64,000 bases of DNA from Leucoraja ocellata (taxonomy: Eukaryota): the NCBI GenBank assembly GCA_036785375.1, contig JAWMAR010000104.1:4278001-4342000 (forward strand), given 5' to 3'. The notes below the pieces were generated by a model. It worked only from the letters and a program-made list of their open reading frames with translations, ran no database searches and had not been told where the DNA came from. Positions 1 to 64,000 of this stretch are shown piece by piece (the first letter of the stretch is position 1; each line of letters begins with the position of its first letter). The position numbers and the translations under genes were made by a program.

Positions 1-589
1 TCCTACCCTCTACCACCCCTCCTCTCCCCCCCCCCCCCTCCCCCCCCCTCCAGTCGCCATGCCAGCAGCATCACAAGGTGCACAAGTAACCATGTCAGCA
101 GCGGCTTGAGAAGCAGCAGCACGTCGCCCCAAGGAGCCGCTCAAGCGGCGGATTGGTGAAGGCGGATTGCGGCGCTCGCACTCCGACCTCAGCTGCCGCT
201 TCTCCTGAGCCTACTCGGGATTGGAGTTTCTTCGAGTACTGCGAACTGGAGCTCTAGGTGATCGAGAACCTGGCCAGACTCGAACCTGGCCTTGTCCTCA
301 AGTTTCGCAGCGTGAGCTGGCCAGACGCGAACAGCAGCAGCGTTAGCGGCAACCAGCCGCTCCGGGGGTGGGGGGGGAGGAGAACAAGCACCCGCCCTGT
401 GCCAGGGTCATCCAGTGGCTGTACAACTGCAAGGGGGCCAAGGAACCCAAAGGCAATACTCCCTCTGTCCTGGTGTGGAATAAAAAAATATCGCGTCCCA
501 ATTTCTTTTTACTCTGCATCCATCGCCCCCCCCCCCCCCCGGACGGCCATGATCAGCGGTGGCAAACAAAGTTTAGTAGCAAGTAATTA

Positions 590-1210
590 GGATAGCTAAT
601 GGAATATTGATCGCCTTAATTACAAGTGGCGTAAAGTAAGGAAATATAATGCAATGGTCTAACACCGCGGTGACCAGCACCAGAGGATAGTACGCATCAC
701 GTGCCACATTTAAGGAAGGCTACGATTACATTTGCTGCAGCCCAGAGAGATTCAGAATGATGCAGAGAGAGAGGTTCCACGTTGATTCTTGGAATAAATG
801 CTTGACATACGAATAAAAGTCGAGCAAGATGGCTCTGTACTCTTTACCAGATGAAATAAATGAAAGATTATCTTACAGACAGGCAGATAAGACTGTGAAC
901 AGGATTCACAATTGGCTACTCAGAGGATGTTACTCGTATTTGTATTATCTAAAACACGCGGTTGGATATTGTTCCAGAGTAAATGGCCATCGATTTAAGA
1001 AAGCCACTGAAAGATGTTCTATCTGTTCTGTTGAATATTCTAGCAGAGAGCGCAGCAGGCGCAGTCACTGGTAATGTTCAAAACGACGAGTGACATACAT
1101 TTGAAAGGTAAGGTGGTCAAAGGTTTCAGGAGGAATGTGCTTTTGAGATCAAGATTGTATCACCATGAACTTATTGAGTCAAGTACTGGGCTCCAGGAGT
1201 GGAGAAGGTT
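590..1210 (+). mobile_element. Very decayed CR1/L2-type LINE 3' fragment
   Basis: Patchy by-eye similarity to the CR1 ORF2 C-terminus and 3' UTR seen elsewhere in the window; no clean ORF. Confidence 0.35.
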
Positions 1211-2924
1211 GGTATCATAATGAAATCAGTTTTGCTGCCTAATTTTCACCATTATGCTAAAGATTGTAAGCTAGCTTCATGAGTAATGATAGCCGTACAA
1301 TTCTACATTAAACTGAAAAATATGTTTTACTCATTATGGAGCCACTAATATAGGATTATCCTCTCACCAGCACAGCAATTTCACATCCTTCCTAGTTCTG
1401 CAGCAGTTATAGTAAAAGTACCACAGAACCTTGGTTCAAAGTAAATTTCAGTAATATCTCCCTTCAGTAATATCTCCCTCCACCTGTTGGACTACGACCT
1501 GTTGAGACCCGAGTGTCTGCGCATGTGCATACGAGCATTCCGTGTGATTTCCAACTTAATTAGTGCAATGTTTAATGATTTTCTATCATAACATTTGCCT
1601 TAAGTATGTTGAAAAGTTAATGATAAAAGTTTCAAGAAGTGTAATGTTCCATATTACTCCAAATACCATTTCACAATAACAATATACTGAAAATTCTATC
1701 AAGATCCCTAGTAATGTTTGAATTAAAAGCGACAGTTCTCCTTATCTCCACTCCTTCCCAATAACCGCTTTAGATCTCGTCCCGCTTTGGTCCGTCTGAT
1801 GGAGGATATAGACTTTTTTTTCATATCACTACGACCCTCATAATATTCATCACTCAATTCATCTTCGCTTCCGTTACAATGTAATCGTTTCCAGTTTCTC
1901 CAAATGTTCCAGTCCTAGAAAAGTCATTTGTTCTCTGCAATCTGCTAACGCTATGCACGAACTCTGACTTATCGGGTATTTGGCAAACTTTGATGTAACT
2001 CAGTTGCAATTCCATCCAAGCTCTACCAGCTCGATTACAACTCTGACACTTACACGACATTTCATAAAACGAGCATACTGAGATAGTTTTCCAAAATATC
2101 GTGAAAATGCATTGAAGGTAAGGAGAAATTACGATTTCCGTCCAAACGCTATAAGGGATCTGAAAATCTGCGTCTAAAAGAATGGACAAGGAAACTCTCA
2201 TCATCTTTAAAACCTAGTTGGACGTGTACTTGAGGCGCCGCTGCTCGCAAGGCTGCGGACCCCGTGCTGGAAGGAAGAATAGGCTGGGGTGTACTATTTT
2301 GTGAACACTGCCTCCTTCATGCAAATAGCTTCCATCGGTATCCTAAATATACTACCTTTCTCTGTTTGCTGGACCAGGCGAAATGCAACGCCTAAAGTCA
2401 CTTTCAATGCTTCAACAATAAAAGGGTTCATTTTCCTTGGCGCAATACAATACAATACAAGCAATAAGACAACCATTGCGGAAATACATTGTCCTATGGT
2501 TTAAAAATGTATAGGCAATTGGTGGACACATAATACGTTTTCCCATTATTTCTGATGCGAGGTATGACAAAATGTAAATGTTGTGGGCTTTCCTCAGTCT
2601 TATTATTCTCATCAATTATTGTATTATGCAGCAGCTACCGCTCCAGCATCAATTTTACAAATATTGGCTTATAACATATACATAAACAAGATGGAAACAA
2701 AAATCCGGTGGGATCATCTCCCAACGATTTATCTTATTCTGCTCATGAATGTCATGAAACTTTAATTTAAATTGTGGGTAATTTTAATCAAAAAATCCGA
2801 TTTAAATGGAAAATTATTAACACATGAAACAGATACACGAGGAATTGGACCTGCATGAAGCATCTAATTTCATGGAGCTCTTTATTATACCAGTGACAAG
2901 TTATATGTGCTCTACAACACTCAC

Positions 2925-5378
2925 CATGTTCGTCGAACTGCTCCTTGGCTTTGTACTGTCCGTTGGCGCATATTTAGCGTACTTTTCAATGGTCCCGTGC
3001 ATCTGTGGACTGAATGGGGTGAAATATATATCCCGTGGTTCGGGCGCCGATCGAATTTTATAACGGTATGTTTCTGAAAGGGATCCATTTCCATGAACCT
3101 CAAGTAGACTGGGAAGGAAGTGAGAATCCGGCACGATTTGCAAGTTCACATTCGAATGCCTATATTCCAACTCTCTTCTGCAGCAACTGTCTGCTAAAGT
3201 GCAGGCATGCCCAGATGTAGAATAGCTGCCCATTGGGCAAATGACTACAACAAGTGCAATTATAACCACCAAAAGAACAAACGAGGTTGCTCCTAGTGTA
3301 ATTATTATATATAATGATAAGTTCTGCGTGTCTTCTAGGTCGTCACGCGCTTCATTGAAGTCCAGCAAACCCTCCGTGTGTTCCTCAACTATTGTCAAAG
3401 TAAAGGTGGTGGTAGCAGAGAGAGCGGGGTAGCCGTTATCTTTCACCTGGATAATCAGCCTTTGTGTGGTGGCGTCGCTATCTTTAATGCGCCGAGCAGT
3501 TCTTACCTCTCCTGAGTTATATGAAACTATAAAGAGACCCGGGTCACTGGATTGCATCAGTTGATAAGACAGTTGTGCATTCTTACCGGAATCTGCGTCG
3601 GAGGCAAGGACCTTTGTTACCATATATCCCGGGTCTGCAGAACGAGGCACAGGCAGGCTGCTGTTGCTTTTTATTGCATTTGCTGTTATCATGGGTGGAT
3701 TATCGTTCTGATCCAAGACAATCACTTTCACAGCAACGTCACTGGAAAGTGATGTTAATCCGGCATCTTGAGCCCGAACACGAAACTGAAAACCTTTAAG
3801 TCGTTCATAATCGAAAGGAGTTTTCGAGTAGATGCTGCCATTATTTGAGTTGATAAAGAGGTAGAAAGAAACAGGCACTGACTGTATCTGGTTCTCCAAA
3901 ATAGAGTAAGAAAGCTGTGAATTTCGGTCAATATCAAGATCCAAAGCTGTTACTGATCCAATGTAGCTGCCTGGCTCATTATTTTCCGCCACATAGGCCG
4001 TGTACGAAGGCTGCGTAAAGCGCGGCGCGTTATCATTAATATCTGAGATATTTACTACAATCGTCCGGGTGGTAGATAAAGGTGGGATACCACGGTCTTT
4101 GCAAGTTAATGTAATCTTATGATGAGGGGCGCTTTCTCGATCGAGTGCTGCATTTGTAACTAGTCTGTAGGAATTTGTGAAGGAAGATTTAAGATTAAAG
4201 AGTATATTGGGTGAGATAGAACAGTCGATGAGTCCATTTTGATTGGAATCCCTGTCTGTCACACTGATCAATGCGATTAACGTTCCACTTGGAACATTTT
4301 CACTGACTGTACCGGAAACAGAATTCAGAGTTATATCAGGAGCGTTGTCATTCACATCTGTGATATCCACCCGCACATTGCAGAGTGTGGATAACGATTG
4401 CACACTTTTGTCCTTAGCTTGTACATAAATCTGATAAATATTGGTTTCTTCAAAATCCAAAATTCCTTTGGTGCGTATCTCCCCGGATTTGTGGTTAATC
4501 GTAAACATTTCAGTTATCCTTTGTTCATTGTAACTGCTGAAAGAATAAACGATTTCGCCATTTGTGCCCTCGTCCAGGTCAGTCGCGTTAAGTTTAATCA
4601 CCAAGGAATTTCGTGATACGTTCTCCTTTAGGCTAACAGTATACGCCGATTGCTCGAAAACCGGTGTATTATCATTAATGTCCAAAACAACAATAGTTAC
4701 ATGAGCCGTACCTGACCTCCCTGGAGTACCGCCATCAAGAGCGGTCAGTAATAAACTGTACACTGGTTGTTTTTCTCGGTCGAGAATATTCTGCAGCACC
4801 AGTTCTGGTAACTTCAATTTTCCAAAATTCTGCACGTCCAACGTAAAATGATCATTAACAGCAAGCTGGTAGTTACGAACAGAATTATTTCTCCCGTCCA
4901 GATCGTGAGCGCCTTCTAACAGAAAACGCGCTCCTGGCATCGCGGTTTCTAAAATTTCCAAACGGATTTCATTTTTCGGAAAATTCGGAGAATTATCGTT
5001 TGTATCCAATATCTCAACTTCCACACGGTACTGCTCCACAGGGTTTTCAACCACCGCTTCCACGAGCAATACACAGTTATCACTCTGACCACACAGCTGT
5101 TCCCTGTCGATTCTTGCACTTACAAATAAAATTCCATTCATATTATTTACATCCAAATATTGTTTTGATGCAGCTGATATAATTCTGAATTGACGGCTTG
5201 ATAGCTCCTCTATGCTCAAACCCAAATCTTTGACGACTGCTCCGACGAAGGCACCTTGTTCCAGTTCTTCTGGAATGGAGTAGCGAATCTGCCCGGAAAC
5301 CAGATTCCACACACAAAGCAGAAAGATGGATGATATCACCGACTTTCCATGCACGCGGAAAATGTTCATTTGTGCCAT
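2925..5378 (-). CDS. Clustered protocadherin variable exon, subtype A copy 1 (818 codons; expected to splice to constant exons outside the window)
   Basis: ORF 2901..5576. Likely ATG at 5378 (MAQMNIF; in-frame ATGs also at 5432 and 5444). Signal peptide, then QIRYSIPEE, Cys-X5-Cys (CGQSDNC), six EC repeats with DRE/DxNDNxP/AxDxG motifs, TM (YIIITLG...VVIC) and short tail. Donor ATG|GTGAGT at 2925/2924; read-through stop at 2901. Confidence 0.95.
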
Positions 5379-5522
5379 TACTTCTGTGGGGTAGATCACA
5401 AATACCTTAACAATGTTTCTTCTTGAAAGCATCGCGGACCACATCCGAACCAATTCCTTCAATGTGTTGAATAAGTTGAAGTGTGATCGGATGAAGAGAT
5501 GGTCCGCTGCGCTCGTACACAC

Positions 5523-5646
5523 GCCGCCATTATTCAGCTTCCCTTTTCGTATATTGGGGGATGGGCGGTGGATCACTAGGTGGTTTTCACCTCCTTATTG
5601 GTAGACAGCGACACAAAGAGTCTCAGCCTATAATTGCACTGAGAAT
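5523..5646 (-). promoter_or_regulatory. Variable-exon promoter A1 with CSE (CTCF-type CGCT box), two CCAAT boxes, GC box and YY1-like site
   Basis: Minus strand TGCAATTAT-AGGCT-GAGACTCTTTGTGTCGCTG-TCTA-CCAAT (5638-5597), about 230 bp upstream of the ATG; GC box at 5563-5568; CCAAT at 5557-5553; AATGGCGGC at 5531-5523. Conserved before all six complete exons. Confidence 0.85.
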
Positions 5647-7101
5647 GTGGATAAGCTAAATTCCAGTTAAAATGTTAAAATAACAACATTTTTTTTTTGC
5701 GAGATCAGCCAAATAGTTTGAAAGGCAATTAACCGGAAGAATTGAAATACTGGTATTCGAATGACACCAGCATTTATCTAAGGGAGAAGTAAAAAAACAA
5801 ACGAATTCTGCCGTATAGTTATGTGTGGGTATATGATTAAAGTTAATTGTTCAATGGAACGTAGAAGTTAAACCTCAATTCGATTTTTACAAGAAACATG
5901 TTGAAAATGTCGTGAAACCAAGAAAATGTTTCCATATAATTATTGGGAAATATATAGCATTTATTAAACAATGATCACAATCGCCCATATTCATATCAAC
6001 GTTGTTCTTCACATTTGATGAGGCTGAACTTATATTTTCTTTACCTTGGAGAACTATTAAATTTTACTGATTTTTTCGACGCTTTGTTTCTTATTGGGTT
6101 TGTCGAAACATGTTCATGCAGCTGGCAGTCAATGTGTAAGCAAACGTTTTTGAGGTGTGGAACGCACAAGATAAATAAAGGGTCATGGGTAGGTTCGTAT
6201 TTATGAATATGCTCTCCATTCTGAAAGAGATCTTTTTTGTAAAGATGTTATATATTTTTAATCTGTTGCCATTGGTAATGCAGGAGGAATTCGATAATCC
6301 AGAATCTCGCTCACTTCTAGATTTTTCAACATGCCATATAATTGGGTATTTAACTGAATATAGTAAAACTAAAAGTTTAACTAAAATACGAGCAAATTGT
6401 ACAACTTTGAAGTAGGTTGCATTATTGTACATGCTGCAACTGTCCTTCAAGTAAATGTTTAATGTAATCCCACATTTTGAGTCGAAAACCAGGACGAATC
6501 AAACAGTTGTGTATTGCAATTTAACGAATTGAGAATAGTAATAGAATAATACATTAGATTGGACAGAAATCACCAAGGCACAGTGGTGATTTCTGGAAAT
6601 CTCAAATAACACGTGGAAGTATTTGACGTTTTATTTTCCGAGAAAGAGATATGACATTTCAATACAACTTGAGCTCTAATTAGACATGGATGGGGTACTT
6701 CGCAATTATTCAGACGGCTAATTAGAAAATGGCAGCAATCAACAAATTGATTAAATGCCCAAGTCGTAAGATGATGGCGAGGGTAGTGTCGGGTTTAGAT
6801 TAAGGATACAGGCAAGCAGAGGCACTTGAATGGGTATAGCAGAACCACGACCAAGAGCCATTGGCAGAAAATAATGGCACAAGACGAAGTGCTGGTGATA
6901 GAGCAAATCTGTAATCAATATGAAAAGAATGGAAATCATTGTAAAAATCATCAGGTCATTCATTCTTTTTGAGCATTAAAACTCTCATATTTCCAGATCG
7001 ATTATTTTTTCAGCGCTGAGATTTTACATCGATTTTTTATGTGAAGTTACTCAGCTCTGAATTAAAATTGGCTGCAAAGATTTGAATCCGGAAACAGTGA
7101 A

Positions 7102-7200
7102 TCAGTCTGAAGAAGGGTCTCGACCCGAAACGTCACCCATTCCTTCTCTCCAGATATACTGCCTGGCCTGCTAAATTACTCCAACACTCGGTGTCTATCT
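7102..7200 (+). mobile_element. Short Penelope-type repeat arm with minimal hammerhead motif (paralogues ~16425-16523, ~25826-25924, ~51879-51977)
   Basis: CTGAAGA-A-GGGTC-TC-GACCC-GAAAC-GTC at 7107-7134, followed by the family's conserved arm. Confidence 0.75.
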
Positions 7201-8155
7201 GTAGCTAAAACAATAGTGCACGAATGATGGTTATGGACATCGGCCTTTCAATAATGTGAGAGATCTGCATTCGTGTCGAAGCACAGACTAATGCTTTTGC
7301 CGCCCATTCAGTCTACTTGATTGTTTCATCATGTGGATATCCACGTGGATGACTGAAAGCATCCTCCGTGGTCGCAGTAATTTGTTGAATTGGCTGAAAG
7401 GAAGAAACATTGCTGCCTCCAAAATATTCCAGGTATAACGCTGAATGTCTGTGCTTTTGAACAAGTCACACCTCCAGTTTAACATTTGTTGCTTCACACT
7501 CGAGCAAGCAGTATAATATTCGACGAGCATCTCCAACTTTCGAGGGCATTTTACCCTTTTCATTTCTATCTTAAGAGGAATTTACACTCTGTGATATCAA
7601 CGTGCCATTGTATGCAATTGATGAAGAAAAAACATATTGACAGTCAATTTTCTGAGTACAGGGCTGAAGGATCGTGTTGCAGAACTAAATCTATTGAATC
7701 TAGTCGAACATGACCAGAAAATCGTATTAATTGAGAACTGAAATATTGTCGAGGTGCGTTGTATTTTAAACAATGGCGTGCTGAAATATTTTGCTCAATG
7801 CCACTCCAGCGGTTAGTGTTCAATCATGGTTAACAGCTGAATTCAGCACTAACTTCATAATAAATTTCAGGCCGATTCTGACTTTACATTAAGTTAACGT
7901 CACTCAATTTTAGACTGAGTTACTACAATGGTCCAAAAGTTGTTGCGAGGTTTATAGTTTCAGAATTGTCCTTGACTCCGTGATTGAATTTGGTCAAGAA
8001 TGACTGAAAGACATATCAGCAAAATGCATGGTCGAATAGAACCAGAGCGAAGCTTTCCATTGACATTAAGTATGGAGTGTTGGTCCTGCTCGACCACATT
8101 CGCTTTATTCCAGGTATTTGTTGCTCGACATTCCCAGTTAATGCCCTATGTAGTT

Positions 8156-8383
8156 AAACATAAAATGCTGGAGTAACTCTGCGGGACAGGCAGCATTTCT
8201 GAACAGAAGCAATGGGTGATGTTTAAGGTCGAGACGCTTCTTCAGACTTCTGTCCAGCCCAAACTTCAGTCTCGACCAGAAAAGGCACCCATTCCTTCTC
8301 TCCAGATATGCTGCTTGGCCCGTTGCGTTACTGCAGCATTTTGCGTCTATATTCAGTTTAAGCACGTATCTGCAGTTCCTTCA
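8156..8383. mobile_element. Inverted-repeat Penelope-type short element (paralogues ~26820-27045 and ~52920-53147; right arm only at ~17135-17233)
   Basis: Arms AAAATGCTGGAGTAACTC...GTTACTGCAGCATTTT are reverse complements around a degenerate hammerhead-like centre. Confidence 0.75.
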
Positions 8384-9031
8384 TCCACAATGCCATATGC
8401 AGTTAAGTTTAACTCTCTCCCCGTTACGCTTTCCTTCAGATTTGACGCTATTGGCTTACACTTGCGCACTGCACGACCCCATTCACTACACAATAGAATA
8501 TCTAACTTGATTAAGATTGGTCACACTCAGCGGCAATAGACTTTTTTTACACACTGAATTAACAGTGACACTGCCTAATAGGCGGCTAATAAATATTTCA
8601 GACTGCATACGTCTAACCATCGGCCACTGAGCACATATTTAATATTATTGTCATGGTCGTTGACTATTCTCAATTAGAATACTGATGCACCTGCCACATA
8701 CATTGTCGACCACATTGTTGACCCCACCTACAATATATAAATTCTAATCCTTCAGCACGATAGCCGCTACTGCCATCAATGACGACTTTTTCAATTAATA
8801 CAATTTAAAGATTATCACAAAATTATAAGATACGATTTTCCTTTACCTAAGCTAACAGAAAGAAAATAATTTGTGAAAAACACATATAATTAATCATAAA
8901 GAACATAAACTGCCCTCGCATCACAGGTCAGCAACAACATCCAACAACATTTAAATAGACAATGCAAAACAGAGTAGGTGAATGTAAAGTTCATTTGCGC
9001 ACCAGAGTTCAAAGATTGTGCTTGCTCAGTG

Positions 9032-9200
9032 NNNNNNNNNNNNNNNNNNNNNNNNNNNNNNNNNNNNNNNNNNNNNNNNNNNNNNNNNNNNNNNNNNNNN
9101 NNNNNNNNNNNNNNNNNNNNNNNNNNNNNNNNNNNNNNNNNNNNNNNNNNNNNNNNNNNNNNNNNNNNNNNNNNNNNNNNNNNNNNNNNNNNNNNNNNNN
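9032..9200. other. Assembly gap (others at 17864-18064, 27695-27823, 46730-46929, 53798-53954)
   Basis: Runs of N. Confidence 0.99.
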
Positions 9201-9216
9201 CTTAATTAATATTTAA

Positions 9217-9452
9217 CATAGAAACATAGAACATAGAAACATAGAAATTAGGTGCAGGAGTAGGCCATTCGGCCCTTCGAGCCTGCACCGCCATTCAATG
9301 TGATCATGGCTGATCATCCAACTCAGTATCCCGTACCTGCCTTCTCTCCATACCCCCTGATCCCCTTAGCCACAAGGGCCACATCTAACTCCCTCTTAAA
9401 TATAGCCAATGAACTGGCCTCATCTACCCTCTGTGGCAGAGATTCACCACTC
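9217..9452 (-). mobile_element. 5'-truncated CR1-type retroposon 3' end, specific to unit 1
   Basis: (AACATAGA)n tail; TATTTAA target duplication at 9210-9216 and 9453-9459; paralogous sites at ~18690, ~27830 and ~53960 are empty. Confidence 0.85.
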
Positions 9453-9459
9453 TATTTAA

Positions 9460-10600
9460 TATTGATGATGTTGAAGATCTTTCATCAGAATAGTTCAGGT
9501 TTGATAGGAACGTCAGTGAATGGTTATATGCACTTGTGTAACGCACTGTTCAATCTTGCGAATCATAAAATGCCTAGTGAAAAGATGATAAAGTATTCTT
9601 CAAATTACGTTAGATTTTATTTTCCAGGGTGTAAGGGACCAACGAAAGAGTGGTCAGAATGTGGCTGACATTAAAATTAAAGTGGCAAGCAAATGGCAGC
9701 ATAGCAGAATAATCTACAATATCTACAAAGCCGATTCTCAATTTAATGTGTTTCTCCATTGTGGAATGGATCCTATTGCGCACGCAGCATGAAGATTGCT
9801 ATATTGGAAGGAGTGAGTGTAAGTTGCCCTATTAGCTGAAATGACCATTTGTACCTGTTGATATTGGCATGTGTAGAATTCATGCGGTCATAGGTGATAG
9901 GAGCATAATTAGGCCATTCGGTCCATCAATTATACTCCGCCATTCAATCATGGCTGATCTATCTCTCCTCCTTAACCCCATTCTCTTGCCTTCTCCCCAT
10001 AACCCCATGACACCCGTACTAATAAATAGTTAGACTGGAAGACGTTACATCTCCAACGATTGCAAATGAATGTGCCATTCAAAGAGGGATGCGTGCTAAG
10101 GGAGATGTATTGTGACGTAAGCAATTACCGACTGAGTAATTTCTTGGTGAGCCTGTGTAGACGTGTCTGGTTGTAACGTCATGCGCAATGAGACAGAGGC
10201 AATGGAGAATAATCCATTGACTGTAGAGGATGTTGCGACAAACAGGAGACAATGGCAAAATTATTATCAGAGCAGATAAGATGGAGTAAGAGATACTTGG
10301 AAAACGGAATGGTGTTCTTGTCGGAAGAAATATGGGAGGAGATGTGGACAAGATCGTGTGAGCATGCATAGGACAGCAACGGACATTATGGTTGTCCACT
10401 GGAATCATTGCTGAGACCATCAGCCGGAATCAAGGTAGATTGTGTCAGAACATGGTAGCCAGCTCAACGCCCCATTTGCTATTCATGTCAATTCTCGCGG
10501 GAACAGCTGAAGAGATGCAAGTACGTTTTGGGTAATTATGGTGATAAGGACAAATCAACGTCGATGGTGAATAACGCTTCTGATTTATAGTCCTTCGAAT
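9460..10600 (-). mobile_element. Fossil Penelope-like retroelement (RT and GIY-YIG remnants); paralogues ~18697-19870, ~27835-28990, ~53965-55130
   Basis: ORF 10179..10379 (SHDLVHISSHISSDKNTIPFSKYLLLHLICS) resembles the PLE RT C-terminal motif YLxYxSSHPxxxKxxIPxSQFLRxRRICS; LFTIDV-like RT motif near 10555-10575; PxAxHFN-like segment near 9672-9696; decayed CTGATGA motif at ~9482-9488. Interrupted by a CR1 3' end at ~9885-10023. Confidence 0.6.
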
Positions 10601-10786
10601 CAATCATGCCAGATCAACAATGGAATAACTCCACATGTGTGTGTTAATGCAATCCCACCATTATTTCAAAAGCATGATAATATGAAGGAAACCGAATTTA
10701 ATTAACATCTAACATATTAACTTAAATTACCACTTTCTTTACGAAGAAGAAATGTGCAGAGAATTGTGTTGTGTTCCATGTTGGGA

Positions 10787-11139
10787 ACATAGGCAGGACC
10801 TACACGGTGAATGGTAGGGCTCTGGGTAGTGTTGCAGAGCAGAGGGATCTAGGAATGCAGATGCATGATTCCTTGAAGGTGAAGTCGCAAGTAGATCGCG
10901 TCGTCAAAACGGGTTTTCGCAGATCGGCCTTCATCAGCCAGAGTATTGAGTATAGAAGTTGGGAGGTAATTTTGCAATTGTATACGACGTTGGCGAGGCC
11001 GCATTCAGAGTATTATCGTCAGTTCTGGACACCGTGTTATGAGAAAGATGTTGTCAAGCTGGAAAGGGTGCAGAAAAGATTTACGAGGATGTTCCCAGGA
11101 ATAGAGGGTCTGAGCTATAGGCAGAGGTTGAGTAGGCTG
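10787..11139 (+). mobile_element. CR1 ORF2 fragment cut by the duplication junction (paralogue ~20065-20425)
   Basis: ORF 10771..11175, LQLYTTLARPHSEY...LERVQKRFTRM. Confidence 0.9.
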
Positions 11140-12555
11140 ATTTTCTGTCATAACATTTGCCTTAAATATGTTTAAAAATGAATGGTACAAGTTTCAAGAA
11201 GTGTAATGTTCCATAATACTTCAAACACAATTATTGATTGTGCACAGTACTAGTCAACCCGCTATAATCCAAAATCACAATAAGAATATACTGAAAAGTC
11301 TATCAAGATCCCTTATAATGTTTGAATAAAAATCGACATTTCCTCTTATCTCCACTCCATTTCCCAATAACCGCTTTAGATCTCTGTCCCGCTGTTTGGT
11401 CCGTCTGATGGAGTATATAGACTTTTTTTCATATCACTACGACCCTCATAATATTCGTCACTCAATTCATCTTCGCTTCCGTTACAATGTAATCGTTTCC
11501 AGTTTCTCCAAATGTTCCAGTCCTAGAAAAGACATATGTTCTCTGCAATCTGTTAACCAAAGCTATACTCTATGCACCAACTCTGGCTTATCGGGTATTT
11601 GGCAAACTTTCATGTTGCTCAGTTGCAATTCCATCCAAGCTCTACCAGCTCGATTACAACGCTGACAATTACACGACATATCATAAAACGGGCATACTGA
11701 GACAGTTTTCCAAAATATCGCGAACATGCTGTGAAGATAAGATGAAATTATGTTTTCTGTCCAAACACTATAAGGGATCTGAAAATCTGCGTGTAAAAGA
11801 ATGGACAAGAAGGAAACTCTCGTCACCTTTAAAACCTAGTTGGACGTGTACTTGAGGCGCCGCTGCTCGCAATGCTGCGGACCTCGTGCTGGAAGGAAGA
11901 ATAGGCTTGGGTGTCATATTTTGTGAACACTGCCTCCTTCAGGCAAATAGCTTCCATCGGTATCCTAAAAGTACTACCTTTCTCTGTTTGCTGGACCACG
12001 CGAAAGGCAACGCCTAAAGTCACTTTAATTGCTTCTACCATAAAGGGTTCATTTTCCTTGGCGCAATACAATACAATACAAGAAATAAGACAACCATTGC
12101 GCAAATACATTGCGCTATGGTTTAAAAATGTATAGGCAATTGGTGGACACATTACATGTTTCCCCGTTATTTCTGATGAGAGATGACAAAATGCAAATTT
12201 TGGGGCTTTCCTCAGTCCTATGATTCTCATCAATTATTGTATTATGCAACAGCTACCGCTCCAGCATCAATTTTGCAAATATCGGCTTCTAACAAATGCA
12301 TAAACAAGATGGAAATAAAAATCCAGTGGCATCATCTCCCAACGATTCATCCTCATTCTGCTCATGAATGTCATGAAACTTTAACATAAATTGTGGAGTA
12401 ATTTTAATCCAAAAATCCGATTAAAATGGCAAATTGTTAACACACGAAACAAATACACGGGGAATTGGACCTGCATGAATTAAAGTTGGTACATCCAATT
12501 TCATGGAGCTTTTTATTATACTAGTGACCAGTTATACGTGCTCTACAACACTCAC

Positions 12556-15009
12556 CACGTTCGACGAACTGCTCCTTGTCTTTGTACTGTCCGTTGGCGC
12601 ATATTTAGCGTACTTTTCAATGGTCCCGTGCATCTGTGGACTGAATGGAGTGAAATATATATCCCGTGGTTCGGTCGCCGATCGAATTTTATAACGGTAT
12701 GTTTCTGAAAGGGATCCATTTCCATGAACCTCAAGTAGACTGGGAAGGAAGTGAGAATCCGGCACGATTTGCAAGTTCACATTCGAATGCCTATATTCCA
12801 ACTCTCTTCTGCAGCAACTGTCTGCTAAAGTGCAGGCATGCCCAGATGCAGAATGGCTGCCCATTGGGCAAATAACTACAACAAGTACAATTATAACCAC
12901 CAAAAGAACAAACGAGGTTGCTCCTAGTGTAATTATTATATATAATGATAATTTCTGCGTGTCTTCTAGGTCGTCACGCGCTTCATTGAAGTCCAGCAAA
13001 CCCTCCGTGTGTTCCTCAACTATTGTCAAAGTAAAGGTGGTGGTAGCAGAGAGAGCGGGATAACCGTTATCTTTCACCTGGATAATCAGCCTTTGTGTGG
13101 TGGCGTCGCTATCTTTAATGCGCCGAGCAGTTCTTACCTCCCCTGAGTTATATGAAACTATAAAGAGACCCGGGTCACTGGATTGCATGAGTTGATAAGA
13201 CAGTTGTGCATTCTTACCGGAATCTGCGTCGGAAGCAAGGACCTTTGTTACCATATATCCCGGGTCTGCAGAACGAGGCACAGGCAGACTGCTGTTGCTT
13301 TTTATTGCATTTGCTGTTATCATGGGTGGATTGTCGTTCTGATCCAAGACAATCACTTTCACAGCAACGTCACTGGAAAGTGATGTTAATCCGGCATCTT
13401 GAGCCCGAACGTGAAACTGAAAACCTTTAAGTCGTTCATAATCGAAAGGAGTTTTCGAGTAGATGCTGCCATTATTTGAGTTGATAAAGAGGTAGAAAGA
13501 CACAGGCACTGACTGTATCTGGTTCTCCAAAATAGAGTAAGAAAGCTGTGAATTTCGGTCGCTATCAAGATCCAAAGCTGTTACTGATCCAATGTAGCTG
13601 CCGGGTTCATTATTTTCCGCCACATAGGCCGTGTAGGAAGGCTGCGTAAAGCGCGGCGCGTTATCATTAATATCTGAGATATTTAACACAATCGTCCGGC
13701 TGGTAGATAAAGGTGGGATACCACGGTCTTTGCAAGTTACTGTAATCTTATGATGAGGGGCGCTTTCTCGATCGAGTGCTGCATTTGTAACTAGTCTGTA
13801 GGAATTTGTGAAGGAAGATTTAAGATTAAAGAGTAGATTGGGTGAGATAGAACAGTCGATGAGTCCATTTTGATTGGAATCCCTGTCTGTCACACTGATC
13901 AATGCGATTAACGTTCCACTTGGAACATTTTCACTGACTGTACCGGAAACAGAATTCAGAGTTATATCAGGAGCGTTGTCATTCACATCTGTGATATCCA
14001 CCCGCACATTGCAGAGTGTGGATAACGATTGCACACTTTTGTCCTTAGCTTGTACATAAATCTGATAAATATTGGTTTCTTCAAAATCCATAATTCCTTT
14101 GGTACGTATCTCCCCGGATTTGTGGTTAATCGTAAACATTTCAGTTATCCTTTGTTCATTGTAACTGCTGAAAGAATAAACGATTTCGCCATTTGTGCCC
14201 TCGTCCAGGTCAGTCGCGTTAAGTTTAATCACCAAGGAATTTCGTGATACGTTCTCCTTTAGGCTAACAGTATACGCCGATTGCTCGAAAACCGGTGTAT
14301 TATCATTAACGTCCAAAACAACAATAGTTACATGAGCCGTACCTGACCTCCCTGGAGTACCGCCATCAAGAGCGGTCAGTAATAAACTGTACACTGGTTG
14401 TTTTTCTCGGTCGAGAATATTCTGCAGCACCAGTTCTGGTAACTTCAATTTTCCAAAATTCTGCACATCCAACGTAAAATGATCATTAGCAGCGAGCTGG
14501 TAGTTACGAACAGAATTATTTCTCCCGTCCATATCGTACGCGCCCTCTAACAGAAAACGCGATCCTGGCATCCTGCTTTCTGAAATTTCCAAACGAATTT
14601 CGCTTTTCGGAAAAATTGGAGAATTGTCGTTTATATCCAATATCTCAACATTCACACGGTACTGCTCCACAGGGTTTTCAACCACCGCTTCCACGAGCAA
14701 TACACAGTTATCACTCTGACCACACAGCTGTTCCCTGTCGATTCTTGCATTTACAAATAAAATTCCATTCATATTATTTACATCAAAGTATTGTTTTGAT
14801 GCGGCTGAGTTAATTCTGAATTTACGGTTTGATAGCTCCTCTATGCTCAAACCCAAATCTTTTCCGACTTTTCCGACGAAGGCACCTTGTTCCAGTTCTT
14901 CTGGAATGGAGTAGCGAATCTGCCCGGAAACCAGATTCCACACACAAAGCAGAAAGATGGATGATATCACCGACTTTCCATGCACGCGGAAAATGCTCCT
15001 TTGTGCCAT
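12556..15009 (-). CDS. Clustered protocadherin variable exon, subtype A copy 2
   Basis: ORF 12532..15207; same architecture and length as A1; ATG at 15009; donor GTG|GTGAGT at 12556/12555. Confidence 0.95.
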
Positions 15010-15153
15010 TATTTCTGTGGGGTAGATCACAAATACCTTAGCAATGTTTCTTCTTGAAAGCATCCCGGCCCACATCCGAACCAATTCCTTCAATGTGTTG
15101 AATAAGTTGAAGTGTGATCTGTTGAAGAGATGGTCCGCTGCGCTCGTACACAC

Positions 15154-15277
15154 GCCGCCATTATTCAGCTTCCTCTCTCGTATATTGGGGGATGGGCGGT
15201 GGATCACTAGGTGGTTTTCACCTCCTTATTGGTAGACAGCGACACAAAGAGTCTCAGCCTATAATTGCACTGAGAAT
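15154..15277 (-). promoter_or_regulatory. Variable-exon promoter A2 (CSE block)
   Basis: Near-identical copy of the A1 block; CSE at 15228-15269. Confidence 0.85.
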
Positions 15278-18064
15278 GTGGATAAGCTAAATTCCAGTTA
15301 AAATGTTAGAACACAACGTTTTTGTTTTTGCGAGATTGGCCAAATAGTTTGAAAGGCAATTAACCGAAAGAATTGAAACACTAAGGGAGAATTTTAAGTT
15401 TAATAAAACAACGAATTCTGCCGTATAGGTATGTGTGGGCAAGTGAATAAAGTTATTTGTCCATTGGAATGTGGAAGTTAAATCCTATATGCGATTTTTA
15501 CAAGAAACAAGTTGAAAATGTCGTGAGATTTCCAAACAAACCAAGAAAATGTTTCCATATAATTACTGGGAAATATATAGCATTTTTTAAACAATGATCA
15601 CAATCGCCCATATTCATATCAACGACATTCTTCCCAATTGATGAGGTTGAACTTATATTTTCTTTATCTTTGAGACCCATTCAATTTTACTGAAATTTTC
15701 GACGCTTTGTTTCTTATTGGGTTTGTCGAAACATGTTCATGCAGCTGGCAGTCAATGTGTAAACAAACTTTTTTTGAGATATGCAACGCATAAGATAAAT
15801 AAAGTGTTATGGGTAGGTTCGCATTTATGAAAATTCTGAAAGAGACCATTTTTGTAAAGTTGTTATCTAATGTTTTATCTGTTGCCATTGGTGGAACTCA
15901 ATAATCCAGAATCTCGCTCACTTCTAGATTTTTCAACATGCCATATTATTTGGTATTTAACTGAATATAGTAAAACTTAAACTATAGTAAAAACTAAAAG
16001 CTCTAATTAGACATGGATGGGGTACTTCGCAATTATTCAGACAGCTAAGTAGAAAATGGCAGCAAATCAACAAATTGATTAAATGCACAAGCAGTAAGAT
16101 GATGGCGAGGGTAGTGTTGGGTTTAAGTGAAGGGTACATGCAAGCAAGGACACTTGAATAGGTATATCAGAACCACGACCAAGAGCCATTGGCAGAAAAT
16201 AATGGCATAAGACGCTGGTGATAAAGCAAATCTGTAATCAATATCAAAAGAATGGAAATCATTGTAAAAATCACCAGGCCATTCATTCTTATTGAGCATT
16301 AAAATTCTCATATTTCGAGAACGATTATTTTTTCAGCGCTGAGATATTGCATCGTTTTTTTATGTGAAGTTGCTCAGCTCTGCATTAAAATTGGCAGCAA
16401 AGATTTGAATCCGGAAACAGTGAATCAATCTGAAGAAGGGTCTCGACCCGAAACGTCACCCATTCCTTCTCTCCAGAGATACTGTCTGTCCCGCTTAATT
16501 ACTCCAGCACTCTGTGTCTATCTGTAGCTAAAACAATAGTGCACGAATTACGGTTATGAACATCGGCCTTTCAATAATGGGAGCGATCAACATTCGTGTC
16601 GAAGCACAGACTAATGCTTTTGTCGCCAATCAGTCTACTTGATTGTTTCATCACGTGGATATCCATCATGACTGAAAGCATCCTCGTGATAGCAATAATT
16701 TGTTGAATGGGTTGAAAAGAAGAAACTTTGCTGCCTCCTAGATATTCCAATTACAACGCTGAATGTCTGTGCTTTTGAACAATACACGTCTCCAGTCAAA
16801 CATTTATTGCTTCACACTCGAACCAGCAGTATAATATTCGACGAGCACCTCCAACTTTCGAGGGAATTTTACCCTTTTATTTTCTGTCTTAAGTTAAATT
16901 TACACTCCTTGATATCAACGTGCCATTGTAGCCAAATGATGGAGAAAAAAACTATTGACAGACAATTTTCTGAGTACAGGGCTGAAGGATAGTGTTGCAT
17001 AACTAAATCTATTGAATCTAGTCGAACATGACCATAACATCGTATTCATTTGGAACTGAAATATTGTCGAGGTGCGTTGTATTTTAAACAATGACGTGCT
17101 GCAATATTTTGCTCAATGCCACTCAAGCGAACATTCACCCATTCCTTCTGTCCAGAGATGCCGCTTGGCCCGCTGAGTTACTCCAGCATTTTGCGTTTAT
17201 CTTCAGTTTAAGCCAATATCAACAGCTCCTTCATCCACAATGCCATATGCAGTTAAGTTTAACTCTTTCCCCGTTACGCTTTCCATCAGATTTGACGCTA
17301 TTGGCTTACACCTGCGCACTACAGGACCCCATTCACTACACAATATAAGATCTAATTTGATTAAGACTGGTCACACTCAGCGGCAATAGACTTTTTTTTA
17401 CACAATCAAGTAACAGTGGCGCAGCTAATAAATATTTCAGACGGCAGACGTCTAATCACCGGCCACTGACCACCTATTTAGTATTATTGGCATGGTGGTT
17501 GGCTATTCTCAATTAGAATGCTGATGCACCTGCCACATACATTGTCGACCACATTGTTGACCCAACCTACAAAATATAAATTCTAATCCTTCAGCACGAT
17601 AGTCGCTACTGCCACCACTGACGACTTTTTCAATGAATAGAAATTAAAGACTATTACAAATATGGTACGATTTTTACTTACCTAAACTAACAGAAAAATA
17701 GTAATTAGTGAAAAACACATAATTAATCATAAAGGACATAAACTGCCCTCGCATCACAGGTCAGCAACAACATCCAACAACATTCAAATAGACAATGCAA
17801 AACAGAGGAGTTGAATGTAAAGTTCATTTGCGCACCAGAGTTCAAAGATTGGGCTTGCTCGGANNNNNNNNNNNNNNNNNNNNNNNNNNNNNNNNNNNNN
17901 NNNNNNNNNNNNNNNNNNNNNNNNNNNNNNNNNNNNNNNNNNNNNNNNNNNNNNNNNNNNNNNNNNNNNNNNNNNNNNNNNNNNNNNNNNNNNNNNNNNN
18001 NNNNNNNNNNNNNNNNNNNNNNNNNNNNNNNNNNNNNNNNNNNNNNNNNNNNNNNNNNNNNNNN

Positions 18065-18661
18065 TATAACAATTACAGCACGGGAACAGGCCATCTCGAC
18101 CCTTCTAGTCCGTGCCGAACACATAATCTCCCCTAGTCCCATATACCTGCGCTCAAACCATAACCCTCCATTCCCTTCCCATCCATATAACTATCCAATT
18201 TATTTTTAAATGATAAAAACGAACCTGCCTCCACCACCTTCACTGGAAGCTCATTCCACACAGCTACCACTCTCTGAGTAAAGAAGTTCCCTCTCATGTT
18301 ACCCCTAAACTTCAGTCCCTTAATTCTCATATCATGTCCCCTTGTTTGAATCTTCCCTACTCTCAATGGGAAAAGCTTTTCCACGTCAACTCTGTCTATC
18401 CCTCTCATCATTTTAAAAACCTCTATCAAGTACCCCCTTAACCTTCTGCGCTCCAAGGAATAAAGCCCTAATTTGTTCAACCTTTCTCTGTAACTTAGTT
18501 GCTGAAACCCAGGCAACATTCTAGTAAATCTCCTCTGTACTCTCTCTATTTTGTTGACATCCTTCCTATAATTAGGCGACCAAAATTGTACACCATACTC
18601 CAGAATTGGCCTCACCAATGCCTTGTACAATTTTAACATTACATCCCAACTTCTATACTCA
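18065..18661 (-). mobile_element. Young 5'-truncated CR1 LINE, seen only in unit 2
   Basis: ORF 18133..18639, MLKLYKALVRPILEYGVQFWSP..., plus 3' UTR; the tail runs into the N gap. Confidence 0.92.
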
Positions 18662-21637
18662 AAATATGCAAATAGGATACACTTAATTAATATTTAATAT
18701 TGATGCTGATGGTGATCTTTCATCAGAATAGTGCAGGTTTGATAGGACCGTCAGTGAATGGTTATATATACTTGTGTAACTCACTGTTCAATCTTGCGAA
18801 TCATAAAATGCCTAATCAAAAGATGATAAAATATCCTTCAAGTTACTTTAGATTTTCTTTTCTAGGGTGTAAGGGACCGACTAGAGAGTGGTCAGAGAAT
18901 GGCTGACATTAAAATTACAGAGGCAAGCAAATGGCAGCACAGCAGAATAATCTACCATATCTACAAAGTCGATTCTCAATTTAACGTTTTTCTCCATTGT
19001 AGAATGGATCCTATTGCGCACGCAGCACGAAGATTGCTATATTGGAAGGAGTGAGTGTAAGTTGCCCTATTAGCTGAAATTACCATTTGTGCCTGTTGAT
19101 ATTGGCATGTGTAGAATTCATACGGTCAAAGGTGATAGGAGCATAATTAGGCCATTCGGTCCATCAATTCTACTCCGCCATTCAATCATGGCTGATCTAT
19201 CTCTCCTCCCTAACCCCATTCTCTTGCCTTCTCCCTATAAACACTGACACCCGTACTAATAAAGAGTTAGACTGGAAGACGTTACATCTCCAACGATCGC
19301 AAATGAATGTGCCATTCAAAGAGGGATGCGTGCTAAGGGAGATGTATTGTGACGTAAGCAATTACCGACTGAGTAATTTCTTTGTGAGCCTGTGTAGACG
19401 TGTCTGGTTGTAACGTCATGCGCAATGAGACAGAGGTAATGGAGAATAATCCATTGACTGTAGAGGATGTTGTGACAAAGAGGAGACAATTGCAAAATTA
19501 TTATCAGAACAGATAAGATGGAGTAAGAGATACTTGGAACACGGAATGGTGTTCTTGTCGGAAGAAATATGGGAGGAGATGTGGACAAGATTGTGTGAGC
19601 ATGCATAGGACTGCAACGGACATTATGGTTCTCCACTGGAATCATTGATGAGACCATCAGCCGGAATCAAGGTAGATTGTGTCAGAACATGGTAGCCAGC
19701 TCAAAGCCCCATTTGCTATTCAAAGCGTTGATATATATGGCTGATGCGTGCGGGGTGGTTGATGTCAATTCTCACGGGAACTGCTGAAGAGATGCAAGTA
19801 CGTTTTGGGTTATTATGGTGATAAGGACAAATCAGCGTCGATGGTGAATGACGCTTCTGATGTATAGTCCTTCGAAGCATCTTAAATCAATCATGCCACA
19901 TCAACAATGGAATAACTCCACGGGTGTGTGTGAATGTAATCCCACCATTATTCCAAATCATGATAATATTAAGGAAACCAAATTTAATGAACATCTAAAA
20001 TATCAACTTAAATTACCCCTTTCTTTACGAAGAAGAAATGTGCAGAGAAATGTGAGGTGTTCCATGTTGGGAACATAGGCAGGACCTACACGGTGAATGG
20101 TAGGGCTTTGGGTAGTGTTGCAGAGCAGAGGGATCAAAGAATGCAGATGCATGATTCCTTGAAGGTGAAGTCGCAAGTAGATCGCGTCGTCAAATAGGGT
20201 TTTCGCAGATCGGCCTTCATCAGCCAGAGTATTGAGTACAGAAGTTGGGAGGTAATTTTGCAATTGTATACGACGTTGGCGAGGCCGCATTTACAGCATT
20301 GTTGTCAGTTCTGGGCACCGTGTTATGGAAAAGATGTTGTCAAGCTGGAAAGGGTGCAGGAAAGATTTACGAGGATGTTGCCAGGAATAGAGGGTCTGAG
20401 CTATTGGCAGAGGTTGAGTAGGCTGATTTTTTGTCATAACATTTGCCTTAAATATGTTGAAAAGTTAATGGTACAAGTTTCAAGAAGTGTAATGTTCCAT
20501 ATTACTTAAAACACCGTTTTTGATTGTGCACAGTACTAGTATCCTCTATAATCCAAAATCACAATAAGAATAAACTGAAAAGTCTATCAAGATCCCTTAT
20601 AATGCTTGAATAAAAATCGACATTTCTCCTTATCTCCATTTCCCAATAACCGCTTTAGATCTCGTCCCGCTTTGGTCCGTCTGATGGAGGATATATACTT
20701 TTTTTTCATATCCCTACGACCCTCATAATATTCTTCACTCAATTCATTTTCGCTTCCGTTACAATGTAATCGTTTCCAATTTCTCCAAATGTTCCAGTCC
20801 TAGAAAAGTAATTTGTTCTCTGCAATCTGCTAACCAAAGCTATAGGCTATGCACGGACTCTGGCTTATCGGGTATTTGGCAAACTTTGATGTTGCTCAGT
20901 TGCAATTCTACCGGCTCGTTAACAACACTGACATTTACGCGACATTTCATAAAACGAGCATACTGAGATAGTTTTCCAAAATATCGTGAAAATGCAGTGA
21001 AGATAAGGAGAAATTACGATTTCCGTCCAAACACTATAAGGGATCTGAAAATATGCGTGTAAAAGAATGGACAAGAAGGAAACTCTCGTCACCTTTAAAA
21101 CCTAGTGGGATATGTACTTGAGGCGCCGCTGCTCGCAATGCTGCGGACCTCGTGCTGGAAGGAAGAATAGGCTTGGGTGTCATATTTTGTGAACACTGCC
21201 TCCTTCAGGCAAATAGCTTCCATCGGTATCCTAAAAGTACTACCTTTCTCTGTTTGCTGGACCACGCGAAAGGCAACGCCTAAAGTCACTTTCAATGCTT
21301 CAACCATACAAGGGTTCATTTTCCTTGGCGCAGTACAATATTACAAATTTTAATTTTACAAATATCGGCTTCTAACATAGGCATCAACAAGATGGAAATA
21401 AAAATTCGGTGGGATCCATCCCAACGATTCATCTCATTCTGCTCATGAATGTCATGAATCTTTAACTTAAATTGTGGAGTCATTTTAATCCAAAAATCCG
21501 ATTAAAATGGCAAATTATTAACACACGAAACAAATACACGAGGAATTGGATTTTGCATCAAGATAGGTTGGTACATCCAATTTCATGGAGCTTTTTATTA
21601 TAGCAGTGACCAGTTATATGTGCTCTACAACACTCAC

Positions 21638-24091
21638 CACGTTCGCCGAACTGCTCCTTGTCTTTGTACTGTCCGTTGGCGCATATTTAGCGTACTTTTC
21701 AATGGTCCCGTGCATCTGTGGACTGAATGGAGTGAAATATATATCTCGTGCTTCGGGCGCCGATCGAATTTTATAACGGTATGTTTCTGAAAGGGATCCA
21801 TTTCCATGAACCTCAAGTAGACTGGGAAGGAAGTGAGAATCCGGCACGATTTGCAAGTTCACATTCGAATGCCTATATTCCAATTCTCTTCTGCAGCAAC
21901 TGTCTGCTAAAGTGCAGGCATGCCCAGATGCAGAATGGCTACCCATTGGGCAAATGACTACAACAAGTACAATTATAACCACCAAAAGAACAAACGAGGT
22001 TGCTCCTAGTGTAATTATTATATATAATGATAAGTTCTGCGTGTCTTCTAAGTCGTCCCGCGCTTCATTGAAGTCCAGCAAACCCTCCGTGTGTTCCTCA
22101 ACTATTGTCAAAGTAAAGGTGGTGGTAGCAGAGAGAGCGGGATAGCCGTTATCTTTCACCTGGATAATCAGCCTTTGTGTGGTGGCGTCGCTATCTTTAA
22201 TGCCCCGAGCAGTTCTTACCTCTCCTGAGTTATATGAAACTATAAAGAGACCCGGGTCACTGGATTGCATCAGTTGATAAGACAGTTGTGCATTCTTACC
22301 GGAATCTGCGTCGGAAGCAAGGACCTTTGTTACCATATATCCCGGGTCTGCAGAACGAGGCACAGGCAGACTGCTGTTGCTTTTTATTGCATTTGCTGTT
22401 ATCATGGGTGGATTGTCGTTCTGATCCAAGACAATCACTTTCACAGCAACGTCACTGGAAAGTGATGTTAACCCGGCATCTTGAGCCCGAACGTGAAACT
22501 GAAAACCTTTAAGTCGTTCATAATCGAAAGGAGTTTTCGAGTAGATGCTGCCATTATTTGAGTTGATAAAGAGGTAGAAAGACACAGGCACTGACTGTAT
22601 CTGGTTCTCCAAAATAGAGTAAGAAAGCTGTGAATTTCGGTCGATATCACGATCCAAAGCTGTTACTGATCCAATGTAGCTGCCTGGCTCATTATTTTCT
22701 GCCACATAGGCCGTGTACGAAGGCTGCGTAAAGCGCGGCGCGTTATCATTTATATCTGAGATATTTACCACAATTGTCCGGGTGGTAGATAACGGGGGGA
22801 TACCACGGTCTTTGCAAGTTACTGTAATCTTATGTTGAGGGGTGCTTTCTCGGTCGAGTGCCGCATTTGTAACTAGTCTGTATGAATTACTGAAGGAAGA
22901 TTTAAGGTCAAACGGTAGGTTGTGTGAAATGGAACAGTCGATGTGTCCATTTTCATTGGAATCCCGGTCTGTCACGCCGATGAAGGCTATTAAAGTTCCC
23001 GTCGGAACATTCTCACTGATTGTACCGGAAACAGAATTTAGAGTTAAATCAGGAGCGTTGTCATTCACATCTCTGATCTCCACTCGCACGCTGCAGTGTG
23101 TGGATAGCGACTGCACACTTTTGTCCTTAGCTTCCACATGAATCTGATAAACACTGGTTTCTTCAAAATCCATTATTCCTTTTGTACGGATCTCTCCTGA
23201 TGTTGGTATAATCGTAAATATTTCAGTTATTCTTGGTTCGTTGTAACTGCTGAAAGAATAAATGATCTCGCCATTTCTACCTTCGTCTAAATCAGTCGCG
23301 TTCAGGTTAATCACTAAGGAATTCAATGGCATGTTCTCGCTTAGACTAACACTATACACTGATTTCCCGAAAATCGGTGTATTATCATTCACATCCAGGA
23401 TAACAATGTTTACATGAGCAGTACCTGACCTTTCAGGAATACCGCCGTCAAGAGCGGTCAGTAATAAATTGTACACTGGTTGTTTTTCTCGGTCGAGAAT
23501 ATTCTGCAACACCAGTTCGGGTAACTTCCACTTGCCAACATTCTGAACTTCTAACGTAAAATGATAATTTGCAGCGAGCTGGTAAATACGAACAGAATTA
23601 TTTCTCCCGTCCATATCGTGGGCGCCTTCTAACAGAAAACGTGCTCCTGGCATCGCGGTTTCTGAAATTTCCAAACGAATTTCACTTTTCGGAAAATTCG
23701 GAGAATTATCGTTTATATCCAATATATCAACTTGCACAAGGTACTGCTCCACAGGATTTTCAACCACCGCTTCCACGAGCAATACACAGTTATCACTCTG
23801 ACCACACAGCTGTTCCCTGTCGATTCTTGCACTTACAAATAAAATTCCATTCATATTATTTACATCCAAATATTGTTTTGATGCAGCTGATATCATTCTG
23901 AATTTACGACTTGATAGGTCCTCTATGCTCAAACCCAAATCTTTGCCGACTGCTCCGACGAAGGCACCTTGTTCCAGTTCTTCTGGTATGGAGTAGCGAA
24001 TCTGCCCGGAAACCAGATTCCACACACAAAGCAGAAAGATGGATGATATCACCGACTTTCCATGCACGCGGAAAATGCTCCTTTGTGCCAT
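21638..24091 (-). CDS. Clustered protocadherin variable exon, subtype A copy 3 (divergent EC2-EC4)
   Basis: ORF 21614..24289; ATG at 24091; donor GTG|GTGAGT at 21638/21637. Confidence 0.95.
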
Positions 24092-24235
24092 TACTTCTGT
24101 GGGGTAGATCACAAATACCTTAACAATGTTTTTTCTTGAAAGCATCCCGGCCCACATCCGAACCAATTCCTTCAATGTGTTGAATAAGTTGAAGTGTGAT
24201 CGATTGAAGAGATTGTCCGCTGCGTTCGTACACAC

Positions 24236-24359
24236 GCCGCCATTATTCAGCTTCCCTTTTCGTATATTGGGGGATGGGCGGTGGATCACTAGGTGGTTTT
24301 CATCTCCTTATTGGTAGACAGCGACACAAAGAGTCTCAGCCTATAATTGCACTGAGAAT
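24236..24359 (-). promoter_or_regulatory. Variable-exon promoter A3 (CSE block)
   Basis: Near-identical copy; CSE at 24310-24351. Confidence 0.85.
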
Positions 24360-27300
24360 GTGGATAAGCTAAATTCCAGTTAAAATGTTAAAATAACAAC
24401 TTTTTTTTGCGAGATCGGCCAAATTGTTTGAAAGGCAATTAACCGGAAGAATTGAAATACTGGTATTCGAATGACACCAGCATTTATCTAAGGAAGAACC
24501 TTAAGTAAAACAAAAACGAATTCTGCCGTATAGATATGTGTGGGCATATGATTAAAGTTAATTGTCCATTGGAACGTAGAAGTTAAATCCTCTATGCGAT
24601 TTTTACAAGAAACATGTTGAAAATGTCGTGAAATATTCAAATAAACCAAGAAAAATTTTACGTATAATTATTGGGAAATATATAGAATTTATTAAACAAT
24701 GATCACAATCGCCCATATTCATATCAACGTTGTTCTTCACATTTGATGAGGCTGAACTTATATTTTCTTTATTTTGGAGACCCATTCAATTTTACTGAAT
24801 TTTTCGACGTTTGTTTCTTATTGGGTTTGTCGAAACATGTTCATGCAGCTGGCAGTCAATGTGTAAGCAAACGTTTTTGAGGTGTGGAACGCATAGGGTA
24901 AATAAAGGGTCATGGGTAGGTTCGTATTTATGAATATGCTCTCCATTCTGAAAGAGATCATTTTTGTAAAGTTGTTATCTATTCTTTAATCTGTTGCCAT
25001 TGGTAATGCAGGAGGAATTACCATAACCCAGAATCTCGCTCACTTCTAGATTTTTCAACATGCCATATAATTGGGTATTTAACTGAATATAGTAAAACTA
25101 AAAGTTTAACTAAAATACGAGCAAATTGTACAACTTTGAAGTAGGTTGCATTATTGTACATGCTGCAACTGTCCTTCATGTAAATGTTTAATGTAATCCC
25201 ACATTTTTAGTCGAAAACCAGGACGAATCAAACAGTCGTGTATTATAATTTAACGAGTTAAGAATAGTAATAGAATACATTAGATTGGACAGAAATCACC
25301 AAGGCACAGTTGTGATTTCTGGAAATCTCAAATAACACGTGAAAGTATTTGACGTTTTATTTTCCGAGAAAGAGATATGACATTTCAATACAACTTGAGC
25401 TCTAATTAGACATGGATGGGGTACTTCGCAATTATTCAGACAGCTAAGTAGAAAATGGCAGCAATCAACAAATTGATTATATGCACAAGTAGTAGGATGA
25501 TGGCGAGGGTAGTGTTGGGTTTAAGTGAAGGATGCAGGCAAGCAGGGACACTTGAATCGGTATAGCAGAACCACGACCAAGAGCCATCGCAGAAAATAAT
25601 GGCATGAGACGAAGTGCTGGTGATAAAGCAAATCTGAAATCAATACGAAAAGAATGGAAATCATTGTAAAAATCATCAGGTCATTTGTTCTTTTTGAGCA
25701 TTAACACTCTCATAGTTCCAGATCGATTATTTTTTCAGCGCTGAGATCTTACATCGATTTTTATGTGAAGTTGCTCAGATCTGAATTAAAATTGGCAGTA
25801 AAAATTTGAATCCGGAAACAGTGAATCAGTCTGAAGAAAGGTCACGACCCGAAACGTCATCCATTCCTTCTCTCCAGAGATACTACCTGTCCCGCTGAAT
25901 TACTCCAGCACTCGGTGTCTATCTGTAGCTGAAACAATAGTGCACTAATGATGGTTATGGTCATCGGCCTTTCAATAATGGGAGAGATCAACATTCGTGT
26001 CGAAGCACAGACTAATGCTTTTGCCGCCCATTCAGTCTACTTGATTGTTTCATCACGTGGATATCCACGTGGATGACTGAAAGCATCCTCCGTTGTCGCA
26101 ATAATTTGTTGAATGGATTGAAAGGAAAAAACATTGCTGCCTCCAAAATATTCCAGGTATAACGCTGAATGTCTGTGCTTTCGAACAAGTTACACCTCCA
26201 GTGTAACATTTATTGCTTAATGCATTTCACCCTTTTCATTTCTATCAAAGTGAAATTTACACTCTCTGATACCAACGTGTGCAATTGTATACAATTGACG
26301 AAGACATAATATTGACATAAAATGTTCTGAGTACAGGGCTGAAGGATTGTGTTGCAGAACTAAATCTAATCGAACATAACCACAAAATCGTATTCATTGA
26401 AAACCGAAATATTGTCGAGGTGCGTTGTATTTTAAACAATGACGTGCTGCAATATTTTGCTCAATGCCATTCCAGCGGTTAGTGTTCACTCATGGTTAAC
26501 TGCTTAATTCAGCACTAACTTCATAATAACTTTCAGGCCGATGCTTACTTTGCATTGCGCTAAAGTCACTCAAGTTTAGGCTGAGTTACTACAATGGCCC
26601 AAACGTTGATGCGAGGTTTCTAGTTTCAAAACTGCCATTGACCGTGATTGAATTTGATCAAGAATGATTGAAAGGCATATCAGCAAAATGCATGGTCGAA
26701 TAGAACCTGAGCGAAGCTTTCCATTGACATTAAGTATGGAATGTTGGACCTGCTCGACCACATTCGCCTTATTCCAGGTATTTGTTGCTCGACATTCCCA
26801 GTTAATGCCCCATGTAGTTAGACATAAGATGCTGGAGTAACTCTGCGGGACAGGCAGCATTTCTGAACAGAAGCAATGGGTGCCGTTTCGGGTCGAGACG
26901 CTTCTTCAGACTTCAGTCCAGCCAAACATCAGTCTCGACCAGAAAAGTCACCCATTCCTTCTCTCCAGAGATGCTGGTTGGCCCGCTGAGTTACTCCTGC
27001 ATTTTGCGTCTATCTTCAGTTTAAGCAAGTATCTGCAGCTCGTTCCTCCACAATGCCATATGCTGTTAAGTTTAACCCTCTCCCCGTTACGCTTTCCTTC
27101 AGATTGGCTTACACTTGCGCACTGCAGGACCCTCCCTGTTCACTACACAATAGAATATCTAATTTGATTAGGACTGGCCACACTCAGCGGCAATAGACTT
27201 TTTTGTTTTACACAATCAAGTAACAGTGGCGCTGCCTAATAGGCAACTAATAAATATTTCAGACTGCAGACGTCTAATCACCGGCCACTGTCCACCTATT

Positions 27301-29206
27301 TAATATTATTGGCATGGTGGTTGACTATTCGCAATTAGAATACTGATTCACCTGCCACATACATTGTCGACCACATTGTTGACCCAACCTACAATATAAA
27401 AATTCTAATCCTTCAGCACGATCGTCGCTACTGCCATCAATGTCGACTTTTTCAATTTATACAATTTAAAGATTATTACAAAATTATGATACGATTTCTA
27501 CTTACCTAAACTAACAGAAACAAAGTAATTCGTAAAAAGACATATAATTAATCATAAAGAACATAAATTGCCCTCGCATCACAGGTCAGCAACAACATCC
27601 AACAGCATTCAAATAGACAATGCAAAACAGAGTAGGTGAATGTAAAGTTCATTTGCGCACCAGAGTTCAAAGATTGTGCTTGCTCAGTGAGCTTNNNNNN
27701 NNNNNNNNNNNNNNNNNNNNNNNNNNNNNNNNNNNNNNNNNNNNNNNNNNNNNNNNNNNNNNNNNNNNNNNNNNNNNNNNNNNNNNNNNNNNNNNNNNNN
27801 NNNNNNNNNNNNNNNNNNNNNNNAATTAATATTTAATATTGATGATGTTGAAGATCTTTCATCAGAATAGTGCATGTTTGATAAGATTGTCAGTGAATGG
27901 TTACATACACTTGTGTAACACTGTTCAATCTTGCGAATCATAAAATGCCTAGTGAAAAGATGATAAAGTATTCTTCAAATTACTTTAGATTTTCTTTTCA
28001 AGGGTGTAAGGGATCAACGAAAGTGTGGTCAGAGTGTGGCTGACATTAAAATTAAAGTGCCAAGCAAATGGCAGCATAGCAGAATAATCTACAATATCTA
28101 CAAAGCCGATTCTGAATTTAATGTGTTTCTCCATTGTGGAATGGATCCTATTGCGCACGCAGCATGAAGATTGCTATATTGGAAGGAGTGAGTGTAAGTT
28201 GCCCTATTAGTTGAAATAACCATTTGTGCCTGTTGATATTGGCATGTGTAGAATACATGCGGTCATAGATGATAGGAGCATAATTAGGCCATTCGGTCCA
28301 TCAATTCTACTACGCCATTCAATCATGGCTGATATATCTCTCCTCCTTAACCCATTCTCTTGCCTTCTCCCCATAACCCCTGACACCCGTACTAATAAAG
28401 AGTTAGACTGGAAGACGTTACATCTCCAACGATCGCAAATGAATGTGCCATTCAAAGAGGGATGCGTGCTAAGGGAGATGTATTGTGACGTAGGCAATTA
28501 CCGACTGAGTAATTTATTTGTGAGCCTGTGTAGACGTGTTGGTTGTAACGTCATGCGCAATGAGACAGAGGTAATGGAGAATAATCCATTGATTGTAGAG
28601 GATGTTGCGACAAACAGGAGACAATTGCAAAATTATTATCAGAACAGATAAGATGGAGTAAGAGATACTTGGAACACGGAATGGTTTTCTTGTAGGAAGA
28701 AATATGGGAGGAGATGTGGACAAGATTGTGTGAGCATAGGACAGCAACTGACATGATGGTTCTCCACTGGAATCATTGCTGAGACCTTCAGCCGGAATCA
28801 AGGTAGTATGCGTCAGAACATGGTAGCCAACTCGACGCCCCATTTGCTATTCAAAGCGTTGATATATATGGCTGCAGCGTACGGGGAGGTTGATGTCAAT
28901 TCTCGCGGGAACTGCTGAAGAGATGCAAGTACGTTTTGGGTAATTGTGGTGATAAGGACAAATCAGCGTCGATGGTGAATGACGCTTCTGATTTATTTTC
29001 CTTCGAAGCATCTTAAATCAATCAAGCCAGATCAACAATGGAATAACTCCACTGGTGTGTGTTAATGCAATCGCACCATTATTCCAAAAGCATGATAATA
29101 TTAAGGGAAACAAATTTAATTAACATCTAACATGTCGCCTTAAATTACCCATTTATTAACGAAGAAGAAAAGTGCAAAGAAATGTGAGGTGTTCCATGAT
29201 GGGAAC

Positions 29207-30180
29207 ATAGGCAGGTGAATGGTAGGGCTCTGGGTAGTGTTGCAGAGCAGAGGGATCTAGGAATGCAGGTACAATTTATATAATACAATACAATACAATA
29301 CCGTTTATTTGTCATTTGAACCTCACATGAAGTTCAAACGAAATTTGGTTTCTGCAGTCATACAACAGGAAAAGAACCAAGACACACACCAACACAATTT
29401 ACACGAACATCCATCACAGTGGATCTCCTCCTCACTGTGATGGAAGGCAACGTTTTGTCTCTCCCCTGCTCTCAATTCTTCTCCCGAAGTCAAAGTCATG
29501 ATTCCTTGAACGTGGAGTAGCAAGTAAATCGCGTCGTCAAAAAGGGTTTTCGCAGATCGGCCTACGTCAGCCAGTGTATTGAGTATAGAAGCTGGGTGGT
29601 AATGTTGCAGTTGTATACGTCGTTGGCGAGGCCGCATTTAGAGTATTGCTGTCAGTTCTGGACACCGTGTTATGGGAAAGATGTTGTCAAGCTGGAAAGG
29701 GTGCAGAAAAGATTTACGAGGATGTTGCCAGGAATAGAGGGTCTGAGCTATAGGCAGAGTAGGCTGGGACTCTATTCCTTGGAGCCTAGGAGGATGAGGG
29801 GTGATCTTATAGAGGTGTATAAGATCATGAGAGGAATAGATCCGCTAGATGTACAGAGTAACTTGTCCAGAGTAGGGGAATCGAGAACCAGCGGACATAG
29901 GTTTAAGGTGAAGGGGAAAAGATTTAATAGGAATGTGAGGGGTAACCTTTTCACATAAAGGGTGGTGGTTGCATGGAACAAGCAGCCAGAGGAGGTAGTC
30001 GAGGCAAGGACTATCCTAACGTTCCAGGAACAGTTAAACAGGTACATGGATACGACAGGTTTAGAGGGATATGGACAAAATGCGGGCAGGTGGGACTAGT
30101 GCAGCTGGGATATGTTGGCCGGTGCAGGCAAGTTGGGCAGATGGGCACTGTATCACTCTATGACTATATGACTATCACTA
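29207..30180 (+). mobile_element. CR1 LINE 3' fragment with tail, carrying a nested insertion (paralogue ~55343-56313)
   Basis: ORF 29596..29958 encodes the CR1 ORF2 C-terminus; (CTATGA)n tail at ~30157-30180. Confidence 0.9.
29272..29496 (-). mobile_element. Short retroposon 3' end with (TATTG)n tail and 12-bp hairpin, nested in CR1 (paralogue ~55406-55630)
   Basis: Absent from the same CR1 in units 1 and 2; perfect inverted repeat TCCATCACAGTG/CACTGTGATGGA at 29410-29444; family not identified. Confidence 0.7.
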
Positions 30181-30573
30181 AATGCTGTAGCCAATACCAA
30201 TAACAAAATAAATGCACCGTAGCAATTAGGGCTTCTTGTACCTCGAAAATCCAAGCGCAGTCGACAAATGCAGGAAACGCATAGTGGCTACACTATTAGA
30301 ATGTTTTCACGCAATTTACTCTTCTTTCTGATTTGAATTATACCATCTATCATTGAGCTTTTCGATCAAACTACAGCAACGTTTATTCGCAGTACTATGC
30401 GAATAAACCTCACTGACCGTGCTACCAAACATGGATTATCCCCACATTGCAACAAAAATCTAGTAATAAACGTTAGCATTCCCGATGGGGCCAGATTACA
30501 TTAAAAAAAAAAAGTCGTTTATCATGTCTGGTCAGTAGAAAAACAACTTAATATGAATACCTAATCCACTGGA

Positions 30574-30770
30574 AGGTACACAAAAATGCTGGAGAAACTC
30601 AGCGGGTGCAGCAGCATCTATGGAGCGAAGGAAATAGGCGACTGAAGAAGGGTTTCGGCCCGAAACGTCGCCTATTTCCTTCGCTCCTTAGATGCTGCTG
30701 CACCCGCTGAGTTTCTCCAGCATTTTTGTGTACCTTCGATCTTCCAGCATCTGCAGTTCCTTCTTGAACA
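30574..30770 (+). mobile_element. Inverted-repeat Penelope-type element with hammerhead motif and a 39-bp central deletion
   Basis: Long reverse-complementary arms; core at 30642-30669; imperfect 15-bp TSD, which is perfect in the 56.7 kb copy. Confidence 0.8.
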
Positions 30771-31166
30771 CATAATTCACTGGATCTGATTAATAGATCA
30801 ATGCTATAAACTTGCAATGTCGGTTTCATTCTTTTAAAGACTGGATTGCTATAGAACCGAATCATTATGATATCATGGTTTAGGTTCATCACAACAAATT
30901 AGAACTGCCCATTTGTAGACGAGCGCTTGAATCGCGTAGGCATGGAAGAAATCGATCCAAATGCTGGAAGGTGGGATTACTACCGATGAGTGCCGTTACG
31001 TCGGCCTGGTCCGAATGCACTGTTTTACATACTGTACGACTCCGAGTTTTAATTTTGTACTATCTGCCGGTTCGACTTGATATTGCAGACTTCTGTTTTA
31101 CGACAATCAATTACAAACAATTTCAAAAAGCACTTAAATAATGTTATCAACACGCTCCTAAGAATT

Positions 31167-31357
31167 GTGTAGGAAGGAAATGCAGATGCTGGTCTAAACC
31201 GAAGATAGACACAAAATGCTGGAGTAACTCAGCGGGACATGTAGCATCGCTGGAGAGAAGGAATGGGTCGAGACCCTTCTTCAGACTGACTTGTCACCCA
31301 ATCTTTCGCTCCAGAGATGCTGCCTGTCCCGCTGAGTTACCCCAGCATATTGTGTCA
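31167..31357 (-). mobile_element. Inverted-repeat Penelope-type element with 12-bp TSD (paralogue 57338-57528)
   Basis: CTCCTAAGAATT at 31155-31166 and 31358-31369; both hammerhead cores are internally deleted. Confidence 0.8.
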
Positions 31358-31687
31358 CTCCTAAGAATTAATTACAACCCCTTTCAAGGTAGCTTTGCCA
31401 ACCTACTTATTTATCTTATCACTTTAAGTTCCTGATGACTTTCAAAATTATCAGTTGCGATGCACTGCCCGAAATTACTTTCGGTATGTTTAAATTTACC
31501 TCAAGTGAACATGGTATATTTGGCAGAGCAAATCACAGTAATAGCCCTCTCAAGATTCTGACAGAATTCTATAAATTCAATACTATCAGCTTTGGCCAAT
31601 GTTTAATATTATAATAAGCTAATTGATAACATTTGTATGTTTTGGCCTCCACGGAACGCGTCCCATATGTATCTGACATGAGAGGCT

Positions 31688-32030
31688 GTCTGAAAATGTG
31701 TCTCGACCCGAAACGTCACACATTCCTTCTCTCCAGAGATGCTGCCTGGCCCACTGAGTTACCCCATCATTTTGTGTTTATCTTCGGTTTTTCCATTAGA
31801 TAGGGCACACTGATTCTTCTCTACCTCATTGCGGATATTGGACTTTTCCTCTGGACTTGATACTCTACAATGCTGAGAACTATATTCCACACTCTTTATC
31901 ATTCTCTTCGCGCTACCTATTGTATTTGGATTTGACTTGGATATATTTATGTATATATTATCTCCTTTGATTGGATAAAATGCAAATCCTCGCTTTTCAC
32001 CTCGGCACTCGTTGTACAAATAAACCTTAA
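31688..32030 (+). mobile_element. Degenerate Penelope-type arm (to ~31790) followed by an unrelated retroposon 3' end (paralogue ~57858-58198)
   Basis: TCTCGACCCGAAACGTC plus the conserved arm, then AT-rich 3' UTR-like sequence ending AATAAACC. Confidence 0.55.
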
Positions 32031-32340
32031 TCTACACAATCGAAATAATGCCGAATGCATGAGAATGGTGGAAACAGGTTCAACGTTCAGCCGTTCACTT
32101 AGTTTTCATCATCCAGTTAATTAAAGAGCAACAAATTAGACAACAACGCAATGAGTAAACACGCAAATCAGCGACTCTGACCACAGATTCGCGAAAGAAA
32201 TATGAAGTGGTACAAAGAGAAGGGGAAATGCAGGAAATGGGCATCATTGCAATAGAAGGTCGGCATTTGAAATCTAAACCTGTCTTACTCTGAGATGTAG
32301 ATGTAAAATCTGCGCGATGCATTTTCGTCACATGACTCAC

Positions 32341-34791
32341 CTCATTTGACCAGGTCTTCTGCGGCTTTGCATACTGCAACGTATATCGGCCGTCCATTCC
32401 GGTAATTCCTGATATGTGTGGACTGAATGGTGTGAAAAACATTTCCTCTGGCTCCGGTGCTGACCGAATTTTGTAACGGTAGGATTCTGAAAGAGACCCA
32501 TTGCCGCGCACCTCAAGTATACCGGGAAGGAGGTGGGAATCCCTAGCAAGTTGAAGGTTGACATTTGCATTCTGATATTCCAATTTTCTGGTGCAGCAAC
32601 AGCTACCGAAGAGGCACACGCTGCAGGAAGCGGCACTGTGGCCTCGTGGGCAAGTTACGACTACAAGTGCAATGATAACCACCAGCAGAATTAAAGACGT
32701 CGCTCCCAAAGTTATTATTATGTAAAGACTTAACTGTTGCGTGCCTTTGAAATCCGGACGCGATTCAATAAATTCCGGCTGATAGGTTATAGGTCCCTCA
32801 ATTACCGTCAGGCTTAAAGTGGTCGTAGCTGAAAGAGCCGGGTAACCGTTGTCTTTCACTTGGATAATTAGTTTTTGTGTGGTGACGTCGCTATCTTTGA
32901 GCTGCCGAACACTCCTTACTTCTCCGGAACTATGTGAAACCGTGAAAAGACCCGGGACACTGGCCTGTTTCAGATGATAGGATAGCTGGGCATTTTTACC
33001 AGAATCTGCGTCGGAAGCAATAATTTGTGTCACCAAATATCCTGGATCTGCAGAGCGGCTCACATGAAAATTGGTATTGCGTTTTGCTCCAGGTGTTAGT
33101 ATGATAGGTGGATTGTCGTTTTGATCCAGAACAACCACCTGCACAGCCACCTCGCTGAAAAGTGATGGTAATCCGGCATCCTCAGCTCGAACCTGAAACT
33201 GAAACGTCTTAAATTGCTCGTAATCAAATGATCTTTTAGAGTAAATACTGCCATTATTGGGGTTGATATAGACATAGGATGACACTGGCACTGACTGAAC
33301 CTGGTAGTCCAAAATAGTGTAAGACAGACGTGAATTTCGGTCAGTATCAGGATCTAAAGCAGTCACTGATCTGATGTAACTCTCCGGTGCGTTGTTTTCG
33401 GTCACGTACACCGTGTAGGAACGTTGCGTAAATTGCGGCGCATTGTCATTCACGTCGGAAACGTCGACAATAATCGTGGTATTGGTAAATAGTGGAGGGG
33501 ACCCACGGTCTTTACACGTCACAGTAATTATATATTGAAAAGCGCTTTCTCGGTCCAGTAATGCACTTGTGACAAGTCTGTAAGAATTGACAAAGGAAGA
33601 TTTCAGATCAAACGGGAGGTTTGGAGAAACACGGCAATCAATGTTTCCATTTTGATTGGAATCCCGATCTGTTACACTGACAAACGCAATCAAAGTTCCA
33701 GTCGGAGCATCTTCTCTGATGCTATCGGAAATGGAATTTAGTGTCATCTCTGGAGCATTGTCATTGACATCTGTAATCTCCACCCGCACGTTACAGTGCT
33801 CCGAAAGCGGTTGTGTGCCTCTGTCGTTAGCCTCCACGTGAATGAGAAAAACATTTGATTTTTCAAAATCCAAAATTCCTTTTGTATGAATTTCCCCTGA
33901 GAACGGATTAATGGTGAATACTTCAGTTATTTTGGGCTCATTGTTGCTGCTAAATGAATAAACGATCTCACCATTGGTACCCTGGTCTAAATCAGTCGCG
34001 TTAAGCCTGATCACTAAAGAATTAGGAGGCACATTCTCCCTCAGACTAACACTATAAAACGATTTCTGGAAAACAGGAGGATTATCATTTACATCTAGGA
34101 TATTGATAGTTATGTGAACGGTACCTGACCTTTCTGGAGTCCCGCCGTCAATAGCCGTCAGTAATAAAGTATACACTGATTGTTTTTCTCGGTCGAGAAT
34201 GTTCTCCAGTACTAACGCAGGCAATTTCCACTTTCCTGTATTCTGTACATCTAACGTAAAATATTTGTTCGCATTGAGCTGATATGTGCGAACCGAATTA
34301 TTATTCCCGTCCAGATCATGTGCGCGCTCTAATGGAAAGCGGGTCCCGGGCATTACAGACTCTGGAATCTTCAAATCAATTTCTCTGTTCGGAAAAGTCG
34401 GAGAGTTATCATTTAAATCCAGAACCTCAACTTCCACACGGTACTGCTCCACTGGATTTTCCACCACCGCTTCCATGAGTAGTACGCAGTTATCACTCTG
34501 ACCACATAGTTGTTCCCTGTCAATTCTTACATTCACAAATAAAATTCCATTGACGCGGTTCACATCCAAATATTGTATTGACGCGACAGATATTATTCTG
34601 AATTTACGACTTGATAGCTCTTCCGTGCTCAAACCCAAATCCTTTCCGATATTCCCGACGAATGCTCCGTGTTCCAGTTCTTCGGGAATGGAGTAACGAA
34701 TCTGCCCGGAAACTAGATTCCACAGACAAAGCAGAAAGATGGATGATATCCCCGACTTTATACGCACACGCAGAACGCCCATTTGTGTCAT
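32341..34791 (-). CDS. Clustered protocadherin variable exon, subtype B copy 1 (817 codons)
   Basis: ORF 32095..34827; ATG at 34791 (MTQMGVL); six EC repeats, TM, CCC-containing tail; donor GAG|GTGAGT at 32341/32340. The last 81 codons of the ORF are intron read-through. Confidence 0.95.
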
Positions 34792-34936
34792 TTCTTTAGC
34801 AGGGTAATTTGGCCAAACCTTAAACAAATGTTTTTGCGGTTGATCGTATTCTGTTCAATAACCGGCGCAATCCATTCAATGTGGAAAATAACTATATAAG
34901 CGTGGTCGGCTGCAGAGAAGGTTCGCTTTGTTCCAG

Positions 34937-35060
34937 GCCGCCATTTTTCTGCTTCCTTTCTCAAGGATTGGGGGATGGGTGGTGGATCACAAGCTGCATT
35001 TCACCACCTTATTGGTAGACAGCGACACAAAGAGTCTCAGCCTATAACTGCACTGAGAAT
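34937..35060 (-). promoter_or_regulatory. Variable-exon promoter B1 (CSE block)
   Basis: TGCAGTTAT-AGGCT-GAGACTCTTTGTGTCGCTG-TCTACCAAT (35052-35011); second CCAAT at 34971-34967; AAAATGGCGGC at 34947-34937; spacing identical to subtype A. Confidence 0.85.
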
Positions 35061-35340
35061 ATTAATAACGTTGAACTCTGGTGAAAAGTAAACGTTTAAC
35101 TATTTTAAGATAAAGCATTGTAAGATTTTGAAATGAATTTGCTATAACGTACAATCAAATTGGTATTCCAACTATTACCTGAACATAAGACAGGAACATC
35201 AAAAGCTACGTTGCAACGAAACGCAGGCAAGGTTTGGAAATATTTTTGCCGATTTGATGAAATAACACATTCAATACGCGTTTTTCCCCCATATTTCAAT
35301 GCAATGCAAGAATGTGTTGCATTGTAAATTCCAGACTGAA

Positions 35341-37600
35341 ATATAACAATTACAGCACGGAAACAGACCATCTCGGCCGTTCCATTCCGTGCCGAACACT
35401 TACTCTCACGTCCCATCTACCTGCACTCAGACCATAACCCTCCATTCCTTTCCCGTCCATACACCTATCCAATTTATTTTTAAATGATAAAAACGAACCT
35501 GCCTTCAACACTTCCTCTGGAAGCTCATTTCACACAGCAACCACTCACTGAGTAAAGAAGTTCCCCCTCATGATGCCCCTAAACTTTTGTCCCGTAATTC
35601 GCAAACGATGGCCTCTTGTTTGAATCTTCCCTACTCTTAATGGAAACGATTATCCACGTCAACTGTGTCTATCCCTCTCATAATTTTAAAGACCTCTATC
35701 AAGTCCCCCCTTAAATTTCTGCGCTCCAAAGAATAAAGACCTATTTTGTTAAATCTTTCTCTGTAACTTAGGTGCAGAAACGTAGGCAGCATTCCAATAA
35801 ATCTCACCTGTACTCTCTCTATATTGTTGACATATTTCATATAATTTAGCGACCAGAATTGTATACCATATTCCAGAATTGGCCTCACCAATGCCTTGTA
35901 CAATTTTAACATTACATCCCAACTTCTATACTCAATGCTCGGTCGTGTACGTCATATTTGGATTTGTCCTGCCAAGATGTAGCGCCTCACACTTATCAGC
36001 ATTAATCTCCATCTGCCATCTTTCAGCCCACTCTTCCAAATGGCCAAAATCTCTCTGTAGATTTTGAAAATCTACTTTATTATCCAGAACACCACCTATC
36101 CTAGTATCATCTGCATACTTACTAATCCAATTTACCACACCATCATCCAGATCATTGATGTATATGACAAACAACAGTGGACCCAACACAGACCCCTGAT
36201 GCACCCCACTAGACACCGGCTTCCAACCTGACAAACAGTTGTCCACCATTGCTCTCTGGTATCTCCCATTCAGCCACTATTGAATCCATCTTGCTACTCC
36301 ACTATTAATACCCAATAACTGAACCTTCTTAACCAACCTTCCACGTGGAACCTTGTCAAAGGCCTTATTGAAGTCCATATAGACAATATCCACCGCTTTA
36401 CCCTCATCAATTTACCTAGTAACCTCTTCAAAAAATTCAAGAAGATTAGTCAAACATAACCTTCCAGGCACAAATCCATGTTGACTGTTCCTAATCAGAC
36501 CCTGTTTATCCAGATGCTTATATATACTATCTCTAAGTATCCTTTCCATTAATGTGCCCACCACTGTCGTCAAACTAACATGTCTATAATTGCTAGGTTT
36601 ACTCTTAGAACCCTTTTAAAACAATGGAACAACATGCGCAGTATGCCAATCCTCTGGCACTATTCCCGTTTCTAATGACATTTGAAATATTTCTGTCATA
36701 GCCCCTGATATTTCTACACTAACTTCCCTCACTGTCCTAGGGTATATCCTGTCAGGACCTGGAGACTTATCCACTTTTATATTTTTCAAAAGTGTCAGTA
36801 CTTCCTCTTCTTTGATCCCCTGTTTCCATAGCTACCTTACTTCTTTCCGTTACCTCACATAATTCAATATCCTTCTCCTTGGTGAATGCCGAAGAAAAGA
36901 CATTGTTCAATATCTCCCCAATCTCTTTTGGCTCTGTAGATAGCTGTCCACTCTGACTCTCTGATGGACCAATTTTATCCCTCGTTATCCTTTTGCTATT
37001 AATATAGCTGTAGAAACCCTTTGGATTTACTGTCACCTTACTTGCCAAAGCAACCTCATATCTTCTTTTAGCTTTTGTAATATATTTCTTAAGATTCTTT
37101 TTATATTCTTTATACTCCTCAAGCACCTCATTTACTCCATACCGTCTATAATTATTGATGATCTCTCTCTTTTTCTGAACCGTGTCCACTTTTCCTTGAA
37201 AACTATAGCTCTTTCAATGATTACTCTTTCCTTTCAACCGAACAGAGACATAAAGATTACGTACTCTTAAAATGTCACCTTTAAATGTCTTCCATTTCTC
37301 TACTACATTCTTCCCATAAAACGAAATGTCCCCTTTTAAATCATTTCGCATCTCCTCAAAGTTAGCCTTTCTCCAATCAAAAATCTCAACTGTTGGTCCA
37401 GTTCTGACCTTCTCCATAATTATATTGAAACTACTGGTCTTGTGATCACTGGACCTGAAGTGTTCCCTAACACATACATCCGTCAACTGACCTGTCTCAT
37501 TTCCTAACAGGAGGTCCAGCACTGCCCGTTCTCTAGTAGGTACCTCTATGTATTGTTGCAAAAAACTATCCTGCACACATTTTACAAACTCCAAACCATC
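35341..37600 (-). mobile_element. Decayed CR1 LINE (ORF2 end of endonuclease, RT, C-terminus and 3' UTR)
   Basis: ORF fragments 37214..37594, 36767..37189, 35932..36249 (GVHQGSVLGP, YADD) and 35637..35912. Confidence 0.93.
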
Positions 37601-39004
37601 GAAACATTTAAAAACTATTCTTAAAAAGTATATTCTGATTTTGCTGAAAATACCATTATAAAATTAGTTGTATTATCAATGTCATTAAAGCACCTCGAGC
37701 GATATAGCCATTCTATATTCTATTCAGGATGGATGTGGAGTGGAGAATTACAGAGCTAATTTTATAGGTAGACAATCAATAAACCTGAAATCAGAGCAAA
37801 GTTGTTAAATATCTAGACCAGAAGTTGCAGTCATTTTTAATGACGTCCGTTGAAATCGCAACTTTATGGTTGATGTTAGATTGAAGCTATCCTGAACTTT
37901 TCTTTGTGTTTTATTATATTGCCGAAATATAGACGGTTTGCCTCCATGGGTGTATGCAACTGCTATATTCGCTCTTCAACTGCGGTGCACACCAATGTTT
38001 CTGTTACATGGCGTTCCTGAGAAAAGTAACGATCCACAATGAATCCCTCAGTTTCTAGAAAAATTGTCCGAAACAAAATCAGGTTTTGCATTCGGAGTTA
38101 ATTTTGTTAATTTAAAACTGTCGTCATAAATTACTATCTGCCACCATTGGCAACGAAGCAGTGATTCAGCTGAACCAGTAAATCGTTATCTTCCGATCCT
38201 ACAATTGCAATTTAATTGAATATGGTAAAAACAATCATTTTATTTTCTAACATATGGACAGGTTATATTACATTAAAAAATAGTTGCACAACTGTACTTG
38301 CAATAATATTTATATAGACAACAATAGAACAACATCCCGTTCGAGGGATGCATAATTATTGAGCCCAAACGATGAAGAAGCGTCCAGTGGCTGAAATAAA
38401 ATTCCGAGTATGGTGCTAAGGATTTCCATTCCAGAGATAGTCATGGTCTATTCAAGTTCCTCCACTATGACAACAAAGATATTCACTTGACAATGTGGAA
38501 TCTGAGCATGTATGTCAGTTTCAATCATCAGGCTTGGCCATCTTCCGTCACTTTCTGTTCCGAGTGCCTATTCTCCATCTTCAAAAATGTTGTCAGAAGC
38601 TGGTATTGGAGCACAAAGAACTCACATGTCAAGGTTTTTAGACTATGACAGCATCAGTCAGTTTCAGAGTGCGTTACGTTCTTAGTCCAAACGATAAAGA
38701 TGATGTTCGGAACATAGATGAACGTGACCGGCCTTGACATCCATGCTGCATTTAACCCTCGATTGTATAAAGGAAATTAATCCAAATGTTAATATTAGAA
38801 GTGTTCACTGACATGTAAGGCCAGCATCGCTGATAATGTTTGATGTTTGATGCTTGGGAATCATCGTATCCCAGGACATTATTTCCTCCGTTTCACAGTC
38901 AAGTTAAATTCCTGTCTCATTGACAGCACTACCATTAGGGTCATGTTTTCTATTGCCTACACTTCACAATCCGACTCCACGAGGTAACCAACGATAAGGC
39001 GAGA

Positions 39005-41842
39005 TGTTGAAGCATAAAGGCAAGCAGGCAAATGTAAGGAAGCTTGGCTGACGAGGGATATAGAGGCATTGGTTAAGAATAAAAAGGACGCATGGGACAG
39101 ATATAGACAGCTGAGATCAAATGCATCCCTGGAGGAGTTTCGGGAACTAAGGAGCAAACTAAGAAAGGAGATCAGAAGGGCAAAGAGGGGCCAAGAGATA
39201 GCTCTGGCGGGTACCATAAAAGACAATATTAAAATATTTTACAAATACATTAGGGTGGAAAGGGTAACTAGAGAGAGAGAGTGGGACCTCGCAGGAATAA
39301 AAGCGGTCACGTTTGTGTGGAGCCACAGGAGATGGGCAAAGTCCTCAAATAGTATTTTTCATCTGTATTTACAGAGGAGAAAAATAATTGGGGCGGAGGA
39401 AATTGGAGCAGTCACTGGAAGTGTCTTGGGAGCAGTCAGGGTTACCGTCGAGGAAATACTGAGGTACTGTCGTGTTTCAAGGTAGACAAATCTCCGGGGC
39501 CAGATATATCCGAGGACATTGCGGGAAACTAGAGAGGAAATTGCTGGAGACCTGGTTGAAATTTATGAGTCGTCTTTAAATACAGGAGAGGTGCCAGAGG
39601 ATTGGAGGGTGGCAAATGGAGTGCTTCTTTTCAAGAAGGGCTGCAGGGAAAATGCTTGGAACTATAGGGCGGGGAGATTAACATCTGTAGTTTGTAAGTT
39701 ACTGGAGAGTATTCTGAGGGATAAGATATATAGGCATTTGGATGGACAATGGCTAATTATGGAGAGAGAACATGGTTTTGTACATGAGAGGTCGTGCCTC
39801 ACAAATCTGATTGTTTTTTTGTGAACGTGTGAGCAAAAAGCTTGATGAAGGCAGAGCTGTAGATGTTGTGTACATGGACGTTAGTAAGGCGTTCGACAAG
39901 GTGCCGCATGGTAGGCTCCTCCGGAAGGTTGGATCTCAGGGGATCCCAGGAGAGATAGCTGAATGGATAGCAAATTGGCTCCATGGAAGGAAGCAGAGGG
40001 AGATGGTGGAAGGTTGCTTCTTAGAATGGAAGCCTGTGGCTAGTGGTGTGCCACAGGGTTCGGTGCTGGGTCCGTTACTGTTTGTCAATCTGCCAAGGTG
40101 TAGCACCTGATAAATGTGAGGTGCTACACCTTGGCAGGACAAATCAAAATAGGATGTACATGGTAAATGGTAGGGAATTGAAGAATACAGTTGAACAGAG
40201 GGATCTGGGAATAACCGTGCATAGTTCCTTGAAGGTGGAATCTCATATAGATAGGGTGGTAAAGAAAGCTTTTGGTATGCTAGCCTTTATAAATCAGAGG
40301 ATTGAGTATAGAAGCTGGGATGTAATGTTAAAATTGTACAAGGCCTTGATGAGACAAAATCTGGATTATGGTGTACAATTTTGGTCGCCCAATTATAGGA
40401 AGGATGTCAACAAAATAGACAGTACAGAGGAGATTTACTAGAATGCTGCCTGGGTTTCAACAACTAAGTTACAGAGATAGGTTGAATAAGTTAGGTCTTT
40501 ATTCTCTGGAGCGCAGAAGGTTAAGGGGGGACTTGATAGAGGTCTTTAAAATGATGAGAGGGATAGACAGAGTTGATGTGGACAAGCTTTTCCCTTTGAG
40601 AATAGGGAAGATTCAAACAAGAGGACATGACTTCATAATTAAGGGACAGACGTTTAGGGGTAACATGAGGGGGAACTTCTTTACTCAGAGAGTGGTAGCG
40701 GTGTGGAATGAGCTTCCAGTGGAAGTGGTGGAAGCAGGTTCGTTGGTATAATTTAAAAATAAATTGGATAGGCATATGGATGAGAAGGGAATGGAAGGTT
40801 ATGGTATTAGTACAGGCAGGTGGGACTAAGGAATAAAAAAGTTGTGGCGGCACGGACTTGTAGGACCGAGATGGCCTGTTTCCGTGCTGTAATTGTTATA
40901 TCGTTATATGGTTATATGGTTAATCTACATCAATGATTTGGATGAGAACATGCAGGGCAAGATAGCAAGTTTGCTGATGATACAAAAGTCTGTGGTTTTG
41001 GTGATGTTTGTGAACGTTGTGGCAGGATCTGGAGCGATTGGACAGATGGGCGGAGGAATGGTTGATGGAACTTAATACAGAGAGGTGTGAAGTGTTGCAT
41101 TGTGGGATGTCGAACAAGGGCAGGACCTACACAATACATGGTAGGCCTCTGGGTAGTGTTGGAGAGCAGAGGGATCTAGGAGTACATGTGCATGGTACCA
41201 TGAAGGTCCAGGCGTAGGTAGATAAGGTGGTCAAAAAAGCTTTTGGCACTTTGGCCTTCATCAGTCAGAGTATTGAATAAAGAAGTTGGGAGGTCATGTT
41301 GCAGTTGTATAAGACGTTGGTGAGACCGCATTTACAGTATCGTGTTCAGTTCTGGGCAGCATGTTATAGGAAAGACATTGTCAAGCTTGAAATGGTTAAG
41401 AAAATATTTACGAGGATATTGCCAGGACTAGAGTGTGTGAGCTATAGGGAGAGGTTGAGTAGGCTGGGTTTCTATTCCATGGAGTGTCAGAGAATGAGGG
41501 GAGATCTTATAGAGGTATGCAAAATCATGAGAGGAATAGATCGGGTAGATGCACAGTCTTTTACCCAGACAAGTGAAATCGAGGACCAGAGGACATAGGT
41601 TGAAGGTGAAGGAGAAAAGATCAAATAGGAATCCGAGGGGTAACTTTTTAACACGGGTGTACGGGACTATCCCATCGTTTAAGAAATAGTTGAACGGGTA
41701 CATGGATAGGACAGGTTTGGAGGATTATGGATCAAGCGCAGTTAAGTGGGAAAAGGGTGGTTAGGACAATGTTGGCCGGTGTGGGCGAGTTGCGCCCAAG
41801 GGCCTGTTTCTACACTGTATTAATCTATCACTCTGTGACTAA
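39005..41842 (+). mobile_element. Decayed CR1 LINE interrupted by a younger CR1 insertion
   Basis: ORFs 39069..39485, 39519..39824 and 39811..40110 (KAFDKV, GVPQGSVLGP), resuming at ~40922 (IYINDLD) to a 3' UTR at ~41840. Confidence 0.92.
40092..40921 (+). mobile_element. Nested 5'-truncated CR1 with (GGTTATAT)n tail and 5' fold-back
   Basis: ORFs 40043..40441 and 40443..40751; same family as 18065-18661; AATCT on both sides (40087-40091, 40922-40926). Confidence 0.88.
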
Positions 41843-41999
41843 GTTGGAAGTACATTAAGCAACCAGTGGTGATTCAATGTATGCTGGTGAAGCCAAAGGG
41901 ACGACACTGATCTGGTGTCAAAGGGCTGTCAAAACTTTTCGAAATCTCTGGTAATTTGTTAGAATTTATGTCATGTTTTGTTTATTTCAGGAGTATAAA

Positions 42000-42203
42000 A
42001 ATAAAGTGCTGCTGTAACTCAGTGGAAGGAAGCGCACGTGGAGTGTCAGGGGGGAATGACGTTTTAAGTCGCGAACCCTTCAGACCTCTGAAGAAGGGTC
42101 TGGACTTGAAACGTCCTGTATTCATTCCCGCAACAGATGCCTCCCACCTTCAGCACCTTGTTTTAATTTTGCTCAAGATTCCAACCGCTGCATTTTCTTG
42201 GTC
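42000..42203 (+). mobile_element. Older, degenerate inverted-repeat Penelope-type element with intact plus-strand hammerhead core
   Basis: CTGAAGA-A-GGGTC-TG-GACTT-GAAAC-GTC at 42088-42115, preceded by a decayed inverted copy. Confidence 0.6.
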
Positions 42204-42834
42204 TTACTATTTATTTCCGGATCATTGCAAAACTAATCAATAGACGAATTGTACGTAAACTATTACAAACTGTTTGAAGGAAAGTAACAAGGAAGATAAG
42301 GATAAAAGCACCCGCAACAATCGTTTATACAAAGGTCTGCAACACTATTCAAAAGTCCTGTGCCGAACTGAGGGGTCAGATGTGAACGACAATCGTCCCA
42401 CCTTTTAGGAGCTTGTACTTCTTGAAAAAGCCAAATAAAGTACTGACTGCTTCCAATGATAGCTGAAAAATTCTAAATAGCGTGAAAAAAAAGATTATAT
42501 TACAGATGGAAGACCTTTTATCAAAATTTCGAAACGTTAAAAAGTTAGAACAGGTTAGTATTGCAGAAAATATGGAAGATTTGAGAGTACCGTGGGCATG
42601 TTTGCAGTAGACTGCAGAGCATGAGAGAGAGAATGATGTCAATTACAGTGGTGGTGGAGTAGGGACGCTGGTGAAATTTTACGGGTGAAATTAGCCGAAT
42701 AGACGGCGAGGGTAGGGGTGAGTTTATAGGAGATAAGAGACTGGAGAGAATGAGATAAGTGAAGATGGAAAGAGACGGAGTAAGAATGATAAACTGCCAG
42801 ATGTAATACGCTGCAAGGGGGGAATTAAAAAAAA

Positions 42835-43400
42835 AAAACAAATGCTGGGATAGGCTGCACATCACGCAACACAATACGAATAAAGAAAGCCCTAAATTGA
42901 TGTTGCAAGTTGAAGACATTTCAAACTTTGGTTATCTGAACTTCATTTCATTTAGTGTGTTTCTGGTTATCAATAGCCGGTGCAGAAGATGACATGCTTA
43001 AAGCCACGCTAAATAGATAAGAGTTGGAGTGGGCTGGGAAATTAAAGGCAGGGACCATAAGATCCATTTCATAGACAGAAAGGAGAGAGACAGTAAATCA
43101 ATCCCTCAGTATGTATTTGCTCCTACAGTGTAGTCATTATACGCAAGGGAAGCAGTTAATGGAATTGAAAAAGTGAAAATAAAGTGATAATTTAACTAAA
43201 TAAATATTTGAGCGCCTTGGTGCCAACGTGAACGAGTTTAAGGGAAAATGTTATGTCTCTCCAGTTACATATGAAGATATCCAGGCGTGAAGGGATGGTA
43301 TCTGGTTCTGGTGGGGGGGGGGGGGGGGGGGGGGGCTTTCACATGGATATTGACATTAAGCGGACCCCTATTCTTTCTTTCAACAATAATATGGGGGACA
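42835..43400 (-). mobile_element. Possible second fossil Penelope-like 3' region
   Basis: Weak by-eye similarity in layout to 9460-9850 and to PLE GIY-YIG coding sequence; no ORF support. Confidence 0.3.
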
Positions 43401-45054
43401 ACATCATTTGACTCAAAATGCAGACATTTCATGCCATCTGTCAACTGTTGTTTATACCAGAACAGTTAAAGATAATGCAAAAGATGTTTAAAGAATGGGA
43501 TAGGTATTTGCGGGCAAGATCACGGCAGGATTTGTGGTCAGGATTGTTGGAAGCATGCGTCGGCTGCAATCGAATTTGCACTGGTTGACTAGATACAATG
43601 TTGAGTTAGTTAGGTGAGATGCAGGTCAGATGTGCTGAACGGTGACCTCCAACTGGTGACTGCATTGTGCTATCCGATATGTAGGCAGAGAATTATAAAA
43701 AAATGGTTGGCTTGAGAGAATATGATTGACCACATTTCCCCCGTACCGGCCAATCAGGAGTAGATACTATTAAAACGTGTCCAAGAGGACAATCAACATT
43801 TTCGTAGAGTGATTCATTTGCCAATTCAAGAAAAGTCTGACGTATGAAAAGAACACACGTTGGAACTAAGATATAGTACGTGCGAAGATTCACGCAGCAC
43901 CAACAATTCGTCACATGCCTGATGCATCAATTAAATCATATTCCTACATTAGTATCCAACACTTCGCTTTCACGTTTTGTTTCCTGCAGGCCTGACGCAG
44001 AGCGAGTATCATCCGTCAGAATCACCGCAATTACTGGTTCGGGCTTCACGTGCCCCAAAATACTTTGCGTAGGACAAGTGGCGAGCGCGTCGCAGGAATC
44101 AAATAGCACTATTTGTATGTTTGATCAAGAAAATGGATCAACACATTATCCCAAATATATCAACAACTGAAAATACTAAATAAACCTGTGCGTAAACTCA
44201 CAATGTTTCGCCCTTTATATGATTGGATCATCAGAGTCTGCAACGCAATATGATGACATGGTTTACATTAATCACCATTAATGCTAATTGCAGCGCCCTT
44301 TCTTTCTCCGCCTTGATATTTGAGACTTTTATTTTACGGTACGAAATGAAAATGATTTCAAAAGGCGAAGCAAAACCTTGTTACCAATACACCCTCATTA
44401 TATCTGATAGCGATTTTTTGCCCACTAAAAGCCATTAACTATGTATTTCTACAATAAATAAATATTATTATGCATTTTATGAGTATTTATAAAATAATCA
44501 GTTATTAAGTGATCGAATGCTATCCCAGGATGTTCTGAGCATCTAATATAATTTAGATAACCCTGGAAACAAGGGGAAATGATTGCACTTTCAGCGAAAA
44601 TCGTGAATTTTCTGTATGATCAAACATACAGAATTGGCTGGATCAATTCCTTCTGAATTTCCTCTTCTATGCAAGAAATTGAACCATTAATATTTATTTT
44701 GCATTGCCAAGATAGTTTATAATATTTTTCTGCACTGTTCCAGTATTAAAATGACATCATCACTTCAAAGGCGCACCAGAGGGGCAAGGTTAGTTGTAAT
44801 ATTAACTTCCACAAATCTATTTTTTTGTTCACGCAGATAATTGCACGTCAGCAAAGAAACAAATTACAATGTGGATCGGAAAGTCAGATATTTTGTGCAG
44901 GTACTTGCTTAAGACATTTCAACTGAAATCTAACTGAAATACAGGAACTGGCGGTTGTACATAAGAATGGGTCGGTATGTGGAAGCCAACTTCTCTGTCT
45001 TGGAGACAATTTTGTTTTAATATTGACGTTTTACACATTATTGTTATCACTCAC

Positions 45055-46729
45055 ATGGTCTGGACAGCTCTTCCTCATCCTTGGGCTATCCGGCAGCATA
45101 TACCTCGTCTCCTTTCCAGTAACCATTGCCATATGTGGCAATGGTGCGAAGAACATTTCACCAGATTCAGGTGCGGATCGAATCTTATAACGGCACGTCC
45201 CTGAAAGAGATCCGTTGCCTCGAACCTCAAGCAAACTGGGAACGATGTGGAAATCCGGCGTCACTTGAAGGTTGAAATTGGAATTCCGACATTCCCACTC
45301 TTTGGTGCTGCAGCAGCTGGCAAAAGAGCAAGCACCGCCTGAAGCCGTCCTGTTGCCAATCGGGCAAATTACAACAACCAAAACAATGATAACCACCAAC
45401 AGGATAAAAGATGTTGCTCCCAACGAAATAATTATATAAAATGTCAACTGCTTCGTTTCCTTTAAATCTTGATGAGGTTCTGTAACGTCGGGCTGATGGG
45501 ATATACCTTCGTCAATTAATGTCAACGTCAAGGTGGTAGTAGCAGAAAGAGGTGGAAAACCATTATCTTTCACCTGGACAATTAGTGTTTGTGTGGTCGC
45601 GTCGCCATCTTTGAAATGCCGAACACTCCTTACTTCTCCCGAACTATGCGAAACTTTAAAAAGACCAGGAACACTAGCCTGATTCAGTTGGTACGACAAT
45701 TGTGCATTCTTACCGGAATCTGCGTCGGAAGCAAAGATTTTTATAACCAAATGTCCAGGTTTTGCAGTTCGAGGCACACGCAAACTAGTGTTGCTCTTAG
45801 ATTTCCATGATATTATGGAGGGTGGATTGTCGTTCTGATCCAGGACTATCACATGCACAACAACATCGCTGGAAAGTGACGGTAATCCGGCATCTTGGAC
45901 TCGAACGTGAAACTGAAAACGTTTAATTTGCTCGTAATCTAATGGTCGTTTCGAATAGATACTTCCATTATTTGTGTTGATATAGAGATAGGATGACAAT
46001 GGCACTGACTGAATCTGATTTTCCAAAACAGAGTAAGACAGCTGTGAATTCCTGTTAATATCAAGATCCAAAGCAGCCACTGATCCAATGTAGCTGCCGG
46101 GCTCAATATTTTCCGTCACATATACCGTGTACGAAGGCTGCATAAAGCGCGGCGCGTTATCATTTACATCTGAGATATTTACCACAATTGTCCTGCTGGT
46201 AGATAAGGGTGGGATCCCGCGATCTTTGCAAGTAACAGTTATTCTATATTGAGCAGTGGTTTCTCGATCCAGTGGTGCACTTGTGATAAGTCTGTAGGAA
46301 TTGCTGAAGGACGATTTCAAGTCAAAGGGGACATTAGATGAAATCGAGCAGTCGATGTATCCATTTTTATTGGAATCCTGGTCTATCACGCTAATCAATG
46401 CGATTAAAGTTCCACTCGGATCACCTTCACTGACTGTGCCAGAAATAGAATTAAGAGTCAACACAGGAGCGTTGTCATTGACATCTGTGATCTCCACGCG
46501 CACGCTGCAGTGTGTAGATAGCGGCTGCATATTTCCATCCCTAGCTTCAACATCAATCTCATACACACTTCCTTCTTCGAAATCCAAGGTTTCCTTTAGG
46601 TGTATCGCTCCGGATTTGGGATTAATCGTAAATATTTCGGTTATTTTTGGTTCATTATACCTGCTGAAGAGATAGATTATCTCTGCATTCTGTCCCTCGT
46701 CCAAATCAGTAGCGTTTAGCTTAATTAGT
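45055..46729 (-). CDS. Clustered protocadherin variable exon, subtype C, 5'-partial (EC3 to tail; the rest is lost in an N gap)
   Basis: ORF 45031..46704 stays open to the gap edge (LIKLNATDLDEG); donor CAT|GTGAGT at 45055/45054. Confidence 0.92.
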
Positions 46730-47691
46730 NNNNNNNNNNNNNNNNNNNNNNNNNNNNNNNNNNNNNNNNNNNNNNNNNNNNNNNNNNNNNNNNNNNNNNN
46801 NNNNNNNNNNNNNNNNNNNNNNNNNNNNNNNNNNNNNNNNNNNNNNNNNNNNNNNNNNNNNNNNNNNNNNNNNNNNNNNNNNNNNNNNNNNNNNNNNNNN
46901 NNNNNNNNNNNNNNNNNNNNNNNNNNNNNTCTAAAAATCAGCGTCTAAAAGAATGGACAAGGAAACTCTCATCATCTTTAAAACCTAGTTGGACGTGTAC
47001 TTGAGGCGCAGCTGCTCGCTGCGGACCTCGTGCTGGAAGGAAGAATAGGCTGGGGTGTACTATTTTGTGAACACTGCCTCCTTCAGGCAAATAGCTTCCA
47101 TCGGTATCCTAAATGTACTACCTTTCTCTGTTTGCTGGACCAGGCGAAAGGCAACGCCCAAAGTCACTTTCAATGCTTCAAACAATAAAAGGGTTCATTT
47201 TCCTTGGCGCAATACAATACAATACAAGCAATAAGACAACCATTGCGGAAATACATTGTCCTATGGTTTAAAAATGTATAGGCAATTGGTGGACACATAA
47301 TACGTTTTCCCATTATTTCTGATGCGAGGTATGACAAAATGTAAATGTTGTGGGCTTTCCTCAGTCTTATTATTCTCATCAATTATTGTATTATGCAGCA
47401 GCTACCGCTCCAGCATCAATTTTACAAACATTGGCTTATAACATATACATAAACAAGATGGAAACAAAAATCCGGTGGGATCATCTCCCAACGATTTATC
47501 TTATTCTGCTCATGAATGTCATGAAACTTTAATTTAAATTGTGGGTAATTTTAATCAAAAAATCCGATTAAAATGGAAAATTATTAACACATGAAACAGA
47601 TACACGAGGAATTGGACCTGCATGAAGCATCTAATTTCATGGAGCTTTTTATTATACCAGTGACAAGTTATATGTGCTCTACAACACTCAC

Positions 47692-50144
47692 CATGTTCGT
47701 CGAACTGCTCCTTGGCTTTGTACTGTCCGTTGGCGCATATTTAGCGTACTTTTCAATGGTCCCGTGCATCTGTGGACTGAATGGAGTGAAATATATATCC
47801 CGTGGTTCGGGCGCCGATCGAATTTTATAACGGTATGTTTCTGAAAGGGATCCATTTCCATGAACCTCAAGTAGACTGGGAAGGAAGTGAGAATCCGGCA
47901 CGATTTGTAAGTTCACATTCGAATGCCTATATTCCAACTCTCTTCTGCAGCAACTGTCTGCTAAAGTGCAGGCATTTCCAGATGCAGAATGGCTGCCCAT
48001 TGGGCAAATAACTACAACAAGTGCAATTATAACCACCAAAAGAACAAACGAGGTTGCTCCTAGTGTAATTATTATATATAATGATAAGTTCTGCGTGTCT
48101 TCTAGGTCGCCACGCGCTTCATTGAAGTCCAGCAAACCCTCCGTGTGTTCCTCAACTATTGTCAAAGTAAAGGTGGTGGTAGCGGAGAGAGCGGGATAAC
48201 CGTTATCTTTCACCTGGATAATCAGCCTTTGTGTGGTGGCGTCGCTATCTTTAATGCGCCGAGCAGTTCTTACCTCTCCTGAGTTATATGAAACTATAAA
48301 GAGACCCGGGTCACTGGATTGCATCAGTTGATAAGACAGTTGTGCATTCTTACCGGAATCTGCGTCGGAAGCAAGGACCTTTGTTACCATATATCCCGGG
48401 TCTGCAGAACGAGGCACAGGCAGACTGCTGTTGCTTTTTATTGCATTTGCTGTTATTATGGGTGGATTATCGTTCTGATCCAAGACAATCACTTTCACAG
48501 CAACGTCACTGGAAAGTGATGTTAATCCGGCATCTTGAGCCCGAACGTGAAACTGAAAACCTTTAAATTGTTCATAATCGAAAGGAGTTTTCGAGTAGAT
48601 GCTGCCATTGTTTGAGTTGATAAAGAGGTAGAAAGACACAGGCACTGACTGTATCTGGTTCTCCAAAATAGAGTAAGAAAGCTGTGAATTTCGGTCAATA
48701 TCAAGATCCAAAGCTGTTACTGATCCAATGTAGCTGCCTGGCTCATTATTTTCCGCCACATATGCCGTGTACGAAGGCTGCGTAAAGCGCGGCGCGTTAT
48801 CATTAATATCTGAGATATTTACTACAATCATCCGGCTGGTAGATAACGGGGGACTCCACGGTCTTTGCAAGTAACTGTAATCTTATGATGAGGGGCGCTT
48901 TCTCGATCGAGTGCTGCATTTGTAACTAGTCTGTAGGAATTTGTGAAGGAAGATTTAAGATTAAAGAGTAGATTGGGTGAGATAGAACAGTCGATGAGTC
49001 CATTTTGATTGGAATCCCTGTCTGTCACACTGATCAATGCGATCAACGTTCCACTTGGAACATTTTCACTGACTGTACCGGAAACAGAATTCAGAGTTAT
49101 ATCAGGAGCGTTGTCATTCACATCTGTGATATCCACCCGCACATTGCAGAGTGTGGATAACGATTGCACACTTTTGTCCTTAGCTTGTACATAAATCTGA
49201 TAAATATTGTTTTCTTCAAAATCCATAATTCCTTTGGTACGTATCTCCCCGGATTTGTGGTTAATCGTAAACATTTCAGTTATCCTTTGTTCATTGTAAC
49301 TGCTGAAAGAATAAACGATTTCGCCATTTGTGCCCTCGTCCAGGTCAGTCGCGTTAAGCTTAATCACCAAGGAATTTCGTGATACGTTCTCCTTTAGGCT
49401 AACAGTATACGCCGATTTCTCGAAAACCGGTGTATTATCATTAACGTCCAAAACAACAATAGTTACATGAGCCGTACCTGACCTCCCTGGAGTACCACCA
49501 TCAAGAGCGGTCAGTAATAAACTGTACACTGGTTGTTTTTCTCGGTCGAGAATATTCTGCAGCACCAGTTCTGGTAACTTCAATTTTCCAAAATTCTGCA
49601 CGTCCAACGTAAAATGATCATTAGCAGCGAGCTGGTAGTTACGAACAGAATTATTTCTCCCGTCCATATCGTGAGCGCCTTCTAACAGAAAACGCGCTCC
49701 TGGCATCGTGGTTTCTGAAATTTCCAACCGAATTTCACTTTTCGGAAAATTCGGAGAATTATCGTTTGTATCCAATATCTCAACTTCCACACGGTACTGC
49801 TCCACAGGACTTTCAACCACAGATTCCACGAGCAATACACAGTTATCACTCTGACCACACAGTTGTTCCCTGTCGATTCTTGCACTTACAAATAAAATTC
49901 CATTCTTATTATTTACATCCAAATATTGTTTTGATGCAGCTGATATAATTCTGAACTTACGGCTTGATAGCTCCTCTATGCTCAAACCCAAATCTTTTCC
50001 GATTGCTCCGACGAAGGCACCTTGTTCCAGTTCTTCTGGAATGGAGTAGCGAATCTGCCCGGAAACCAGATTCCACACACAAAGCAGAAAGATGGATGAT
50101 ATCACCGACTTTCCATGCACGCGGAAAATGTTCATTTGTGCCAT
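47692..50144 (-). pseudogene. Clustered protocadherin variable exon, subtype A copy 4, with a single 1-bp frameshift (pseudogene or sequencing error)
   Basis: Split across ORFs 48828..50342 and 47668..48870; 2453 bp versus 2454 bp in A1-A3; G5 at 48848-48852 where A3 has G6. Promoter, ATG (50144) and donor (47692/47691) are intact. Confidence 0.75.
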
Positions 50145-50288
50145 TACTGCTATGGGGTGGATCACAAATACCTTAACAATGTTTCTTCTTGAAAGCATCC
50201 CGGCCCACATCCGAACCAATTCCTTCAATGTGTTGAATAAGTTGAAGTGTGATCGGATGAAGAGATGGTCCGCTGCGTTCGTACACAC

Positions 50289-50412
50289 GCCGCCATTATT
50301 CAGCTTCCTCTCTCGTATATTGGGGGATGGGCGGTGGATCACTAGGTGGTTTTCACCTCCTTATTGGTAGACAGCGACACAAAGAGTCTCAGCCTATAAT
50401 TGCACTGAGAAT
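50289..50412 (-). promoter_or_regulatory. Variable-exon promoter A4 (CSE block)
   Basis: Near-identical copy; CSE at 50363-50404. Confidence 0.85.
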
Positions 50413-53400
50413 GTGGATAAGCTAAATTCCAGTTAAAATGTTAAAATAACAACATTTTTTTTGCGAGATCGGACAAATAGTTTGAAAGGCAATTAACCGG
50501 AAGAATTGAAATACTGGTATTCGAATTACACCAGCATTTATCTAAGCGAGAAGTAAAAAATAAAAACGAATTCTGCCATATAGATATGTGTGGGCATATG
50601 ATTAAAGTTAATTGTCCATTGGAACGTAGAAGTTAAATCCTCAATTCGATTTTTACAAGAAACATGTTGAAAATGTCGTGAAATATCCAAACAAACCAAG
50701 AAAATGTTTACATATAATTATTGTGAATTATATAGCATTTATTAAACAATGATAACAATCGCCCATATTCATATCAACGTTGTTCTTCACATTTGATGAG
50801 GCTGAACTTATATTTTCTTTACCTTGGAGAACTATTAAATTTTACTGATTTTTTCGACGCTTTGTTTCTTATTGAGTTTGTCGAAACATTTTCATGTAGC
50901 TGGCAGTCAATGTGTAAGCAAACATTTTTGAGGTGTGGAACGCACGAGATAAATAAAGGGTCATGGGTATGTTCGTATTTATGAATATGCTCTCCATTCT
51001 GAAAGAGATCATTTTTGTAAAGATGTTATATATTTTTTAATCTGTTGCCATTGGTAATGCAGGAGGAATTCGATAATCCGTAATCTCGCTCACTTCTAGA
51101 TTTTTCAATATGCCATATAATTGGGTATTTAACTGAATATAGTAAAACTAAAAGTTTATCTAAAATACGAGCAAATTGTACAACTTTGAAGTAGGTTGCA
51201 TTATTGTACATGTTGCAACTGTCCTTCAAGTAAATGTTTAATGTAATCCCACATTTTGAGTCGAAAACCAGGACGAATCAAACAGTCGTGTATTATAATT
51301 TAACGAGTTGAGAATAGTAATAGGATAATACATTAGATTGGACAGAAATCACCAAGGCACAGTTGTGATTTCTGGAAATCTCAAATAACACGTGGAAGTA
51401 TTTGACGTTTTATTTTCCGAGAAAGAAAAATGACATTTCAATACAACTTGAGCTCTAATTAGACATGGATGGGGTACTTCGCAATTATTCAGACAGCTAA
51501 GTAGAAAATGGCAGCAATCAACAAATTGATTATATGCACAAGTAGTAGGATGATGGCGAGGGTAGTGTTGGGTTTAAGTGAAGGATACAGGCAAACAGGG
51601 ACACTTGAATGGGTATAGCAGAACCACGACCAAGAGCCATCGCAGAAAATAATGGCATGAGACGAAGTGCTGGTGATAAAGCAAATCTGAAATCAATATG
51701 AAAAGAATGGAAATCATTGTAAAAATCATCAGGTCATTCATTCTTTTTGAGCATTAACACTCTCATAGTTCCAGATCGATTATTTTTTCAGCGCTGAGAT
51801 TTTACATCGATTTTTATGTGAAGTTGCTCAGCTCTGAATTAAAATTGGCAGTAAAAATTTGAATCCGGAAACAGTGAGTCAGTCTGAAGAAAGGTCACGA
51901 CCCGAAACGTCATCCATTCCTTCTCTCCAGAGATACTACCTGTCCCGCTGAATTACTCCAGCACTCTGTGTCTATCTGTAGCTGAAACAATAGTGCACGA
52001 ATGCTGGTTATGGTCATCGGCCTTTCAATAATGGGAGAGATCAACATTCGTGTCGAAGCACAGACTAATGCTTTTGCCACCCATTCAGTCTACTTGATTG
52101 TTTCATCACGTGGATATCCACGTAGATGACTGAAAGCATCCTCCGTTGTCGCAATAATTTGTTGAATGGATTGAAAGGAAGAAACATTGCTGCCTCCAAA
52201 ATATTCCAAGTATAACGCTGAATGTCTGTGCTTTTGAACAAGTCACACCTCCAGTGTAACATTTATTGCTTCACACTCGAGAAAGCAGTATAATATTCGA
52301 CGAGCATCTCCAACCTTCGAGGGCATTTTACCCTTTTCATTTCTATCAAAGTGAAATGTACACTCTCTGATACCAACGTATGCAATTGTATGCAATTGAC
52401 GAAGACATAATATTGACATAACATTTTCTGAGTACAGGGCTGAAGGATTGTGTTGCAGAACTAAATCTAATCGAACATAACCACAAAAGCGTATTCATTG
52501 AGAACTGAAATATTGTCGAGGTGCGTTGTATTTTAAACAATGACTTGCTGCAATATTTTGCTCAATGCCACTCCAGCGGTTAGTGTTCACTCATGGTTAA
52601 CTGCTTAATTCAGCACTAACTTCATAATAACTTTCAGGCCGATGCTTACTTTGCATTGCGCTAAAGTCACTCACGTTTAGGCTGAGTTACTACAATGGCC
52701 CAAACGTTGATGCGAGGTTTCTAGTTTCAAAACGGCCATTGACCGTGATTGAATTTGATCAAGAATGATTGAAAGACATATCAGCAAAATGCATGATCGA
52801 ATAGAACCTGAGCGAAGCTTTCCATTGACATTAAGTATGGAATGTTGGACCTGTTCGACCACATTCGCCTTATTCCAGGTATTTGTTGCTCGACATTCCC
52901 AGTTGATGTCCCATGTAGTTAGACATAAAATGCTGGAGTAACTCTGCGGGACAGGCAGCATTTCTGAACAGAAGCAATGGGTGACGTTTCGGGTCGAGAC
53001 GCTTCTTCAGACTTCAGTCCAGCCAAACATCAGTCTCGACCAGAAAAGCCACCCATTCCTTCTCTCCAGAAATGCTGCTTGGCCCGCTGAGTTACTCCAG
53101 CATTTTGCGTCTACCTTCAGTTTAAGCAAGTATCTGAAGCTCGTTCCTCCACAATGCCATATGCTGTTAAGTTTAACCCTCTCCCCGTTACGCTTTCCTT
53201 CAGATTGGCTTACACTTGCGCACTGCAGGACCCTCCCTGTTCACTACACAATAGAATATCTAATTTGATTAGGACTGGCCACACTCAGCGGCAATAGACT
53301 TTTTTTGTTTTACACAATCAAGTAACAGTGGCGCTGCCTAATAGGCAACTAATAAATATTTCAGACTGCAGACGTCTAATCACCGGGCACTGTCCACCTA

Positions 53401-56400
53401 TTTAATATTATTGGCATGGTGGTTGACTATTCTCAATTAGAATACTGATGCACCTGCCACATACATTGTCGACCACATTGTTGACCCAACCTACAATATA
53501 AAAATTCTAATCCTTCAGCACGATCGTCGCTACTGCCATCAATGTCGACTTTTTCAATTTATATAATTTAAAGATTATTACAAAATTATGATACGATTTC
53601 TACTTACCTAAACTAACAGAAACAAAGTAATTCGTGAAAAAGACATATAATTAATCATAAAGAACATAAACTGCCCTCGCATCACAGGTCAGCAACAACA
53701 TCCAACAGCATTCAAATAGACAATGCAAACCAGAGTAGTTGAATGTAAAGTTCATTTGCGCACCAGAGTTCAAAGATTGTGCTTGCTCAGTGAGCTTNNN
53801 NNNNNNNNNNNNNNNNNNNNNNNNNNNNNNNNNNNNNNNNNNNNNNNNNNNNNNNNNNNNNNNNNNNNNNNNNNNNNNNNNNNNNNNNNNNNNNNNNNNN
53901 NNNNNNNNNNNNNNNNNNNNNNNNNNNNNNNNNNNNNNNNNNNNNNNNNNNNNNAATTAATATTTAATATTGATGATGTTGAAGATCTTTCATCAGAATA
54001 GTGCAGGTTTGATAAGATTGTCAATGAATGGTTACATACACTTGTGTAACTCACTGTTCAATCTTGCGAATCATAAAATGCCTAGTGAAAAGATGATAAA
54101 GTATTCTTCAAATTACTTTAGATTTTCTTTTCAAGGGTGTAAGGGACCAACGAAAGTGTGGTCAGAGTGTGGCTGACATTAAACTTAAAGTGGCAAGGAA
54201 ATGGCAGCATAGCAGAATAATCTACAATATCTACAAAGCCGATTCTGAATTTAATGTGTTTCTCCATTGTGGAATGGATCCTATTGCGCACGCAGCATGA
54301 AGATTGCTATATTGGAAGGAGTGAGTGTAAGTTGCCCTATTAGTTGAAATGACCATTTGTGTCTGTTGATATTGGCATGTGTAGAATGCATGCGGTCATA
54401 GATGGTAGGAGCATAATTAGGCCATTCGGTCCATCAATTCTACTACGCCATTCAATCATGGCTGATATATCTCTCCTCCTTAACCCATTCTCTTTCCTTC
54501 TCCCCATAACCCCTGACACCCGTACTAATAAAGAGTTAGGCTGGAAGACGTTACATCTCCAACGATCGCAAAAAAATGTGCCATTCAAAGAGTGATGCGT
54601 GCTAAGGGAGATGTATTGTGACGTAAGCAATTACCGACTGAGCAATTTCTTGGTGAGCCTGTGTAGACGTGGCTGGTTGTAACGTCATGCGCAATGAGAC
54701 AGAGGTAATGGAGAATAATCCATTGATTGTAGAGGATGTTGCGACAAAGAGGAGACAATTGCAAAATTATTATCAGAACAGATAAGATGGAGTAAGAGAT
54801 ACTTGGAACACGGAATGGTTTTCTTGTAGGAAGAAATATGGGAGGAGATGTGGACAAGATTGTGTGAGCATAGGACAGCAACTGACATGATGGTTCTCCA
54901 CTGGAATCATTGATGAGACCATCAGCCGGAATCAAGGTAGTATGTGTCAGTACATGATAGCCAACTCGACGCCCCATTTGCTATTCAAAGTGTTGATATA
55001 TATGGCTGCAGCGTACGGGGAGGTTGATGTCAATTCTCGCGGGAACTGCTGAAGAGATGCAAGTACGTTTTGGGTAATTGTGGTGATAAGGACAAATCAG
55101 CGTCGATGGTGAATGACGCTTCTGATTTATTTTCCTTCGAAGCATCTTAAATCAATCAAGCCAGATAAACAACGGAATAACTCCACTGGTGTGTGTTAAT
55201 GCAATTCCACCATTATTCCAAAAGCATGATAATATTAAGGGAAACAAATTTAATTAACATCTAACATATCGCCTTAAATTACCCATTTATTAACGAAGAA
55301 GAAAAGTGCAAAGAAATGTGAGGTGTTCCATGATGGGAACATAGGCAGGTGAATGGTAGGGCTCTGGGTAGTGTTGCAGAGCAGAGGGATCTAGGAATGC
55401 AGGTACAATTTATATAATACAATACAATACAATACCGTTTATTTGTCATTTGAACCTCACATGAAGTTCAAACGAAATTTGGTTTCTGCAGTCATACAAC
55501 AGGAAAAGAACCAAGACACACACCAACACAATTTACACAAACATCCATCACAGTGGATCTCCTCCTCACTGTGATGGAAGGCAACGTTTTGTCTCTCCCC
55601 TGCTCTCAATTGTTCTCCCGAAGTCAAAGTCATGATTCCTTGAAGGTGGAGTAGCAAGTAGATCGCGTCGTCAAAAAGGGTTTTCGCAGATCGGCCTACG
55701 TCAGCCAGAGTATTGAGTATAGAAGTTGGGAGGTAATGTTGCAGTTGTATACGTCGTTGGCGAGGCCGCATTTAGAGTATTGCTGTCAGTTCTGGGCACC
55801 GTATTATGGGAAAGATGTTGTCAAGATGGAAAGGGTGCAGAAAAGATTTACGAGGATGTTGCCAGAAATAGAGGGTCTGAGCTATAGGCAGAGTAGGCTG
55901 GGACTCTATTCCTTGGAGCCTAGGAGGATGAGGGGTGATCTTATAGAGGTAGATAAGATCATGCGAGGAATAGATCCGCTAGATGTACAGAGTAACTTGT
56001 CCAGAGTAGGGGAATCGAGAACCAGCGGACATAGCTTTAAGGTGAAGGGGAAAATATTTAATAGGAATGTGAGGGGTAACCTTTTCACATAAAGGGTGGT
56101 GGTTGCATGGAACAAGCAGCCAGAGGAGGTAGTCGAGGCAAGGACTATCCTAACGTTCCAGGAACAGTTAAACAGGTACATGGATACGACAGGTTTAGAG
56201 GGATATGGACAAAATGCGGGCAGGTGGGACCAGTGCAGCTGGAATATGTTGGCCGGTGCAGGCAAGTTGGGCCGATGGGCACTGTATCACTCTATGACTC
56301 TATGGCTATCACTAAATGCTGTAGCCAATACCAATAACAAAATAAATGCACCGTAGCAATTAGGGCTTCATGTACCTCGAACATCCAAGCGCAGTCGACA

Positions 56401-56705
56401 AATACAGGAAACGCATAGTAGCTACACCATTAGAATGTTTTCACGCAATTTACTCTTCTTTCTGATTTGAATTATACCAACTATCATTGAGCTTTTCGAT
56501 CAAACTACAGCAACGTTTATTCGCAGTACTATGCGAATAAACCTCACTGACCGTGCTACCAAACATGGATTATCCCCACATTGCAACAACAATCTAGTAA
56601 TAAACGTTAGCATTCCCGATGGGGCCAGATTACATTTAAAAAAAAGTCGTTTATCGTGTCTGGTCAGTAGAAAAACCACTTAATATGAATACCTAATCCA
56701 CTGGA

Positions 56706-56940
56706 AGGTACACAAAAATGCTGGAGAAACTCAGCGGGTGCAGCAGCATCTATGGAGCGAAGGAAATGGGCGACGTTTCGGGCCGAACCCCTTCTTCATT
56801 CTGATATTCAGTCTGAAGAAGGGTTTCGGCTCGAAACGTCGCCTATTTCCTTCGCTCCATAGATGCTGCTGCACCCCCTGAGTTTCTCCAGCATTTTTGT
56901 GTACCTTCGATCTTCCAGCATCTGCAGTTCCTTCTTGAAC
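56706..56940 (+). mobile_element. Complete inverted-repeat Penelope-type short element with perfect 15-bp TSD
   Basis: ACCTAATCCACTGGA at 56691-56705 and 56941-56955; ~95 bp inverted arms; hammerhead core at 56813-56840. Confidence 0.85.
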
Positions 56941-58508
56941 ACCTAATCCACTGGATCTGATTAATAGATCAATGCTATAAACTTGCAATGTCGGTTTCAT
57001 TCTTTTAAACACTGGATTGCTATAGAACAGAATCATTATGATATCATGGTTTAGGTTCATCACAACAAATTAGAACTGCCCATTTGTAGACGAGCGCTTC
57101 AATCGCGTAGGCATGGAAGAAATCGATCCAAATGCTGGAAGGTGGGATTACTACCGATGAGTGCCGATACGTCGGTCTGGTCCGAATGCACTGTTTTACA
57201 TACTGTACGACTCCAAGTTTTAATTTTGTACTATCTGCCGGTTCGACCTGATATTACAGACTTCCGTTTTACGACAATCAATTACAAACAATTTCAAAAA
57301 GCACTTAAATAATGTTATCAACACGCTCCTAAGAATTGTATAGAAAGGAAATGCAGACGCTGGTCTAAACCGAAGAAATACACAAAATGCTGGAGTAACT
57401 CAGCGGGACAGGTAGCATCGCTGGAGAGAAGGAATGCGTCGAGACCCTTCTTCAGACTGACTTGTCACCCAATCCTTCGCTCCAGAGATGCTGCCTGTCC
57501 CGTTGAGTTACTCCAGCATGTTGTGTCACTCCTAAGAATTAATTACAACCCCTTTCAAGGTAGCTTTGCCAACTTACTTATTTATCTTATCACTTTAAGT
57601 TCCTGATGACTTTCAAAATTATCAGTTGCGATGCACTGCCGGAAACTACTTCCGGGATGTTTAAATTTACCTCAAGTGAACATGGAATATTTAGCAGAGC
57701 AAATCACAGTAATAGCCCTCTCAAGATTCTGACAAAATTCTATAAATTCAATACTATCAGCTTTGGCCAATGTTTAATATTATAATAAGCTAATTGATAA
57801 CATTTGTATGTTTTGGCCTCCACGGAACGCGTCCAATATGTATCTGACATGAGAGGCTGTCTGAAAATGTGTCTCGACCCGAAACGTCACACATTCCTTC
57901 TCTCCAGAGATGCTGCCTGGCCCACTGAGTTACCCCATCATTTTGTGTTTATCTTCGGTTTTTCCATTAGATAGGGCACACTGATTCTTCTCTACCTCAT
58001 TGCGGATATTGGACTTTTCCTCTGGACTTGATACTCTACAATGCTGAGAACTATATTCTACACTCTTTATCATTCTCTTCGCGCTACCTATTGTATTTGG
58101 ATTTGACTTGGATATATTTATGTAAATATTATCTCCTTTGATTGGATAAAATGCAAATCCTCGCTTTTCACCTCGGTACTCGTACAAATAAACCTTAATC
58201 TACACAATCGAAATAATGCCGAATGCATGAGAATGGTGGAAACAGGTTCAACGTTCAGCCGTTCACTTAGTTTTCATCATCCAGTTAATTAAAGAGCAAC
58301 AAATTAGACAACAACGCAATGAGTAAACACGCAAATCAGCGACTCTGACCACAGATTCGCGAAAGAAATATGAAGTGGTACAAAGAGAAGGGGAAATGCA
58401 GGAAATGGGCATCATTGCAATAGAAGGTCGGCATTTGAAATCTAAACCTGTCTTACTCTGAGATGTAGATGTAAAATCTGCGCGATACATTTTCGTCACA
58501 TGACTCAC

Positions 58509-60959
58509 CTCATTTGACCAGGTCTTCTGCGGCTTTGCATACTGCAACGTATATCGGCCGTCCATTCCGGTAATTCCTGATATGTGTGGACTGAATGGTG
58601 TGAAAAACATTTCCTCTGGCTCCGGTGCTGACCGAATTGTGTAACGGTAGGATTCTGAAAGAGACCCATTGCCGCGCACCTCAAGTATACCGGGAAGGAG
58701 GTGGGAATCCCTAGCAAGTTGAAGGTTGACATTTGCATTTTGATATTCCAATTTTCTGGTGCAGCAACAGCTACCGAAGAGGCACACGCTGCAGGAAGCG
58801 GCACTGTGGCCTCTTGGACAAGTTACGACTACAAGTGCAATGATAACCACCAGCAGAATTAAAGAAGTCGCTCCCAAAGTTATTATTATGTAAAGACTTA
58901 ACTGTTGCGTGCCTTTGAAATCCGGACGCGATTCAATAAATTCCGGCTGATAGGTTATAGGTCCCTCAATTACCGTCAGGCTTAAAGTGGTCGTAGCTGA
59001 AAGAGCCGGGTAACCGTTGTCTTTCACTTGGATAATTAGTTTTTGTGTGGTGACGTCGCTATCTTTGAGCTGCCGAACACTCCTTACTTCTCCGGAACTA
59101 TGTGAAACCGTGAAAAGACCCGGAACACTGGCCTGTTTCAGATGATAGGATAGCTGGGCATTTTTACCAGAATCTGCGTCGGAAGCAATAATTTGTGTCA
59201 CCAAATATCCTGGATCTGCAGAGCGGCTCACATGAAAATTGGTATTGCGTTTTGTTCCAGGTGTTAGTATGATAGGTGGATTGTCGTTTTGATCCAGAAC
59301 AACCACCTGCACAGCCACCTCGCTGAAAAGTGATGGTAATCCGGCATCCTCAGCTCGAACCTGAAACTGAAACGTCTTAAATTGCTCGTAATCAAATGAT
59401 CTTTTAGAGTAAATGCTGCCATTATTGGGGTTGATATAGGCATAGGATGACACTGGCACTGACTGAACCTGGTAGTCCAAAATAGTGTAAGACAGACGTG
59501 AATTTCGGTCAGTATCAGGATCTAAAGCAGTCACTGATCTGATGTAACTCTCCGGTGCATTGTTTTCGGACACGTAGACCGTGTAGGAACGTTGCGTAAA
59601 TTGCGGCGCATTGTCATTCACGTCGGAAACGTCGACAATAATCGTGGTATTGGTAAATAGTGGAGGGGACCCACGGTCTTTACACGCCACAGTAATTATA
59701 TATTGAAAAGCGCTTTCTCGGTCCAGTAATGCACTTGTGACAAGTCTGTAAGAATTGACAAAGGAGGATTTCAGATCAAACGGGAGGTTTGGAGAAACAC
59801 GGCAATCAATGTTTCCATTTTGATTGGAATCCCGATCTGTTACACTGACAAACGCAATCAAAGTTCCAGTCTGAGCATCTTCTCTGATGCTATCGGAAAT
59901 GGAATTTAGTGTCATCTCTGGAGCATTGTCATTGACATCTGTAATCTCCACCCGCACGTTACAGTGCTCCGAAAGCGGTTGTATCCCTCTGTCGTTAGCC
60001 TCCACGTGAATGAGAAAAACATTTGATTTTTCAAAATCCAAAATTCCTTTTGTATGAATTTCCCCTGAGAACGGATTAATGGTGAATACTTCAGTTATTT
60101 TGGGCTCATTGTTGCTGCTAAATGAATAAACGATCTCACCATTGGTACCCTGGTCTAAATCAGTCGCGTTCAGCCTGATCACTAAAGAATTAGGAGGCAC
60201 ATTCTCCCTCAGACTAACACTATAAAAAGATTTCTGGAAAACAGGAGGATTATCATTTACATCTAGGATATTGATAGTTATGTGAGCGGTACCTGACCTT
60301 TCTGGAGTGCCGCCGTCAATAGCCGTCAGTAATAAAGTATACACTGATTGTTTTTCTCGGTCGAGAATGTTCTCCAGTACTAACGCAGGTAATTTCCACT
60401 TTCCTGTATTCTGTACATCTAACGTAAAATATTTGTTCGCATTGAGCTGATATGTGCGAACCGAATTATTTTTCCCGTCCAGATCATGTGCGCGCTCTAA
60501 TGGAAAGCGGGTCCCGGGCATTACTGACTCTGGAATCTTCAAATCAATTTCCCTGTTCGGAAAAGTCGGAGAGTTATCATTTAAATCCAGAACCTCAACT
60601 TCCACACGGTACTGCTCCACTGGATTTTCCACCACCGCTTCCATGAGTAGTACGCAGTTATCACTCTGACCACATAGTTGTTCCCTGTCAATTCTTGCAT
60701 TCACAAATAAAATTCCATTGACGCGGTTCACATCCAAATATTGTATTGACGCGACAGATATTATTCTGAATTTACGACTTGATAGCTCTTCCGAGCTCAA
60801 ACCCAAATCCTTTCCGATATTCCCGACGAATGCTCCGTGTTCCAGCTCTTCGGGAATGGAGTAACGAATCTGCCCGGAAACTAGATTCCACAGACAAAGC
60901 AGAAAGATGGACGATATCCCCGACTTTACACGCACACGCAGAACGCCCATTTGTGTCAT
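58509..60959 (-). CDS. Clustered protocadherin variable exon, subtype B copy 2
   Basis: ORF 58263..60995; ATG at 60959; donor GAG|GTGAGT at 58509/58508; I count 12 amino-acid differences from B1 within the exon. Confidence 0.95.
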
Positions 60960-61104
60960 TTCTTTAGCAGGGTAATTTGGCCAAACCTTAAACAAATGTT
61001 TTTGCGGTTGATCGTATTCTGTTCAATAACCGGCGCAATCCATTCAATGTGGAAAATAACTATATAAGCGTGGTCGGCTGCAGAGAAGGTTCGCTTTGTT
61101 CCAG

Positions 61105-61228
61105 GCCGCCATTTTTCTGCTTCCTTTCTCAAGGATTGGGGGATGGGTGGTGGATCACAAGCTGCATTTCACCACCTTATTGGTAGACAGCGACACAAAG
61201 AGTCTCAGCCTATAACTGCACTGAGAAT
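61105..61228 (-). promoter_or_regulatory. Variable-exon promoter B2 (CSE block)
   Basis: Copy of the B1 block; CSE at 61179-61220. Confidence 0.85.
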
Positions 61229-61509
61229 ATTAATAACGTTGAACTCTGGTGAAAAGTAAACGTTTAACTAGTTTAAGATAAAGCATTCTAAGATTTTGGA
61301 ATGAATTTCCTATAACGTACAATCAAATTGGTATTCCAACTATTACCTGAACATAAGACTGGAACATCAAAAGTTACGTTGCAACGAAACGCAGGCAAGG
61401 TTTGGAAATATTTTTGCCGATTTGATGAAATAACAAATTCAATACGCGTTTTCCCCCCCATATTTCTATGCAAAGCAAGAAGGTGTTGCATTGTAAATTC
61501 CGGACTGAA

Positions 61510-63354
61510 ATATAACAATTACAGCACGGAAACAGGCCATCTCGGCCCTTCCATTCCGTGCCGAACACTTACTCTCACGTCCCATCTACCTGCACTCAGA
61601 CCATAACCCTCCATTCCTTTCCCGTCCATACTCCTATCCAATTCATTTTTAAATGATAAAAACGAACCTGCCTCCACCACTTCCACTGGAAGCTCATTCC
61701 ACACAGCTACCACTCTGAGTAAAGAGGTTCCCCGTCATGTTACCCCTAAACTTCTGTCCCTTAATTCTCAAATCATGTCCTCTTATTTGAATCTTCTCTA
61801 CTCTCAATGGGAAAAGCTTGTCCACGTCAACTCTGTCTATCCCTCTCATCATTTTAAAGACCTCTATCAAGTCCCCCCTTAACCTTCTGCGCTCCAAAGA
61901 ATAAAGACCTAACTTGTTCAACCTTTCTCTGTAACTTAGGTGCAGAAACCTAGGCAACATTCTAATAAATCTCATCTGTACTCTCGCTATATTGTTGACA
62001 TCTTTCATACAATTTGGCGACCAGAATTGTATACCATATTCCAGAATTGGCCTCACCAATGCCTTGTACAATTTTAACATTACACCCCAACTTCTATACT
62101 CAATGATCTGTCGTGTACGTCATATTTGGATTTGTCCTGCCAAGATGTAGCGCCTCACACTTATCAGCATTAATCTCCATCTGCCATCTTTCACCCCACT
62201 CTTCCAAATGGCCAAAATCTCTCTGTAGATTTTGAAAATCTACTTAATTATCCAGAACACCACCTATCTTAGTATCATCTGCATACTTACTAATCCAATT
62301 TACCACACCATCATCCAGATCATTGATGTATATGACAAACAGCAGTGGACCCAACACAGACCCCTGATGCACCCCACTAGTCACCGGCCTCCAACCTGAC
62401 AAACAGTTGTCCACCATTGCTCTCTGGTATCTCCCATTCAGCCACGATTGAATCCATCTTGCTACTCCACTATTAATACGCAATAATTGAACCTTCTTAA
62501 CCAACCTTCCACGTGGAACCTTGTCAAATGTCTTACTGAAGTCCATATAGACAACATCCACCGCTTTACCCTCATCAATTTTCCTAGTAACCTCTTCAAA
62601 AAATTCAAGAAGATTAGTCAAACATGACCTTCCAGGCACAAATCCATGTTGACTGTTCTTAATCAGACCCTGTTTATCCAGATGCTTATATATACTATCT
62701 CTAAGTATCCTTTCCATTAATTTGCCCACCACTGACGTCAAACTAACAGGTCTATAATTGCTAGGTTTACTCTTAGAACCCTTTTAAAACAATGGAACAA
62801 CATGGGCAGTATGCCAATCCTCTGGCACTATTACCGTTTCTAATGACATTTGAAATATTTCTGTCATAGCCCCTGATATTTCTACACTAACTTCCCTCAC
62901 TGTCCTAGGGAATATCCTGTCAGGACCTGGAGACTTATCCACTTTTATATTTTTCAAAAGTGTCAGTACTTCCTCTTCTTTGATCCCCTGTTTCCTTACT
63001 TCTTTCCGTTACCTCACATAATTCAATATCCTTCTCCTTTGTGAATACCGAAGAAAATACATTGTTCAATATCTCCCCACTCTCTTTTGGCTCTGCCCAT
63101 AGCTGTTCACTCTGACTCTCTGATGGACCAATTGTATCCCTCGTTATCCTTTTGCTATTAATATAGCTGTAGAAACCCTTTGGATTTACTTTCACCTTAC
63201 TTGCTAAAGCAACCACATATCTTCTATTAGCTTTTGTAATTTATTTCTTAAGATTCCTTTTATATTCTTTATACTCCTCAAGCACCTCATTTACTCCATA
63301 CCGTCTGTAATTATTGTAGATCTCTCTTTTTTTCTGAACCAAGTGTCCAATTTC
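61510..63354 (-). mobile_element. CR1 LINE, duplicate of 35341-37600 with its 5' part deleted
   Basis: ORFs 61694..62080, 62244..62741 and 62935..63216; shares the same internal deletion (~62110 versus ~35940). Confidence 0.93.
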
Positions 63355-64000
63355 CACAATTGAAATCAGAGCGAAGTTGTTAAATATCTAGACCAGAAGT
63401 TGCAGTCATTTTTATGACGTCCGTTGAAATCGCAACTTTATGGTTGATGTTAGATTGAAGCTATCCTGAACTTTTCTTTCTGTTTTATTATATTGCCGAA
63501 ATATAGACGGTTTGCTTCCATGGGTGTATGCAACAGCTATATTCGCTCTTCAACTGCGGTGCACACCAATGTTTCTGTTACATGGCATTCCTGAGAAAAG
63601 TAACGATTCACAATTAATCCCTCAGTTTCTAGAAAAATTGTCCGAAACAAAATCAGGTTTTGCATTCGGAGCTAATTTTGTTAATTTAAAACTGTCGTCA
63701 TAAATTACTATCTGCCACCATTGGTAACGAAGCAGTGATTCAGCTGAACCAGTAAATCATTATCTTCCGATCCTACAATTGCAATTTAATTGAATATGGT
63801 AAAAACAATCATTTTATTTTCTAGCATATGGACAGGTTATATTACATTAAAAAAATAGTTGCACAACTGTACTTGCAATAATAATTATATAGACAACAAT
63901 AGAACAACACCCCGTTCGAGGGATGCATAATTATTGAGCCCAAACGATGAAGAAGCGTCCATTGTCTGAAATAAAATTCCGAGTATGGTGCTAAGGATTT

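Follow-up and report, generated by a model that had tools for sequence, protein, structure and literature searches.

Positions 56691 to 56955 of the window (the whole 64,000-nucleotide stretch of Leucoraja ocellata DNA analysed here) hold a short fold-back sequence that carries a hammerhead ribozyme motif and is bounded by a perfect direct repeat. The locus raises the question of whether such a sequence is a mobile unit of its own or a remnant of a larger element, and of how its two arms came to stand head to head. The analysis indicates that the insert is almost certainly a stub of a common Penelope-like element (PLE), whose pLTR forms the arm. It is, in our opinion, a head-to-head pair of pLTRs that was quite probably built afresh by both cut strands priming on the RNA of the element, with a ribozyme that is likely dead.

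Structure of the insert and its surroundings

The sequence-only reading described a 235-bp insert, made of a partial inverted arm and a full arm, between perfect 15-bp target-site duplications (TSDs), and this description is accurate. The 15-mers at 56691..56705 and 56941..56955 of the plus strand are identical. The last 2 nt of the left TSD and the first 2 nt of the right one also match the element, whose long end normally runs two letters further, so that 2 nt of each TSD are common to both. The inverted short arm, a pLTR copy on the minus strand (56706..56805), begins at the short (proximal) end and stops ~6 nt ahead of the hammerhead core, which is altered in this arm at C3 and 2.1. It is separated by a 2-nt seam spacer (56806..56807) from the direct long arm, a pLTR copy on the plus strand (56808..56942) that starts 5 nt ahead of the core and finishes at the long (distal) end. 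The stretch between the short and long ends, present in one arm only (56907..56942, plus strand), is the ~34-nt “tail” (PMC8557442; PMC11167929). The claimed hammerhead core lies at 56813..56840 of the plus strand, where direct reading gives CTGAAGA-A-(12 nt)-GAAA-C-GTC, that is, the core, an extra A, a 4-bp stem II with a 4-nt loop, GAAA, the palindromic 15.1-16.1, and GUC. The whole 235-bp insert folds into a single hairpin of ~100 bp (−187 kcal/mol; z −26.6 vs 200 shuffles).

About six independent insertions of the family had been counted in the window, and six remain once the paralogs created by segmental duplication are merged: 7101/16425/25826/51879, 8152/17135/26816/52917, 30559/56691, 31173/57345, 31688/57859, and 42087. 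The relative with a 12-bp TSD is also confirmed, the duplication at 31155-31166 and 31358-31369 flanking a copy that starts at 31167. This independent fold-back (31155..31369, minus strand) belongs to another subfamily, has a paralog near 57345-57526, and lacks an intact hammerhead core in either arm. The paralog of the 56691 insertion, at about 30539..30764 (+/-20) on the plus strand, lies in a 9.4-kb segmental duplication. Its TSD has decayed and 39 bp are absent at the hairpin centre; the loss is clean and the paralogs are 97% alike overall, which suggests that the centre of the palindrome may be unstable.

Most of the window (2901-61022, minus strand) is a tandem array of single-exon cadherin-repeat ORFs of ~900 aa, which we take to be protocadherin variable exons. 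The array sits in recent segmental duplications of 90-97% identity, and one copy (47668-50360) is broken by a frameshift. The insert at 56691..56955 is a passive repeat between these protocadherin-like exons. A lone CTGATGA...GAAAC-ATT motif at 44191-44234 of the minus strand, outside the family and with no clean stem II, is probably a chance occurrence.

The parent element

The Penelope origin proposed from sequence holds: the arm is the pLTR of an element that encodes reverse transcriptase (RT) and a GIY-YIG endonuclease. This parent is a PLE of ~4 kb, present in the same genome with an intact RT/GIY-YIG ORF of 1,230 aa (counted from the first Met at locus L292). Among the 20 loci fetched after a search with an N-terminal piece, L292-L295 have the order arm-ORF-arm with intact ORFs; at L293 (G000:C1:8663000-8672999) three arms lie 3,985 bp apart, forming a tandem unit. 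The ORF contains DKG, the RT motif YIDD, a CX4CXXC linker (at residue 1121 of the L292 frame), and GIY-YIG-type motifs. Pfam matches to the L292 ORF are RVT_1 (E 1.9e-6) and GIY-YIG (E 0.013), both below the curated cut-offs. The ATG at L292 lies 34 nt behind the long end of the arm; counted from C3, the distance to the first ATG is 164 nt. The N-terminal part is unusually long, with proline-rich repeats. Because many copies keep open frames of 800-1,250 aa, the parent is probably still active or was so recently.

The long arm of the insert matches the L292 arm in 126 of 136 columns (93% identity) and endonuclease-linked copies at 97-99% identity. The link between arm and endonuclease first appeared at several of 20 weaker GIY-YIG matches, where the arm lies just past the stop codon; RT motifs are found upstream in the same copies. 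The top 20 GIY-YIG loci were rejected as parents, being members of a different PLE family without this arm. A genome search with a C-terminal endonuclease piece gave 168,152 candidates, and at 27 of the 30 loci inspected the arm follows the endonuclease stop by 90-115 nt on the same strand (a count that includes three duplicate pairs and one match to the tail only). Conversely, among the best 30 relatives of the long arm (the insert included, some entries being duplicates), 18 have endonuclease sequence at most 900 bp upstream, 2 inverted; the other 12 comprise 3 with a pyrimidine-rich 3' UTR, 5 solo arms, and 4 fold-backs. The claim of a non-autonomous ribozyme-bearing family is therefore not supported, since an intact autonomous element has this arm as its pLTR and 18 of the arm's 30 closest relatives retain the endonuclease.

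The insert is also one of a graded series. The same layout, namely a short inverted arm, a long arm with the 34-nt tail, and a TSD, is found throughout a size range from 170 bp to 2.6 kb. It recurs, with separate TSDs, in copies of ~2.6 kb (L242), ~2.0 kb (L260), and ~1.5 kb (L259), while L227 and L220 are shorter than the 235-bp insert.

A second PLE family, with 759-aa frames and many near-identical tandem copies, was encountered at L031-L050 (e.g., L034 and L043:2997-3040). It has a hammerhead-like core with a different, fully pairing stem II and a longer insert after GAAA.

Copies across the genome

A search of the same genome (3.44 Gb) gave 5,960 candidates, of which 40 were scored. The 30 loci inspected include 14 with one common flank and 2 with another, so that they represent 16 independent insertions; exact direct repeats of 12-18 bp are present at 13 of these 16. 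The claim of long, variable TSDs that do not suit a MITE is thus upheld: the lengths range over 12-18 bp across independent loci, with no fixed value. The arms of the 16 are near-identical and their seams differ; a rare variant in one arm often recurs in the other arm of that copy. The shared flank of L004-L008, L011, L014, L015, L019, L021-L024, and L030 marks one fold-back amplified at least 14 times within another repeat, mostly on short contigs.

A blind sample of 80 stretches of 10 kb each from the 78 largest contigs (800 kb) contains 340 profile matches covering 47.5 kb. Scaled up to the genome, this would come to roughly 1.5 million arms and 275,000 fold-backs. Neighbouring arms are mostly head to head (64 pairs, vs 3 tail to tail and 13 in tandem). 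The 3' ends are bimodal, with the two groups ~30-34 nt apart, and the 53 classifiable head-to-head pairs (11 were not) divide into 37 long+short, 9 short+short, and 7 long+long (p 0.003). At the other end, 147 non-redundant copies with a core were compared: in 108 of them similarity ceases 2-5 nt ahead of C3, and the remaining 39 continue into 3' UTR. Likewise, 121 of 304 matches with an intact 3' part begin at model positions 585-599, and 3 begin at the cleavage position. Arm identity averages 0.85 within pairs vs 0.76 between pairs, although the one best match of an arm is its own partner in only 8 of the 51 pairs that could be measured. A TSD of at least 10 bp accompanies 16 of the 64 older blind pairs (one of them element-internal) vs 2 of 400 control pairs, the rest having decayed or escaped detection.

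At the L182-L211 junctions, TSD ends often overlap the ends of the element by 1-5 nt. The overlap may hint at short primer-template pairing, whereas the in vitro study of a PLE reports no homology (PMC11167929).

Origin of the fold-back arrangement

The seam between the arms bears on whether the insert was copied as a unit or made anew. With two positions left open, the insert's own seam has one match in the genome. The commonest symmetric seam has 548 exact matches (control 0), of which 30, taken from the start of the contig order and each with a flank of its own, were inspected. These comprise 22 long+short pairs, 1 short+short, no long+long, and 7 unclassifiable ones (p 3e-6), with repeats of at least 12 bp at 25 of the 30 loci (one mismatch and junction overlap allowed). 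The two arms agree on the GUC/GUU variant in 28 of the 30 copies. Relative to the tail, the asymmetric base at the centre points one way in 11 copies and the other way in 11, and both orientations occur in both crude subfamily classes. An unbiased centre argues against a master copy and against the snap-back of a long cDNA, as both predict a fixed orientation. The single seam of the insert and the lack of a fixed orientation in the commonest one speak further against the claimed non-autonomous family, and the data fit assembly of the insert at landing, from two target-primed cDNAs. It should be noted that palindrome centres may change after insertion, as in the 30559 paralog, so that part of the seam diversity, as well as the 11:11 ratio (by flipping of the loop between the arms), could be secondary, and that 16 of the 53 classifiable older blind pairs run against the long+short rule.

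We regard two-strand priming as the probable route of fold-back formation. The PLE protein would make staggered nicks 12-15 nt apart in the two strands, and the strands would prime at different start sites, one distal and one proximal. Where synthesis begins in the 5' pLTR, it would run off the 5' end of the RNA just before the core and give cDNAs of ~100 and ~135 nt. The 3' ends of the two cDNAs would then be united, in many cases through pairing of the short palindrome at the edge of the core; the 9-nt near-palindrome of the parent would anneal with one central mismatch, to be repaired either way. Alternatively, a few letters would be added at the joint, as in the 56691..56955 insert. Gap filling would finally yield the TSD.

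The letters before the core resemble the initiator consensus. An internal promoter has been reported within the pLTR of Drosophila Penelope (PMC2377424), and the Adineta pLTR has an initiator-like motif (PMC3846280). No excess of a cap-derived G was found at the 5' ends (7 G among 20 non-C letters). Two other accounts of these ends were considered. A splice acceptor, formed by the pyrimidine tract and CAG before the core, was set aside as less probable: no upstream exon recurs, and up to 5-6 genomic letters are retained in seams. Stalling of RT at the C-rich tract seems less probable as well, for the ends lie 2-5 nt before the core and do not reach the tract. With regard to priming itself, both target strands are nicked and extended in vitro by an anole PLE, from two internal start sites that bound the tail, and the protein of this relative is a predicted dimer (PMC11167929).

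A more general proposition, that PLEs insert by obligatory two-strand priming, seems to us evenly poised. The halves of a protein dimer would each start one cDNA, one per start site, on a single RNA, which would leave a one-sided tail; the hammerhead would mark the 5' edge of the RNA and its palindromic border would act as an annealing handle, with cleavage unneeded.

The strongest competitor of two-strand priming is self-priming, in which a single cDNA snaps back at the palindrome, after which the endonuclease trims or resolves the copy-back strand at the short site. This explanation has been published for head-to-head PLE junctions with palindromes (PMC3846280), and it accommodates the abundance of perfectly symmetric seams, the variants shared between arms, and the near-constant long+short composition (22 of 23 classifiable copies). 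We nevertheless consider it unlikely here. The fixed centre orientation that it predicts is not seen, and seams with unequal arms or added letters are not simple hairpins. Moreover, among all blind matches short ends are as frequent as long ones, which makes the short site a start site in its own right, as shown in vitro (PMC11167929).

A considerably less probable explanation is that the insert belongs to a non-autonomous fold-back family, transcribed and moved as a unit by a PLE protein. The exact recurrence of one seam would suit such a family, and a sample of 30 copies could miss a few amplifying masters; pLTR sequences are able to move cargo in trans (PMC3846280), and non-autonomous PLE derivatives are known (PMC8557442; bioRxiv 10.64898/2026.07.22.740005). 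The seam of the insert is, however, unique in the genome, while the recurrent seam coincides with a palindrome native to the parent and takes both orientations in both subfamily classes. The size series is continuous up to full length, and the 14 near-identical top matches, with their common flank, were amplified inside another repeat.

The hammerhead motif and its activity

The features ascribed to the motif from sequence are all present: a minimal hammerhead of type I in which A9 is followed by an extra nucleotide and 15.2-16.2 is palindromic, matching the features of PMC4209133, a weak stem I (2 bp), and a fold-back predicted to bury the core (the pairing probability of stem II is 0.0 in the insert, on both strands). 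The motif is not due to chance. A minimal-hammerhead descriptor gives 29 parses (26 distinct sites) in the 800-kb blind sample; the reversed sequence gives 0, and five shuffles give 0, 1, 0, 0, and 0. An Rfam scan of the 64-kb window returned no hammerhead family at E<=5, with only sub-threshold miRNA and snoRNA matches. In an alignment of 275 arms, no letters outside CpG sites are more constant than those of the core, and subfamily lines differ in loop II. The proposed check on covariation of stem II showed its closing pair to vary on one side only: here, as in the first pair of stem I, U-A alternates with U-G, and no two-sided change in the stems was found among the 275 arms.

The pairing probability of stem II is at most 0.03 in five single-arm contexts of 100 nt and reaches 0.93 in isolated 40-mers. 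The cut-site triplet is GUU in the four intact parents inspected. In the arms of L100, L213, and L215, the 4 nt upstream of the core repeatedly pair with 4 nt ~20 nt past the cut site, a pairing that may lengthen stem I distally and that copies truncated at the 5' end would lack. We judge the ribozyme of this copy likely to be inert. In the family at large, the hammerhead likely rides along within the pLTR, without its cleavage setting the ends of copies. An anole PLE hammerhead cleaves only with protein, and insertion in vitro proceeds without cleavage (PMC11167929).

RNA reads from two related organisms, placed on L063 and L292, cover the arm on both strands, and most run into unlike sequence; the 5' part of the ORF is covered at a depth of about 1-20. 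In these fragmented libraries of related organisms, no pile-up of molecule starts or ends was found, including at the cut site and the inferred 5' end. The pattern fits read-through of copies embedded in host transcripts. Dimer cleavage of PLE hammerheads is reportedly described in a 2017 paper.

It is therefore highly improbable, in our estimate, that an active dimeric hammerhead drives the processing, circularisation, and spread of short units, as in retrozymes. The core letters are indeed the best conserved across subfamilies, tandem parent copies do exist (as at L293), and PLE minimal hammerheads have low dimer activity in vitro (PMC4209133) as well as protein-assisted activity (PMC11167929). 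Yet hardly any 5' ends fall at the cut site, short units are mostly solo or head to head rather than tandem, stem II scarcely pairs in its natural contexts, and the 2-bp stem I and the GUU of the parents likewise count against it. Finally, the long inverted arms, the missing ORF, and the TSD could recall a MITE of a DNA transposon, an explanation with a practically negligible chance of being right, as the arms are not terminal on both sides (the tail being one-sided), the TSDs are long and variable, and the parent is an RT element.

Relation to known systems

In L1 twin priming, both target strands prime cDNA and joining at microhomology leaves an inversion inside the TSD. The route proposed here differs in that both primers would start near the same end, which is why the arms duplicate each other.

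Insertions of EN+ PLEs (Adineta Pen2a_Av, PMC3846280; PMC8557442) resemble the insert in having an inverted, 5'-truncated copy at the 5' end, a one-sided tail of 30-40 bp, a palindrome at the inverted junction, and a variable TSD. They differ in that the direct copy of our insert is reduced to the pLTR alone, the TSDs here measure 12-15 bp or more vs 8-10 bp, and stubs here number, by extrapolation, ~10^5 per genome. As for the parent, its C-terminal GIY-YIG with two internal cysteines, CX2-5CXXC linker, and DKG recall Neptune/Nematis-type PLEs (PMC8557442). Unlike those elements, the parent has a long ORF (1,230 aa), in which the RT is preceded by a proline-rich stretch of low complexity.

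Metazoan PLE minimal hammerheads share with the insert the type I core, the extra nucleotide between 9 and 10.1, G10.1-C11.1, the palindromic 15.2-16.2, and the location in the pLTR (PMC4209133). Stem II and stem I measure 4 and 2 bp here, vs 7-8 and 4-5 bp in Schistosoma; the D. virilis PLE hammerhead has a 2-bp helix I, as here (PMC4209133). The anole Poseidon PAc (PMC11167929) agrees with the parent in that the tail is delimited by two internal RT start sites, which lie about 95-135 nt past the hammerhead, and in having an AC-rich end. The PAc ORF starts in stem II, whereas the first ATG of the parent lies well downstream of C3; inverted products and TSDs are not treated in the passages of that study that were searched. 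Non-LTR retrozymes (bioRxiv 10.64898/2026.07.22.740005) are, like the insert, short, non-coding, hammerhead-bearing, and related to PLE pLTRs. They are, as described there, head-to-tail tandem units with a hammerhead in each, whereas the insert is a head-to-head pair.

Significance

Inverted pLTRs, one-sided tails, junction palindromes, TSDs, and minimal hammerheads have all been published for PLEs (PMC3846280; PMC8557442; PMC8969392; PMC4209133). A literature search found no description of this family from a shark or skate, although the species lists of PMC4209133 and PMC8557442 may include it, and no account of two-strand or twin priming for PLE fold-backs. The later steps of the PLE insertion cycle are stated to be unvalidated (PMC11167929). 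The insert is thus an ordinary object and a useful mechanistic clue.

For annotation, such stubs (~340 arms per 800 kb) are to be read as PLE ends and not as MITEs, miRNA precursors (as the Rfam near-matches could suggest), or new ribozyme elements. The value of the insert lies in its being a record of how PLEs insert. The long+short rule (22 of 23), taken together with the 11:11 centre, provides a genomic test of two-strand priming against the published self-priming, and the intact 4-kb parents offer a substrate for a bench test of the priming route. The genome keeps ~10^5 minimal products that would record each step of insertion, together with an intact young parent.
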